Assembly (NCBI GenBank): GCA_965203325.1
Contig: OZ241875.1
Span: forward strand, 2,176,001 to 2,240,000
Source of the DNA: a bacterium
GTDB lineage: Bacteria; UBA8248
DNA length: 64,000 bases
Direction of reading: 5' to 3'
In this document: piece after piece, positions 1 through 64,000 of the stretch
How positions within the stretch are numbered: the stretch's first letter is position 1
Layout of the letters: every line of letters starts with the position of its first letter
Notes under the pieces: model-generated
What the model saw: only the letters and a program-made list of their open reading frames with translations
The model's database searches: none
Told to the model about the DNA's origin: nothing
Position numbers and translations under genes: made by a program

Positions 1-1074
1 CGCCGCGCCGGCGGCGTGATACTCGGAAAACTCAACCTGCATGAATTCGCATTTGGTCCCACCGGGCACAACCCCCATTACGGAGATCAGAAAAACCCGT
101 GGGATACCCAGCGGGTCACGGGCGGGTCGAGCGGCGGTTCGGGCAACAGCGTGGCGACGGGCCAGGTTTCCATCGCCATCGGCTCCGATACGGGTGGGTC
201 TATTCGGATTCCCGCATCCTTGTGCGGCGTCATCGGGCATAAACCCACGCATGGCCTTGTCACGAAATCAAACTGCGCGCCGTTGTCGTGGTCGCTCGAT
301 TCTTTCGGACCATTGGCGAGGTCCGCCCGGGACTGCGCGCTCATGATGTCCGCCATCGCGGGACACGACCCGGCCGACGCCTCATCCATCGCCTGTGAGC
401 CGCCCGACTTCATGGGGGCGCTGAGCAAACCCATCGAAGAATTCCGCATCGGCCACGCGCGAGAATACTATGAGCAACGCTCGGAACCTCCCGTGGCGGA
501 AGCGGTGAACAATCTGGCCAAGACGCTTCAGGAAATGGGCGCCAAAGTTGTCGATATTGAAATACCCGATGTCGAAACCGCGTTTCATGCGGCGGCCGTG
601 CTGATGGTATCCGAAGCGGCGGCCGTGCATGAAAAAAACATAAGAGAAAAAGCGCAAGATTTTGATCCCGCGGTTCTTGAGAGAATCAGGCCCGGTTTTT
701 TCATCTCCGCCACATCGTATATCCAGGCGCTTCGATTCAGGGAGCAATGGACGAAGCAAATCTGCAAAGAGGTATACGGCCAGGTAGACCTCGTTCTCTC
801 CGCCGCCACGCCGGTCCCCGCCGCTTTGCACTCTCAGTCGACCGGAACAGTTCGTGGGAAAGAAGTCGAGATTCGAACGCTCATGATCTCCTTGACAAGG
901 CTTTGGAATTTCCTCGGCGGGCCGTCCACCGCGTTTCCATCGGGCATGAGCGAGGAGGGTCTGCCGCTTGGCGCGCAAATTATGGGCGCGCCTTTTGCAG
1001 ACCACCATACGCTGGCGTTCGTGCATCAACTCGAAAAAATGGGTGTGGTGAAAGTGGAAACGCCGCCTCTGTAG
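1..1074 (+). CDS. Amidase signature family protein (GatA-like amidase), 5' end outside the window
   Basis: GKLNLHEFA, NPWD..RVTGGSSGGS and GSDTGGSIRIPAS amidase-signature motifs; frame is open from the window start. Confidence 0.9.
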   Translation, partial: RRAGGVILGKLNLHEFAFGPTGHNPHYGDQKNPWDTQRVTGGSSGGSGNSVATGQVSIAIGSDTGGSIRIPASLCGVIGHKPTHGLVTKSNCAPLSWSLDSFGPLARSARDCALMMSAIAGHDPADASSIACEPPDFMGALSKPIEEFRIGHAREYYEQRSEPPVAEAVNNLAKTLQEMGAKVVDIEIPDVETAFHAAAVLMVSEAAAVHEKNIREKAQDFDPAVLERIRPGFFISATSYIQALRFREQWTKQICKEVYGQVDLVLSAATPVPAALHSQSTGTVRGKEVEIRTLMISLTRLWNFLGGPSTAFPSGMSEEGLPLGAQIMGAPFADHHTLAFVHQLEKMGVVKVETPPL

Positions 1075-1089
1075 CTCAGAGGCGCCGAT

Positions 1090-2346
1090 CTACTCCGGCC
1101 TGGATCCGTCCGGGCCCATCGGAAATTTCTCACAAAGCGAACGTACGTCTTCCCTCACCGAGGCGATACGCGCTTCATCCGTAATATCGGCCAGCACGTC
1201 GGCTATCCAGCCGCCCACGACTTTCATCTCGGCCTCTTTCATGTGGCGCGAAGTCAACGCGGGCGTCCCGACGCGGATCCCGCTCGTGAAAGCCGGTTTT
1301 CTGGTGTCGAAAGGAATCGCGTTCTTATTCACCGTGATTCCCGCCTGGCCCAAGGCGGCTTCCGCCTTCTTGCCGCTGAAACCGGCCTCGCGCAGATCGA
1401 GTAGAATCAGGTGATTGTCCGTGCCGCCCGAGACGAGATGGATGCCGCGTTCCAAGAGTGCATTCGCAAGCGCCTTTGCATTTTTCACAATCTGCTCTGA
1501 ATAGGCCCTGAACTCCGGGGTGCTTGCCTCCTTGAACGCCACCGCCTTGGCCGCGACGACGTGCATCAAGGGTCCGCCTTGAAGGCCGGGGAAAACAGCT
1601 TTATTCATCTCGGTCGCGTAGTCTTCGTCGCAAAGAATCATCCCGCCGCGAGGACCCCGGAGCGTCTTGTGCGTCGTGGTGGTTACAATCTGCGCATGGC
1701 CCGCAGGGCTGGAATGCGCGCCGCCCGCGACCAGCCCCGCAACGTGGGCAATATCCGCCATCACCACGGCGCCCACTTCATCTGCAATCTCCCTGAAGCG
1801 CGCATAATCGATCGCCCGCGGATATGCGCTCGCCCCCACGACGATGATTTTGGGACGGTGCTCCTTTGCCTGGCTTTCCACTTCGTCGAAATCGATGACG
1901 TGGTTTTCGGGATCCACGCCATACGCCACCACCTTGAACCACCGCCCCGAGAAAGTGACGGGGTGCCCATGGGTCAGGTGGCCGCCATGCGAGAGGTTCA
2001 TCCCCAAAAGCGTATCGCCCGGCTCCAGCAGGCCGTAATACACCGCGGCGTTCGCCTGGGCGCCGCTGTGCGGCTGCACGGAAGCATGATCCATACCGAA
2101 AAGAGACTTCGCCCGCTCGATGGCGAGGGATTCGGCCACATCCACGAACTGACACCCGCCATAGTAGCGTCTTCCCGGAAATCCCTCCGCATATTTGTTC
2201 GTCATCACGCCGCCTACCGCCTCCATCACCGCTTTGCTCACGTAGTTCTCCGAAGCGATGAGTTCGAGCTCGTCCGCCTGGCGTTCTCTTTCATCTTCCA
2301 TGGCGGCGAAAATATCGGGATCTCTCAGCGAAAGTGCCGATGACAT
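1090..2346 (-). CDS. glyA: Serine hydroxymethyltransferase
   Basis: [27 protein letters not shown] and PLP-lysine motif [13 protein letters not shown]. Confidence 0.97.
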
Positions 2347-2411
2347 CGAGTGGGACCTCCAGACTTTTTATTCAGGCGTGGGGAATGTTACGGAACATCT
2401 CGGGCGAATTG

Positions 2412-2440
2412 AAGCTAACAAACCGACCTCGGGACGTCAA
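2412..2440 (-). promoter_or_regulatory. Putative sigma70 promoter of glyA
   Basis: Minus strand TTGACG (2440-2435), 17-bp spacer, TAGCTT (2417-2412). Confidence 0.5.
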
Positions 2441-2515
2441 TATCAAATGACAAATGTGCCATCATGACGCAAAAGGTATAATGACATTCAGAAACTTCAC
2501 GAAAAGGAATGGATA

Positions 2516-2980
2516 ATGCCGAATGAAACCGATGATTTGCTCGACATCTCCTCGGATGGAGTGCCCAGGACAGCGCTTCCGCCTGAACCGGAAGAACTCG
2601 GCGCGCTGGATTCGCTTTGCGATGCCATTTTATCGAGCGAAGAAAACCGCGGGCTCTATATGGAGAAACTGCAAAGTCTGGTGGCGCGCCATCCGGACGC
2701 CCTATCCGGCTGGGTGGCCATGGGGTGGATTGCGCTTGCAAACGAAGAGACGATTAGCGCATACGCCTACTTTCGGGTCGCCTATCACAGGGGGCTGGAC
2801 AAGGCCCGCGCCTCGGGCTGGCGCGGCGATGGGCGCATCCCATGGGAAATCCCCGCCAATCAACCGTTTTTGCGCGCCATTCATGGCTTGGCGCAATGCG
2901 CCGACGCCATCGGAGAATCCGCCGAGGCGAAACGCTGCAGTGAATTTTTAGGAATGCTCGACCCGAATCATCCGTTTTAA
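2516..2980 (+). CDS. DUF3151-family protein
   Basis: AYAYFRVAYHRGLD..R..GWRG.G.IPW....NQPFLRA pattern typical of DUF3151; a perfect TATAAT at 2477-2482 lies upstream. Confidence 0.75.
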   Translation: MPNETDDLLDISSDGVPRTALPPEPEELGALDSLCDAILSSEENRGLYMEKLQSLVARHPDALSGWVAMGWIALANEETISAYAYFRVAYHRGLDKARASGWRGDGRIPWEIPANQPFLRAIHGLAQCADAIGESAEAKRCSEFLGMLDPNHPF

Positions 2981-3095
2981 TACGGCGTTTTCTTCATACG
3001 ATGTGCGGAACCTGAGAAGAATGTCTGCGAAGCGCCTGATCACTACGCCGATACCAAAAAATTAAAAATATCAATCCTCTGGATGAACTTTCCGC

Positions 3096-3422
3096 TCATC
3101 CCCCCATGTACTGTCCCATCAAGAGGACGAGGTCTCCCTCTTTCATCTCGGAATCGAGCGTGTGGTGTATGCCCAGGAGCGCATCGTTCACGGCAATTTC
3201 GAGGTGTTCGGCCAGCTGGCCGGTTCCGTTGTGCCAAAGCGCTTCATCCAGAGACCTGTAGCGTCGGCTCATCTTTTTGAGGACGTCGCGAAGCGTAGCG
3301 CCTTCGGGAACCTCCTCATCGAAAACCTTGCGCTCGTTCCCGTCACCGCCCACGAAAGTCGACGCCCAGGAGATGAACTCCAGCCGGACGCGAATCGCCT
3401 TGACGCTTTTCGTCTCGTTCAT
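3096..3422 (-). CDS. MoaD/ThiS-family sulfur carrier protein
   Basis: Ubiquitin-like size, IAVND, C-terminal GG; last gene of the AOR operon; start taken at MNETKS after a GGAG RBS. Confidence 0.8.
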   Translation of the reverse strand: MNETKSVKAIRVRLEFISWASTFVGGDGNERKVFDEEVPEGATLRDVLKKMSRRYRSLDEALWHNGTGQLAEHLEIAVNDALLGIHHTLDSEMKEGDLVLLMGQYMGG

Positions 3423-3449
3423 CGCGTCATCTCCTGTCTCCAAGGTGAG

Positions 3450-5321
3450 CTATACGTTCGCACCCCATAGGGCCTCAGCGACATCTTCCAGATCGAGTTC
3501 ACGCAAAAGCTCGGGCTTGGGGCGACCCGTTTCCCTGTCGTAGCCGGTCGTCTCGTACCATATATCGAGCATCTTCTCCCATTGATCCATTATCGAGACA
3601 CCCGCTATCGGCCCATCCACCGGTGTGGAACCGTATCGCTTGGATGGTTTCTCGACCTCAGGCCCGATACCGCAGCGCAAGTTGAACGCGCGCATCAAGG
3701 CGTTGATGCGCCGGCCGGTCTGCATCGCTTCATCCTTGTCCACGTCCCATCCGGTAGCCGCCTGAATGGATCGGCACAAAACGTCCATCGGCGCGCGCGT
3801 AGTAAAGACGCACGCTCCCAGGGAATCCTCATACGCGCGTCGTCCCCTGAGGCCGCCCACATGCTTGGGCACCTCTACCGCGTCCTGGGGGTGCACACGC
3901 GCGGGAAGGCCGTAATCCGTCGGGAACACCGGGGGAGCCGTATCCATCGTTCCGCCCGAACCCGTGCAGGTATCGATCATCTCCTCCCAGCGGGAGCGGT
4001 GATCGTGCCCCCTCGGAGAATTGCCGACTTCCGTGTAAATGGCGCAATCCTGCGCCTCGCCGCCGAGTTTCTCCGCCGCGAGCTTCGTTCCCTCGGCCAG
4101 CAGGTCGCCCATGCCCTCGCGCTTGCAGATCATCTCGAGCAACCTGTTCGCCCCGTCGATATCGCCCCACTCCAGGCGGAAGCCGAGGTCCTGATCCGTG
4201 ATATAGCCTTTTTGCTGGCACTCCATCACCCAGCCGCAGAGCCAGCCGAACTCGTTCACGTCCACACAGGCGCGATCGAGCTGGGTGTTCATCCAGGTGA
4301 CCTGTTGCGGGTCCGTGGCGCCAATCGTCCAGCCTGCGCCCGACCAGCCCTCGTACTCGGGCTCATCCACCACCTGTCCCTTATAGGGGCCGGAGGAGAT
4401 GACCTGCATGTGGCAATGGTGCATGCCGCACGCACTGCACTGATGGCCCCGGTGGTCGAAACCCTCGCGCAGTCCGTTGGCCTCCCATTGCTTCGTTTCG
4501 ACTTCCTCGGGCCATACGTTCGTCGTGTAGTTACGAATCGGGAGCGCCCCCATGCCCTGTAAGTTCCGGACGCCGCCGAGAGTGCCATACAGGTACAAGC
4601 CCTTGGTCGAGGGATCGGTCTGGAGGCTGTGGGCGATGTCGTCCGCCGCGGCGAAGAGCGCCTTGGGATGGGCGGCGGCGACTCCCTTCGTTCCGCGCTC
4701 GATGGCCACCGCCTTCACCTTTTTCTTGCCCATGACGGCGCCGCAGCCGTTCTTGCTCGCCACGTGGCCGTAATCGCCCTGTATGGCGGAGAAGCGCACG
4801 AGGTTCTCGCCCGCAGGCCCGATGCTGTAGACGCTCAAATTGTGGCCGCTCAGATTCAGCGTCTTCTCGAGCGATTGCTGCGTCTCCCATGTGTCCTGGC
4901 CCAGCAACCCGGAGGCGTCGCGAAGCTCCACCCCGTCATCGCGAATGTGGAGATAGACCCAATCGGGCGATTCTCCCTGGAACACGATGGCGTCATAGCC
5001 GCAATACTTGATGTTCGCGCCGAAAAAACCGTTCGCCTGGGTGTTGGTCGCGCCGTTGGTCATCGCGCCCCGCGTCACCACGGTAAGTCCGCCCGTCCCC
5101 CAGACCGGCAGACCCGCCAGAGGGCCCGTGGCCAGAACGAGCCGGTTCTCGGGATGATCCCAACCCACCTCGGGCGGCACTTCCTCCCACAAAATCTTGG
5201 CGCCCAAGCCCGCGCCGCCCACCCATTTCCTACGGTCGGCGGCTTCGAATTTCTCACCCCAGGTCTTCCCGCTCGAGAGATCGACCCGGAGGATTTCTCC
5301 TGCATATGCGTAATCAGTCAA
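3450..5321 (-). CDS. aor: Aldehyde:ferredoxin oxidoreductase family (W/Mo-bis-pterin) catalytic subunit
   Basis: ILRVDLS N-terminus, SIGPAGENLVRFSAI, GCGAVMGKK, CxxCxxxxC Fe-S ligands, EPEYEG, GYDRETGRP C-terminus. Confidence 0.93.
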   Translation of the reverse strand: MTDYAYAGEILRVDLSSGKTWGEKFEAADRRKWVGGAGLGAKILWEEVPPEVGWDHPENRLVLATGPLAGLPVWGTGGLTVVTRGAMTNGATNTQANGFFGANIKYCGYDAIVFQGESPDWVYLHIRDDGVELRDASGLLGQDTWETQQSLEKTLNLSGHNLSVYSIGPAGENLVRFSAIQGDYGHVASKNGCGAVMGKKKVKAVAIERGTKGVAAAHPKALFAAADDIAHSLQTDPSTKGLYLYGTLGGVRNLQGMGALPIRNYTTNVWPEEVETKQWEANGLREGFDHRGHQCSACGMHHCHMQVISSGPYKGQVVDEPEYEGWSGAGWTIGATDPQQVTWMNTQLDRACVDVNEFGWLCGWVMECQQKGYITDQDLGFRLEWGDIDGANRLLEMICKREGMGDLLAEGTKLAAEKLGGEAQDCAIYTEVGNSPRGHDHRSRWEEMIDTCTGSGGTMDTAPPVFPTDYGLPARVHPQDAVEVPKHVGGLRGRRAYEDSLGACVFTTRAPMDVLCRSIQAATGWDVDKDEAMQTGRRINALMRAFNLRCGIGPEVEKPSKRYGSTPVDGPIAGVSIMDQWEKMLDIWYETTGYDRETGRPKPELLRELDLEDVAEALWGANV

Positions 5322-5338
5322 GGCATCGACCCCCTTGT

Positions 5339-6661
5339 TTATGAAGAAATGGCTATTTCATGCGCAGATATCGACGGACGCCCCAAAACGGTTTCCGGCA
5401 ACAAGCCACCTGCAGCGCCCGAGGCCAGGAATGCACGCTTCACGTCGAATGGGTTCTCGCGCAAATGCTCTTTCCACTCCGAGATGTCCACCCCCGTATA
5501 CACGAGGCCCTTTAGCATCCCCACGTCGTTCGTCGTCCAGATTTCCCGGGTTTTGCCCAGGATGATCGCCCCCGTCAGCCTCCCGCCGTGGAACAGGAGC
5601 TTTCTGTAGGCGGGCCGCTCCGCACGCACGGCCTCGAAGACCTCGGCGTCCGGGTCGTCCCAGGCGCCGAAGCTCGCTATCTCCATATCGAGAACGTCCA
5701 CGATGTTCATGAGCAGACTGCCCTTGTAGGCGACCTCCTGGCCGGCCATGTTGGCCGCCGCCACACGGCCATGCTGCATGGCGGTGGGCTCGATGGCGTG
5801 CACGACCTGCCCGCCCGTGACGGCGTCGGGGCCTTCCGCGATATCTCCCGCCGCGTAGATGTTCGCCACGTTCGTACGACAATGCTCGTCCACCAGAATT
5901 CCCTGGTTGGTCTCGAGGCCGCTGTCCGCCACCCAATCGATATTGGGCTTGATGCCCGTGGCCATGATGACCAGATCGACCTCCAGATCGGGACCTTCTT
6001 TGAATTTGAGGAGTTTGGCGCCTTCTTTGTCCTCGATGGAGGTCACTTGCGTCGAGGTCCTCACTTCCACGCCCCGGTCGTTCAGCCAATCCTGAACGAT
6101 TCCGGCGCCCGTATCGTCTATCATGCGCGGCAGGATGCGCGATTCGAGTTCCACGACGGTGAGCTTCACGCCCTGATTCACCAGAGCGTTCAGAATCGTG
6201 AAGGCGATGAATCCCGCGCCGATCATCGCGACGCGGGCGCCTTCGCCTACGCCGGACGCCACGGCGCGCGCCTGGGGAAACGTCCAGAAGCTGTGCACGT
6301 TCTTCCCGTCCGCACCGGGCACGGGGGCTTTCACAGCAGAGGAGCCAGTGGCGATCAAGAGGTTGTCGTATTCAATCTCATCGCCCCCCTCGAGGATGAG
6401 CTTGCCCGCGGATGCGTCGATTCTCTCGGCCCGTGCGCCGAGCCTCGCATCCACATTCAACGCGGCGAGCTTCGGAGGTGAGGCAATGTAGACGTGTGAT
6501 TCCGCGATGTCGCGCGCCAGATAATACGGCAACACCATCCGCGAATACGGCGTCTCGTCCGCGACGAGGACGATCTCGGACTCGCCTTTATCCAGTTCCC
6601 TGAGTGTGGTGATGGCGTTCCAGCCGGCGGTTCCGCCGCCCACGATGACGTGTCTGGCCAT
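5339..6661 (-). CDS. FAD/NAD(P)-dependent oxidoreductase (AorC-like subunit)
   Basis: GGGTAG and GAGFIA Rossmann motifs, ATGS, TNVANIYAAGD. Confidence 0.9.
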   Translation of the reverse strand: MARHVIVGGGTAGWNAITTLRELDKGESEIVLVADETPYSRMVLPYYLARDIAESHVYIASPPKLAALNVDARLGARAERIDASAGKLILEGGDEIEYDNLLIATGSSAVKAPVPGADGKNVHSFWTFPQARAVASGVGEGARVAMIGAGFIAFTILNALVNQGVKLTVVELESRILPRMIDDTGAGIVQDWLNDRGVEVRTSTQVTSIEDKEGAKLLKFKEGPDLEVDLVIMATGIKPNIDWVADSGLETNQGILVDEHCRTNVANIYAAGDIAEGPDAVTGGQVVHAIEPTAMQHGRVAAANMAGQEVAYKGSLLMNIVDVLDMEIASFGAWDDPDAEVFEAVRAERPAYRKLLFHGGRLTGAIILGKTREIWTTNDVGMLKGLVYTGVDISEWKEHLRENPFDVKRAFLASGAAGGLLPETVLGRPSISAHEIAISS

Positions 6662-6663
6662 AA

Positions 6664-7143
6664 TCAGAGCACCCCCGCAAGCGGTCCGGCGGGTGATTTC
6701 GCCCGCTCCGCGGCAAAGGGCCCGACCCAGTCGGTCTTATCGGCCTCCTCAAAAACGATCGCGTCGGTAGGGCATACGGACGCGCACGCGGGATTCCCGC
6801 CGCACAAGTCGCACTTGAACGCCTTGTGGGTATCGATGTCGTAGAACATCGTTCCATAGGGACACGCGATGGTGCAGAGCTTGCAGCCCACGCAAATGTC
6901 ATCCGCCACGTCTTTCGCCCCGGCCGGCGAGATGCCGATCGCCTCGACCGGACACGCCGTCAGACACCATGCCTCGTCACACTGCGGACAGGTATAAGGC
7001 GCATAGCTCGTATGGCCCTCGAAAGCAGAAACCCGGATTACCGCTTTCGAGGGCTGAAACGTCCCCGTCTGCTCGTATGAGCAAGCGAGTTCGCAACGCA
7101 TGCAACCCGTACATTTTTCGGGAATGATCTTGAGTATTTTCAT
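6664..7143 (-). CDS. 4Fe-4S dicluster ferredoxin-like subunit (AorA-like)
   Basis: CTGCMRCELAC, CPQC..AWCLTACP, CVGCKLCTIACP, KCDLC...PACASVCP. Confidence 0.92.
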   Translation of the reverse strand: MKILKIIPEKCTGCMRCELACSYEQTGTFQPSKAVIRVSAFEGHTSYAPYTCPQCDEAWCLTACPVEAIGISPAGAKDVADDICVGCKLCTIACPYGTMFYDIDTHKAFKCDLCGGNPACASVCPTDAIVFEEADKTDWVGPFAAERAKSPAGPLAGVL

Positions 7144-7300
7144 CGCGCCCCCACGATTTTCTGGTAGGGTTTCCCGCACCGCATCTCACGAATTTTGATG
7201 CGGAAAACACATCTTTGGAATGATCAAGACGCTTTCATTCTCGCAGAGACGGACAACTCGGGTCAAACGAAAATCCCGATTTTTGAGCGCGCGCATGGAT

Positions 7301-8182
7301 TCAACCGCCCGAGGTCACCAAAACAGCCCCCGCCACAACGATGAGCGTTCCCACCACCAAGCGTTTCGTGATGACTTCCAGGTCGCGCAGCAGCACCACC
7401 GAGAGTAAAAGAACGAATATGGGGGTCATACGAACGAGCGGGGAAATCACCGCGAGTTGCCCGTCGCGCAGCGAGGTCCAGAACAGCACGGCGGAGAAAA
7501 TCGCAAACATGCCCGCTGGAATGCAAGCTATCGCGATCTGCATGTTCCACTGAAATTTCTGGGCTTTCGAGGCGAAGGACGAGGAAGCCAACAAACCCAC
7601 GTTGGCTATCAGCGTGGCCACCAGAATTCCTAACCATGGCGCATTCATGGCGGCCAGTCCGGCTTTTCGGAGATAGGGCGTGACGCTGAACGCCGCCATC
7701 GCGATGAAGGCGAAAGTGTAACGCTTCAGCGAATACCCCCCTTCTCCCCGCTCACCGGTGAGCCCGATCATCCCGATGACGATGAGTACGATACCCAGCC
7801 AGACGCCGGCGTCCGGGCGCTCGCCCAGAATCACCACGCCCATCAGGGCCGAGCCGATGGGAGTCGCCGCCACGAGCGCGTTCGTCCTGCTCACCCCGAC
7901 GTACTCGCTCGAGCGAAGGGCGCTGTAGCGGGCTACGAGATTCCCCACCAAGCCGGTGATGAGATACAAGATAAGAGCCACCACCCAATCGCCTTGATAG
8001 ATATCGAACGATGGCGAGAAAACGACGGCGATAACCGCCATCCACCCATTCACCCAAAAGATGATCGTGAGCGCCGAAGCCCGCTCGAGCAATCTGCGAA
8101 CGAGAATTTGATTGCACGCGAACAAAAAGGCGCCAAGTAAAGCACGAAACTCCGGCGGTGCGTCTACGATAAAATTCAACAT
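7301..8182 (-). CDS. EamA/DMT family transporter
   Basis: About 290 aa, about 10 hydrophobic segments in two repeats, ILGERP motif. Confidence 0.8.
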   Translation of the reverse strand: MLNFIVDAPPEFRALLGAFLFACNQILVRRLLERASALTIIFWVNGWMAVIAVVFSPSFDIYQGDWVVALILYLITGLVGNLVARYSALRSSEYVGVSRTNALVAATPIGSALMGVVILGERPDAGVWLGIVLIVIGMIGLTGERGEGGYSLKRYTFAFIAMAAFSVTPYLRKAGLAAMNAPWLGILVATLIANVGLLASSSFASKAQKFQWNMQIAIACIPAGMFAIFSAVLFWTSLRDGQLAVISPLVRMTPIFVLLLSVVLLRDLEVITKRLVVGTLIVVAGAVLVTSGG

Positions 8183-8332
8183 GTCGAAAACCCAACCAGA
8201 AAAGCGCCCGGGAAAAAGACTCTATGAGGACGACTAAATCCATCACCTAAGCGAATGAATCGATAGACATGCACAGTGTCATCCCTCGCCTTTTTCAAAT
8301 AAATGGCGATCCAGTGCCGGGCGTATGAGCAC

Positions 8333-9217
8333 CTACCTGCCCAATAGGATCAGCACGGCGCCCTCCACGGCAAGCACCCCTCCGGCGATCACGCGCAAAT
8401 TGATGCGCTCAAGCCTTTGATAAAAGACCCAGGAAAACAAGATCAAGAATAAAATGGAGAGCCGGTTTATCGGGATCACCTCTATGAGCTTTCCGTTCTT
8501 GATGGCGAGCCAAAAAGCGTACGCAGATATGATGTTGAAGACCCCTCCGATGAGAATCAACCATAGGCTTTTTTTATTCCATGTTTTGGGGTTGAGTTCA
8601 TGGTTTTCCACAAACGGTATGGAACCGAGTTGGAGAAGCGCGCCCGTGAACGCCGTGGTGGCGATGCCGAAAGCGGGTGAGGGAATCGTCTGAAAAGCGA
8701 GCTTTCGCAAGGGCGGGGCGAAGGAGAAGAAAAAGGCCGCGAGAATCGGAAGGAGGTAATATAAAAAGGGCGCTCGTTTGCCGCCTGCCCCTCTCTCCTG
8801 CACAAGGAGTATCGCGCCCAACACGATGGCGAAAGTACCCAGGGCGATCGGGAAATTGATCGTCTCGCCGAAAAGGAGCATGGCCAGCAAAGCGCTCCAT
8901 ATGGGATGGACCTGCAGAAAAATCTGGGAGCGCGCCATTCCGATGAGCGTCGCCGAGATGAAGTTCAGGTTTCTCGACAAGAAATGAGAGCAAAGCCCCG
9001 CCAGCACAAACCAGAAAATCCCCACCAGGGGCCATTTTTCGAGACCCGCACCCAGTATGTATATGGTCGAAGCGTAAGTTACCAGCGTTAAATTGGTCAC
9101 AAAGGTGATAGCCTTCGGCCCTATCCACTGAAGAGCGCCTCGATAGATTGTATGCGTGACTGCCAAAAAGACAGCGGACAAAAAAGACAAAAAAACCGGA
9201 GGGAGTGACTCGATCAA
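8333..9217 (-). CDS. EamA/DMT family transporter
   Basis: About 290 aa, about 10 hydrophobic segments, LFGETI motif; tandem paralog of the neighbouring gene. Confidence 0.8.
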   Translation of the reverse strand: MIESLPPVFLSFLSAVFLAVTHTIYRGALQWIGPKAITFVTNLTLVTYASTIYILGAGLEKWPLVGIFWFVLAGLCSHFLSRNLNFISATLIGMARSQIFLQVHPIWSALLAMLLFGETINFPIALGTFAIVLGAILLVQERGAGGKRAPFLYYLLPILAAFFFSFAPPLRKLAFQTIPSPAFGIATTAFTGALLQLGSIPFVENHELNPKTWNKKSLWLILIGGVFNIISAYAFWLAIKNGKLIEVIPINRLSILFLILFSWVFYQRLERINLRVIAGGVLAVEGAVLILLGR

Positions 9218-9347
9218 AGGCTATCCAAGCGACAGAGGGATGTATCGAAGCGATAGATTCTCATTATGACACGAGAAGTCTCCGCCTGTAATCAGCGCGC
9301 CCGAGCAAAACCGAATCCTGCATGATATATTTTTACTCCATCTCTAT

Positions 9348-10037
9348 TTGAGGATGTTCAACATGTCTCTTGACGCTTCCAGGCCTGCTCCGGAAATTTT
9401 CCCCGAATACGCCCTGCTGCCCGGAATGTACGCCCGTGAGGTGGAAAGCCTCACCGGGGAGCAACTCGATAAAAAAGAACCCGGGAAAAGCTGGGGCCTG
9501 TGGTCGATCCGCGAGCAGGTCAGCCACATGGGCTTTGTGAATTACAGGTGGTTCTTGCAGGTCTGGGGGAAATCACTGTTCGGAGAAGACTTGCCGAGGC
9601 CGAAATCCCTATACGACACGGGTGGTGCGGACCGACTTCTCGACCCCGAAAGATTTCACGAGATGGACGATCTGCTCACAGCTTATGAAGACGGCTGCAG
9701 GCTGGCTCTGGATATTCTGAAAAACGAAACCCCCGAATCGCTACGGGAAAAAACCAAAGAAAGGGTCGTTCCCCGAAACTACGAATGGCCCTCCGGCGAT
9801 CGGTATATCGACTGGATTGAAAACGTGGTGCTTAAAATCCACCCCGATGGCTTTTGGCGAGACGAGAAAAAAGACAACGTCTTCCACTACAACCTGGAGT
9901 GGACATTTCGCCATGTGCTCTGGGAGGGATACGCCCATCTCAAAACCATCCAGGCGCATAAACAAGCGCAGGGAATCGAGGCAAAAGTAGCGCTGGATGA
10001 GGGTGTTGGCTACCTCGCCGCGCTTACCTGGGAGTAA
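9348..10037 (+). CDS. DinB/YfiT-like metalloprotein
   Basis: WSIREQVSH near the N-terminus and RHVLWEGYAH near the C-terminus give a DinB-type His triad; exact start uncertain (9348/9354/9363). Confidence 0.6.
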   Translation: MRMFNMSLDASRPAPEIFPEYALLPGMYAREVESLTGEQLDKKEPGKSWGLWSIREQVSHMGFVNYRWFLQVWGKSLFGEDLPRPKSLYDTGGADRLLDPERFHEMDDLLTAYEDGCRLALDILKNETPESLREKTKERVVPRNYEWPSGDRYIDWIENVVLKIHPDGFWRDEKKDNVFHYNLEWTFRHVLWEGYAHLKTIQAHKQAQGIEAKVALDEGVGYLAALTWE

Positions 10038-10569
10038 GCATCCGCCGCATCAGTTCCTCGGGCGTGTCGTCGACCGTGAAGGAATCCAGGATTTTCTGCG
10101 AGATGAAACCTTCTTCGTTCATGTGGCGAAAAAATGCCAGCAAAGGATCATAATAGCCGCGAATGTTGAGCAGGCCGACGGGCTTGTCGTGGTACCCGAG
10201 TTGAAGCCATGTGAGCATCTCCATGGTCTCCTCGAGCGTGCCGAGTCCGCCCGGCAGCGCGACGAAGCCATCGGACAGTTCCGCCATCAACGCTTTTCTC
10301 TCGTGCATCGTTCGCACGACGCGAAGTTCGGTGATCCCCTCATGGGCGACTTCCATGCCCATCAACTTATCGGGGATCACGCCGGTGATCTCGCCTCCGT
10401 TCTCGAGCACGGCGTCGGCCAGAACGCCCATGAGTCCGATACCCCCTGCGCCATACACCACGCCGATTCCACGCGCGCCCAAGGCATGGCCCAAGGTTCG
10501 CGCCGCTTCCTGGTATTCGGTTCGTACCCCTTTTGATGAACCCGCGAAAACGCATATCCTCTTCAACAA
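10024..10569 (-). CDS. LOG family nucleotide 5'-monophosphate phosphoribohydrolase (TIGR00730-like)
   Basis: ICVFAGS, VYGAGGIGLMG, MHERKALM, PGGLGTLEE; TTG start after GGAGG. Confidence 0.9.
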   Translation of the reverse strand: MLKRICVFAGSSKGVRTEYQEAARTLGHALGARGIGVVYGAGGIGLMGVLADAVLENGGEITGVIPDKLMGMEVAHEGITELRVVRTMHERKALMAELSDGFVALPGGLGTLEETMEMLTWLQLGYHDKPVGLLNIRGYYDPLLAFFRHMNEEGFISQKILDSFTVDDTPEELMRRMLTPR

Positions 10570-10690
10570 AATTCCTCCCCGCCGGGTCGGCGCCCAGGCG
10601 GGGCTCGACATCTTCCGGCTTTCACTTTTCATGGAGACACGCTACCTCCATTGGCGTCAGACATATTACTACCGCTACACTCCCTTCGCC

Positions 10691-11419
10691 ATGAAAATTC
10701 TCATCTGGAATATCATGCACGGCGGTGGGCGGCGGGCAGCCAAAATCGTGGAGCGCATTGGCCGAGGAAGTCCCGATATCGTCATTCTGACGGAGTTTCG
10801 TGGCACCCCGCCCAGCCGGGAGATCGCCTCCCGCATCGGGGAGCTGGGGCTGTCCCACCAACTGAGCACGGCGTCTGGAAAACACCCGGCTATAAACGCT
10901 CTTCTCCTCGCCTCGCGCTGGCCGCTCAAGCGTATTCACTGGAAAAGACCGCCCCAACCGGAAGAGCGCCGCCTCCTCGCCTACGTTCGCGCGCCCGCGC
11001 CCGTCACCATCGCCGCCGTGCACGTACTTAATCGAGTCAGTGGAAAAAAATATCCCTTCCTGGATGCGATTCGGGATTTGGCGCTTCGCTGGCGCGGTGG
11101 CGGCGCCATCGTGGCGGGTGATTTCAACACCGGGCGAATCGGCGAGGATGAAACGGTGAAATGCTTCAACAGGCGCGAAGACGATTTCATGACCACCATG
11201 TCGAAAACGGGCTGGGCGGATGCGTACCGCAGCGTCCACGGCCCAAAACGCGCCTATACATGGCGTGCGCCCGGCGGTGGAGGGAGCTTCCGGCTGGATC
11301 ACGCGTTCATCAATCGCCGCGCGCAAGGCAGGCTGCTTGACGCGCGCATCGATTGGCCGCCGGGTAATCCGAGGCCGCCGAGTGATCACGCCGCTTTGTG
11401 GATCACGTTGAAAGATTGA
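10691..11419 (+). CDS. Endonuclease/exonuclease/phosphatase (EEP) family protein
   Basis: WNI, LTE, GDFN, RLDH and SDH catalytic motifs. Confidence 0.85.
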   Translation: MKILIWNIMHGGGRRAAKIVERIGRGSPDIVILTEFRGTPPSREIASRIGELGLSHQLSTASGKHPAINALLLASRWPLKRIHWKRPPQPEERRLLAYVRAPAPVTIAAVHVLNRVSGKKYPFLDAIRDLALRWRGGGAIVAGDFNTGRIGEDETVKCFNRREDDFMTTMSKTGWADAYRSVHGPKRAYTWRAPGGGGSFRLDHAFINRRAQGRLLDARIDWPPGNPRPPSDHAALWITLKD

Positions 11420-11449
11420 TTCTGATAGTAGTAGAAAAAGGCGGCTCAT

Positions 11450-12649
11450 TTGAATGAACGGGAGAAAACCGTGAGCAGACCCCTTGAGGGCGTCAAAGTA
11501 TTGGACCTGACCCGCCTCGTCTCGGGCGGGATGTACGGCATGCTTCTGGCCGACGCCGGCGCCGATGTGGTCAAGGTCGAAGCCCCGGGCCACGGCGATA
11601 CGCTGCGGGCCTGGAATCCATATTGGTGGAAGGTCTACGGCCGCGGAAAGCGATCCATCACGGTGAACCTCGCCACATCGCGAGGGCAGGACCTCATCCG
11701 AAAACTAGCGGCCGAGGCGGACGTTCTCGCCGAGAATTTTTTCGTCGGCAAGCTCGAATCCTGGGGGCTCGGGCCGGATGAGTTATGGGAAGTGAACCCG
11801 AGACTCATCGTCGTCCGGATATCCGGATGGGGGCAGGACGGCCCTTACCGCGACAGGCCGGGCTTCGGCACCCTGGTGGAAGCGATGTCCGGCTTCGCTG
11901 ACATGAACGGATTTCCCGACTCCCCTCCCCTGGCTCCTCCCCAGCCCCTTGCCGACATGACGGCTGCACTACAAGGCGTCGCCTCCACCATGTTCGCTCT
12001 CTACCACCGCGACGCTCTGGGAGGCGGCAAGGGGCAGGTGATCGATCTGGCGCTTTACGAGCCGCTTTTCACGATTCTGGGTCCACAGGCGGCCCGCTAT
12101 CTCATCGACGGGGAAAAGCGCCCGCGCCTGGGCAACCGCTCCGAAAACTCGGCGCCCAGAAACATCTACCCGACGAGCGACGGAAAGTGGGTGGCGATTT
12201 CCGCCTCCACCCAGCCGATGTATGAGCGCCTCGCCCGCGCCCTGGGGCGTGAAGACATCATCACCGACGAGCGGTTCATGAACAACGAGACGCGCGTCGT
12301 GAACCAGGAGGCGCTCGACAAAATCGTGGCCGACGCCATAGGAAAACATAGCTGCGAGGAGAACATGGACAGATTCAACGCGGGCGGCGTCACGGCGAGC
12401 CCCGTCTACGACATCGAAGACATCCTTTCAGACCCCCATTTTCAGGCGAGAAACCTGGTGCGCCACGTGCCGGACGCGGATTTCGGCGCCGTGCCCATGC
12501 AGGGCGCTTTTCCGAGAATGTCGGAAACGCCTCTCGACATCGCCTGGACGGGACCTGCCCTGGGGGAACACACCGAAAAAATACTCGGCGAATGGCTGGG
12601 AATGACGCCCCCCGAAATCGAGCGCCTTCGAAACGATGAAGTGCTGTAA
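11450..12649 (+). CDS. CaiB/BaiF class III CoA-transferase
   Basis: PLEGVKVLDLTR, GADVVKVE, GKRSITVNL, ADVLAENF, GQDGPY. Confidence 0.93.
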   Translation: MNEREKTVSRPLEGVKVLDLTRLVSGGMYGMLLADAGADVVKVEAPGHGDTLRAWNPYWWKVYGRGKRSITVNLATSRGQDLIRKLAAEADVLAENFFVGKLESWGLGPDELWEVNPRLIVVRISGWGQDGPYRDRPGFGTLVEAMSGFADMNGFPDSPPLAPPQPLADMTAALQGVASTMFALYHRDALGGGKGQVIDLALYEPLFTILGPQAARYLIDGEKRPRLGNRSENSAPRNIYPTSDGKWVAISASTQPMYERLARALGREDIITDERFMNNETRVVNQEALDKIVADAIGKHSCEENMDRFNAGGVTASPVYDIEDILSDPHFQARNLVRHVPDADFGAVPMQGAFPRMSETPLDIAWTGPALGEHTEKILGEWLGMTPPEIERLRNDEVL

Positions 12650-12652
12650 CAG

Positions 12653-13495
12653 TTACCCTCTGGAAAACAGAATCACGGACGCCGCGGCGAATACGACTCC
12701 CACGCCTTTTCTGAGCGTCAGCTTCTCCCTCAAGAAGATGATGGCGAGCACCCCGGTCAACACGAAACTCAACTGGGCGATGGGCGCCACGACAACCGCC
12801 TCGCCGTAGGTGAATCCCACGGCGATGGCCACATAACTCGAAGAGGTGAGCACCCCGCACACGAAGGGGAGCCAGAGCGGCACGCCGCGCCTGGGAAGCG
12901 GATCTTTTTGAATGAGCGCGAAGGGCACGGCCATGCAGAATACCCCCACGCTCTGCATGGCCGTCATCATGGCGGGTTTGGCCCCCATCCCGAGCCCCAG
13001 TTTGTAGAAAAGCCCGATGACGCCGAACATGCACATGGCGCCGATCGCCAGGCCGACGGAGCGCTTATCCCCGACGGACGCCGCCGCGACGCTCCCGCCC
13101 GCCGTCACAGCGAGGGCCGCCAGAACCAGAGCGAAGCCTTTGATAAGGTTTACATTTTCGCCGAGAAAGAAAATCGTGAGGGCGGCCGTTACCGCGAAGT
13201 TCAGGCGGACGATCGGCACGAGCGCCACCGCCTCGCCCCGCCGCAGGGCAAGCAAAACGAACAAGAACGCGGTGAACGCCAGAATTCCGTTGATGAATCC
13301 AAAGGCGAGGCCCGGATTCCAGAGCAACTCCTCGCGATACCAGGCCAGGCCGAACGCGTTGGGCAGATACGCCATGTTTTGCAGGAACATGAAGGGCCCG
13401 CTGCGCATATCCCACTGCTGGCCCCACTTGTAGAGAAAGTCATTGACGCCGAGAAAACACAAAGACATGAGCGCGAAGATGACTTCGGGCGGCAT
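12653..13495 (-). CDS. EamA/DMT family transporter
   Basis: Two hydrophobic repeats, FLGE and FLREKL motifs. Confidence 0.8.
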   Translation of the reverse strand: MPPEVIFALMSLCFLGVNDFLYKWGQQWDMRSGPFMFLQNMAYLPNAFGLAWYREELLWNPGLAFGFINGILAFTAFLFVLLALRRGEAVALVPIVRLNFAVTAALTIFFLGENVNLIKGFALVLAALAVTAGGSVAAASVGDKRSVGLAIGAMCMFGVIGLFYKLGLGMGAKPAMMTAMQSVGVFCMAVPFALIQKDPLPRRGVPLWLPFVCGVLTSSSYVAIAVGFTYGEAVVVAPIAQLSFVLTGVLAIIFLREKLTLRKGVGVVFAAASVILFSRG

Positions 13496-13806
13496 ACGCG
13501 ACTCCCCGGCGCGGACGTCCCTGCTCGCCACGCATACCTCTTGGCTGATGGGGGGAAGAAAGCGCCCTCGATTCAGGGAAGCTACAAAGGGCAGGCTTCA
13601 AAAACCGAAAAAATGATACGGCCCCCACCCCGGCGTGTCAACGGAATGAATGAAGACGAATACCCCCATCTTCAGTAATCCGAGCGACTCGCCATAACCC
13701 CTGGGACGTAAAACATGCTATCTTGGAGTCGATAAGCCAGATAAAACCGTTACAATCCAAAAAACTGTGTGTTTTTCTTTTATCTTTCAAGTTAGGAGCC
13801 GAAGGG

Positions 13807-14271
13807 TTGGGTCGTGAATATCCGCTTCGCCCGATTGTCGGTGTAGGGGCCATCATCATCGAGAACGAAAACGTCCTCATCGTCCGCCGGGGGCAGCCTC
13901 CCAAAATGGGCGCCTGGAGTATTCCGGGCGGCGGTGTTCACTTGGGTGAAGACCTGGAGCAAGCCTGTATACGAGAGGTCAGGGAAGAGACCGGCCTGGA
14001 CGTGGAGATTCTCTCCGAGGGCCGGGTTTTGAACCGCGTCACCCGGGACGAATGGGGGCGGGTGCAATTTCATTACGTGCTCATCGATTTCGTGTGCCGA
14101 CCCACCGGAGGCGTGCTTCAGGCGGCGAGCGATATTTCGGAAGCCACGTGGGTTCCGTTGAGCGAAGTGTCTTCTTTAAGTCCGATGACGAGTGGAACGG
14201 CGGATTTCATACTGGAATCGGTCGCCACGCTCAACCTGTTGTCACACCGGAATAGCCGGGAAAGCATATGA
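13807..14271 (+). CDS. NUDIX hydrolase
   Basis: YPLRPIVGVGA and Nudix box GGGVHLGEDLEQACIREVREETGL; TTG start after an AGGAG RBS. Confidence 0.88.
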   Translation: MGREYPLRPIVGVGAIIIENENVLIVRRGQPPKMGAWSIPGGGVHLGEDLEQACIREVREETGLDVEILSEGRVLNRVTRDEWGRVQFHYVLIDFVCRPTGGVLQAASDISEATWVPLSEVSSLSPMTSGTADFILESVATLNLLSHRNSRESI

Positions 14272-14990
14272 AAGACACCGGGGAGAAACAGCCTTCGGAT
14301 GAGCAGTTCGCAACCCTGTTTTTGCGTCTCGCAGCTCGCGAACTCCAGGCACCCGTATCTCACCTCAAAGAAAAGTTTCTCGAACTGGGGGAGGAGTCAG
14401 ACCCCTGGAAGGCGCGGGAGGAAATTCGGGATTTATCCGAGAACATCTATCGCTTGAGCCGCCTCATCGAAACGCTCTCCGACGCCGCCGACATCGAAAC
14501 GCACCATGCAAACCTGGAAAACACCGACATAAATCTTGCGCATCTTTTCAGCGAACGCATCGGCAAGCGGCTCTGGAGTTTCCCTTCTTTTCGGTTTTTG
14601 CCCGAGATGCCGTCGCGGCTCGATATATACGGCGACAGGGCAAGGTTCATCTTTCTCATTGACGATCTGCTGGATGCGGCCATTCACATCGCTCCTGAGG
14701 GCGGCATTATTTACGCGCTTCTCAGGGGGGAAAACGATCGAATCGTTTTATCGACCACCAACCGCGACGCCGAAATCCCGCCTTTTTGTTTCGATTCGTT
14801 CATCGACTGGATGGCGGAGGATCTGGAAAATCCGGGGGCGCTCCGGGGAATCGGAATCAGCCTCTATCGAAGCCATCTCACTGCCCTCATGCTGGGCGGG
14901 CGTCTGGAGATCACGACGCCTCCCGAGGGCGGCGCATCCTTCATCGTCGAGTTCCCCGCACATCATTCACAACATTCCGATCTCTCATAG
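14268..14990 (+). CDS. Degenerate histidine kinase-like protein (HisKA + HATPase fold)
   Basis: RELQAPV (H-box-like, no His), RLSRLIETL, LIDDLLDAAIH, GIGISL, LGGRLEI...EGGASFIVEFP. Confidence 0.65.
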   Translation: MKDTGEKQPSDEQFATLFLRLAARELQAPVSHLKEKFLELGEESDPWKAREEIRDLSENIYRLSRLIETLSDAADIETHHANLENTDINLAHLFSERIGKRLWSFPSFRFLPEMPSRLDIYGDRARFIFLIDDLLDAAIHIAPEGGIIYALLRGENDRIVLSTTNRDAEIPPFCFDSFIDWMAEDLENPGALRGIGISLYRSHLTALMLGGRLEITTPPEGGASFIVEFPAHHSQHSDLS

Positions 14991-15002
14991 GAATCCATCT
15001 AC

Positions 15003-16076
15003 ATGACCGAGAAGAAGCGAATTTCCGAAGAAGCGCTCGTTCGTTTCGCCACGAAAATCATCATGGCCCTGGGAGCTCCCGAGGAGCGCGCCCAGGTGAC
15101 GGCGGCAATCCTCGCAGCGGCGGATATGCGCGGAATATCGAGCCATGGCGTGGCGGGCGGGACAGGCTTGCGTGAACTCGTCGAGCGTATTCAAAAAGAC
15201 GCCATCGACCCGAAAGCCGTCCCTGGCGTCGAGCGAAACGAAAACTGGGCGATCGCCACCATGGACGCGCGAGCCGGCATCGGTCCGGCAGCAGCGATGG
15301 ATGCGACCCGTCTCGCCGGCGATCTGGCGGAAGAATACGGCATCGGAAAAGTCTATGTGCACAACGCGAATCACTTCGGGGCGGCGTGCGTCTATGTCGA
15401 GGCGCTCATCGAGCGGGGTCTGGCCGGCCGCGCCACATGCACCTCCGGCGCCTGGATGAAGCCTTTCGGGGGAAACAGGATTCGCCTGGGCACGAACCCC
15501 ATCGCCTGGGGGGTGCCTGCAGGGGATGAGGCCATCGTCATCGACGCGGCCATGACGCAGCGCGCCGTGAGTCCCGCCATCCGCGCCAGCCGCGCGGGAG
15601 AGGCGATTCCGGACGATTATTTTCTCGATGAAAATGGAGAGGTCATTTCCGGTCACGTGCCGTATGACGAGCTGATCAAAGGCTCCGTTCTGCCTCTGGG
15701 GGGAACGCAGTTCGGCTACAAGGGTTCCGGGCTCGCCGTGCTGGTGGACCTGGACGGCGTCATCGGCGGCGGCGCGACGGAGCATATTCCGACGCTGCGC
15801 GTCCAGCCCGATGCACGAATCACCCAGACGATAGAGGCCTGGAGGCTGGACGCGCTCTACCCCATAGAGGACGCGAAGAGGCGCTTGGCCGAGGCGGTGA
15901 GAGACATCAAAAACTGCGGAGGGGCGGAGATGCTGCTTCCGGGAGAGCGCGAGGCGCGCAAAAAGGCGGACGCGGAGAAAAACGGAATCCCCTATGAAGC
16001 CAGCCAGTGGGACACGCTCAAAACGATTGGGGGCTGGCTGGGCGTCGAACCGCCCGAAGCCATTCAGGAGAACTGA
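15003..16076 (+). CDS. Ldh_2 (malate/L-lactate/ureidoglycolate dehydrogenase type 2) oxidoreductase
   Basis: ADMRGISSHG, NHFGA, LGTNPIA, LPLGG..GYKGSGL, LPGERE. Confidence 0.9.
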   Translation: MTEKKRISEEALVRFATKIIMALGAPEERAQVTAAILAAADMRGISSHGVAGGTGLRELVERIQKDAIDPKAVPGVERNENWAIATMDARAGIGPAAAMDATRLAGDLAEEYGIGKVYVHNANHFGAACVYVEALIERGLAGRATCTSGAWMKPFGGNRIRLGTNPIAWGVPAGDEAIVIDAAMTQRAVSPAIRASRAGEAIPDDYFLDENGEVISGHVPYDELIKGSVLPLGGTQFGYKGSGLAVLVDLDGVIGGGATEHIPTLRVQPDARITQTIEAWRLDALYPIEDAKRRLAEAVRDIKNCGGAEMLLPGEREARKKADAEKNGIPYEASQWDTLKTIGGWLGVEPPEAIQEN

Positions 16077-16147
16077 TTCGCTGAATCAGTCGTTTTCAGG
16101 GCGACAACCCAAGAGCACGCGCTGGAGTTTCACCCGCAAACTAACTT

Positions 16148-17398
16148 CTAGGCATCACGCTCCAGGCGAACGGTTTCTATCTGCCGCTCGTTCGCCGATT
16201 GCACGGTGAGCGTCCAACCCTCAAGGGATAAATGCTCCCCTTCTTTCGGGATGCGCTCGAACCGCTCCAGGAGATAGCCCGACAACGTCTCGTAGTCCCC
16301 ATCGGGTACGGGCAACTCGAGCGACTCTCTCACATCCTCGACCTCCATGCGTGCATCGACCATGTATTGATCTTCACTTAACTTGTGGAACATGCGGACT
16401 TCGTCGACGTCATACTCGTCAGCGATGTCGCCCACGATCTCCTCCACCAAATCCTCCATGGTCACGATGCCGGTGCAGGCCCCGTATTCATCCACCACCA
16501 CGGCCATTTTATCCTTTCGGCTCATCAACTCATCGAGAAGACTATCGGCCGGCTTCGTCTCCGGCACGAAATAGGCGCTTCGGATGAGACCATCCTTATC
16601 CTTGAGGCGTCCCGAGGCGTCGGGTCCCAGTCCGATAATGTCCCTCGCGTGCACGACACCGACGATGTGGTGGAGGTTCTCCCTGTAGATCAGAATCCTC
16701 GAGTGGCCGTCATCCTCGATTTTTTCAATTACCTCCTCCACCGTGCTCTCTTCTTCCACCGCGGAGAGGTCCACGATGGGTACCAGCACGTTTTCCATGT
16801 CCAACTCGCCGAACGTGAAGATGCGGCCGATCATCTGGCGTTCGAGAACCTGCACGTCCCCATCGCTTTGCTCTTCCATGAGGGATTCGAGTTCCTGCCG
16901 CGTGACGAAAGGAGTGCTCTCCCCATTGCGTTTTCGCAGCCCCACAACGGCACCGATGAGCGCGCTGATGAGCCAGACCAGGGGATATACGATCAGTCTG
17001 GCGCCCCAGACGACGCGCGCCAGCAAAGGGGCGAGCACATCGGCGCGGGCCTGGCAATACCCCTTGGGAACCACCTCTCCGAACACCACGAGCAGCGGGA
17101 TCACCAGGGCGACCGAAAGCGCCTCCCCATACGCCGGGCCGACGAAATTGATGGACGCGATTGTGGCCAAGGAAACGTTCGTCACGAAACTCGCGTTGTG
17201 ACAGGTGAGAATCGTGCCCATGAGCCATTCGGGTTTTTCCAGAAGCTCCAGGGCGAGCGAAGCGCCCCTGTTCCCTCCTTCCGCCTTGGCGCGCAGACGG
17301 GCGCGGTCCGCGGAAACGATGGCGATCTCCGCACCCGAGAACAACGCTTCCGACAGGAGCAGGAGCAGGCCGATGACGATGACCGAGAAGATATCCAC
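16148..17398 (-). CDS. CNNM/CorC (hemolysin-family DUF21-CBS-CorC) protein
   Basis: FSGAEIA, FGEVVPK, HSRILIY, VVDEYGACTGIVTMEDLVEEIVGDI. Confidence 0.9.
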   Translation of the reverse strand: MDIFSVIVIGLLLLLSEALFSGAEIAIVSADRARLRAKAEGGNRGASLALELLEKPEWLMGTILTCHNASFVTNVSLATIASINFVGPAYGEALSVALVIPLLVVFGEVVPKGYCQARADVLAPLLARVVWGARLIVYPLVWLISALIGAVVGLRKRNGESTPFVTRQELESLMEEQSDGDVQVLERQMIGRIFTFGELDMENVLVPIVDLSAVEEESTVEEVIEKIEDDGHSRILIYRENLHHIVGVVHARDIIGLGPDASGRLKDKDGLIRSAYFVPETKPADSLLDELMSRKDKMAVVVDEYGACTGIVTMEDLVEEIVGDIADEYDVDEVRMFHKLSEDQYMVDARMEVEDVRESLELPVPDGDYETLSGYLLERFERIPKEGEHLSLEGWTLTVQSANERQIETVRLERDA

Positions 17399-17399
17399 T

Positions 17400-18671
17400 T
17401 CAATTATCCTCCCGTCTTCGCGCGCGAACCTGAAGAACGCGGGAACCGCTTGTCTCTACAACCGTGAATTCCACGTTCCCCAGTCGAACCCGTTCGTTCA
17501 GCGAGGGCACATGGCCCAGCAACGTGAAGACCGCACCGCCCAGCGTATTCGCCTCCTCGTAGTCGGGAAGCTCCCAGCCGCTCACCGCCGAGAATTCGGC
17601 CAGTGGAACACGGCCCTGGCACAGGTATGAATCCTCGCCTTCCTGCGCAATCCAGGTTTCCTCGGCCTCTTCGTGTTCATCCTTGATTTCGCCGAAAATC
17701 TCCTCGAGAAGATCCGTCATTGACACCAGGCCGAGGGTGCCGCCGAACTCGTCCTGAACGATGGCGACGTGGGTCCGCTCATGCCGGAACCGGCGGAACA
17801 GGCGGTCGAGCTTCATCCCGCCCGGAACCACGAGGGGGGGGCGCAGCATCTGTTTCGTCATACGCTCCTCGGGACCGAAGTTCTTCCGCCCCGCCTGGCG
17901 CAGGAAATCCTTGACATACAGGATGCCCACTATCTGGTCCCGGTCTTGCCCGAAAATCGGAATGCGCGAATGCGCCGCCGTTCGGACGCGCTCGATCACT
18001 TCGGCGATGGGCAGGTTCATCTCCCAACACTCCAGATCCGTGCGCGGCACCGTCACTTCCGAGACGGTTCTATCGTGAAAGCCGAACACGTTGTGAATGA
18101 GTTCTCGCTCGCCCTCTTCGAGTTCGCCCTCGGCGTGGCCCGCGTCCACGAGGTGGAGGAACTCGTCCTCCATGAGAATGCTTTGCGGATCGCGCGACGG
18201 CGCTCCCATCAAGGAGAGCACGCCGTTCGCCACCTGCAAGAAGACCCAGCGCAGCGGCGAGATGACGCGCGCGAAGCCGGATATGGGATACGCCAGGAAT
18301 CGCGAGAACCGTTCCGGATACCGGGCCGCCAGGGATTTGGGCGTGATCTCGCCGAATATCATCAAGAGCGGCGTCATGAACACGGGCGCGAGCCACCTCT
18401 GCTCAGGTTCCAGATATGCAACAACAACGCCGGTGAACAGCGCGGAGGAGGCGATGTTCACGATTTCGTTGCCCATCAATATGGAAGTAATCAGCCGCCT
18501 GGGCCTGTCCAGAAGGTCGGACACCCGCTCACCCATGCCGCCTTCCCGGCGCATGGCGCGTACCCTGGGGCGCGGAAGGGAAAATAGAGCCGTTTCGCTG
18601 GCCGAGAATCCGGCGGAACAGAGCATGAGAAAGACGAAGGCGACGAACCGGAAGAGCAGGTCGGCATCCAT
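17400..18671 (-). CDS. CNNM/CorC (hemolysin-family DUF21-CBS-CorC) protein
   Basis: FSASETALFSL, FGEITPK, HSRIPIF, DEFGGTLGLVSMTDLLEEIFGEI. Confidence 0.9.
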   Translation of the reverse strand: MDADLLFRFVAFVFLMLCSAGFSASETALFSLPRPRVRAMRREGGMGERVSDLLDRPRRLITSILMGNEIVNIASSALFTGVVVAYLEPEQRWLAPVFMTPLLMIFGEITPKSLAARYPERFSRFLAYPISGFARVISPLRWVFLQVANGVLSLMGAPSRDPQSILMEDEFLHLVDAGHAEGELEEGERELIHNVFGFHDRTVSEVTVPRTDLECWEMNLPIAEVIERVRTAAHSRIPIFGQDRDQIVGILYVKDFLRQAGRKNFGPEERMTKQMLRPPLVVPGGMKLDRLFRRFRHERTHVAIVQDEFGGTLGLVSMTDLLEEIFGEIKDEHEEAEETWIAQEGEDSYLCQGRVPLAEFSAVSGWELPDYEEANTLGGAVFTLLGHVPSLNERVRLGNVEFTVVETSGSRVLQVRARRREDN

Positions 18672-18747
18672 CAGTCCATGCCTCCCGGCTGACTATCATA
18701 AAGATGTTTTCGCCCCGGAGGTTCGGGGTCAGACGCAGGTTCTTCCG

Positions 18748-19629
18748 CTACCATGAGTCTGTCAATCTCCTCAGATAATTCCGAAACGCGGGACCGATGT
18801 CCTCGCGATCCAGAGCGAACTCGACCGTCGCTTCCAAAAATCCCAGCTTGTCGCCCGCGTCAAAGCGCTTTCCCTCATACTCATAAGCGTAAAGCCTGGT
18901 ATGCTCCAGCAGACCTTGCAACCCGTCGGTGAGCTGAATCTCTCCTTTCGCATCCGGCTTCATGCGCTCGAGGATCGGGAAAATCTCCGGCGGCAAAACG
19001 TAGCGCCCGATAATGGCGATGTCCGAGGGCGCATCTTCGGGCTTCGGCTTTTCCACCATCCCCTTGAGCGGCGTGACGCCGGGGGCGGGCGACGGTTCGC
19101 CGGAAGGATCGATGACGCCGTATTTGGAGAGCGCGTGCTTCTCAACCCGCAGCCCCGCGACCACGCCGCCGCCATGCGCATTGAACACGCGAACCAACTG
19201 GCCGATGGCGGGCTCTTCGCTCCTGATGATGTCATCGGGCAATATGACGGCGAAAGGCTCATCACCCACGGCCGGCTTGGCGCACAATATCGCATGACCC
19301 AAACCCAAAGGACGCTTTTGACGGATGGACGTAATACGCGCTTTTTGCGAGATTTCCTCCACCACGGCCAATGACCTCTCCTCGCCTCTGTCACGCAAAT
19401 AAGATTCCACCTCGAACGCGACATCAAAGTGGTCCACCATCGAAACCTTCCCGCGTCCGGTGATGAAGACGATCTCCTCGATGCCGGCGTCCAAGGCCTC
19501 CTGCACGCCGATCTGGATTTGTGGGATGTCCACGATGGGAAGCATCTCTTTCGGGATCACCTTGGTGGCGGGCAAAAACCGCGTGCCGAGCCCGGCCACA
19601 GGAAAGACCGCCTTGCGAACCCGGCTCAT
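18748..19629 (-). CDS. galU: UTP--glucose-1-phosphate uridylyltransferase
   Basis: KAVFPVAGLGTRFLPATK..PKEMLP, LGLGHA, VEKP, GEIQLTD. Confidence 0.95.
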   Translation of the reverse strand: MSRVRKAVFPVAGLGTRFLPATKVIPKEMLPIVDIPQIQIGVQEALDAGIEEIVFITGRGKVSMVDHFDVAFEVESYLRDRGEERSLAVVEEISQKARITSIRQKRPLGLGHAILCAKPAVGDEPFAVILPDDIIRSEEPAIGQLVRVFNAHGGGVVAGLRVEKHALSKYGVIDPSGEPSPAPGVTPLKGMVEKPKPEDAPSDIAIIGRYVLPPEIFPILERMKPDAKGEIQLTDGLQGLLEHTRLYAYEYEGKRFDAGDKLGFLEATVEFALDREDIGPAFRNYLRRLTDSW

Positions 19630-19717
19630 GAGAAGGTTCCCATGAGAAAAAAGATGTGTCGCTGCGCGTGAATACGTGACATTTGCTTTGGATCATAAAA
19701 AAAGGCACAAGCCGAGG

Positions 19718-22808
<3,091 letters not shown>

Positions 22809-22875
22809 GAAGAAAAACTCCCCGACGGCGCGTGCCGACGGGGAGTCCTTTTCTTTGCGCAGGACTGTCGGGCGA

Positions 22876-23460
22876 CTAATTCATGCCCGCCGGAATGCCG
22901 CCGATGACGTTGAACTTCGCTCGCCGGTTCTTGGACCATCCCGCTTCATTGGAGCGCGAATCGGCCGGACGCTCTTCGCCATAGCTGACCGTATCGACCC
23001 GGGAAGACTTGACGCCGAGCGAGACGAGGTAATCCTTGGAACTCTGCGACCGCCTGTGCCCGAGCGCGATGTTGTACTCCACCGTGCCGCGCTCGTCGCA
23101 ATGTCCTTCGATCTGCACCCGAATGCTGGGAAACTCCTGCAGGAAGCGGGCCTTGGCGTCCATGATCGCGCGCATATCGGGGCGGACCTCGGATTTATCA
23201 AAATCAAAATACACCAGATCGTTTTCAAACTCGGCCAACGACCGCTTGAAAGCGGCGCGCTTGCGGCGACGCTCCGCCTCCATCATGTCTTCTTTCACCA
23301 CGGGCTTGGGAGGTTGCTTTTTTCTCACCATAGGAGCAGGCGGTTTGGGAGGCGGTAGTTCTTCCGTTTCCACGGTCTGTTTCACGCAACCCACTGCGAA
23401 CAGGAGCACCGCAACCATCAAGAAAGATTGAAAAGATTTAATACGGCCCGATAACAACAT
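22876..23460 (-). CDS. pal: Peptidoglycan-associated lipoprotein
   Basis: Lipobox AVGC, VYFDFDKS, IEGHCDERGTVEYNIALG, SYGEERP, KNRR. Confidence 0.95.
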   Translation of the reverse strand: MLLSGRIKSFQSFLMVAVLLFAVGCVKQTVETEELPPPKPPAPMVRKKQPPKPVVKEDMMEAERRRKRAAFKRSLAEFENDLVYFDFDKSEVRPDMRAIMDAKARFLQEFPSIRVQIEGHCDERGTVEYNIALGHRRSQSSKDYLVSLGVKSSRVDTVSYGEERPADSRSNEAGWSKNRRAKFNVIGGIPAGMN

Positions 23461-23652
23461 GCAGACATCCCCCTCGGAGTCTCTCGTTCGTATATGTTCA
23501 GAGTGAGAAGCGTGATTCTACACGGAGCGGAAACTCTTCCCCTCTTCATTCACCCATCCACAGGCATACGCAGGCGAAGTATAATGGGCGAATGCGCGAT
23601 GAGCAAGTCTATTTCCTGCTTTTTCAAGAGTTATTTCCCGATTTTCAAGATT

Positions 23653-25014
23653 TCATTTCGATGTGGGCGACCAGGCTGGCTCCTGCCCAGGTTGAAGACG
23701 CTTGAGTTGCGTGCCTGCGGATGTCATCACGTATACATATTTCCGGCCGCTCCGATCGGAGGAGAAGGCGATGTGCCGTCCATCGGGGGACCAGGTGGGT
23801 GATTCGTTGCGGCCCTGGCTGCCCGTTAGGCGGCGCACGTCCCTGCCGTCCGGGGTCATGGTGATGATGTCGATTTCCTTGCCCCGCTTGATGCGGCTCG
23901 TCAGGGCGATTCTGTCCCCCCGGGGACTCCACTCGGGTTCGGTATTGTATTTTCTCGTGTATTTTCCTTTGTACGTGATGCGCTTAGGGCCCGAGCCGTC
24001 CACGTTCATGACGTAAATGTGGGGATTTCCCGACCGGCTCGACGTAAAGGCGATTCTTTTGCCGTCCGGCGAGAACGTGGGAGACACGTCGATGCCGAAG
24101 CTCCGCGTGAGTCTCCTCTTCACGCGGGTGCGCAAATCGTAGCGGAATATCTCATAGTTTCGCCCCACGAGTTCGGCAAAGGCGAAATAGCGTGAATTTG
24201 GAGAAAAGGCGCCTCCGATGGCTTGCGCGCGGGAAGAACTCACCTTGAACTCGCGCGCGCCGTTCGTGGGCAGCAGAAACACGCCGGGCGGCCTGGATTT
24301 GAACGAAGAATACGCCATCCATCTTCCGTCCGGAGACCACGCGGGCGTGTTGTTCCCCATACCGTTGCGCGTCACGCGCCTGAGTTCGGCGCCGTCCCAG
24401 TCCATGATGTAAATCTCTCCGCGCTCTTTGAGCGAACGCCGCGAGACGAATGCGATTTGTGTGTCGAACACTCCCTTCTCGCCCGTGAAGTGCTCGACCA
24501 CCGCGTTGGCGAACCGGTGGGCCAGCAAGCGCCACCCGCTCTTCGGGTAGCGGTACCGCTTGCCCAACTCCTGGGCGGCGCTTTGCGTATCGTACAGATA
24601 GACCTCCGCGGTGATGGTCTTTCCCGAAATGGTGTAGCCGCCCTTGATGAGGGCATCCACCTTGATGACCTTGCTCCAGTCGGAGAAGCGCTGCTCGTCC
24701 CTTCGAATCCCCGCGCGCATGGGGTTTTCCAGATAGCCTTTGCGGTTGGGGATAAAGAACAGGCCGCTGCGCTCGAGATCGGATTCGATGACTTGCGCTA
24801 TCTTAAGACCCAGCGGGTCGCGCCCGGTCTCGAGGGGACGAAACTCGGGGATAGCCAATCGAATTTTTCTGGCCGTGGGGGAATAGATGTCGATGAACTC
24901 GCGCGCGGCTTCCGCAGCTTGAGGCCATGAGAAAACCATGACGATGAGAAAAACCGCCCAATGAAGCATGGGGCCTTCACGCCTGTTCAATCTGGTTTGA
25001 ATTTTTTCTCGCAT
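23653..25014 (-). CDS. tolB: Tol-Pal beta-propeller protein TolB
   Basis: DLERSGLF, AHRFAN..VEHFTGEKGVF, repeated P.WSPDG motifs; start overlaps the tolA stop. Confidence 0.93.
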   Translation of the reverse strand: MREKIQTRLNRREGPMLHWAVFLIVMVFSWPQAAEAAREFIDIYSPTARKIRLAIPEFRPLETGRDPLGLKIAQVIESDLERSGLFFIPNRKGYLENPMRAGIRRDEQRFSDWSKVIKVDALIKGGYTISGKTITAEVYLYDTQSAAQELGKRYRYPKSGWRLLAHRFANAVVEHFTGEKGVFDTQIAFVSRRSLKERGEIYIMDWDGAELRRVTRNGMGNNTPAWSPDGRWMAYSSFKSRPPGVFLLPTNGAREFKVSSSRAQAIGGAFSPNSRYFAFAELVGRNYEIFRYDLRTRVKRRLTRSFGIDVSPTFSPDGKRIAFTSSRSGNPHIYVMNVDGSGPKRITYKGKYTRKYNTEPEWSPRGDRIALTSRIKRGKEIDIITMTPDGRDVRRLTGSQGRNESPTWSPDGRHIAFSSDRSGRKYVYVMTSAGTQLKRLQPGQEPAWSPTSK

Positions 25015-26078
25015 CAACGGCAAAAATCCTCTCCGCAGAATCGAAAGCCAAGCAAAAGCCATTTTTCCTTGATCGTATCGGGCGGCTTGGGCAAAGAGGG
25101 TTCGGCGGCCCGCTGCACGGCGCGCAGCGCCGCCTGATCGTAAATGTGGTTCCCGCTGTAGCGCACGACCCGCAAATTGCGATAATTCCCTTGCCTGTCT
25201 ACGTCAATCGTGACGTCGGTCTTGAGTCGGCCCAAATCCGAAATGCCGGGCGGCACCGTCCAGAGACCCCGAATGCGCTCCGCCAGAAGCCCATAGTATC
25301 TCTCCTTTTCGGTTCGCGCGACGCCGCCGCTGCCGCCCGCGCGGCTGCCGCCGCCCTGGCCGTCGCCTCCCCCCTCGCCGGCGTATCCCTTACGAGGCGC
25401 CCGGCGCTTGGGCGCGCGGTCCGCCTTCGCCTGGCGATCATCGCTCAGCCAATCATCGCGGGGACGCTTTTTCTTTTTAGCCGGTTTGTCCTTTTCGTTT
25501 TTCTTGAAACGCGAACGCCAGCGCCTGGCGCGTTCCCTCCGATCGCGTATCCGCTTGAGGCGCGCCTCGCGAACGGGGTCGCGCTTTTTCTTTTTCCGAA
25601 CGACCTTTTTGTTATTCTTTTCTTTCCCGGTACTGATTCGCCGAACATTCTTGGCGGGTTTCTTTTTCTTCTTGACGACCTTCTTTTTCTTCACCTTGGC
25701 GGGCACGGTTTTTTTCTTCGGCGCCGCTATCTTCCTCGTCCCCTCGTCCGGTCCTTTTCGAGGGATGGGCGCTTCGATGTCTTCGAGCCGATCGCCGGAT
25801 TTTCCCCGCGCCGAACCACCCGGGATTTCATCCGCCCCCACCAGGCTGACGGCCGTTCCGCTTCCGAAAAACCGGTATTTCGGCTGAGAGGGCGCCAGGC
25901 TCACCCAAACGAAGAGCGAGGCGTGCAAAACAACGGAAGCCGCCAGCGCCCTGAGAAACCGGCGGTCGCGGAACAACCCGCCCTGCTTGCCGTTTGCGCC
26001 CCGAAGGCTCGCACCCGAGCGGGGTGAGCGTCCGCCGGAGGAACTGGTATCTTGCGGGAATTTCGGTTTTTTATTCAT
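25014..26078 (-). CDS. tolA: TolA/TonB-like energy transducer
   Basis: N-terminal TM with SVVLH motif, Lys/Arg-rich linker, C-terminal TonB_2-like domain (SGN..YDQAALRAV); position between tolR and tolB. Confidence 0.8.
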   Translation of the reverse strand: MNKKPKFPQDTSSSGGRSPRSGASLRGANGKQGGLFRDRRFLRALAASVVLHASLFVWVSLAPSQPKYRFFGSGTAVSLVGADEIPGGSARGKSGDRLEDIEAPIPRKGPDEGTRKIAAPKKKTVPAKVKKKKVVKKKKKPAKNVRRISTGKEKNNKKVVRKKKKRDPVREARLKRIRDRRERARRWRSRFKKNEKDKPAKKKKRPRDDWLSDDRQAKADRAPKRRAPRKGYAGEGGGDGQGGGSRAGGSGGVARTEKERYYGLLAERIRGLWTVPPGISDLGRLKTDVTIDVDRQGNYRNLRVVRYSGNHIYDQAALRAVQRAAEPSLPKPPDTIKEKWLLLGFRFCGEDFCR

Positions 26079-26093
26079 GGGGCCACCGACTTC

Positions 26094-26534
26094 TCAGCGT
26101 CTGCGCCGCCCGCCCCGAGCGGACTCCAGGGGATCGGTCACCATGTTGAGGCGGTTGATGCCCGCCGCGCGAATGATGGCCATGACCTCGACCACCTCCC
26201 CGTAAGGAACCGCGCGATCCGCCCTGAGAAAGATTTCCTTGCGCCTCCTGTCTTTGAAGAGCACCGTGAGCTTCTCCTTCAACTCGGCGGCGACCAGCGG
26301 GTTATCATTTATATACATGTCGCGTTTTTTGTCCAACGTGATGACGACGGCATCCTCGGCCACGTTCGCCTTCGCCGCCTGCACCTGCGGCAAATCCACG
26401 TTCACGGCCTGGTTCTGCGTTTCGAGCAGAGGCGCCGTGACCATAAAAATCACCAACAACACCAGCATCACGTCCACGAGCGGCGTGACGTTGATGTCCG
26501 AGATGCTCGAACCACGGTTCAGTTTAACGGCCAC
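26094..26534 (-). CDS. tolR: TolR/ExbD
   Basis: INVTPLVDVMLVLLVIFM, LRADRAVPYG. Confidence 0.93.
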   Translation of the reverse strand: MAVKLNRGSSISDINVTPLVDVMLVLLVIFMVTAPLLETQNQAVNVDLPQVQAAKANVAEDAVVITLDKKRDMYINDNPLVAAELKEKLTVLFKDRRRKEIFLRADRAVPYGEVVEVMAIIRAAGINRLNMVTDPLESARGGRRRR

Positions 26535-26549
26535 GGGAAGCTCCGCTCG

Positions 26550-27239
26550 TCATAAACGCATGAAATGGCGGTCGACCAGATTGAGGAAATCCGCCGTAAA
26601 GTTTTCGATTTCATCCGCGATCACCTTCACGCGGCCCTGGTAGTGATTATAGGCGATCACGGCGGGAATGGCCGCCAGCAGCCCGAGCGCCGTGGCGATG
26701 AGCGCCTCGCTGATGCCCGGCGCAACGACGGCGAGCCCGGCGGAACCCCGGGCGCCGATTTCGCGAAACGAATTCATGATGCCCCACACCGTGCCGAAGA
26801 GCCCGATGAACGGTGTGGCGCTCGCCGTGGTGGCCAGAAAGGTCAGCATGCGCTCGAGCCTGCTCACCTGCTCGTTCGCCGCGCGCCTCAGCGCGCGCTC
26901 GACGCTCTCGACCCCCGTCATTTCCGAGGTGAGAACGCTCGAATCTTCCTCCCCTTCGCGAGAGCGCGTCTTCAGCACCTGTTCGGCTTCCTGATAGCCC
27001 GCGGCGAACACCTCGCCCACCGGACTGCCCTCGTGCTCGGCAAGCTCCGCATACAGCCTGTCGAGTCGCTTGGAGCGCCAGAACGCATCGACGAACATCG
27101 CCGAGCGCCGCCGCGCTCCTCTAAGCTCCCAAAATTTCCAGATGATGATGGCCCACGAAGAGAGCGAGAAAAACACGAGCACCAGCAAAACGAAAAACAC
27201 CATGCCGCCCGATTGGGTGGCGAGGGTGATGACGTCCAT
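26550..27239 (-). CDS. tolQ: TolQ/ExbB proton channel
   Basis: PFIGLFGTVWGIM, VAPGISEALIATA; start at MDVITL after GAGGA. Confidence 0.93.
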   Translation of the reverse strand: MDVITLATQSGGMVFFVLLVLVFFSLSSWAIIIWKFWELRGARRRSAMFVDAFWRSKRLDRLYAELAEHEGSPVGEVFAAGYQEAEQVLKTRSREGEEDSSVLTSEMTGVESVERALRRAANEQVSRLERMLTFLATTASATPFIGLFGTVWGIMNSFREIGARGSAGLAVVAPGISEALIATALGLLAAIPAVIAYNHYQGRVKVIADEIENFTADFLNLVDRHFMRL

Positions 27240-27392
27240 TTCCTCTTGAAGCGGTGCAAGTGGCGCGGAATCGCCCGTCGGCAACGCGGCCGCGGCCAAA
27301 AAAGGGGGCAAGTCTGTTCTCCTTCCGGGCGGAGCATGCAGTATCGCCCCTTTCACCGGTACGCGTCAATGCAAAGAAGTCGATGCAAATCG

Positions 27393-27422
27393 TTGACATC
27401 TCCTTGAAAGGCTGGTGATAAT
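27393..27422 (+). promoter_or_regulatory. Putative sigma70 promoter of the M20/slt/anmK operon
   Basis: TTGACA 27393-27398, 18-bp spacer, GATAAT 27417-27422. Confidence 0.5.
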
Positions 27423-27456
27423 GAGCCTCCCGCCCGCCCCTGGAGGCGTAGCCTGA

Positions 27457-28641
27457 GTGGATATTCACGAGGCAAAAACCGCCATTTCGAAGCTGATCGA
27501 CGATGAGGCGGATGCGCTGTGGGCGCTTTCTCTCGCGATTCACGCAGACCCTGAACTCAGCCTCGAAGAACACCGCGCGGCCGAGCGGCTTTGCGCCTAT
27601 CTCGAGGAAAACGGATTCGCCCTCACGCGCGGCGTGGCGAACCTCCCCACCGCGTTTCGCGCCGACAGGCCCGCCGCGGATGAGAAGAAACCCTCCGTTT
27701 CGTTTCTCTCGGAATACGACGCGCTGCCCGGCCTCGGGCATGCCTGCGCGCACAACGTCATCGGGGTCGCCAGCGCTGCCGCCGGCGTGGCGCTCAGAAA
27801 AGCGCTCGGCCCCGAATACGGAGGCGTCACCGTTTTCGGCACGCCCGGAGAGGAAGGCGGCGGCGGCAAGGTGCTGATGGCGCAGGTCGGCATGTTCCGG
27901 GATGTGGACGCCGCCATGATGATCCACCCATCGGACAAGACCAGGGCCGATGTCGATTTTCTCGCGCTCTCAGAGCTTCGCTTTCACTTCAGGGGACGCA
28001 CCGCCCACGCCTCCGCAGCACCCGACCTGGGCGTCAACGCGCTCGACGCCGTCATCGCCACGTTTGGCGCCGTCTCCTTGCTCCGCCAGCAACTGCCCAG
28101 CGGCGACCGCGTGCACGGCGTAATCACCGAGGGCGGGGAGGCGCCCAACATCATCCCCGACAAAGCCTCCGCGTGGTTTTTCGTGAGGAGCAAAACGATG
28201 GAGGGACTCGATGCTCTGGCGCCGCGGGTCATCGCCTGCGCGGAAGGCGCCGCCCTGGCCACGGGAACGGAACTCGAGACGGAGAAAAACCCCATCATCT
28301 ACGCCCCCATGCGGGTCAACCCGCCTCTGGCGTCGTTGTTCCTGAACAACCTGAATCTTCTCGGCGTTGTCGAGCCCGACTCCCCGCCGCCCCTGCGGAT
28401 GGGATCCTCCGACGTGGGGAACGTCAGCCAGCAGACGCCCACCATTCATCCGCAAATCCAGATGGTCCCATCGGGCGTTTCCGCGCACACGCCGGAGTTC
28501 GCCGAAGCATCCGGCGGAGCGGAGGGCAGGCGCGTCATGCTCACAGGCGCCAAGGCGCTGGCGATGACGGGGGTGGACTTTCTTCTCGACGAAGGGGCGC
28601 GCCGGGCCGTTCAGGCCGAATTCGCGCGCCGGGGGGAGTAA
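27457..28641 (+). CDS. M20 amidohydrolase (ACY1L2/AbgB-like)
   Basis: EYDALPGLGHAC.HN, GTPGEEGGGGK, AHASAAP..GVNALDA, GSSDVGNVS. Confidence 0.9.
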   Translation: MDIHEAKTAISKLIDDEADALWALSLAIHADPELSLEEHRAAERLCAYLEENGFALTRGVANLPTAFRADRPAADEKKPSVSFLSEYDALPGLGHACAHNVIGVASAAAGVALRKALGPEYGGVTVFGTPGEEGGGGKVLMAQVGMFRDVDAAMMIHPSDKTRADVDFLALSELRFHFRGRTAHASAAPDLGVNALDAVIATFGAVSLLRQQLPSGDRVHGVITEGGEAPNIIPDKASAWFFVRSKTMEGLDALAPRVIACAEGAALATGTELETEKNPIIYAPMRVNPPLASLFLNNLNLLGVVEPDSPPPLRMGSSDVGNVSQQTPTIHPQIQMVPSGVSAHTPEFAEASGGAEGRRVMLTGAKALAMTGVDFLLDEGARRAVQAEFARRGE

Positions 28642-28664
28642 AAATCAAAAAACTGAAAATCGAC

Positions 28665-30923
28665 ATGAAGCCACGAGCCTGCATTATCGCCACTATCGGC
28701 ATCCTTCTATTTTCGACTAGCGCATGGCCCGCACCGAAAACGCCGCCACTATCCACGAGCAAGCCGAGCACCGCGCCCGCAACAAAACCATCGCTCGAAA
28801 AAAAAGCCGTTCGCCCGCCTCTGCCCACCCGAATCGAAAATCTCCTGGCCAAGGAGCGATACAAGGAACTCATCCGCACCCTGCGCCGGGAAAAAACGGA
28901 CCTGGCCGGCAGGCGTTCTTTTTTGCTGGGCCACGCCCATTTGAAACTCAAGCAGTATCGTCCGGCAATCAAATCTTTACAGAAATCGCTCGATCAGATT
29001 CCCGCGCTCGAGAACTACGCGCTCTTGTTTCTGGCGAAAGCCGCGCTCGGCGCCAAGGATAACGCCATCGCCCGGCGCGCGCTCGAAAGACTGATCAAAA
29101 AAGGGAAAAAAGCGCCCGAGCCTCCTTTCGTCTACAAGGCGCTCGTCGACATACACCTCGAGGAAAAGCGTCCCCTGCGCGCAGCCAAGGTCGCCAAGCG
29201 CTACCTTCTCCTGTTCCCGAAAAGCCTGGAGGCGCCCGATCTTCTGCTCAGGCGCGCCAAAGCGCTCCGCGCCGCGCGGCGAAACCGCGAAGCCGCGCTC
29301 GCTTTTCGCAAATTGTGGCGTCGGCATCCCGAACACCCCGCCGCGCGCCGGGCGCTGCGACGCTCGACGCGAATCGGCGCCGCCCTCTCCCCGCCGCTCA
29401 AAAAACCGGGGCCCAGGGCCCACTACGAACGCGCCCGGCTCCTCAGGAAACGCTATCGCTTCGAAAAGGCATTGAAAGGGTTCGGGGACTTGAAGCGCCT
29501 GTTCCCGAAATTCTATCAACACACCAGCTCCCACAAGGGCGTCGTGTTCAACGAAGCGCTCACCCTTTTCTCCCTGCGCAAAACGAAACGGGCGGACCCC
29601 GCCCTCAGGCACGCCATCAGACATTACGCCGCAGGCAGCGCCAAGCGCGCGGAGGCGCGGTATTATCTGGCCAGAAACCACCTGCGCAAGAGAAATCAAC
29701 CCGCCTTCGAAAAACAGGCGCATCGCCTGCTCACCGAGACGCGAAAAGGGAAATGGGCGGCGAAGACGCGCTACCTCCTCGCCCGCGTATATGAGGACGA
29801 CCGCAATTTCAAAAAGTCCGCGCGCTATTACAAGGATGTGATCTCCAAACACCCGCGCTCACCTCTGGCGCCCAAGGCGCTGTTCCAACTCGCCTGGCTC
29901 CGCTTCCAGTCCGAAGACTACCGGGGGGCGCAGAAGGGATTCTCCAGGATGAGAGCCGCTTACCCCGGACACTGGCTTGTCTCATCCGCCACTTACTGGG
30001 CCGCCGCTTCGGCGGAAAAAACGGGGGACCGAAAAAGCGCTCTCGCCCATTACCGCGCCTGCGCCCGGGATCACCGCCACCGCTATTACGGACAACTCGC
30101 CCTGCGGGCCATCAGCCGTCTCGCGCGCGGGGGAGAATCCGGCGCGCCGAAGCCGCCCCCTCTGAGAAAGACCGGCTTCCGCAAATGGCTGCGGCCACCG
30201 CCCAAAAGCGCTCCGGTTCGCGAGGCGGCCGCGCTGCTCTCCTCCATGGGTTTTCACGAACTCGCCGCCAAGGAGTACCGCCGCCTCGGCTCATCGCCAT
30301 ATTCGCGCTACCAGGCGGCGCGCGCCTTCACGGCGGCGGGCCAGAGTCACCGCGCCATATACCTGATCAACGAATCCTTCTGGGATGCGGTGCGCGCGGG
30401 TGGCAGCGACCTGCCGAGGGAATTCTGGGAAACCGTATATCCGCTCGTCGTCAAACGCAGAGAACCCGGAGGAGCGAACCCCTACCTGGTGAACGCCGTC
30501 ATCCGGGCGGAGAGCGCCTTCGACACCCGCGCCATCTCCCCCGCCGGCGCCCGGGGGCTGATGCAGCTCATGCCCGCGACCGGGCGCAGGCTCGCGAGGA
30601 AGCACAAAGTCCGCATCAAGTCCGTGAGCGACCTGTTCGACCCCGAGATCAACACCCGCCTGGGCGCGAGGCACCTGGGCGAACTCATTCGCGAGTTCGG
30701 CGGCGCGCTCGTTCCCGCGATAGCGAGCTACAACGCGGGGCGCAGACCCGTCAAAAGCTGGTGGGCGGCCGGACGCAACAAGCCGATCGAAATTTTCATC
30801 GAGGAAATTCCCTACCAGGAAACGAAAAACTACGTCAAAAGGGTGTTGGGCTATTACCACGAGTATAAAAGGATCTACGGGGAGACGAAGCGCTCGAAAC
30901 AGGGGGGAACGCCCCCCTCATGA
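28665..30923 (+). CDS. Soluble lytic transglycosylase (Slt70-like, TPR + SLT domain)
   Basis: Signal peptide, TPR-like helices, IRAES, GARGLMQLMP.T, ASYNAG, IPYQETKNYV. Confidence 0.9.
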   Translation: MKPRACIIATIGILLFSTSAWPAPKTPPLSTSKPSTAPATKPSLEKKAVRPPLPTRIENLLAKERYKELIRTLRREKTDLAGRRSFLLGHAHLKLKQYRPAIKSLQKSLDQIPALENYALLFLAKAALGAKDNAIARRALERLIKKGKKAPEPPFVYKALVDIHLEEKRPLRAAKVAKRYLLLFPKSLEAPDLLLRRAKALRAARRNREAALAFRKLWRRHPEHPAARRALRRSTRIGAALSPPLKKPGPRAHYERARLLRKRYRFEKALKGFGDLKRLFPKFYQHTSSHKGVVFNEALTLFSLRKTKRADPALRHAIRHYAAGSAKRAEARYYLARNHLRKRNQPAFEKQAHRLLTETRKGKWAAKTRYLLARVYEDDRNFKKSARYYKDVISKHPRSPLAPKALFQLAWLRFQSEDYRGAQKGFSRMRAAYPGHWLVSSATYWAAASAEKTGDRKSALAHYRACARDHRHRYYGQLALRAISRLARGGESGAPKPPPLRKTGFRKWLRPPPKSAPVREAAALLSSMGFHELAAKEYRRLGSSPYSRYQAARAFTAAGQSHRAIYLINESFWDAVRAGGSDLPREFWETVYPLVVKRREPGGANPYLVNAVIRAESAFDTRAISPAGARGLMQLMPATGRRLARKHKVRIKSVSDLFDPEINTRLGARHLGELIREFGGALVPAIASYNAGRRPVKSWWAAGRNKPIEIFIEEIPYQETKNYVKRVLGYYHEYKRIYGETKRSKQGGTPPS

Positions 30924-32134
30924 ACGGCCCACGCCCCCTCCTGGCCATCGGCCTGATGTCGGGAACCTCCGCCGATGGCGTGGACGCCGCCCTGGTGCGG
31001 ATATTTCCCGGTGCGCGGACGCGAGTCGAAACCCTGGACTTTCACGCCCCTCCATATCCGAAAAGCCTGAGGGAACGGCTCCTGCTCGCCGGGGGCGAAG
31101 CGGGCGCCCTGACGGACGAGATATGCTCCCTGCACCGGGAGGTGGGCGAAGCCTTCGCCGCGGCCGCTTTTGAGGTCGCGTCACGCTCCGGCGCCCGGCT
31201 TGAAAAAATCGACTTCATCGGCAGCCACGGCCAGACGGTCCGCCATCTGCCCGAAGGCATGGCGGGAGTGCGCGGGCCGCTGCTTCCCTCCACCTTTCAG
31301 ATTGGCGACCCCACCTTCATCGCCCAGCGCACGGGGATCACCTGCGTCAGCGATTTCAGAGCGCGCGACGTGGCCGCCGGGGGCGCGGGCGCCCCCCTGA
31401 CCCCCTGGGCGCACCGGATTCTCTTCAGCCGGGAAAACGCCGCTTCCGCCTTCTTGAACCTGGGCGGCATCTCGAACGTCACCTATCTCCCTCCCGCGGG
31501 AGCAGAAGGTGTTTTCGGCTTCGATTGCGGACCGGCGAACATGGCGCTCGACGCTCTCACGGGGCGGATCACCAACGGCGAGAAAACCCATGATCAAGAC
31601 GGCGCTCTGGCGGCGGCCGGCCGCATATGCCCCGATACCCTGGCCGAACTCCGCCGGCACCCCTACCTCAAACGAAAACCGCCCAAAAGCACGGGCAGGG
31701 AAATGTTCGGGGAAGCGTTCATGGATGAAACCATAGAACGCATGGCTTCGCGCGGAGGGGACCTGAAAGACGCCATCGCCACGCTCACCGCCTTTTCCGC
31801 TTCGTGCGTCGCGGATGCGATTCGGGATTTCTTTCCAACCGACTCCCCGCTCGCCGAGGTGGTGGTCGGCGGCGGCGGCGTCCACAACAAGACCTTGATG
31901 CGCGGCCTGCGCGATGCCCTGGGCGATCTTCCCCTCGTCGAAAGCGACGCGCGAGGCGTTTCTCCGGACGCCGTCGAGGCGGTCTGTTTCGCCTTGCTGG
32001 CGTGGGGCACGCTGACCGGACAGACGAACAACCTGCCGAGCGTCACCGGTGCGAATAAGGCGGTATGCCTCGGGAACGTCACGCCGGGGCGGAATTTCGC
32101 TTCCCTGATGAGGAGGTTTCACAATTCCGAATGA
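30920..32134 (+). CDS. anmK: Anhydro-N-acetylmuramic acid kinase
   Basis: GLMSGTSADGVD, GSHGQT, DFRARDVAAGG.GAPL, NLGGISN, PPKSTGRE. Confidence 0.95.
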   Translation: MNGPRPLLAIGLMSGTSADGVDAALVRIFPGARTRVETLDFHAPPYPKSLRERLLLAGGEAGALTDEICSLHREVGEAFAAAAFEVASRSGARLEKIDFIGSHGQTVRHLPEGMAGVRGPLLPSTFQIGDPTFIAQRTGITCVSDFRARDVAAGGAGAPLTPWAHRILFSRENAASAFLNLGGISNVTYLPPAGAEGVFGFDCGPANMALDALTGRITNGEKTHDQDGALAAAGRICPDTLAELRRHPYLKRKPPKSTGREMFGEAFMDETIERMASRGGDLKDAIATLTAFSASCVADAIRDFFPTDSPLAEVVVGGGGVHNKTLMRGLRDALGDLPLVESDARGVSPDAVEAVCFALLAWGTLTGQTNNLPSVTGANKAVCLGNVTPGRNFASLMRRFHNSE

Positions 32135-32206
32135 GGCGGCGCATACCCAAACAACTCAAGATGCGGCATCATTCCCTCTCGATTCTCAAACCTCAGGAGA
32201 AATAAC

Positions 32207-33394
32207 GTGGATGCGGCCATCGAGGCGCAAGCCGTCTCGCTCACCAAGGAGTTGATCGCGATTCCGAGCGAAAACCCCACGGGCGATGAGTTCGCCATGG
32301 CGGACCGGATGGAGGCGTTTTTCCGGGCCGTCGGCCTTGAAGCGAAGCGCGAGCGCGTCTCCGAAAGGCGGGAGAACGTGACCGCGGAGATCACCGGCTC
32401 GGGAGGCGGCCCCGCCCTCGTCTTTCTCAATCACATGGATACCGTGCCGGCCGGCGAAGGGTGGTCGCGCGACCCGTTTCTCGCCGCCGAAGAAGACGGG
32501 AAAATCTGGGGCCGGGGAAGCTGCGACATGAAAGGCGGCATCGCTGCGAGTCTCGCGGCAGTGGAGAACCTAAAAATACGAATCGACGGCGGCGCAAAGG
32601 CCAAAGGCACGGTTCGCTGCTGCATGGTGGTGGATGAGGAAAGCGGCCGCATGACCGGCACGGAGGCGGCCATCGCGAGCGGACACATCCATGCGGACGA
32701 CATCGTGATTTCCTGCGAGCCGACCGAACTCACCCTGGTGACGGCGCAAAAAGGCGCCATGTGGTTCGAACTCATCTTCAGTGGAAAAAGCGCCCACGCC
32801 GCGGCGCCTCACATGGGCGCAGACGCGATTCACGCCGCATCCCACGCCGTGGTGGCGCTTCAGGAGGCGGTGGCGCAAATCCCCTACGAAGATCCCCTGC
32901 TGGGGCGATGCACCATGGTCACGAGCATGATCGAAGGAGGCCACAAGACCAACGTGGTCTCCGAGAGATGCGCGCTGCAGATAGACTCGCGTTTCGTCCC
33001 TCCCCTGCGGACAGCCGACATCCAGGGGATCATTCACGAGAAAGCCGCCGGGGCCTGCGCACAAGTGAGCGGGGTCGAATTCTCGCTTCGCGCCACCATT
33101 GCGGACCGTCCGCCCGTGACGGCGGACACCGACAGCGCCGGCGCGAGACTCATTTTCGAGACTTTGGAAGAAGTCCTGGGCGCAGCGCCCAAGCCTGCGG
33201 GGGTGAGCTATTATTCGGACGCGGGCATGGCCGCGGCCCAAACCGGGAGCCGAAACTGCTTTCTCCTGGGACCGGGAAACATCGAGCAAGCCCACACGCC
33301 CGACGAGTTCATCGAAGTCGATTCGCTGAAAAAAGCCGCGCGCGTCTACGGCAGGCTGCTCGAGAAATTCGCGCTGGACGAAAACGCGCCGTAA
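32207..33394 (+). CDS. M20 ArgE/DapE-family deacylase
   Basis: HMDTVP, GRGSCDMKGG, DEE, EPT, GPG.IEQAH.PDE. Confidence 0.9.
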   Translation: MDAAIEAQAVSLTKELIAIPSENPTGDEFAMADRMEAFFRAVGLEAKRERVSERRENVTAEITGSGGGPALVFLNHMDTVPAGEGWSRDPFLAAEEDGKIWGRGSCDMKGGIAASLAAVENLKIRIDGGAKAKGTVRCCMVVDEESGRMTGTEAAIASGHIHADDIVISCEPTELTLVTAQKGAMWFELIFSGKSAHAAAPHMGADAIHAASHAVVALQEAVAQIPYEDPLLGRCTMVTSMIEGGHKTNVVSERCALQIDSRFVPPLRTADIQGIIHEKAAGACAQVSGVEFSLRATIADRPPVTADTDSAGARLIFETLEEVLGAAPKPAGVSYYSDAGMAAAQTGSRNCFLLGPGNIEQAHTPDEFIEVDSLKKAARVYGRLLEKFALDENAP

Positions 33395-33403
33395 ATATCG
33401 GCA

Positions 33404-35737
33404 TCACTCACCGGCGCGCTGCTCCAGCACCCGGAGCAACTCCATGATGCTGTCGAGCGCTTCCGCCGCGCCGAGTTCCTGAAAGATGAGGCGCGCCTCG
33501 GTCAAACATTCGCGCGAGGCCTCCCATTCGCGCCCCTCGAAATGCACCCGGCCCAGGCTCCCGAGCGCTACTCCCTGAGCGAGAACGCTCCCTTGTTCGC
33601 GGTTGATCTCCAGGGCCGCCTCATACGCCTCGCGCGCTTCGGGCAAATCGCCCCGCGCGTAGTGAATGTTCCCCATGCCGCTCAGGTTCGCCGCCTCGCC
33701 TTTTCTGTTCTCGAGTCCGCGATTCAGCCGCAAGGCGTTCTCGTAATACCGGAGCGCGCGCGTGAATTGCTCCTGCGCCGCAAAGCACACCCCCATTTGA
33801 GAGTACACCAGCGCTTCACCCGCCTTGTCTGCGATTTTCTGGCAGAGGCTCAGCGCATCATCGAGGCTCACCTGCGCCGACTCGTACTCGCCCGCTTCCG
33901 TCAAGACGGAAGCCAGCGCGGTGTGCGCCCGCGCCTCGTTGCGCCTGTTTCCCGACCTGTGGAACAGGTGCGCCGCCTCGGAAAGGTGCTCTCCGGCCTT
34001 TTCCTTGTCCCCCAGACGGCGGAACAACCGGCCGACACGCATGCGCAAGGTGGATAGTTGCTCAAGCCCTCCCTCCGGCCCGATATAGGCGAGCGCCTTC
34101 TCGTAGGATTCCGTCGCCTTCTCGTCATCACCCTTTCGCTGGTAGAAATACCCCATGTTCCGGGAGACTACCGCCAGCACCGAAATATCCCGACCCGCCT
34201 CGCGGAATGCCTCGCGGGAATAGGAAATCGCAGGCTCCACCTTTTCCCGCAGATAAGAAGCCACGGCCAGCGCGTTGAGAACGGGCGCGAGTCGACTCGC
34301 GCGCCGCAGCGATTCCTTGAGGTGTTCCGTCGCATCCTCAGCGCGCCCCAGAATTATCTCGAGAATGGCCAGACGCAGATATTCTTCGGAAGCCGGCGAC
34401 TGCCGGGTTCTCTCGCGTTGACCGAGGTCGATGCCGGCGGCGTTCACGACGCCCGGGGTCCAGGCGGGAAGCTCATGCTCCACGTTTTCCGCCAGGAGCA
34501 AATCTCCCGGATAAATATCCGCCACGAGTTCGCTTATCAATTCAGAGGGCGTGTTCGCCGGAGCCTCATGCGAGGCGGCGGGCGGCAACGCTACGCCGGG
34601 AGCGAATTGCCCCGCATCGTCGTCCGCAGGAAAATCAAGTTCCTCGGGTTCTTCGCCCAAGGCGGCGCCCTGCGAGAAAGCGTCATCATCGACGCGTTCA
34701 CGCTGAATGAGAGAAATGAGATCTACCTCGCCAACACCCGCCGCGGCTTCTTCTTCCGGCTCCGGGGCCGAAGGCGCCTCCTCGGACTCAAGGGCTTGTG
34801 GATGGGGAGAAACCTTATCGGATCCAGCTTCCGCGAGAAGCAGAACTTCGGGCTGAAACGACGGCGGCTCATCTTCTTGCTCTTCGAGTTGTGGTTCCGG
34901 CGGCGATTCGTCCGCGGCTTCCGAAACCTCATCATCCTCTCGCTCCTCACGCACAGAATCTGCGGGAGCATCCGCCACGTCCTCGCCCTCATGCGTGAGG
35001 CGGAGGGCGCCTTCCTCTTCATCATCAGCAGGCACATCGGCGGCGGAAACCGCGTCGTCGCGGACCTCGCTCACAGCGGGAATCCGCATGCGCAGCGGAG
35101 CGTCCGCGCCTTCACTCGTTTCGCCAGTTCCTGAAACCTCTTCCTCATCGGCGAGGGCGCTTTCAGCCTCGAATTGCGTTTCGCGTCGAGGTTCGGCTCC
35201 CGCCGGCAACTCATCCGCCCCGCGAGGGGATTCCGCATCGAGGGGAGCGGGCAATCCCTCCCACCAGGGAGCCTCCGACTCCGGGGCGGACTCTTCATCC
35301 ACGGGGAGCGCAGGCTTTTCGTCATCTTCCGAAATGGCCTCGTCCTGTGTTTTCGGAGGGAGGAACTCATCCTCTTCGAGCACCTCGCGGCCTTCCTGCC
35401 CGATGACCCGCACACCTTCGTCTACGTGATCCAGAGATTCCGGGGAATCCCCGGCTGCCTCACGGAAGCTTCCGCTCTGCGCCGCTTCTTGTTGTTCCTC
35501 TTGGTGGTCCTCATCGACGTCCGGAATGAAATCGTCGATGAAGCGCGAGGAAACATCCTCCCAGCCCGCAGGCGCGCTGCCCCCGGACCCGCCTTCCCAA
35601 ACGCCGCCCCATTCAGGCGCCGAATCTCTTACGCGCCTCAGGGCGCGACGGCGCGTCCATATAACGACGGGAATGCTCAAAAGGGCGAGCACGCCCACGG
35701 CGCCGAACACCGTCTTCCATGTAGCCATTTCAAACAT
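33404..35737 (-). CDS. Membrane-anchored protein with a long acidic low-complexity linker and C-terminal TPR repeats
   Basis: N-terminal hydrophobic helix, about 400 aa D/E/P-rich region, TPR-type repeats (YENALRL, GEAANLSGMGNIH). Confidence 0.75.
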   Translation of the reverse strand: MFEMATWKTVFGAVGVLALLSIPVVIWTRRRALRRVRDSAPEWGGVWEGGSGGSAPAGWEDVSSRFIDDFIPDVDEDHQEEQQEAAQSGSFREAAGDSPESLDHVDEGVRVIGQEGREVLEEDEFLPPKTQDEAISEDDEKPALPVDEESAPESEAPWWEGLPAPLDAESPRGADELPAGAEPRRETQFEAESALADEEEVSGTGETSEGADAPLRMRIPAVSEVRDDAVSAADVPADDEEEGALRLTHEGEDVADAPADSVREEREDDEVSEAADESPPEPQLEEQEDEPPSFQPEVLLLAEAGSDKVSPHPQALESEEAPSAPEPEEEAAAGVGEVDLISLIQRERVDDDAFSQGAALGEEPEELDFPADDDAGQFAPGVALPPAASHEAPANTPSELISELVADIYPGDLLLAENVEHELPAWTPGVVNAAGIDLGQRERTRQSPASEEYLRLAILEIILGRAEDATEHLKESLRRASRLAPVLNALAVASYLREKVEPAISYSREAFREAGRDISVLAVVSRNMGYFYQRKGDDEKATESYEKALAYIGPEGGLEQLSTLRMRVGRLFRRLGDKEKAGEHLSEAAHLFHRSGNRRNEARAHTALASVLTEAGEYESAQVSLDDALSLCQKIADKAGEALVYSQMGVCFAAQEQFTRALRYYENALRLNRGLENRKGEAANLSGMGNIHYARGDLPEAREAYEAALEINREQGSVLAQGVALGSLGRVHFEGREWEASRECLTEARLIFQELGAAEALDSIMELLRVLEQRAGE

Positions 35738-37340
35738 TCGCTCTCTCCCGCCGCGGGAGTTTGCGCAGGGCGCGGCCGGGGCGCGCCCCGGTATGGCTTC
35801 CACCCTCAACGACGACCTCTCCGTTCACGAGAACCATCTCGATTCCCGAGGGATATGCAATGGGGCGTTCATAGGTGCACTCATCGCGTATCTCGTCGGG
35901 ATCGAACAAAACGAGGTCGGCCTTCATTCCGACCGCGAGTCGTCCCCGTTCCGCCATGCCCAACCGCGCGGCGGGAGCGGAGGTCATCTTCCGGATCGCT
36001 TCGGCCATCGGGAAGAGCCCCTCGTCCCGCGCCAGCGCGCCCAAGACGAAGGGAAAGGTGCCGAAATTTCTCGGGTGCGGCCTGCCGGCGCCCAGGGGAG
36101 GCTCGTGCGAGAGCGCGCCCGCGTCCGAACCCACCATGGCGTAGGGTTTCCGAAGAATGCGGCGCATGTTCTCGGGACTCATCATGAAAATGAGAATCTC
36201 GACGTTCATGCGCTCCTCGATCAGCAAATCGAGCATCGCATCCACAGGGGCCGTATTCCGGACATCGCCCAGGCGGGCGAGCGTGAGACCCTCGCAAGGC
36301 TGGTTCGCCTCCGTGAAGACGCGGCTGATCAGGATGTTCTCCCAATAGGAAGATTCGGGGTGCGCTCGTGCGATTTCGTCCCGAATCTTCGCCCTGCTGT
36401 CCGGGTTCACGAGGCGCTCCACCTTCTCACCGAGAGCGCCGTCATGCGCCCAATCGGGCAACAATGCGCTCAGGTGGGTGTTCGAGGCCGTATAGGGATA
36501 GCGATCGCAGGTCACGTCCTCGCCCCTCGCGCGCGCGCGCTCGATGCGCTCGAAGGCCTCATCGAGCTTGTCCCAATTCCGCTCGCCCGCCGTCTTCAAA
36601 TGGCTGATCTGAAGCGGCAGCCCCACCGATGCGGCAGCACTTATCACCTCGTCCATCGCTTCGAGCAAACCGTCTCCCTCGCTGCGCATGTGGGTGGCCA
36701 GTAATCCCCCGCCTCGCGCCGAGACCCGGCAAAGGGCCGTGAGTTCGTCCTTATCCGCGAAACAGGCCGGGGCGTAGACCAATCCGGTGGAGAGGCCGAA
36801 AGCCCCCTGCTCCATTCCCGCGGAGAGCATCCCTTCCATCGCGGCGAGTTCCTCCGCGCGGGCCGGGCGCGCCTCACCCCCCATCACGCTCGCGCGAATC
36901 GTGTTGTGGCCGACCAGATGGGCGTAGTTGATCGATACACCCACCTCGTCCACATGGTCGAGGTGCCCGCCTACGCTCTGAAACGGGAGTTCCAGGTCGA
37001 ATTGCTCCCGATACCATTTCTTGCGCTCCTCGGCCTCGGCCCCGTGAATCGGCGAGGCGGCGTAGCCGCAGTTGCCTCCCACGTCGGTCGTCACCCCCTG
37101 GCGGACCTTCGCGTGCGCCTCGGGATTGATGAGGAGGTAATAATCGGAATGTCCGTGAATGTCGACGAACCCGGGACTCAGGGCCAGGCCCCTCGCGTCG
37201 ACCTCGCGATGAGCGGAGCCGCTCACTTCGGGACCGACCTCCGCGATGACATCACCGCGAACGGCGAGCGCGCCTTCATACGGGAGGTCGCCCAGACCAT
37301 CGAATATCATGGCATGGTGAAATATGACGTCATACATCAT
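35730..37340 (-). CDS. N-acyl-D-amino-acid deacylase (D-aminoacylase)
   Basis: PGFVDIHGHSD, QGVTT...GNCG, STGLVY.P, HMRSE, SHLK, HPR..GTFP, ADLVLFDP. Confidence 0.92.
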   Translation of the reverse strand: MMYDVIFHHAMIFDGLGDLPYEGALAVRGDVIAEVGPEVSGSAHREVDARGLALSPGFVDIHGHSDYYLLINPEAHAKVRQGVTTDVGGNCGYAASPIHGAEAEERKKWYREQFDLELPFQSVGGHLDHVDEVGVSINYAHLVGHNTIRASVMGGEARPARAEELAAMEGMLSAGMEQGAFGLSTGLVYAPACFADKDELTALCRVSARGGGLLATHMRSEGDGLLEAMDEVISAAASVGLPLQISHLKTAGERNWDKLDEAFERIERARARGEDVTCDRYPYTASNTHLSALLPDWAHDGALGEKVERLVNPDSRAKIRDEIARAHPESSYWENILISRVFTEANQPCEGLTLARLGDVRNTAPVDAMLDLLIEERMNVEILIFMMSPENMRRILRKPYAMVGSDAGALSHEPPLGAGRPHPRNFGTFPFVLGALARDEGLFPMAEAIRKMTSAPAARLGMAERGRLAVGMKADLVLFDPDEIRDECTYERPIAYPSGIEMVLVNGEVVVEGGSHTGARPGRALRKLPRRERANV

Positions 37341-37406
37341 GGACTGCCCAAGGCGGATTCTGCTCGACCGTCTATCATAGCAGGAAAGCGAATTATGGGC
37401 GAATCT

Positions 37407-38624
37407 TCATTCGCCTGCAATCGGCGGCGCGCCCGACGCCCATTTCCCGCCTATCATCGCGGCGATCGGCTCCATGGAACCGGGTTCGAGAACGCAAATA
37501 TCGGCGGGCAGACCCGGGGCGAGACGGCCCTGCCCGGATCCCAAACCCAAGACGCGCGCGGGGTTTCGCGTGGCCGTCGCCAGAGCGCAAGCGGTGTCGA
37601 GCTCACACCAATGCCTGAGCCGGGGGAGCATCCCCGAGAGCGCGAGGCGGCTGCCGGTCAATACGCCCTTGCGCATCACCGCGTCGCCCGGCGTCTCGCC
37701 GCTCGTCCCGTCCAGGCCGGCTCGGGGCCTTAATCCCCCGTCGGCCACCAGGTCCGAGGTGAGGACCGTGCGCTCCCAGCCCCTAGCGCGAACGAACGAC
37801 GCGAGCGATTGCTGTGCCACGTGCACACCGTCCGCAATCAGGCCGGCGGAAAGCCTCCCGTCGTTCTGCACGTAATCCATCGGCGAGGCGCTCCTGTGCG
37901 CGGGCGTCTCCGGTTGGCCGTAGCGATTGAACGCATGGACCGCGAACGCGCCGCCCGCCTCCAGAAACGCCTCCACGCAAGCGGCCGAAGCCCGGGTGTG
38001 GCCAATGGCGGGAACGACGCCCTTCTCCGCCAGCCAGCGTGCGAAATCCGCCGCGCCCGGCACTTCGGGGGATAGCGTCACCATAGCCAGTCCAGGCGCG
38101 CCGTTCACGCCCCACCCCCCGGCGGCTCGCGCGATCGCCTCGACCTCTTCTTTCGAGGGTACGCGAATCTGCTCTCGCGGATGCGCCCCCCTCATCTCCG
38201 GCTCCAGGTACGGCCCCTCCAGGTGAACGCCCAGGATGCGCGCCTCGGCGCAGGCAGCTTCTTGCTGAAGAGCCCACGCTTCGCTCACCACGCAGGCCGC
38301 GTCGATCAACTCGTCCCGGGAAGCCGTGGTGAGTGTGGGCAGAAAAGCGGTCGTTCCGCGCCTCGCCAAGCCCCGGGCGATACGCCGCACGCCGGCGGCG
38401 TCCGCCGCGAGCAGCGCATCCGCGCCCAGGCCGTTCACCTGGAGATCCACGAAGCCGGGGCACACCAGCGCGCCCCCGAGGTCGAGCACCTCGTCCGCGG
38501 GGGCCGATGGACAGGCGCCGCGCGGCCCCACATACGACAAAACGCCCTCCTCGATAACGAGGAGGGCGTCCGCCATTCTCTCGAGCGGCGTATGCGCCGT
38601 CACGCCCACGAGGCGCAGGGCCAT
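37407..38624 (-). CDS. nagA: N-acetylglucosamine-6-phosphate deacetylase
   Basis: PGFVDLQVNG, GTTAFLPT, GVHLEGPY, GAHP, GHT, IADGVH, LTGS, NPA. Confidence 0.85.
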   Translation of the reverse strand: MALRLVGVTAHTPLERMADALLVIEEGVLSYVGPRGACPSAPADEVLDLGGALVCPGFVDLQVNGLGADALLAADAAGVRRIARGLARRGTTAFLPTLTTASRDELIDAACVVSEAWALQQEAACAEARILGVHLEGPYLEPEMRGAHPREQIRVPSKEEVEAIARAAGGWGVNGAPGLAMVTLSPEVPGAADFARWLAEKGVVPAIGHTRASAACVEAFLEAGGAFAVHAFNRYGQPETPAHRSASPMDYVQNDGRLSAGLIADGVHVAQQSLASFVRARGWERTVLTSDLVADGGLRPRAGLDGTSGETPGDAVMRKGVLTGSRLALSGMLPRLRHWCELDTACALATATRNPARVLGLGSGQGRLAPGLPADICVLEPGSMEPIAAMIGGKWASGAPPIAGE

Positions 38625-38633
38625 GGCGCGGGC

Positions 38634-39239
38634 CTACTTCTTCTTTGCGCTTTTTTTCAGTTCCTCGCGCACTTTCGCGTTCGCGTCGATGAGCGACTCG
38701 ACGTTCCCTTTCGCCACCTCGTACAGGGAGGATTGCACCCGTTCGAGTATCAGGCGGCCCGCCAGTGTGGTGACGCCCGGGACTTTGGGCGGCATTTCCT
38801 CATTGCTTGCGCCTTTCGCAACCGCCTCGATGTCCTTGAGGATTTCCCGGTTGTCGTAAAGCTCATTCTCCGCATACTGATATGTGAGCTTCACGTAATC
38901 CCTTTCTTTTCTCTCCTGGTCGCGCGTCTCGCGGACGATGTTCTCCATATCGGCCGAGACGGGTTTTTTCGCCGATTTGTTGCGTTTCTCAATCTGTTTG
39001 AAATACTTGGCGTGATCGTAGGAAGCAGGCAGTTCCTCACCGGGTATCTTCGAGCTGATCTCGAAGCGAATCGCCTTGTCCGAATCCACGAATTTCGGCG
39101 GGCCAATCTCGTAGGTGATGCCCTCGACGTTGAACCGATCCCCCTTCTTGGGCTCGAACTCCTTTTGTAAATCTTTCGTTAAGCGGTTCAGCGTGACGGA
39201 AGCGGTTTCCACGAAAAGCTGCGCTTGAAGTGAAGACAT
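38634..39239 (-). CDS. Hypothetical charged protein (201 aa)
   Basis: Long ORF with a strong GGAGG RBS before MSSLQAQ; no family recognised. Confidence 0.7.
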   Translation of the reverse strand: MSSLQAQLFVETASVTLNRLTKDLQKEFEPKKGDRFNVEGITYEIGPPKFVDSDKAIRFEISSKIPGEELPASYDHAKYFKQIEKRNKSAKKPVSADMENIVRETRDQERKERDYVKLTYQYAENELYDNREILKDIEAVAKGASNEEMPPKVPGVTTLAGRLILERVQSSLYEVAKGNVESLIDANAKVREELKKSAKKK

Positions 39240-39446
39240 TTTCAACCTCCTTGATTCCAAAGACAAATCAGAGGATGGAACATGCCCCAGCGGAACGAAT
39301 GCGTCAAGACCCGAGGCGGTGTTTCGAGAACCCGTATGACGACAAAAAAGCATCCGCCCTTCCATCGGCGAGAGAGGATATATGTGATACGCTCGCGCTG
39401 TTCCAGCGCGCATCATCCTTCAATCTTTGAAAAGGAGCGATTTCCG

Positions 39447-40373
39447 ATGGCAGGGCCCGTCCACATCCGCATCGGGGGCTATTCCCCGCCCGACACCTCC
39501 CACAGCCGCGCGATGGTCCTCTTCCGGGAGAAGATGAGCGAGCGGCTGGGGGAGGAAGTCAAAACAGACATCTTCTGGAACGTGATGGACTTCGGCTACG
39601 GCGCGCCCGACCTCCTCGTCATGGTGGAATGCGGAATGCTCGGCATGTGCTATTTCTCGACGAGCTATCTCGCCGACAGGGTGCCCGAACTCGAGATCGT
39701 CGACCTGCCCTTCACCTTCGAGGATTCCGCCCACGCCTACGGCGCGCTCGACGGTGCGCTCGGCGCGCACCTGAGCGAGCGAATCGAGGCGCAGACCGGC
39801 TACAAGAACCTGGGCTTTTGGGACAACGGCTTCCGCCACCTCTCGAACAGCGTCCGCGACGTGAGGAGGCCCGAAGACTGCCGGGGTCTCAGAATCCGCT
39901 TGCAGCCCAACGAGACGCACGTCAGGACCTTTGAACTCCTGGGAGCCGAGCCCGTGCCGGTGGAGCTCAAGGAAGGAATCGCCATGATCGAATCGGGCCA
40001 AGTGGACGCGCAGGAAAACCCGCTCTCCAACACCGTGACCTACGGCGTCACGAACCACCAAAGGCGCATCACGATGAGCGGGCACTTCTACGGCGCGCGC
40101 GCCCTGCTCGCCCACCGGGAGAGCTTCAATGCCTGGCCCGCGCAGGTCCAGGAGGCGGCGCGCGTGTGCATCCGCGAAGCCATCGACCATCAAAGAGAGG
40201 CCGCACAGGCGGGGGAGATCGCCATTCGCAGGCGCCTCGAAGAAGAGGGCGTTTCCTTCGTGGACCTGAGCGATGCGGAGCGCGCTGCGTTCACGGAGGC
40301 CACCGAACCCATCCGCGCCGAAGCCAGGGAAAGACTCGGGAACGAGCTGTTCGATTTGGCGATGAAGAAATAG
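39447..40373 (+). CDS. TRAP transporter DctP-family solute-binding protein (no signal peptide)
   Basis: DLPF, WDNGFRH, DCRGLRIR, GQVDAQENP; AGGAG RBS before MAGPVH. Confidence 0.85.
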   Translation: MAGPVHIRIGGYSPPDTSHSRAMVLFREKMSERLGEEVKTDIFWNVMDFGYGAPDLLVMVECGMLGMCYFSTSYLADRVPELEIVDLPFTFEDSAHAYGALDGALGAHLSERIEAQTGYKNLGFWDNGFRHLSNSVRDVRRPEDCRGLRIRLQPNETHVRTFELLGAEPVPVELKEGIAMIESGQVDAQENPLSNTVTYGVTNHQRRITMSGHFYGARALLAHRESFNAWPAQVQEAARVCIREAIDHQREAAQAGEIAIRRRLEEEGVSFVDLSDAERAAFTEATEPIRAEARERLGNELFDLAMKK

Positions 40374-40485
40374 GGCGACCCCGATCGCCTCGGACCTCCT
40401 CGCCATCGCGTCCCCACTGCGGTTAAAATCCATGACCGAACAAGTTGAAACGAGAACGGATTATTCATAGAAGGCGCGGAAAACC

Positions 40486-41475
40486 TTGCGTATAGGCTAC
40501 ATTGCCGCATCCCTGCTCGGCATCACCATCGTTGGCACAGCCGGCTATACCCTGATTGAGGGGTGGTCTCTCGTCGAGTCATTCTATATGACGATGATCA
40601 CCGTCACGACCGTAGGCTTCAACGAGGTGCGTGAACTGAGCACGGCAGGGCGCATGTTCACCGTGGCGCTCATCGTCGTGGGCGTAGGCTTGGTGTTCTA
40701 CGGAATCGCCATCATCGCCGAGGTGAGGTTCGAAGAGAGGGTGCGTCAGATTTTCGGGAGGCGAAAACTGGTGAAAGAACTCGACAAACTCGAAAACCAT
40801 CACATCATCTGCGGGTACGGGCGCATCGGCTCCACCGTCGCGGCGGAATACGCCAGAGAGTCGCTGCCCCACGTCATCATCGAGAACGACGCGTCCATCG
40901 CCGCGCACCTCGATCAGGAGGGGCGCCTAGTGCTCCTCGGCGACGCCACGCTGGACGAAACCCTCATAGAGGCGCACGTGGAGAAGGCGAAGAGCCTCGT
41001 CTGCGCACTGGCCACCGACGCGGAAAACGTGTTCGTCACCCTCTCGGCGCGGGCGCTGAACCCCGATCTCTTTATCCTGAGCCGCGCGGCGCTCGAGAGT
41101 TCCATCGGCAAGATGGAGGCGGCGGGCGCGAACCACGTGGTCTCGCCCTACATCATGGGCGGCATGCGCATCGCGCAGTCCGTTCTGAGACCCAAGCTCG
41201 CCGGCTTTCTCGACGAGGTGATCGGCCACGCGACGACGGACCTGGACTTCGACGAAGTGACCGTGCCCGAAGGCTCGGATCTCGTCGGCATGGCGCTCAG
41301 GGAATCGAAGATCAGCCAGGAGACCGGCGTGTACCTGCTCTCCATCCGCCACAACAGCGGGGAGATGCGCTTCAACCCGGGGGCCGATTTTGAAATCCAG
41401 GCGGGAGACCACCTCTACGCCCTGGGCACGCCCGAGCAGGTGGAATCCCTGCGCAGGCGCATCCTCGCGAAATAG
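40486..41475 (+). CDS. Potassium channel with TrkA-N/TrkA-C (RCK) domains
   Basis: Pore motif TTVGF, CGYGRIG Rossmann motif, GDAT, VVSPY. Confidence 0.9.
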   Translation: MRIGYIAASLLGITIVGTAGYTLIEGWSLVESFYMTMITVTTVGFNEVRELSTAGRMFTVALIVVGVGLVFYGIAIIAEVRFEERVRQIFGRRKLVKELDKLENHHIICGYGRIGSTVAAEYARESLPHVIIENDASIAAHLDQEGRLVLLGDATLDETLIEAHVEKAKSLVCALATDAENVFVTLSARALNPDLFILSRAALESSIGKMEAAGANHVVSPYIMGGMRIAQSVLRPKLAGFLDEVIGHATTDLDFDEVTVPEGSDLVGMALRESKISQETGVYLLSIRHNSGEMRFNPGADFEIQAGDHLYALGTPEQVESLRRRILAK

Positions 41476-41501
41476 CCAGACTGCCACCTTACTTCGCCCC
41501 G

Positions 41502-42236
41502 CTAATCGAACGCGTCCAAATTCAAGTCCTGCCCCAAGCGAAGGAGCTTATCTGCGGCCTCGGTGCCCGGGGCTGCGCGCGCGACAATCTCTTCTACACC
41601 CGCCAGATAGGGGATCACGCCCAAGAGTGGAGCGTCCACCCCGCAAAGCTCGGCGATGGCGGCCGGGTTGCGCTCCGTCGCCGGCGCCGCCTCTCCCGTC
41701 GTGTCGGAGAGGATGACGCCCAGAATCGTAAGGCCCTGCCTTCTCGCCTCCCGCACGCTCAAGAGCGTGTGGTTGATGGTCCCGAGCCCCAGCGGGGCGA
41801 CTATGACCAAGGCCAGATTCGCGCGGCGCGCCAGATCGCTCATCAAGACGCCTTCGGCCAAAGGGGCGAGAAGACCGCCCGCGCCCTCGACGAGCAGAGG
41901 GCCTCGTTCTTTTTTGAGGGCCTCTACCTGCGCGACGATGCGCCCCGCATCCGGCGGCTCGCCCTCTCGCTCTGCCGCATGAGCGGGCGTGAGTGGAATT
42001 TCGTACCTGTAGGGGCAAATCTCCTCAAGCGGCCTCGGGTCGCCCGCCGCCGTCTTTAAGGCCAGGGCGTCTGTGGGAACGAGGCGTCCGCCCTCGCGCG
42101 AGCAGCCCGATTCAGCGGGCTTCATCACCCTGGGGCTTCTTCCCTCAGCCGCCCAGTGGGCCGCGATGACGCAGCCCGCCACCGTCTTTCCCACGCCGGT
42201 TCCCGTTCCGGTCAAAAAGATGGCAATATCGGACAT
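41502..42236 (-). CDS. bioD: Dethiobiotin synthase
   Basis: FLTGTGTGVGKT, KPAESG, VEGAGG, LGTINH. Confidence 0.92.
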   Translation of the reverse strand: MSDIAIFLTGTGTGVGKTVAGCVIAAHWAAEGRSPRVMKPAESGCSREGGRLVPTDALALKTAAGDPRPLEEICPYRYEIPLTPAHAAEREGEPPDAGRIVAQVEALKKERGPLLVEGAGGLLAPLAEGVLMSDLARRANLALVIVAPLGLGTINHTLLSVREARRQGLTILGVILSDTTGEAAPATERNPAAIAELCGVDAPLLGVIPYLAGVEEIVARAAPGTEAADKLLRLGQDLNLDAFD

Positions 42237-42263
42237 CGGATGAACCTCACAAGGAGCCTGAAA

Positions 42264-42494
42264 ATGAGCCGCGCCAAAACCATCGACCTCACGGGCGAAC
42301 TCTGCCCCATGAACTGGGTGCGAACCAAGCTCGCGCTCGAGGCGATGGCGCCGGGCGATACGCTCGAAGTATGGCTCGACGCGGGTGAGGCCGCCACCAG
42401 CGTCCCCGGAAGCGCCGCCGCCGAGGGCCACACCATCCAGAGTGCAACGCCGGACGATGAGGGCCGCGTGCGGGTTGTGATTCGGAAAAACTAA
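42264..42494 (+). CDS. TusA/SirA-family sulfur carrier
   Basis: IDLTGELCPMN, LEVWLD, 76 aa, AAGGAG RBS. Confidence 0.85.
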   Translation: MSRAKTIDLTGELCPMNWVRTKLALEAMAPGDTLEVWLDAGEAATSVPGSAAAEGHTIQSATPDDEGRVRVVIRKN

Positions 42495-42562
42495 TCAGCA
42501 CCGAATATACTCAGCCTTTCCCATTGCCGCCGCAATTTCGTAGCTAAAGAATACGCCAGGTT

Positions 42563-42595
42563 ATAGTTGACTTAAAGCCAACTATCGGCGATATT
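42563..42595 (+). promoter_or_regulatory. TA promoter with an overlapping palindromic operator
   Basis: Inverted repeat ATAGTTG-aCTTaAAGc-CAACTAT (42563-42585) covering TTGACT (42567-42572); GATATT 17 bp downstream. Confidence 0.65.
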
Positions 42596-42613
42596 CGACA
42601 AGGAGACTGTTGT

Positions 42614-42922
42614 TTGGCTCGGGACAGGCTTTCTCCGAAGCAAGCGAAAGAAAATGCCGCCCTTTTCTGGTCGCGCGGATGGGCGATCATCACGCCGCAT
42701 TGTCAGCGGAGAATGAATGAACGGAATGTCTCCTTTAACGATATTACTTACTTGCTAAATCATGGCGAAGTCGTCGACGACAAATCAGTGTACGACGATG
42801 AAAACATGGCATGGGAATATTTCATCGCGGGCGTGGATATTGATGGCGTAGCGCTAGTAGCCATATTCTCTATCGACTCAGAGGATAGTGAAATCACCCT
42901 GATAACGGTGCGAGATATATGA
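42614..42922 (+). CDS. DUF4258-like putative type II toxin
   Basis: ITPHCQRRMNERNVS..DI, C-terminal LITV; upstream of an MqsA-like antitoxin. Confidence 0.7.
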   Translation: MARDRLSPKQAKENAALFWSRGWAIITPHCQRRMNERNVSFNDITYLLNHGEVVDDKSVYDDENMAWEYFIAGVDIDGVALVAIFSIDSEDSEITLITVRDI

Positions 42923-42941
42923 ACACTCAAAGGGGAAAATC

Positions 42942-43430
42942 ATGAAATGCAGGGAGTGCGGTCAAGACTACGTGGAGTCAACGGGAGACTACCATTTCAA
43001 GTTATCCGGGCTGGACAACGCATACATCGAGGATGCGCATCTCATCAAATGCGGATGCGGCGAGGGTCTGAAAATCAAAAGTATGGTTTTGGTGCTGGAC
43101 GAACTCGGCAACGCCGTCATCAACAAGCCCGGTCCCCTGAACGGGCAGGAAATCCGCTACTTGAGAAAAAACGCCGGCCTGAGCGCCCGGGAATTCGCCA
43201 GATTGCTGGAGGTGGATCACACCACGCTCTCGAAATGGGAAAACGGAAGAGCGCCCGGGCGACCGAACGACCTGTTGATCCGTCTCGCCTATGCGGCATG
43301 GAAAGGGTACGAACACCCGAAACGGATTTTCGATATTTTCGAAAAGGTGCGTAAACAGAGAAAGCGGAATATCGCCATCAAGCTCATTCCTGCCGCCAGG
43401 GAAGGTTTCGAGGTCGAATACGCCGCGTAG
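42942..43430 (+). CDS. MqsA/YgiT-type zinc-ribbon + XRE HTH antitoxin
   Basis: MKCRECG ... CGCG zinc ribbon; IRYLRK..GLS.REFA.LL.V...TLSKWENG HTH. Confidence 0.85.
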   Translation: MKCRECGQDYVESTGDYHFKLSGLDNAYIEDAHLIKCGCGEGLKIKSMVLVLDELGNAVINKPGPLNGQEIRYLRKNAGLSAREFARLLEVDHTTLSKWENGRAPGRPNDLLIRLAYAAWKGYEHPKRIFDIFEKVRKQRKRNIAIKLIPAAREGFEVEYAA

Positions 43431-43493
43431 ACCCTCGTGCCGATTGAGCAAAACAACCCCCGGAGAAGCAGGCCGCTCCACCCTACCCACTAA

Positions 43494-43529
43494 TGCCAAA
43501 TAGCGTGTCAAATAGTGCGTCAAATAACG
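43494..43529 (+). repeat. Tandem 12-bp direct repeat array 1 (3 units)
   Basis: TGCCAAATAGCG TGTCAAATAGTG CGTCAAATAACG. Confidence 0.9.
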
Positions 43530-43560
43530 AACGATTAAGAGCTTATTTCCAAAAATAAAT

Positions 43561-43590
43561 TTGACAACTATTTAATAATCATATATTTAT
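43561..43590 (+). promoter_or_regulatory. Putative sigma70 promoter of the Fic gene
   Basis: TTGACA at 43561-43566 followed by an AT-rich -10 region (TATATT/TATTTA at 43582-43589). Confidence 0.55.
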
Positions 43591-43604
43591 GAATTTATAT
43601 TCTT

Positions 43605-43640
43605 TGCCAAATAGCGTGCCAAATAACGTGTCAAATAAGG
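43605..43640 (+). repeat. Tandem 12-bp direct repeat array 2 (3 units)
   Basis: TGCCAAATAGCG TGCCAAATAACG TGTCAAATAAGG; the last unit overlaps the AAGGAG RBS. Confidence 0.9.
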
Positions 43641-43647
43641 AGATAAA

Positions 43648-44838
43648 TTGGACTGGAAAAAGTTCAGATTCGAATATCGATACGAAAACTCAGGCTTCAG
43701 AAATACCATTGTCTCCATAGAGGCGTCCAAAGAAGCGGCAATGAGCCTCATTCTCCCTCCTGATTGGAAAGAGACATTGAACAAGCTCAACCGCGTCCGC
43801 GCCATTCACGGCACCACGGCCATCGAGGGAAACCCCCTTTCAGAAGCCGAAGTTTCAAGGCAAATCGAGGCCCAGGAACAATCCGCCGATCATCAGGATG
43901 ATACGCAGCTCAGCAAGGAGCAAATTCAGATTAGAAACGCCGGGGCCGCGCAAACATGGGTCCAAGGGAGATTCCAACCCGGCAGCGACCCTTTTACTCT
44001 CTTTGACATTTTAACCATGCACAAAATGATCACCGAGAACGCCGACATGACGGATAACACACCCGGGCAGTTGAGAGCCTTTTCGGTTACCGTCGGAAGC
44101 CCGTCTCTGGGAGGCGTTCACAGGGGTGCGCCGCACGAGGAACTGCCCAGTTTAATGAACGAATACATCGAATTTTTGCACTCCCGCAAAATGGAGGCGG
44201 AACACTCCGCCATACGTGCGTTACTTGCGCATTTTTTCCTGGTGACCATCCACCCGTTCGGCGATGGAAACGGCAGAGCTTCCCGCCTGGTGGAGGCGGG
44301 AATCTTGTTCCGTGGGGGGTATAACGTACACGGGTTCTATGGGCTGTCGAATTATTTCTACCGGAACGACGATGAATACAAAAGACTTCTTCAAAAGTGT
44401 AGAGAAGAACAACCCTTCGATGTTACCCCGTTCATTACTTTTGGCTTACAGGGCTTTATGGAGGAATTGAAAGGAATCAACAATTTCATCAAGACGAAGC
44501 TGAATCGAATCGTCTATCGAAACATGCTGGTGCAAGCGCGCAACAAGAAGATATCCGAAAGGAGATACCTGATTAACGACAGGGAATACAATCTCCTTGA
44601 TTTTTTAATCACAGAAACCGAACCCGTCGATCCATTCTCCGATCAACCCTCAAGGGTGATCGGCGCTACGGAGTTGATCGGATCTCCGTATATACGAGGC
44701 GCATACAGGAACGTAACCACGAGAACTCTCATCAGAGAATTGCTCCGGCTTGAGCAGTTTGGCTTCATCAAAGTCACTGATACACCACCTAATGACCTGA
44801 ATATCGAACTGGACTTCGACGCCATAGGGAAATACTAA
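43648..44838 (+). CDS. Fic-domain protein (class II-type) with a probable C-terminal winged HTH
   Basis: Canonical HPFGDGNGRASR; N-terminal inhibitory motif TTAIEGN; C-terminal VTTRTLIRELLRLEQFGFI. Confidence 0.9.
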   Translation: MDWKKFRFEYRYENSGFRNTIVSIEASKEAAMSLILPPDWKETLNKLNRVRAIHGTTAIEGNPLSEAEVSRQIEAQEQSADHQDDTQLSKEQIQIRNAGAAQTWVQGRFQPGSDPFTLFDILTMHKMITENADMTDNTPGQLRAFSVTVGSPSLGGVHRGAPHEELPSLMNEYIEFLHSRKMEAEHSAIRALLAHFFLVTIHPFGDGNGRASRLVEAGILFRGGYNVHGFYGLSNYFYRNDDEYKRLLQKCREEQPFDVTPFITFGLQGFMEELKGINNFIKTKLNRIVYRNMLVQARNKKISERRYLINDREYNLLDFLITETEPVDPFSDQPSRVIGATELIGSPYIRGAYRNVTTRTLIRELLRLEQFGFIKVTDTPPNDLNIELDFDAIGKY

Positions 44839-44865
44839 TTCACGCCCCACTCGATAAGTGCCCCC

Positions 44866-45351
44866 TCAAGTCAACGGTTCGTCCCTAATCCACCGCGCGA
44901 GGGCCTTTTCGGGGTCTGCGATCTCATCTATCGAGGTGTAGAAGGAGGCCTCCCAGCCGACTTCGGGCAGGCCGGTGAAGATCATGAGGTTCAGCGGATA
45001 GGCTTCGCAATCCGTGGAGCGCCTGAAATCATCGCGGAACAAGAAGACGGGCTTCCCCCAGGCGACCGCCATGCCGAGCTCCACCATCACGCCCTCATCG
45101 GGCGGACAGCCGTTCACCACGCCGAAAAATCCCGCCGCCTCGCGCACGTCGCGCATGTCGTTCTGCCCGACGCGGTACGCCCAGCCGGGCTGCGCGAGCA
45201 TCTCGGGCTGGTTGTTGCGCGTGAACGGCTCCCACACTTCGGCGCCCACGGCTTCCAGCGCCGCCACGAGTTCCTTCAGCGGCCCCTCGCGCTGCTGCAA
45301 TGAAAAGCCGTACGGGCTCGCCAGATACAGGGTCTTATCCGACATGCTCAC
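44866..45351 (-). CDS. Nucleoside 2-deoxyribosyltransferase-family protein
   Basis: LYLASPYGFS, PDEGVMVELGMA.AWGKP, NLM. Confidence 0.8.
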   Translation of the reverse strand: MSMSDKTLYLASPYGFSLQQREGPLKELVAALEAVGAEVWEPFTRNNQPEMLAQPGWAYRVGQNDMRDVREAAGFFGVVNGCPPDEGVMVELGMAVAWGKPVFLFRDDFRRSTDCEAYPLNLMIFTGLPEVGWEASFYTSIDEIADPEKALARWIRDEPLT

Positions 45352-45491
45352 CCCCTCTCCTCTCTTGTTTCACCTCGCGCCGTCGATAAGGGAGCGCGCG
45401 CCATACTCCCACACGAAGCGAGAGATCGTCCAGCGCGGGCGCGGCCCCTCCCGAAGCGGCGCATCCATCGACGCATGCCTCCCGTTCGTCC

Positions 45492-46646
45492 TCACTTCAC
45501 GTTCTCGCCGAAAGCGGCGAAGGCCAGCCCCGCACACAGCGCGAGTCCCGCGGCGACGTGGAGCAGCGTCACGAACCCCCATACCGGGAGCAGCCAGCCC
45601 GCCAGCAGCGCGCCGAGCGTGGAGCCGACCCCCCAGGTGGCGGCGCTGTAGAGGGATTGCGCTGTGTTCTTCGTCGCCGCACTGCTCAGGCGGTCGACGT
45701 ACTGGATCGCGCCCGCGTGGAAGACGCCGAATGCGACGCCGTGCAGGAGTTGAATGAGGATGAGCAAAACCGCGTCCGTCGTGAGGGCGACGAACTCCCA
45801 ACGGAGCCCGGCGGCGATCATGCCAGCGGCGATCATCCACTTGAGGCCGAATCTTTTCTGGATGGCCTGCGCGTAGATGAGAAAAACGATTTCGCTCACC
45901 ACGCCCACCGTCCACGCGAGGGCGATCAGGTCCGCCGAAAGCCCGAGTTGTTTGAGCCTGATGCTGAAATAAATCCCGAAAGGCCCTGCGGAAATCGAGG
46001 CGAACGTCGTGGTGAGGAGGAAGACGGCGAGCGGGCGGCTTTTGAGCAAAAGGCCCAGGTCGGCCCGGAAGCGCGGGCGCGCGCGGCCCGTCTCTCTCGG
46101 CAGAAAAAAAATCACGAAGACGAGAAGAAGACCCACGCCCGCCACGAACGGAAAGATGGAGGCGACCCCGGTGGTCTCCACCAGACGGCCCGCGCCCATC
46201 GCCGCGACGATGAAGCCCAGCGATCCCCACAGGCGCACCCGGCCGTATTGCGCGCCGGTGGCCTCTATCTCGCGCAGGCAAAGGTTCTCGGCTATCGGCA
46301 CGAGGGGGGCTCTCAAAGCGGAGAAGAGCGTGATCAATATGAGCAGGGCGAGGAAACCGCTCGCGCCCCAAAGGAGAAGAGCTAAAAGAGAACTCGCTAT
46401 CGCGCACGTGAAGGCCACGCTTCGGCCCAGGCGGAACTTGTCCGCGAGCGCGCCGAACAGGGGAGGTGCTACCGCGCTCGAAAGACGCGGCGCCGCGTTC
46501 AACAGGCCGAGCTGGAACCCGCTCACGCCCGCGGAATGATAAAAGATGTTCAGGAACGGGAGCATGACGCCGACGGCGAAAAAATGCAGGAAATAAAACG
46601 CGGGCATCCGCCAGAAGGGGACAGGGCCTGCGGCTTGCGCGCTCAC
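45492..46646 (-). CDS. MFS transporter (HcaT/MFS_1-like)
   Basis: About 12 TM segments, GALADKF, YGRVRLWGSLG, QLLHG; start uncertain (46607-46733). Confidence 0.85.
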   Translation of the reverse strand: MSAQAAGPVPFWRMPAFYFLHFFAVGVMLPFLNIFYHSAGVSGFQLGLLNAAPRLSSAVAPPLFGALADKFRLGRSVAFTCAIASSLLALLLWGASGFLALLILITLFSALRAPLVPIAENLCLREIEATGAQYGRVRLWGSLGFIVAAMGAGRLVETTGVASIFPFVAGVGLLLVFVIFFLPRETGRARPRFRADLGLLLKSRPLAVFLLTTTFASISAGPFGIYFSIRLKQLGLSADLIALAWTVGVVSEIVFLIYAQAIQKRFGLKWMIAAGMIAAGLRWEFVALTTDAVLLILIQLLHGVAFGVFHAGAIQYVDRLSSAATKNTAQSLYSAATWGVGSTLGALLAGWLLPVWGFVTLLHVAAGLALCAGLAFAAFGENVK

Positions 46647-46955
46647 GGGCGCGCCCAGTGAATACGGGGCACCTGGAACCTCTCCACCCGGGCGGGAAAA
46701 CCCATTCGACCACGATGTGAAAACGATTTCCACCCGCGCGGCGGTTTCTTCTTCGGCACGGTTTTGTTATCCTCCACGCGCGACGGGTTGTTTCGTTCCA
46801 AACCAACAGATCGAACGCCGTGCGGTCCGTTCAGCAGCCCGGATTCAGGGGCCGCAGCGGCGAATCCAAAACCGACGAATCGCGGGTAACTCCCCCGAAT
46901 GGGGGAATTTCATATAACTTCTTCACCTCATGGCAATTCCAGCAGGAGCAAAATC

Positions 46956-47984
46956 ATGAGCACGAACGACCTGGCGAAAATCGCCGAGCAGATGGTGGCG
47001 CCCGGCAAGGGCATCCTCGCGGCGGACGAGAGTTCGGGCACGATCCAAAAGCGCCTCGACAGCATCGGCGTCGAATCCACCGAGGAGAACCGGCGCGCCT
47101 ACCGCGAGCTTCTCTTCACAACGGAGGGAATCGAGGAATACATCAGCGGCGTCATCCTCTTCGACGAGACGCTGCGCCAGAGCGCTGCGGACGGGACGAA
47201 CTTCGGCGCGCTGCTCGACTCGCGCGGCATCCTCCCCGGCATCAAGGTCGACAAGGGCGCCAAGGACCTGGCCTTCGCACCGGGCGAGAAGGTCACCGAG
47301 GGCCTCGACGGCCTGCGCGAGCGGCTTAGCGAGTACGTCTCACTCGGGGCCACGTTCACCAAGTGGCGCGCCGTCATCACCATCGGCGAGGGAATCCCCT
47401 CGGCGTACTGCATCGAGGCCAACGCGCACGGCCTCGCGCGCTACGCCGCGCTCTCCCAGGAAGCGGGCCTCGTGCCCATCGTGGAGCCCGAGGTGCTCAT
47501 GGACGCGGACAACACCATCGAGGTCTGCGAGCAAGTGACGAACGAGACGCTCGAGAGCGTCTTCGGCGCCCTGCACCAACACCGTGTCTCGCTCGAGGGC
47601 ATGATCCTCAAACCCAACATGGTGATCTCGGGCAAGGGGTGCCCGGTCCAGGCGGGCGTGGGGGAAGTGGCCGAGGCCACCGTCCGCTCTCTCACGAGAA
47701 ACGTGCCCGCCGCCGTGCCCGGCATCTGCTTCCTCTCGGGCGGGCAGAGCGACGCCGTCGCCACCGCGCACTTAAACGCGATGAACGCGATGGGCCCCCA
47801 CCCCTGGGAGCTCAGCTTCTCCTACGGCCGCGCGCTGCAGGCGCCGGCGCTCAAGGGCTGGGGCGGCGACGCCGCGAACGTATCCCTTGCCCAGAGGCTC
47901 TTCCTCCACCGGTGCAAGTGCAACGGCGCCGCGCGAACCGGAGCGTATGAGGACGCGATGGAAGAAGAAGTCGCCGCCGCGTAG
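46956..47984 (+). CDS. fba: Fructose-bisphosphate aldolase class I
   Basis: GKGILAADES, GIKVDKG, KWRAV, VPIVEPE, LKPNMV Schiff-base lysine, FSYGRALQ. Confidence 0.95.
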   Translation: MSTNDLAKIAEQMVAPGKGILAADESSGTIQKRLDSIGVESTEENRRAYRELLFTTEGIEEYISGVILFDETLRQSAADGTNFGALLDSRGILPGIKVDKGAKDLAFAPGEKVTEGLDGLRERLSEYVSLGATFTKWRAVITIGEGIPSAYCIEANAHGLARYAALSQEAGLVPIVEPEVLMDADNTIEVCEQVTNETLESVFGALHQHRVSLEGMILKPNMVISGKGCPVQAGVGEVAEATVRSLTRNVPAAVPGICFLSGGQSDAVATAHLNAMNAMGPHPWELSFSYGRALQAPALKGWGGDAANVSLAQRLFLHRCKCNGAARTGAYEDAMEEEVAAA

Positions 47985-48020
47985 CAGGCAAGCGACCGCC
48001 CGCGAAGGACAGGAGAGAGG

Positions 48021-49061
48021 ATGCAGCAGGAAGCCGCTACCGTCGCCAGCACAAGCTTCAAGGGAATGACGCTCGAGCGCCACATCCGCGAGGAAGAGCG
48101 AAACCACCCGGGCGCGCGGGGGCTCTTCACCCGCCTCGTCACGCAGATCACCCTGGCCGCCAAGATCATCAACGCCGAGGTCAACAAGGCGGGCCTCGTG
48201 GACATCCTCGGGCTGACCGGCGAGATGAACGTGCAAGGCGAGGAAGTCCAGAAGCTCGATGAATACGCGAACGACGTGATGCGAAGGGCCCTCGACCACA
48301 CGGGTTCGGTGGCCGCTCTGGCGAGCGAGGAGATGGAGGAAGTCTATGTCGTCCCCGGCAAATACGTGGAGGGCGGCGAATACGTGGTGCTCTACGACCC
48401 GCTGGACGGCTCCTCGAACATCGACGTGAACGTGAGCATCGGCTCGATCTTCTCCATCCTGCGCCGCAGGGGGGAGAGCGGCCCCACGGAACTCGACGAC
48501 TTCCTCCAGCCGGGCGTCGAGCAGGTCTGCGCGGGCTACGTCATCTACGGCTCCTCCACCATGCTGGTCTACACCACGGGCAACGGCGTCGACGGCTTCA
48601 CCCTCGACCCCTCTGTGGGCGAGTTCTTCCTCTCCCACCCCGACATCCGGATTCCCGAGCGCGGGAAGATATACAGCATCAACGAGGGCAACTCCTCGAA
48701 GTGGGACGAATCCACCTCCCGCTACGTCGCGTATTTGAAAGACGAGGACGCCGATTCGGGCCGCCCCTATTCGGGCCGCTACATCGGCTCGCTGGTGGCC
48801 GATTTCCACAGAAACCTGCTCAAGGGCGGCATCTTCCTCTATCCGGGCGACAGGAAAAACCCGGACGGCAAGCTGCGCCTTCTCTACGAGTGCAACCCGA
48901 TGTCCTTCATCGCGGAACAGGCGGGGGGCGCTGCGAGCGACGGCCGCCGCAGGGTGATGGAGATCCAGCCCGAAAAACTACACCAGCGCATTCCCTTCAT
49001 CGTCGGCAGCAAGCGCGACGTCGCCGACGCCAACCGCTTCATGTCCGGAGGAGGAAACTGA
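48021..49061 (+). CDS. fbp: Fructose-1,6-bisphosphatase class I
   Basis: NVQGEEVQKLD, DPLDGSSNIDVN, RYIGSLVADFHR, GKLRLLYE. Confidence 0.96.
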   Translation: MQQEAATVASTSFKGMTLERHIREEERNHPGARGLFTRLVTQITLAAKIINAEVNKAGLVDILGLTGEMNVQGEEVQKLDEYANDVMRRALDHTGSVAALASEEMEEVYVVPGKYVEGGEYVVLYDPLDGSSNIDVNVSIGSIFSILRRRGESGPTELDDFLQPGVEQVCAGYVIYGSSTMLVYTTGNGVDGFTLDPSVGEFFLSHPDIRIPERGKIYSINEGNSSKWDESTSRYVAYLKDEDADSGRPYSGRYIGSLVADFHRNLLKGGIFLYPGDRKNPDGKLRLLYECNPMSFIAEQAGGAASDGRRRVMEIQPEKLHQRIPFIVGSKRDVADANRFMSGGGN

Positions 49062-49961
49062 ATGCAGACGCACCGCCCCGTAATTTTATTCCTCGCCGCC
49101 GCCCTGTCCACCGGATGCGTGGGCATCGAAGACTACGAGCGAAAGACGGATGAAGCCGCCGGCCTCAGGAAGGAGCTTTCGGATCAACAGAGCCGGATCG
49201 ACGGGCTTCGCCGGAACATCGAGGAACTCGAAGGACGGATCAAGCAAAAAGACCTGGAAACCCAGGAACTCAGCCAGTCCCTCACCATGGCCAGGCGCCA
49301 CAGCCAGCAGACGGAGACGCGCGTGGCCGACCTGCGCGCGCAGTTGACCGCCCAGCAGTCGCAGCAAACCGAGAGCGCCAAGAAGGCCGGGCGCTTCGAG
49401 CGCGCGTACGAGAACTCGCGCGCACGGGTCCGGGAGCTTCAGAAAAACCTCGTCGCCACACAAAAGAAACTCCTGCGCTTCGAGGACAGGATTCGCTTCC
49501 AGATCCAGCTCGAAAAGGACATGAAGGCGCAGTTCTCGAGAGAACGACGCCGCGGAACCGTGGAGGTGCGGCGCGCCGGCGACCGGGTGATCATCAGCAT
49601 CGCGAGCGCCATCCTCTTCAAGTCGGGAAGCGCCAAGGTCCGCTCCGAGAGCAAGGCCCTGCTCGTGAAGTTCTCGAGCCTTCTGCGCCGCTACTCGAAC
49701 CGCGAGGTGCAGGTGCAGGGCCACACCGACAACGTGCAGATTTCCGATCGCCTGGCGGAGCGCTGGGAGACGAACTGGGAGCTCTCCGCCGCGCGCGCCA
49801 CGCGGGTGCTGCGCTATTTCGTCGAGGTGGGCAACCTCGACCCGCGCCGGGTCTCGGGTGCGGGGATGGGCGAGTTCCGCCCGATCGCCGACAACGACAC
49901 GCGCGAGGGCCGGCGGACGAACCGCAGGATCGAAATCGTCATCTTCCCCCCCGACTCCTAA
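49062..49961 (+). CDS. OmpA/MotB-family lipoprotein with a coiled coil
   Basis: Lipobox STGC, coiled coil, LFKSGSA, GHTDN, NWELSAARA, NRRIEI. Confidence 0.88.
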   Translation: MQTHRPVILFLAAALSTGCVGIEDYERKTDEAAGLRKELSDQQSRIDGLRRNIEELEGRIKQKDLETQELSQSLTMARRHSQQTETRVADLRAQLTAQQSQQTESAKKAGRFERAYENSRARVRELQKNLVATQKKLLRFEDRIRFQIQLEKDMKAQFSRERRRGTVEVRRAGDRVIISIASAILFKSGSAKVRSESKALLVKFSSLLRRYSNREVQVQGHTDNVQISDRLAERWETNWELSAARATRVLRYFVEVGNLDPRRVSGAGMGEFRPIADNDTREGRRTNRRIEIVIFPPDS

Positions 49962-50003
49962 GGGGCGAATTCTCTTCACGGCGTTCAGAGAAAGGACACC
50001 TTC

Positions 50004-50666
50004 TTGATCCTCGAGCGGATACCCGTCGGGCCCTTCCAGATGAACAGCTACGTCGTGGGCTGCGAGGAGACGAAAGAGGGCGCCTACGTCGACCCGGGCG
50101 CGGAGGTGGAGCGCGTCATCGCGGCGGCGCGCGGGCGCGGCCTCACCCTCACCAGGATCATCGGCACCCACGCCCATCTCGACCACGCCGAGGGCGCCGC
50201 GGAGGCGAAGGAAAAGCTCGGGATTCCCTACTGGCTCCATGAGGCGGAACTCTTCAACCTGCAAAACATCCCGAACGCGGCGCGCGGCTACGGCTTCCCC
50301 GAGCCGCCCGTCCCGGAGGTGGACGCTTACCTCACGCCCGGCGAGACGATCTCGGTGGGAAACCTCGAATTCGAGATCAGGCTCACCGACGGGCACGCGC
50401 CGGGCAACGTCACCCTCTACCGGCCGGGGGACGGGAACGAGCCGGGGCACGCCATCGTGGGCGACGCGCTCTTCGCGGGTTCGGTCGGGCGGACCGACCT
50501 CTACATGGGCGACGGGAACGTGCTCTTGAACGCCATCCGCACCCAACTGCTGACATTGCCTGACGATACTATCGTGCATCCGGGCCACGGTCCCGAGACC
50601 ACCATCGGCCACGAGAAAGCCACCAACCCCTTCTGCCGGCCCGGAGCCGAACAATTTCTGACTTGA
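50004..50666 (+). CDS. MBL-fold metallo-hydrolase (glyoxalase II-like)
   Basis: THAHLDH, GHAPG, GDALF.GSVGRTD, PGHG. Confidence 0.92.
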   Translation: MILERIPVGPFQMNSYVVGCEETKEGAYVDPGAEVERVIAAARGRGLTLTRIIGTHAHLDHAEGAAEAKEKLGIPYWLHEAELFNLQNIPNAARGYGFPEPPVPEVDAYLTPGETISVGNLEFEIRLTDGHAPGNVTLYRPGDGNEPGHAIVGDALFAGSVGRTDLYMGDGNVLLNAIRTQLLTLPDDTIVHPGHGPETTIGHEKATNPFCRPGAEQFLT

Positions 50667-51211
50667 ACGCCGACGCCCCGCAGGCCCACCCCCATCTCGG
50701 CGGCGGGGTGAAGTTCTGCGTCGCCTGCGGGAGTCCGCTCGTCTACCGCCCCTGGACGGAGGGAGACGGCACCACCCAGCTTTGCTGCAGCGCGGCGTCC
50801 TGCAACCACGTCCACTTCCTCGACCCCAAAGTCGCGGCGGGCGTCGTCGCGACGGTCGACGGGGAGGCCGTGCTCGTGCGGCGCGCCCACAACCCCGGCA
50901 AGGGGCTCTGGACGTTTCCGGGCGGCTTCGTGAACCGGGGCGAGGTGGTCGCAGAAGCCGCCGCGCGCGAGGCGAAAGAAGAAGCGGGGATCGAGGTGGC
51001 GGTCGATTCTCTTTTGGGCGTGTATTCCTTCGAGGGAAACGCCACCGTGCTCATCGTCTACACGGGCGTCGTGACGGCGGGCGCCCCCCGCGCGCTTTCC
51101 GAGACCACCGAGGTCAAGCTCGTCGCGCCCGATGCGATCGACTTCAGTGAGCTCGCCTTCGATACCACCCGCGCCGCCATGCGCGACTGGCAGGAGAGGG
51201 TGCGGGGGTAG
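50663..51211 (+). CDS. NUDIX hydrolase with an N-terminal zinc ribbon
   Basis: FCVACG...C...C; Nudix box GGFVNRGE....AAAREAKEEAG. Confidence 0.88.
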   Translation: MNADAPQAHPHLGGGVKFCVACGSPLVYRPWTEGDGTTQLCCSAASCNHVHFLDPKVAAGVVATVDGEAVLVRRAHNPGKGLWTFPGGFVNRGEVVAEAAAREAKEEAGIEVAVDSLLGVYSFEGNATVLIVYTGVVTAGAPRALSETTEVKLVAPDAIDFSELAFDTTRAAMRDWQERVRG

Positions 51212-51233
51212 GGACAGGCCCCTGTGCCTGTCC
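51208..51233 (+). repeat. GTAG-type REP-like palindrome
   Basis: GTAG-GGACAGGC-CCCTGT-GCCTGTCC; the GTAG overlaps the NUDIX TAG stop. Confidence 0.65.
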
Positions 51234-51290
51234 TGAAAAGGAACAACCACGGGAAGCAGGACAACCCACGCAAGTAGACCCCCTGTCCCC

Positions 51291-51650
51291 TCACGACGCT
51301 CCCGCGTATATCAGCGCGCCGGGTTTCAGAGGGGCGTTTTTCTTCGGTTTCTTCACCCGCAACTCCACCGTCATACCGAGTTTGACCATGTAGTCGATCA
51401 GCCGCTCGCGGGAGAAGCGCGAGAGCTTGCCGTTCATGAGATAGGACGCCTCGGGTTGCTTGATGTCGAGAATTCGCATCACATCCTTCTGAGTCAATTT
51501 CCTGGACCTAACCGTATCCAAAACGTCACTCAGAAGCTCAGCCCTCAACTGTATCTCATCCGCTTTCGGATGCCCGAGGTCCTTGAAGACATTGTGGCTT
51601 CCCTTGAAAATTTCAAATTCACTCATCTGCTCATCTCCTTTCGTACTCAC
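51291..51650 (-). CDS. XRE-family HTH antitoxin (HigA-like)
   Basis: GSHNVFKDLG, LTQ......I.QP..S.L.NGK..FS. Confidence 0.85.
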   Translation of the reverse strand: MSTKGDEQMSEFEIFKGSHNVFKDLGHPKADEIQLRAELLSDVLDTVRSRKLTQKDVMRILDIKQPEASYLMNGKLSRFSRERLIDYMVKLGMTVELRVKKPKKNAPLKPGALIYAGAS

Positions 51651-51658
51651 TCGATACT

Positions 51659-52027
51659 TTATCGGTTTTTCATATATTCAACCAACCTTTTGAAATTCGC
51701 CTCGATGATCCGCATTTCCCGCCCTGGCGTTTGGATTCCCCTTTTCGATTTCTTTTGAAAGGCGTGAAGAACACAGACAGCCTCCTTGAATTTCACCGTG
51801 TAGATTGCCCGATACGCGTTCCCGTCGTGGTTTCTGGTGATCTCCAAAACGCCGGCTCCCCTGAAGCCCTTCAGTGGCTTCGCGGAGGGGGCTTTTCCTC
51901 CCCATTGGGCTTCCTCAAAGGCGAAGTACATATCCTCCTGCACCTCATGGGGAAACTGCTCAAACGCATCCTTGCTCCTGCCTGCCCACCATATGGGTTT
52001 GGGCGTTTTCGACCTGATGCGTTGCAC
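51659..52027 (-). CDS. RelE/ParE-superfamily toxin (phage Gp49-like/HigB)
   Basis: KPLKGF.GAGVLEI, YRAIY, VLHAFQKKSK.G..TP. Confidence 0.85.
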   Translation of the reverse strand: MQRIRSKTPKPIWWAGRSKDAFEQFPHEVQEDMYFAFEEAQWGGKAPSAKPLKGFRGAGVLEITRNHDGNAYRAIYTVKFKEAVCVLHAFQKKSKRGIQTPGREMRIIEANFKRLVEYMKNR

Positions 52028-52101
52028 GGATATAATTCATCCTTTCTCCTCGCTGTTTGCTCATTGAAATTTTGTAAGGAAATTTATCCGGGTCATCAAC
52101 C

Positions 52102-52131
52102 AACATATAACATGACTGTTATATTCGTCAA
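52102..52131 (-). promoter_or_regulatory. TA promoter with a palindromic operator
   Basis: Minus strand TTGACG (52131-52126) and TATGTT (52107-52102); perfect inverted repeat ATATAACA-TGAC-TGTTATAT at 52105-52124. Confidence 0.65.
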
Positions 52132-52271
52132 CATCGAGCCGACTCATTCTGTATCCCCCTCCCCCTACTCTCCTCGCGCGCGCGATCATATAATCGGGCC
52201 ATCCGTTACGACCTTTCCGGTTCACGGGAGGCGCGCGCGGCGCGGCCTCTTACCAGATAAGGAGACGATAG

Positions 52272-52949
52272 ATGACGCTATCCGAAGAAACGCTCGCGAA
52301 GCTGAGAGCGATCGACACGCCCACGGTCTCGAACGCCGTGGAATCCTTCGGCGTGCGCCCGAGGACGCTCGGCCACACCGACGCGAGTATCGAGTGCATG
52401 TTCCCCGAGATGGGCGTGGCGCTCGGCTACGCCGTGACGTTCACGACGGGCGAATACGCCCCGGGCGAGGAGCGAACGCACGCATCGCGCATCGCGCTCT
52501 ACGAAGCCGTGGCGGCCGCGCCCAAGCCCTGCGTGCTCGTGCAGCAGGACGTCGGCCCGAAGCCCCGCTCGGCGTGCCTCTGGGGGGAGATCATGTCGAA
52601 CCTCTTCTCGCGCCTGGGTGCCGAGGGCGTGGTGACGGACGGGGTGGTGCGCGATATCGAAGAGATGCGCAAGGCGGGCTTCAAGACCTGGTGCGCGGGC
52701 ACCACGGTCTCGCGCGGCGACGTGCGCGTGGTGGCGGTGAACACGCCGGTATCGGTCGGCGGGATGGCCGTGGTTCCGGGCGACCTCATCCACGCGGACG
52801 GGGGCGGCGCGCTCGTGGTGCCGAAAGAGATCGCGGCGGAAGTCCCCGACGCCGCCGAGCGCGTACTCGCCAAAGAGGCCGATCTCCTCGACGCCATCCG
52901 CGCGGATGACTTCAGCCTGGAGGAGATCGTGAGGCGGTTTTATTCGTGA
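52272..52949 (+). CDS. RraA/HMG aldolase-family protein
   Basis: DTPTVSNA, GYAVT, WGEIM, VTDGVVRD, PGDLIHAD..G. Confidence 0.88.
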   Translation: MTLSEETLAKLRAIDTPTVSNAVESFGVRPRTLGHTDASIECMFPEMGVALGYAVTFTTGEYAPGEERTHASRIALYEAVAAAPKPCVLVQQDVGPKPRSACLWGEIMSNLFSRLGAEGVVTDGVVRDIEEMRKAGFKTWCAGTTVSRGDVRVVAVNTPVSVGGMAVVPGDLIHADGGGALVVPKEIAAEVPDAAERVLAKEADLLDAIRADDFSLEEIVRRFYS

Positions 52950-52990
52950 GGGGGGAGGGGACCACGCGGCATATCCACTAGCAACCCTGT

Positions 52991-53246
52991 GTAGGGATAG
53001 GTCGCGACCTGTCCTCGTGTTTCGGTCACCATTACCCGTAGGGGTCAGACATATATGTCTGGCTGCGTGTTCTCCCGTTTTTTTCTGTCCGCGCCCGGTC
53101 GATCGGGCGGGCACGGAGGCCCGCCCCTACGGGGAACCAAAACAGAAAAGACGCTGGATTTCGGCATGAGCCGGAATGACGGCGTAAAGGAACGACGAGG
53201 GCAGCTTGTTCGGTCTTCCCCTCCTCGGGGAGACCGACACCCCTAC
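52991..53246. repeat. Cluster of five REP-like palindromes (GTAG and CGTC types)
   Basis: GTAG-headed hairpins at 52991-53014 and 53038-53063 (+), 53105-53130 and 53210-53246 (-); CGTC-headed hairpin at 53156-53181 (-). Confidence 0.7.
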
Positions 53247-53298
53247 AGAAATTCCCTTTCCGGTCGGAACAATCTCCCCTCATCACCCGTCGGCGGTT

Positions 53299-53329
53299 TT
53301 GACACTCACGCCGCGGGGTGTGGTATGAT
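53299..53329 (+). promoter_or_regulatory. Putative promoter of the cupin gene
   Basis: TTGACA 53299-53304 and extended -10 TGGTATGAT 53321-53329. Confidence 0.5.
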
Positions 53330-53388
53330 CCGCCGCGTTCCGGGATAAAGGCGAAGGGCGCGAATCAAACCAAAGGAGGGGTGACGCC

Positions 53389-53742
53389 ATGAAGGTGATG
53401 AACTACAAGGACGCGGAACTGAAAGCGGAGAAGGCGGCCAAGGGCGCGGGCATCCGCTGGCTGCTCAGCGAGCGCGACGGCGAGACCGGAATGGCGATGC
53501 GGGTCATCGAGATAGAGGCGGGCGGGCAGACGCCCGACCATTCCCACTCCTGGGAGCACCAGGTGTTCATGCTGAAGGGCGAGGGCCGGGTGATAGTCGA
53601 GGGCGAGACGCAGGCCATCGCGCCGGGCTCGGCCATATTCGTCGCGCCGGGCGAGAACCACACCTTCCACAACGATTCGGACGAGACGATGGAGTTCGTC
53701 TGCATGATCCCCGTGAGCGCCACCAAGGCGTACGAGCACTAG
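53389..53742 (+). CDS. Cupin-domain protein
   Basis: HSHSWEH and PGENHTF metal-binding motifs. Confidence 0.88.
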   Translation: MKVMNYKDAELKAEKAAKGAGIRWLLSERDGETGMAMRVIEIEAGGQTPDHSHSWEHQVFMLKGEGRVIVEGETQAIAPGSAIFVAPGENHTFHNDSDETMEFVCMIPVSATKAYEH

Positions 53743-53946
53743 GGCGCAGAAGCCACCTTGAATTTCTGAAAAATTCTGAAAAATCCGATAAAATAAGATA
53801 AATTCACGACGTTTTTCTGAAAATAAAACCGGTGGAAAACCGGGGCGGGCCGGGGGGTTCTCCCCTGCGCGCGATGATGTATATTAGGCGCATCGCCGCC
53901 CGCATGAAACCGGGAAATGCGACGAAACGAGGGGAGATGCGAGGAA

Positions 53947-54666
53947 ATGCCTGAAATTATCGACCTGTCCATGCCCGTCCACATGTGGATGGAGCGCTAC
54001 CCGGGCACGCCGCAGCCCGTCATCCAGATGATAGAGACGACATATGAGTCCGCCGAGCGCATCGGCACCGACAAGATGGGCTTCCCCGAGCTGTTCGCCC
54101 ACAGCGTGTGCATCTTCAGCGAGCATTGCGGCACCCACATCGACGCGCGAAGCCACGGCGGCCGGAACGATTCGTGGTCCGAGGACATCCCGCTTGAGAA
54201 ATGCTACGGGCCGGGCCTTAGGCTCGACATGCGGGGCAAGAAACCGGGCGAGACGATTGAAATCAAAGACCTGGAAGATGCGCTCGCCAGGGAGAACTAC
54301 ACGATCCGGGGCGGGGAGATCGTCTTCCTCTGGACGGGGGCGGCCGCCTACAACGACGAGCCGCGCTACCTGACGGACCACCCCGGCATGGTGGGCGAGA
54401 GCGCGGAGTGGCTCATCGACCAGGGCGTGAGCGTGATGGGCATCGACGCGCCGGGCTTCGACTTGCCCATCAAGGAGATGCTGGAGCGGCGCGACCCCTG
54501 GCCGTGCCACCGCCTCTTCCAGACGCGCGAATACTGGCACATCGAGAACCTCTGCAACCTGGACGCCATCCCCGCTGCGCACGGGTTCACGGCGAGCGTC
54601 CTGCCGCTTCACTGGCGAGGCGCCACGGGGACGCACATCCGCGCCGTCGCCATCGTGAACGAGTAG
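53947..54666 (+). CDS. Cyclase family (kynurenine formamidase-like) metallohydrolase
   Basis: IIDLS, EHCGTHIDA, GID, HIENLCNL. Confidence 0.88.
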   Translation: MPEIIDLSMPVHMWMERYPGTPQPVIQMIETTYESAERIGTDKMGFPELFAHSVCIFSEHCGTHIDARSHGGRNDSWSEDIPLEKCYGPGLRLDMRGKKPGETIEIKDLEDALARENYTIRGGEIVFLWTGAAAYNDEPRYLTDHPGMVGESAEWLIDQGVSVMGIDAPGFDLPIKEMLERRDPWPCHRLFQTREYWHIENLCNLDAIPAAHGFTASVLPLHWRGATGTHIRAVAIVNE

Positions 54667-54672
54667 ACGAAC

Positions 54673-55722
54673 GTGGCTTCGACGGGCCGCAGCGGAGCCG
54701 TCCGGGCGGGAAAACGGGCGATTCGCCTCATCGTCCTCTCGTTCTCGCTCCTCATCGGGGCGTTCCTGACGGCGGGAATCGCCGATGCCGCGAAACCGCC
54801 TAACGCACTGAAATCGAAGGCGAAGCAAAACCGCGAGGCGCGGGTAAAGCTGTATGAGCGCACGCTGAAGACTCATCTCGCATCCGACCCCTATCCCCTG
54901 ATTGATCTTGAAATCTCGCTCGACCGCTGGAAGAGCGCGGCAGGGCTCATCGAGGGCATGAACCGCGCGGGCGTCGCCTTGGGCGCAGTCACCTCGGCGC
55001 GTGAGGAGGACATCAAAAAGGCGGTAGCGCAATACCCCGGCCGCTTTATTCCGCTCACCACCTCGGCTTCCCAGGGTGACTGGATGCGGACCGGTAGCGG
55101 TTATCTTGCCGGCATCAAACGGCAGCTCGAGGGCGGCGCATTCGGGATCGGGAAGATAACCTGGCGGCCTGTTTCCTCCGATAAAGCACGAATGAAACGG
55201 GCCGGAGAGGCTTTAGGGGCGATGATTCGTCTGGCGGTCGGAAAAAAGAGCTTTCTCATGCTTGATATGCCGCCCGATGACGGTGGCCTTGAGCAACTCG
55301 AGCGGCTAATGAGGGCGGCGCCCGAGGCGAGGGTCGTCTGGACGCAAGCCGGCAGGATATTGAATCCGAACGCATTGCCCGGCTACGGGCACGGCCTCCT
55401 GCGGGCGCTGAGCCTGAGGCACGCGGGCCTCCTCTTCACCCTGACCCAGGATCCGCCCACTTCCGATGCAATCATTCCACGGAAAAACCACCTCTATGAC
55501 CCGGGCGGGGCGTTCTCTCGCGAATGGCGGGCTTTGCTCGAAGCGCGGGTGGGGCATTTCACGGCCGGGAACGATTCCTCCCCGGCCAATCCGGGGACCT
55601 ATGCGGGAAGGACACTCTCTTTCCGTGAAAACGTACTTGGAAACATCAGCCCGCCCGCCAGAAAGCTCATCGCCTACCGGAACGCATGGCGGCTTCTGGT
55701 GAACCGCCGCTGGAAACCTTGA
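54673..55722 (+). CDS. Exported amidohydrolase-like TIM-barrel protein, apparently degenerate
   Basis: Signal-peptide-like N-terminus (..IADA), YPGRFIP, FGIG, IAYRNAWRLL C-terminus typical of Amidohydro_2. Confidence 0.55.
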   Translation: MASTGRSGAVRAGKRAIRLIVLSFSLLIGAFLTAGIADAAKPPNALKSKAKQNREARVKLYERTLKTHLASDPYPLIDLEISLDRWKSAAGLIEGMNRAGVALGAVTSAREEDIKKAVAQYPGRFIPLTTSASQGDWMRTGSGYLAGIKRQLEGGAFGIGKITWRPVSSDKARMKRAGEALGAMIRLAVGKKSFLMLDMPPDDGGLEQLERLMRAAPEARVVWTQAGRILNPNALPGYGHGLLRALSLRHAGLLFTLTQDPPTSDAIIPRKNHLYDPGGAFSREWRALLEARVGHFTAGNDSSPANPGTYAGRTLSFRENVLGNISPPARKLIAYRNAWRLLVNRRWKP

Positions 55723-55849
55723 TTCACGAAATTTCCCCGTATCCGTTGCATCAGGCCCTGCGCATGGGGATAATGCCGGTCTTGCGGTCTGGAGTACCCT
55801 GAACAAATGATTTTCCGACAATAGCGTTTACACGCAAGGAGTTCGCCTC

Positions 55850-56998
55850 ATGTACAGCATACGCCACCCGAAACGAACCTGGTTCGGCCTCGGAACCATC
55901 TCGAAAATCAAGGATGAAGCGGCGTTTTTAGGCGCCCGGAACGCACTTTTCTTCACGGACAAGGGCGTTCGGGGCGCAGGCGTAGCGGATATGGCGCTGG
56001 CTCCCCTTGAGGAAGCCGGAGTGCAAGTCACGATTTACGATGAGTGCCCGCCCGAGCCCGCCATCGGCGATCTGGAACAAGCATATAATGAATTCAAAAA
56101 CAGCGCTTTCGACCTCGTCGTCGGGGTCGGGGGCGGCAGTTCGATGGACATGGCGAAATCCATCGGCGTTCTGCTGGGAAACGACGGCGCGCCCAGGGAT
56201 TATCTGGGCATAGAACTCGTGCCGAAACCGGGCCTCTCCACCATTCTGGTGCCCACGACGAGCGGAACGGGCGCCGAAGCCACGCCCAACGCCATCTTCT
56301 CGGTGCCGGAAGAACAGGTGAAACTGGCCATCGTGAGCACGCACGTCATCCCGTTCGCCGCCATCGTGGATCCTAATCTCACGCTTTCCGCACCGCCGAA
56401 AGTCACCTCCGCCGCCGGGGTGGACGCTTTCACTCATTGCCTGGAAACCTACGTGGCCAGAAACGCCACGCCCCTGAGCGAGATGTACAGCCTGGAGGGC
56501 ATGAAATTCATCGCCCGCTCATTGAGGCGCGTATGTGACGACGGAAGCGACATTGAGGCCAGAACCGACATGGCCCTGGGTTCATACTATGGCGGCGTTG
56601 CGCTCGCAGGAGCCGGGGCGGGCGCCATCCATGCACTGGCGTATCCGCTCGGCTCGCGGTTCCACATTCCCCACGGGGTCAGCAACTCACTGATGTTCTC
56701 CCACGTCATGAAGGAAAACCACGCGGCGGCGCCTGAGAAATTCGCCCGCATCGCCCGAATCCTGGGCGAATCCACGGATGACATGTCCACGGCTGAAGCT
56801 GCCGGGCTTTCCGTTGACGCGGTCGAGAAACTTTGCCGCGATTGCGGGGTGCCTACCCGGCTCGGCGAAGTGGATGTCCCCGCACACGCCATCCCGGAGC
56901 TGGCCGAAGCCGCTTTCAAGCTCGAACGTCTTTTAAGCTGTAATCCCAAAGAGCTCTCGCTCGAGGATATCGAGAGAATCTATCGCGCCGCGGCTTGA
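55850..56998 (+). CDS. Iron-containing alcohol dehydrogenase
   Basis: GGGSSMDMAK, PTTSGTGAE, DAFTH..E, HALAY, PHG. Confidence 0.93.
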   Translation: MYSIRHPKRTWFGLGTISKIKDEAAFLGARNALFFTDKGVRGAGVADMALAPLEEAGVQVTIYDECPPEPAIGDLEQAYNEFKNSAFDLVVGVGGGSSMDMAKSIGVLLGNDGAPRDYLGIELVPKPGLSTILVPTTSGTGAEATPNAIFSVPEEQVKLAIVSTHVIPFAAIVDPNLTLSAPPKVTSAAGVDAFTHCLETYVARNATPLSEMYSLEGMKFIARSLRRVCDDGSDIEARTDMALGSYYGGVALAGAGAGAIHALAYPLGSRFHIPHGVSNSLMFSHVMKENHAAAPEKFARIARILGESTDDMSTAEAAGLSVDAVEKLCRDCGVPTRLGEVDVPAHAIPELAEAAFKLERLLSCNPKELSLEDIERIYRAAA

Positions 56999-57786
56999 AG
57001 ATGCCCATGGAATCATTTTCTTCGAAAAAGCTGCGCCCGCTGATGGACATCGCCCCCGGAGACATGGTCTGCGTCATGGGCGCCGGCGGCAAGGCCACGC
57101 TCATGAAGCGGCTCATCCGGGAGATGCTCGATGAACCGTATCCCGTCATTATCACCAGCACGACGAACCTCCACGCCCTGGGCGGCGAAGACGCCCCGCC
57201 GGTGCTGTTGAGCGAGGAGGGACGCGCTGAACTGCAATCCGTCGCTCAGGATTGGTCGGGGCGCGGCGCCGTCGTCTGGGTGGAGAAAAAACTGCCCCAG
57301 AACATGTTTCGCGGCCTCGAGGCAAGTCAAGTGGAAGCGCTGCATGCTTCGGGTTTTCACGGCGTGATGGTCGTGAAAACCGATGGCGCCAGAAAACGGC
57401 TCATCAAGGCCCCGGGGCCGGGTGAGCCGGTCATACCCCAAGGAGCGACTCATTGCGTACTCGTGCTGGGACTCGCCGCAATCGGGCGAAGAGCGGATGA
57501 GCGAATCGTCCATCGCATGGAAAAAGTTCGCGCCGTCGCAGGCTTGGCGGCCGGGGAAGTTATCGGCGCACATCATCTGGCGAGATTAGCGAGTCATCCG
57601 GAGAGCTACCCGAGTCGGTTTCCGGAAGGCGCAAAGCGGATACTCTACCTGAGCCACTGCACTTCCCAAGAAGCCCTTGAGGAAGCTCAAACGATATTCG
57701 AGGCCGTACCCGACGGCATTTACGATTACCTGCTCACGGGAGATTCCGTGGCGGGAAATTTTTATAGCAGGAGAGTACATAAATGA
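56995..57786 (+). CDS. yqeC: YqeC-like selenium-dependent molybdenum hydroxylase accessory protein
   Basis: VMGAGGKA, IITSTT, DGARKRLIKAP...EPVIP, VLGLAAIG...IVHR. Confidence 0.75.
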   Translation: MKMPMESFSSKKLRPLMDIAPGDMVCVMGAGGKATLMKRLIREMLDEPYPVIITSTTNLHALGGEDAPPVLLSEEGRAELQSVAQDWSGRGAVVWVEKKLPQNMFRGLEASQVEALHASGFHGVMVVKTDGARKRLIKAPGPGEPVIPQGATHCVLVLGLAAIGRRADERIVHRMEKVRAVAGLAAGEVIGAHHLARLASHPESYPSRFPEGAKRILYLSHCTSQEALEEAQTIFEAVPDGIYDYLLTGDSVAGNFYSRRVHK

Positions 57787-58940
57787 TCGGCGCGGCCGCC
57801 ATCAGAAAAGCGCTTGAAGCCAGACAAGAGGAAATCATCGAACAAATCGCCCACGTGGTGAACATCGATTCCCCGACGTTTCCCAACAAAGGAACGAACG
57901 CCGTCTCCTCCCATTTCGCTGAAAAATATCGCGCCATGGGAGCTGAGGTAGAGATGATCCCCGGCACGCATGAAACGGGGGATCACCTTCTGGCGACGTT
58001 TCACGGCGGGAGAAAAGACGGCCCTCATATATTCATAATCGGCCATTGCGACACCGTTTTTTCGGAAGGCACCGCCGCGCAAAGACCGTTCACCATAAAA
58101 GACGGGATTGCCTGCGGCCCCGGGGTGGCCGACATGAAGGGGTGTCTCGTGGTTTGTCAATTCACGATGGAGGCGCTACTGGCCGAAGGATTCGAGGAAT
58201 TCGGGAAAATCCGTATCTTATACGACACCGATGAAGAGCGCGGGAATCCCTCTTCCAAGGAAGTGATAGAGCGAATCGGCAAAGACGCCGCCGCAGCATT
58301 GATCATCGAGTCCGGCCGTGCAAACGGCTCGATCGTATCTTCGAGAAAAGGGAGCTGCTACGGGAAATTGCTCGTCAGCGGCGTCTCGGCCCATGCAGGG
58401 GTAGAACCTCAAAAAGGCAGAAGCGCCGTGCACGAACTCGCCCACCAAATGGTGGCCATCCAAAACCTGGAACGGGGAGACGGGACCATCAACATCACCG
58501 GTCTTTCGGGTGGGCACAGGCCGCACATCGTGGCGGACGAGGCTTCCTGCCACATCGAAGTGCGCGCAGACCGGCAAGCGACTCTCGATTCCATGACGGA
58601 TGAGCTACATCGCATTATTTCCGAATCGCACATCGACGGGACACGCTCGATATTCCAAAAAATCAGCGGAAGACCCGCCATGGAATTCAACCATGGGACG
58701 GAACAACTCTTGTCTATCGCGGCAGAAATCGCCCTGGATGCGGGCGTCGAATTCAAGCACGGCCCTACTGGTGGGGGCTCTGACGGAAATTACCTCTCCC
58801 CGCTTGGAGTCGCCGTTCTTGATGGACTAGGACCCGTAGGTGGAAATTTGCATACGGACGAGGAATACCTGGAACTCGATTCGCTCGCCCCGAGAGGCGC
58901 GCTGCTCGGGGGCTTGATAGAAAGGCTGTCTGCAAAATGA
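57783..58940 (+). CDS. M20 peptidase (glutamate carboxypeptidase-like)
   Basis: GHCDTVF, GPGVADMKG, DEE.G, SAHAG..P.KG, GGGSDGN, DGLGP.GG..H. Confidence 0.9.
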   Translation: MIGAAAIRKALEARQEEIIEQIAHVVNIDSPTFPNKGTNAVSSHFAEKYRAMGAEVEMIPGTHETGDHLLATFHGGRKDGPHIFIIGHCDTVFSEGTAAQRPFTIKDGIACGPGVADMKGCLVVCQFTMEALLAEGFEEFGKIRILYDTDEERGNPSSKEVIERIGKDAAAALIIESGRANGSIVSSRKGSCYGKLLVSGVSAHAGVEPQKGRSAVHELAHQMVAIQNLERGDGTINITGLSGGHRPHIVADEASCHIEVRADRQATLDSMTDELHRIISESHIDGTRSIFQKISGRPAMEFNHGTEQLLSIAAEIALDAGVEFKHGPTGGGSDGNYLSPLGVAVLDGLGPVGGNLHTDEEYLELDSLAPRGALLGGLIERLSAK

Positions 58941-58958
58941 AGCGCTCATGGAGAGTCC

Positions 58959-60209
58959 TCAATCTTCCAAGGGAATTCCAATCTCCGATCTGGGTTTCGG
59001 ATCTGAGACCACATTATCTCGAATCAACTCTTCTATTGTTTCATCACTCCACCCTAGAATTTCGGACAACACTTCGCGTGTATGCTCCCCGTGCAAGGGG
59101 GCCGGCCCTTGCACCTTCCCCGGCTGCTCGGAAAATTTCGGGGGAACACCGGTAGTGTTCACTCTACCCAGAAGCGAATGGTTCGTTTCCACCACCATCT
59201 CTCTGTGGCGAACCTGCTCATCCTCGAGCGCTTCGCCGACATCATAAACCGGGCCGCAGGGAATCCCTTTTTCCTCCAGTAATTTCAGCCATTCATTCCC
59301 GTCCCGTCTGCAGAGATACCGCTCCAATATGGGGATGAGCTGATCGCGATTTTTCGCCCGGTTGGGTATGTCGACGAACCTCGGGTCATTCGTCAGTTCA
59401 GGGGCCTCGATGATGTCACAGAAATAACCCCAGAACCGATCGCTCGTCACACCGATGATGATTTCCTTATCCTTGGCCTTAAGCGCCTGATAGGGGACGA
59501 TTTGAAAATGGGCCGAACCCCACCGCTCGCTCATACTGCCATCCATGAAATAGCAGCCGCTCAGGTTGGTGAGCAGCGACACGCTGCTGTCGAGAAGAGA
59601 CAGATCGATGTATTGCCCCCTGCCCGTCTTCTCCCTGGCGAACAATGCGCTGCTTACGCTGTAAGCCGCCCACATGCCCGCCGTGAGGTCGCTGAGCGGA
59701 ACCCCGGCCTTGCAAGGTCCGCCGTCCGGTTCGCCCGTTGCGCTCATGATGCCGCTCATCGCCTGTCCGACGATGTCAAAACCCGAGCGTTCCCGATACG
59801 GGCCCGTCTGCCCGAAACCGGAGACGGAAACGTATATCAGTCGGGGGTTCAGGGCGGACAACGCCTCATACCCGACGCCCAGGCGCTCCACGACGCCGGG
59901 GCGAAAATTCTCGACAAACACGTCCACCTTTTTTGCAATGGCGCGGGCGACCTCGAGGCCTTCGCTTTTTTTGAGGTCGACCACGATACTCTTCTTTCCG
60001 TGGTTCACACCCAAAAAATAGGCGCTCTCTCCTTTCTTGAACGGAGGTCCCCAGGTGCGGGTTTCATCGCCGTTTCCGGGAGATTCGAGCTTGATGATTT
60101 CCGCGCCCAGATCGGAGAGCATCGTGGTGCAAAAAGGCCCGGCGAGAATTCGGGACAAGTCCAACACGCGAATTCCCTTCAATGGTCCCTGTGCGTTCAT
60201 CATCCCCAT
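58959..60209 (-). CDS. CaiB/BaiF class III CoA-transferase
   Basis: PLKGIRVLDLSRILAGP, GDETRTWGPP, ENFRPG, GFGQTGPY. Confidence 0.93.
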   Translation of the reverse strand: MGMMNAQGPLKGIRVLDLSRILAGPFCTTMLSDLGAEIIKLESPGNGDETRTWGPPFKKGESAYFLGVNHGKKSIVVDLKKSEGLEVARAIAKKVDVFVENFRPGVVERLGVGYEALSALNPRLIYVSVSGFGQTGPYRERSGFDIVGQAMSGIMSATGEPDGGPCKAGVPLSDLTAGMWAAYSVSSALFAREKTGRGQYIDLSLLDSSVSLLTNLSGCYFMDGSMSERWGSAHFQIVPYQALKAKDKEIIIGVTSDRFWGYFCDIIEAPELTNDPRFVDIPNRAKNRDQLIPILERYLCRRDGNEWLKLLEEKGIPCGPVYDVGEALEDEQVRHREMVVETNHSLLGRVNTTGVPPKFSEQPGKVQGPAPLHGEHTREVLSEILGWSDETIEELIRDNVVSDPKPRSEIGIPLED

Positions 60210-60464
60210 CCTGAGTAAAAGCCAAGAAGATTTTTGCGAATGTATAGAATGTGCAAAGGCGCGGGGCTGTCTGTCAAGGAATCTTGATGAAATTCTACGC
60301 GCTCTTCCCGGCATCGGGACAATGGTTAAAACCGTCTTCGCAAGTTCTCCCGGACGTGGCCGACGTGAAGGGCAAACTCCAGGGCCCCGCTCTCGCGGGG
60401 GATCAATTCTCAAAATGTGAGCGCCTGGCTCATGCGATGCGCCATCCAGTCATGACGAAAATTT

Positions 60465-61493
60465 TCAGGCGGAAAAATGCTCCCAGGCAAGATTTTTCAG
60501 CGCGAAAACCCCGTCTGCGCGTTTGAGAGAAATTCCCTGTGAGGCCGGCAGGATTTCTCCGACGGGCGTAAGCGGCGCCGCGCCCCCCCGCCGGAGGACT
60601 TCCTGAAGCGGACGAACGGATTCAGGGGGCGTCGTGACGAGAAGTTCGTAGTCTTCTCCACCGTGCAGCGCCCACTCACTGGGCTTTTTCTCGGCGAGCG
60701 AGGCTGCTTCGAGCAGGGTATTGGAGACGGGCAATGCGGATTCCCGGAGGAGCGCGCCTGCCCCACTCGCCTCGCACAGATGGCGGATATCGCCCGCCAG
60801 ACCATCGCTGATGTCCATCATGGAGGTCGCCAGCCCTGATTCCGCGATAGCTACCCCCTCCGCAACCCGGGGCTGCGGTTCCAGCTGCGCGCGGGTGAGT
60901 GAGGCATACAAGTCTTCCCGGACTCGGACTTGAGACCCGGATAATAAATGAAGTCCCGCTGCGGCATCTCCCAGATACCCCGTCACCAGAATCCGGTCCC
61001 CCGCTCTGGCGCCGCTTCGGCGAAGCACCTTCTCTTCCATCATCTCGCCGACGAGGAACACGTCGACGAACAAAGGACCACTCGTACGCGTCACGTTTCC
61101 CCCCAAAACCAAAATGTCGTACTGCTCCGAGAGCGCGCGAACCCCGCCATACACGTCATCCAGAAACGAAACGGACGTCTCTTCGGGTATGCCCAGCGAG
61201 ATGAGCGCGAAGCGAGGCTTGCCCCCCATGGCCGCCACATCGCTCACGTTCACCGCCAGCGACTTGTAACCCGCGGCGAAACCGGAAACATCCCCCGTAG
61301 ACGGGAAATGCACGCCGCTTACTTGCGCATCGCACGTCACGACCCAGCATTTTCCATCCCCCGCCTTGATGACGGCCGCATCATCCCCGTTGCCGACGAT
61401 GACGTCCGCGCTGTTCCCCACCAAGCCGAGTTTGTTTCTCAGGCGTTCTATGAGGGCGAACTCGCCAATCTCTCTCGCTGTATCGCCATTCAC
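60465..61493 (-). CDS. thiL: Thiamine-phosphate kinase
   Basis: GEFALI, GDDAAV, NVSDVAAMGG, MDISDGL, GGEDYELL. Confidence 0.95.
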   Translation of the reverse strand: MNGDTAREIGEFALIERLRNKLGLVGNSADVIVGNGDDAAVIKAGDGKCWVVTCDAQVSGVHFPSTGDVSGFAAGYKSLAVNVSDVAAMGGKPRFALISLGIPEETSVSFLDDVYGGVRALSEQYDILVLGGNVTRTSGPLFVDVFLVGEMMEEKVLRRSGARAGDRILVTGYLGDAAAGLHLLSGSQVRVREDLYASLTRAQLEPQPRVAEGVAIAESGLATSMMDISDGLAGDIRHLCEASGAGALLRESALPVSNTLLEAASLAEKKPSEWALHGGEDYELLVTTPPESVRPLQEVLRRGGAAPLTPVGEILPASQGISLKRADGVFALKNLAWEHFSA

Positions 61494-62134
61494 CCTTTCG
61501 CCCTCTCGATGCGATTGCGCAACTCCCTGGTCGCAACTCCCGGGTCGGACGCTCCCATCACAGCGCCGATAACGGCGACGCCGGAGGCGCCGGCTTCGAT
61601 GACGGGCTCCACGTTCTCGATACCGATTCCCCCGATGGCGACGGCGGGCAAGCCGGGGGCGTGTTCGATAATCCGCCGGAATCCTTCCGGCCCGATCGGC
61701 GTTCTCGCATCAGCCTTACTCCCCGTCGCATATACAGGGCCTACGCCGATATAATCCGCATCCTCGGCGGCGGCCCGCGACGCCCATTCGGATTTTCCGG
61801 CTGTAACGCCATAAAACAACGTATCTCCCGCCATCGCCCTGGCCCTCGAAATCGGAAAATCCTCCTGCCCCAGATGCACCCCGTTCGCGCCACAGGCCAT
61901 GGCGACATCCACCCGATCATTCACCGTAAAAGCGCAGCCGGTTCCTTCCAGAACCTCTCGCATTTCATCCGCCAGGCGAATCATCTCCACGCCGCTCAAG
62001 TTTTTCTCTCTAAGCTGGATCATACCGGCCCCGTTCGTCGCGGCTGCCCGAACCGCGTCCCTCAATTTCCACCCGGAAACCTGGGACAATATCTCCCGGT
62101 CGGTGATGACTGTCAGCGACAGGTCGAATTTCAT
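61490..62134 (-). CDS. thiE: Thiamine-phosphate synthase
   Basis: IQLREK, NDRVD, GVHLGQED, GPVY.T.SK, AIGGI. Confidence 0.95.
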   Translation of the reverse strand: MKFDLSLTVITDREILSQVSGWKLRDAVRAAATNGAGMIQLREKNLSGVEMIRLADEMREVLEGTGCAFTVNDRVDVAMACGANGVHLGQEDFPISRARAMAGDTLFYGVTAGKSEWASRAAAEDADYIGVGPVYATGSKADARTPIGPEGFRRIIEHAPGLPAVAIGGIGIENVEPVIEAGASGVAVIGAVMGASDPGVATRELRNRIERAKG

Positions 62135-62325
62135 GGGTCCCCCGATCAATCAAGAGCGAAACTACGATATTGATAATGAAACACTAGCATCATTAGAGGC
62201 AACGGCAATCCATGTCGGGGAATGTGTTCATCGATACGAGAAAACTTCCAAAGTTATGGAGCGTCTCTCTTGCGTAATTCTCCTGTGCTTGAGAACCTCT
62301 TCCCCCATCATCAGAGGAGGACGCC

Positions 62326-62925
62326 ATGAGCTGGATTCAGCCCATTTCCCCGGATGCCGCGGAGGGGGCCGCAAAAGAAATCATCGATGACCTGCGCAAG
62401 GCAGGAAAACCCATTCCCGGGATGTTTCTCGAGATGGGCAGGAGGCCCGATATTCTGGCCGGGCGTGAAACGCTCCGCCGCGCCGTTCATGGCGGCTCGA
62501 GCCTTGGTACTAGACGGGCGGAGCTCCTCGCTTTCTACGTGGCGGCTCACGGGGGGTGATACGGCTGAGCGATGAACCACGGGCAGTTGTTCCGTGACGA
62601 ATGCGATGACGCATCCATCGCCGAAGTAGCCGAGGTACTGGACGACCCGAAGCACGCGGGAATCCTCGACTCAGCGGACCGCACCATGCTCGCCTATGCG
62701 GAGAAGTTCACCCACACGCCTCACTCGATGAAAAAAACGGACATCGAAAGTCTGAGGGCCGCCGGCTTCAGCGAGGAGAGCATCGTGGACATTATCGCGG
62801 CCGTCTCCTACAGAAACTTCGCCAACTCGATCAACTACGCCTTCGGGCACGTGGAGCAAAATCCCGAAGGACCGAAAGAATTGCAGGATGCCATCGAGAG
62901 GTTGAAAAAGAAAATACGTGGCTGA
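62326..62925 (+). CDS. AhpD/CMD-like peroxidase-related protein with two in-frame TGA codons (candidate UxxU selenoprotein, 199 aa)
   Basis: ORFs 62326-62559 and 62572-62925 share a frame; junction GGG GGG TGA TAC GGC TGA GCG ATG AAC CAC gives G-G-U-Y-G-U-A-M-N-H at the position of the family CxxC..H motif; GGAGG RBS before 62326. Confidence 0.8.
62578..62596 (+). promoter_or_regulatory. Candidate bacterial SECIS hairpin
   Basis: CACGGG-C-AGTT-G-T-TCCGTG stem-loop starting 9 nt after the second TGA, with GU in the apical loop. Confidence 0.5.
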
Positions 62926-63661
62926 CAAATCACAATCCCTCTCATCAATATCGTATGTGGGTCTATTCATATCGGGTGCTTGCGCGCTGGTCGCCGTGGC
63001 GTCGGGCCTGGGCCATCGCTGGGAACTGTGGCATTTCAGCACGGGGTTCCAGATTTTCAAGTCCGCATCCGTCATCGCTCTCATCTCCGTCGCCGTCTCC
63101 ATGGCGGGTGGCTTGTTCGCTTTGCGAGACGCCTCCAGGCTCAAGACGCTGGCCGCCGCGCTCGGCATCGCACTCGGCTTCATCGTTGCGGGCTTTCTTC
63201 ACGCGCACATGCAGATCGCGAGACGGGTGCCCAAGATTCACGACATCACGACGGACACCCGGAATCCGCCCGCCTTTCAAGCCGTTCTCACGCTCAGGAC
63301 AGGGGCGAAGAACCCGCCCGCCTATGAGGGGGCGCGTATCGCGCGGCTCCAGAAAAAAGCGTATCCGGATATCAAACCACTTATTTTCCAAACTTCAAAA
63401 GAAGAAGTTTTCAAGCGCGCCCAGGATGCCGCGCACGCAATGAGCTGGCATGTGGTGTCGTCCAAACCAACCGAAGGACGCATCGAGGCCTATGACACGA
63501 CCTTCTGGTACGGCTTCATCGACGATATCGTCATACGGATCACGTCGAGCAGCGGAACGACGCGCCTCGACATCCGCTCGAAATCCCGCGTCGGCGTCGG
63601 CGACATCGGTGCGAATGCCAGACGAATTCGCGGATTTTTCGAGAAACTGAAAGTAAGATAG
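62918..63661 (+). CDS. DUF1499-family membrane protein
   Basis: N-terminal TMs, PKIHDITTD..NPP.F, Q..AYPDI.P, GRIEA...T.WYGF.DD, RSKSRVG.GD.G.NA.RI; overlaps the end of the AhpD-like gene. Confidence 0.85.
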   Translation: MADKSQSLSSISYVGLFISGACALVAVASGLGHRWELWHFSTGFQIFKSASVIALISVAVSMAGGLFALRDASRLKTLAAALGIALGFIVAGFLHAHMQIARRVPKIHDITTDTRNPPAFQAVLTLRTGAKNPPAYEGARIARLQKKAYPDIKPLIFQTSKEEVFKRAQDAAHAMSWHVVSSKPTEGRIEAYDTTFWYGFIDDIVIRITSSSGTTRLDIRSKSRVGVGDIGANARRIRGFFEKLKVR

Positions 63662-63733
63662 ACTCTGGTGTCTAATATTCATCGACGGGATTCACCATGA
63701 GACGATGCCTTGCACAAGGTGATGAGGGGTGAC

Positions 63734-64000
63734 ATGCCCGAATATCAGGTTCTGGGCAAATCCATACCGAGACTCGACTCCGCAGAGAAGGTCTCCGGAT
63801 ACGCCGATTTCGGCGATGATTTGAGAAGATCCGGCTGTCTCACTGCGAAATTGCTCCTGAGCCCGCACTCCCACGCCGAGATCAAGAAAATCGACACCAC
63901 CGATGCCTTGAAGGTTCCCGGCGTACACGCCATCGTCACGGCGGATGATTTTTCCGGTATCCGCCACGGCAGGCTCGTGCGCGATGAACCGCTGCTCGCC
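63734..64000 (+). CDS. Xanthine dehydrogenase-family molybdopterin-binding subunit, 5' part (runs off the window)
   Basis: Own translation: MPEYQVLGKSIPRLDSAEKVSG.A.F.DD...LLSPHSHAEIKKIDT..A..VPGV..IVT..D. Confidence 0.85.
   Translation, partial: MPEYQVLGKSIPRLDSAEKVSGYADFGDDLRRSGCLTAKLLLSPHSHAEIKKIDTTDALKVPGVHAIVTADDFSGIRHGRLVRDEPLLA

Follow-up and report, generated by a model that had tools for sequence, protein, structure and literature searches.

The gene studied here lies towards the end of the window, by which we mean the whole 64,000-nucleotide stretch of DNA that was analysed. A single plus-strand frame, evident from the sequence and its translation with TGA read as selenocysteine (Sec, U), runs from an ATG at 62326 to a stop TGA at 62923-25 and contains two in-frame TGA codons, at 62557-59 (codon 78) and 62566-68 (codon 81), with TAC GGC between them. 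Genetic code table 11 cuts this frame into a 77-aa ORF (62326-62559) and a 117-aa ORF (62572-62925). An earlier reading of this DNA, made from the letters only (hereafter the sequence-only reading), had described just such a split by the ORF caller, and the frame is as it was reported. The features of the locus are as follows.

62314..62321, plus strand: Shine-Dalgarno-like GAGGAGGA, 4 nt 5' of the ATG (read from the sequence; putative role)
62326..62925, plus strand: predicted full coding sequence of a UxxU AhpD-like selenoprotein, 199 codons and a TGA stop (TIGR01926, PDB 6k40, 24 orthologs, dN/dS)
62557..62559, plus strand: UGA 1, codon 78, predicted Sec, on the first Cys of CxxC (alignments)
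62566..62568, plus strand: UGA 2, codon 81, predicted Sec, on the second Cys of CxxC (alignments)
62578..62596, plus strand: candidate SECIS hairpin H1 (alifold consensus of 24 UxxU genes)
62923..62925, plus strand: true stop codon, TGA in the window and TAA in most orthologs (ortholog extraction)
62918..63661, plus strand: DUF1499 membrane-protein gene; its start, a GTG, overlaps the selenoprotein stop (Pfam PF07386, 88.7 bits)
58959-60413, 60465-62149 and 63710-64000: family III CoA-transferase gene; thiL and thiE (thiamine phosphate synthesis, opposite strand, upstream); start of an aldehyde oxidase/xanthine dehydrogenase-type subunit gene

The DUF1499 gene is adjacent in 20 of the 24 loci that carry the UxxU gene. 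We considered it as an obligate partner and rejected the idea, as it is kept in three genomes without the UxxU gene (G001, G006 and G008) and is missing from the loci of a second genus (g2). The UxxU genes of g2 (L047, G035:C45) are flanked by a TauE/SafE-type exporter gene and a gene with an FGE-sulfatase domain.

The read-through protein passes the NCBIfam model TIGR01926 ('peroxidase-related enzyme') only when C is put in for U, and then by a margin of only 1.6 bits (83.4 bits vs a cutoff of 81.8), the match spanning residues 2-178 of the 178-position model. The AhpD/peroxidase-related affiliation proposed by the sequence-only reading is thereby borne out at the level of that profile. The score against Pfam PF02627 (CMD) stays below the gathering threshold (20.5 bits vs 23), a likeness at the superfamily level only, and the models NF053654 (YciW-related (seleno)protein, 35.5 bits vs a cutoff of 310) and NF041238 (AhpD_rel_CFYUT (seleno)protein, 21.4 bits vs a cutoff of 175) are both far from being reached. 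Searching the PDB with phmmer gave 6k40 (E 1.9e-15), 2oyo (3.8e-13) and 3c1l (1.4e-09), and in all three alignments U78 and U81 fall on both Cys of CxxC, as had been anticipated, and H85 falls on the conserved His. The redox centre of AhpD-like (TIGR01926/COG2128) proteins is worded as the motif E-x11-CxxC-x3-H; E66, U78, U81 and H85 have this same spacing, with H85 invariant and E66 at least 90% conserved among 23 aligned orthologs. An AlphaFold2 model made from 23 orthologs (pLDDT 83, pTM 0.76) is all-helical, with ten helices, and places U78 and U81 at the N-terminus of helix 79-92. Its best Foldseek matches are 6k40, 2prr, 2pfx, 3c1l and 2oyo (TM 0.57-0.66, E 1e-6 to 1e-5), and the fold, as modelled, is the all-helical one of AhpD/CMD proteins. 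The best solved relative, DR1765 of Deinococcus radiodurans (PDB 6k40, Foldseek TM 0.62/0.66), is about 27% identical to the window protein and has Cys, not Sec, at the CxxC aligned with UxxU. In the account that the review PMC8945050 gives of it, the DR1765 mutant is H2O2-sensitive and its complementation is CxxC-dependent.

Related genes were sought by six-frame search, in 61 related genomes first and then in 51 genomes of the phylum. The UYGU form is present in 24 of the 51 phylum genomes at 52-100% protein identity: 19 of 23 in the window's genus (the window genome and 18 more), the single genome of another genus (g3) and four of five in g2. All 24 orthologs read HGG-U-Y-G-U-A-[MVI]-NHG, and none has a frameshift or further stop. 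A pattern scan of metagenome contigs returned 89 matches, of which 80 were fetched; 73 proved to be chance matches and seven homologs, all seven with UYGU. Codon 78 is thus TGA in 24/24 genome orthologs and 7/7 metagenome homologs, whereas the first-position codon of the sister and distant CxxU genes is either TGC (7) or TGT (3); codon 81 is TGA throughout the alignment of 34 UxxU and CxxU sequences. Scanning genome contigs with patterns and a C-terminal alignment gave 18 loci, all in MAGs titled Nitrospinota, Nitrospinaceae or 'bacterium', and the same kind of scan with a full-length alignment, in which the patterns spanned the Cys/Sec codons, gave no matches. Two distant matches with '2 TGA' (in G028 and G025) were considered as UxxU genes and rejected, being CxxU (CFYU) with the second TGA outside the motif.

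Relaxed selection downstream of the TGAs had been named in advance as the mark of a pseudogene. Over the 19 genus-level genes (Nei-Gojobori, 171 pairs), dN/dS is 0.123 for codons 1-77 vs 0.153 for codons 82-199, so that the downstream part is as constrained as the upstream part. Sequencing error had likewise been raised, and both TGAs are retained in independent assemblies and contigs: a contig from an independent DNA run covers both with no listed change, and contigs X18 and X19 from two RNA libraries span both unchanged, these last showing presence and not being proof of transcription (sequencing runs with a word share below 0.2 were not counted as evidence). The gene is real and conserved, and purifying selection acts on it both before and after the TGAs. 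For contrast, a decayed copy is found in genome G009, where an in-frame deletion has removed residues 14-114 and joined residues 1-13 to 115-199. This remnant occurs twice, on two contigs (L058, G009:C4:126500-128200; L059, G009:C5:835300-837000), each time adjoining an intact DUF1499 gene.

The window genome also carries a CxxU paralog (G000 C1:3808702-3809277, L025) with CYGU in place of UYGU and hence one TGA rather than two. This paralog is 48% identical to the UxxU gene, of equal length and present in nearly all the same genomes, but its neighbours are luciferase-like monooxygenase and metallo-beta-lactamase-fold genes, not DUF1499. UxxU orthologs and CxxU paralogs, both of which the sequence-only reading would have sought in related genomes, are therefore found there, with conservation on either side of the TGAs. 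The hairpin of the paralog clade also differs, having a GCUUUC/GAAAGC stem and a loop 24 nt from the UGA, and overlaps the position of H1. A maximum-likelihood tree separates the eight close CxxU genes, as a single clade with support 100/99, from the 24 UxxU genes. Rooting this tree with distant CxxU sequences failed, as the outgroup branch exceeds 4 changes per site, and the root is unsure. Since all other family members encountered in this analysis have CxxU or CxxC, a passage from CxxU to UxxU is the parsimonious one; with the root unsure, parsimony makes it most likely that the UxxU gene arose from a CxxU ancestor after duplication, for which a single TGY-to-TGA change is enough.

Recoding of UGA as Sec depends on a dedicated machinery, and the earlier proposal had been made to stand or fall with it. 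In the window genome, a single contig of 4.39 Mb that is 95% complete, selA (571 bits), selB (393 bits), selD (333 bits) and tRNA-Sec (selC, 75.9 bits) all score over curated cutoffs, and selA and selB are near each other. Its lone tRNA-Sec is 97 nt long with an 8-bp acceptor stem (ARAGORN). Matches to tRNA-Sec over the cutoff are present in 39 of 42 family genomes, and two strong matches, with equal scores, in only two of the 42 (G014 and G035). The selD gene contains one in-frame TGA (G000 C1:1726679-1727641, L011, minus strand), and its product, selenophosphate synthetase, is probably itself a selenoprotein.

No tRNA(ReC) candidate was found in the window genome with RF01852, ARAGORN or the Rfam tRNA models, and the sub-threshold RF01852 matches there are ordinary Tyr, Ser and Leu tRNAs. 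One ARAGORN call, a 'tRNA-Cys(aca)' of 95 nt (G000 C1:3497434-3497528, minus strand) with mismatched stems and no CCA, was considered as a tRNA(ReC) and rejected, as it folds poorly and is absent from the Rfam tRNA-model matches. ARAGORN also called six tRNA-Ala(cgc) in this genome, where its tRNA total is 55 vs 47 by the Rfam tRNA model; the odd calls, tRNA-Cys(aca) and tRNA-Ala(cgc), are probably false positives or derived from repeats.

Immediately downstream of the two UGAs lies the candidate SECIS hairpin H1. In the window its stem has 7 bp and a single bulged U, its apical loop is AGUU (62585-62588) and its MFE is -7.6 kcal/mol; the hairpin overlaps the codons of His85-Gly86 and Phe89-Arg90. 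Its loop is 16 nt from UGA 2 and 25 nt from UGA 1. Run on 34 sequences, RNAalifold returned as its sole structure a 5-bp core in which the His-Gly codons pair with the Phe-Arg codons, and the consensus in the 24 UxxU genes has 7 bp, the bulged U and a loop of AGUU, GGUC or GUC. The alignment cells of H1 are paired in 91.4% of cases, vs 24-48% when the partners are slid. Synonymous differences between genes of the genus drop to a fraction of 0.06 over codons 81-90 and 0.09 over codons 86-95, against 0.18-0.40 outside codons 76-100. Arg90 is encoded by CGT in all 19 genus-level genes and in 33 of the 34 aligned sequences, CGT making up 12% of Arg codons genome-wide (2,498 long ORFs).

The bSECIS consensus, as set out in the Fig. 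2 legend of PMC13188914, has a loop of 3-9 nt with a G within its first two positions, a stem of 4-16 bp, a distance of 16-37 nt from the UGA and an MFE <= -7.5 kcal/mol. H1 in the window falls within these limits of loop, stem, spacing and MFE for both UGAs, the G being second in the loop and followed by U, with the 16 nt to UGA 2 being the shortest distance that the published range allows. The threshold of -7.5 kcal/mol is reached in 16 of the 20 distinct UxxU sequences, the other four being weaker. Distant CxxU relatives carry H1 in a stronger form of 9 bp, 17 nt from their UGA, and such a spacing therefore works in this lineage. Covariation in H1 does not rise to significance (the observed score is matched by 48 of 500 shuffles, and only one pair changes on both sides) because the stem sits in codons for conserved residues. 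When four stretches about the TGAs and the true stop were folded as single sequences, the best z was -1.49, with 12 of 200 shuffles as good; folding against shuffles found no significant RNA structure 3' of the true stop, and an Rfam scan of 61500-64000 with E up to 10 returned chance matches only and no SECIS family. Two other hairpins, ACGGCUG/CAGUUGU spanning UGA 2 and AUGCG-AUGA-CGCAU at 62602-62615, were dropped as they are not conserved in the orthologs. Positional conservation together with suppressed synonymous change suggests that H1 is the SECIS, and this single element probably serves both UGAs.

How else might the two TGAs be explained? Table-11 calling gives two pieces, and all 24 public protein homologs in a collection of 5.8 billion clusters are C-terminal fragments of 117-118 aa, the two named records among them both being entered as 'hypothetical protein'. 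Such fragments are what standard annotation had been expected to produce from a two-Sec gene, but they also favour a pseudogene, a sequencing error or two small genes of 77 aa and 117 aa. Neither decay nor error fits the facts that 24 genomes share these two TGAs, in proteins of 52-100% identity and free of frameshifts and further stops, that dN/dS is low on either side of them and that independent contigs agree, and the truly degraded copy in G009, with its internal deletion of residues 14-114, looks different. As for two genes, the 117-aa piece would have to start at Met83, for which g2 and g3 have Val or Ile (codons GTC, GTA, GTG, ATT), and Met83 is therefore not a conserved initiator. We consider these explanations highly improbable and, as far as comparative data allow, refuted; the argument that two TGAs on both catalytic Cys positions are better explained by Sec recoding than by nonsense mutations now has behind it their conservation in 24 genomes, the low dN/dS and the Sec machinery. 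Selenium could also gate expression, the UGA pair acting as a leaky terminator such that the full-length protein would be made only with plentiful Sec-tRNA and an N-terminal fragment of 77-80 aa would be made otherwise. Two successive Sec insertions should multiply the inefficiency of UGA recoding, which counts for such gating, as does the spacing of UGA 2 at the edge of the consensus range. Gating of this kind would, however, modify dual Sec insertion rather than replace it, and since the C-terminal 118 codons are constrained (0.153) and bear half of the AhpD fold, including His85, selection acts on the full-length product. We judge it very unlikely to be the explanation of the locus.

It could further be that only UGA 2 encodes Sec and that a tRNA of the tRNA(ReC)/SelC* type, or near-cognate read-through, places Cys or another residue at UGA 1 (or at both UGAs), giving a product that is functionally CxxU or CxxC. 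In favour of this, tRNA(ReC)-like genes are enriched in genomes with UxxU hydrogenases, where one or both UGAs may mean Cys according to the part of a 2026 study that deals with them (PMC13582414). The window genome, however, has a single tRNA-Sec besides sub-threshold matches that are Tyr, Ser and Leu tRNAs, its 'tRNA-Cys(aca)' folds poorly and is not among the Rfam tRNA-model matches, and the two family genomes with a second strong tRNA-Sec match are exceptions in which both score equally. Were UGA 1 read as Cys, drift between TGA and TGY would moreover be neutral, yet TGA is kept in 24 genome and seven metagenome copies; as CxxU relatives vary between TGC and TGT at this position, we argue that UGA 1 does not stand for Cys. 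Reading of UGA 1 as Cys thus appears unlikely.

The reading we prefer, at a probability of roughly 0.8 from sequence evidence, is one intact 199-residue AhpD-like gene in which both redox Cys are replaced by UGA-encoded Sec (U78-Y-G-U81). SelB with Sec-tRNA(Sec) bound to the single hairpin would decode UGA 1, with the loop 25 nt away, and three codons on a second SelB complex would decode UGA 2, with the loop 16 nt away. By analogy with other AhpD-fold CxxC proteins, the product may be a dithiol-type reductase or peroxidase. In it U81 would make the nucleophilic attack and U78 would resolve, so that on oxidation an intramolecular diselenide would form in place of a selenylsulfide. This assignment of nucleophile and resolving roles is modelled on work on mycobacterial AhpD. 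The loop of H1 is 25 nt from the upstream UGA, close to the 24 nt in the CxxU paralog, which has just one UGA, and the hairpin may have been re-registered in this lineage to the new upstream UGA. We would give about even odds to the further proposal that one short SECIS programmes two Sec insertions three codons apart, by way of such a re-registered hairpin, and thereby yields the first diselenide redox centre in an AhpD fold.

The window gene has a clear place among known selenoproteins. The AhpD-like selenoprotein family ('AhpD-like 1' of the GOS and Sargasso Sea surveys) shares with it the HMM family, the fold and the E-x11-CxxC-x3-H centre and, as here, has Sec at the second motif position and a SECIS directly downstream; its first motif position is Cys, whereas in the window gene this position is also UGA. 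In their entries for COG2128/TIGR01926, PMC9312934, PMC13188914 and PMC2398784 catalogue the AhpD-like family only as CxxU, with one Sec, and full-text literature searches found no description of a UxxU AhpD-like protein. The UxxU gene is a new form of this known family, the family entries in the catalogues of 2022 and 2026 having CxxU only. Elsewhere in bacteria, UxxU is listed in a table of PMC13188914 for a Prx-like thiol:disulfide oxidoreductase, the metal-binding NF041115 and the FmdB family, and UxxU Group 4 [NiFeSe] hydrogenases were described in 2026 (PMC13582414); for such proteins it has been proposed that one downstream SECIS serves both UGAs. Those proteins resemble the window gene in having two UGAs three codons apart in place of CxxC and differ from it in having a thioredoxin/Prx fold or a role in metal ligation, none of them being of the AhpD/CMD fold.

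A eukaryotic counterpart is SelL, reportedly characterised by Shchedrina et al. in 2007 as a UxxU selenoprotein with a diselenide bond, a thioredoxin-like fold and a SECIS in the 3'-UTR. What it has in common with the window protein is a UxxU redox motif expected to form a diselenide; the window protein, being AhpD-like and all-helical, does not have the thioredoxin-like fold, and the resemblance is one of working alike only.

MAGs labelled Nitrospinota/Nitrospinaceae (GTDB UBA8248) are among those with the richest selenoproteomes according to the BSepDB paper, and they probably represent the lineage of the window gene. The text of that paper's supplement makes no mention of AhpD, UxxU or UBA8248, and the window gene may be listed in BSepDB.

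The AhpD-like proteins make up one of the most abundant selenoprotein families of bacteria, and a conserved UxxU AhpD form would be a second fold, besides the thioredoxin-like one, with a diselenide-capable pair. The UxxU gene, its CxxU paralog and their differing hairpin registers would together provide a natural test of whether one bacterial SECIS can serve two UGAs nine nt apart. If the reading with two Sec is true, the two paralogs in one genome form a matched pair for asking how SelB and the ribosome handle closely spaced UGAs, and one that would also show what a diselenide gains over a selenylsulfide. Finally, unless two-UGA read-through is modelled, selenoproteome counts for this selenium-rich, sponge-associated marine lineage may be underestimates.
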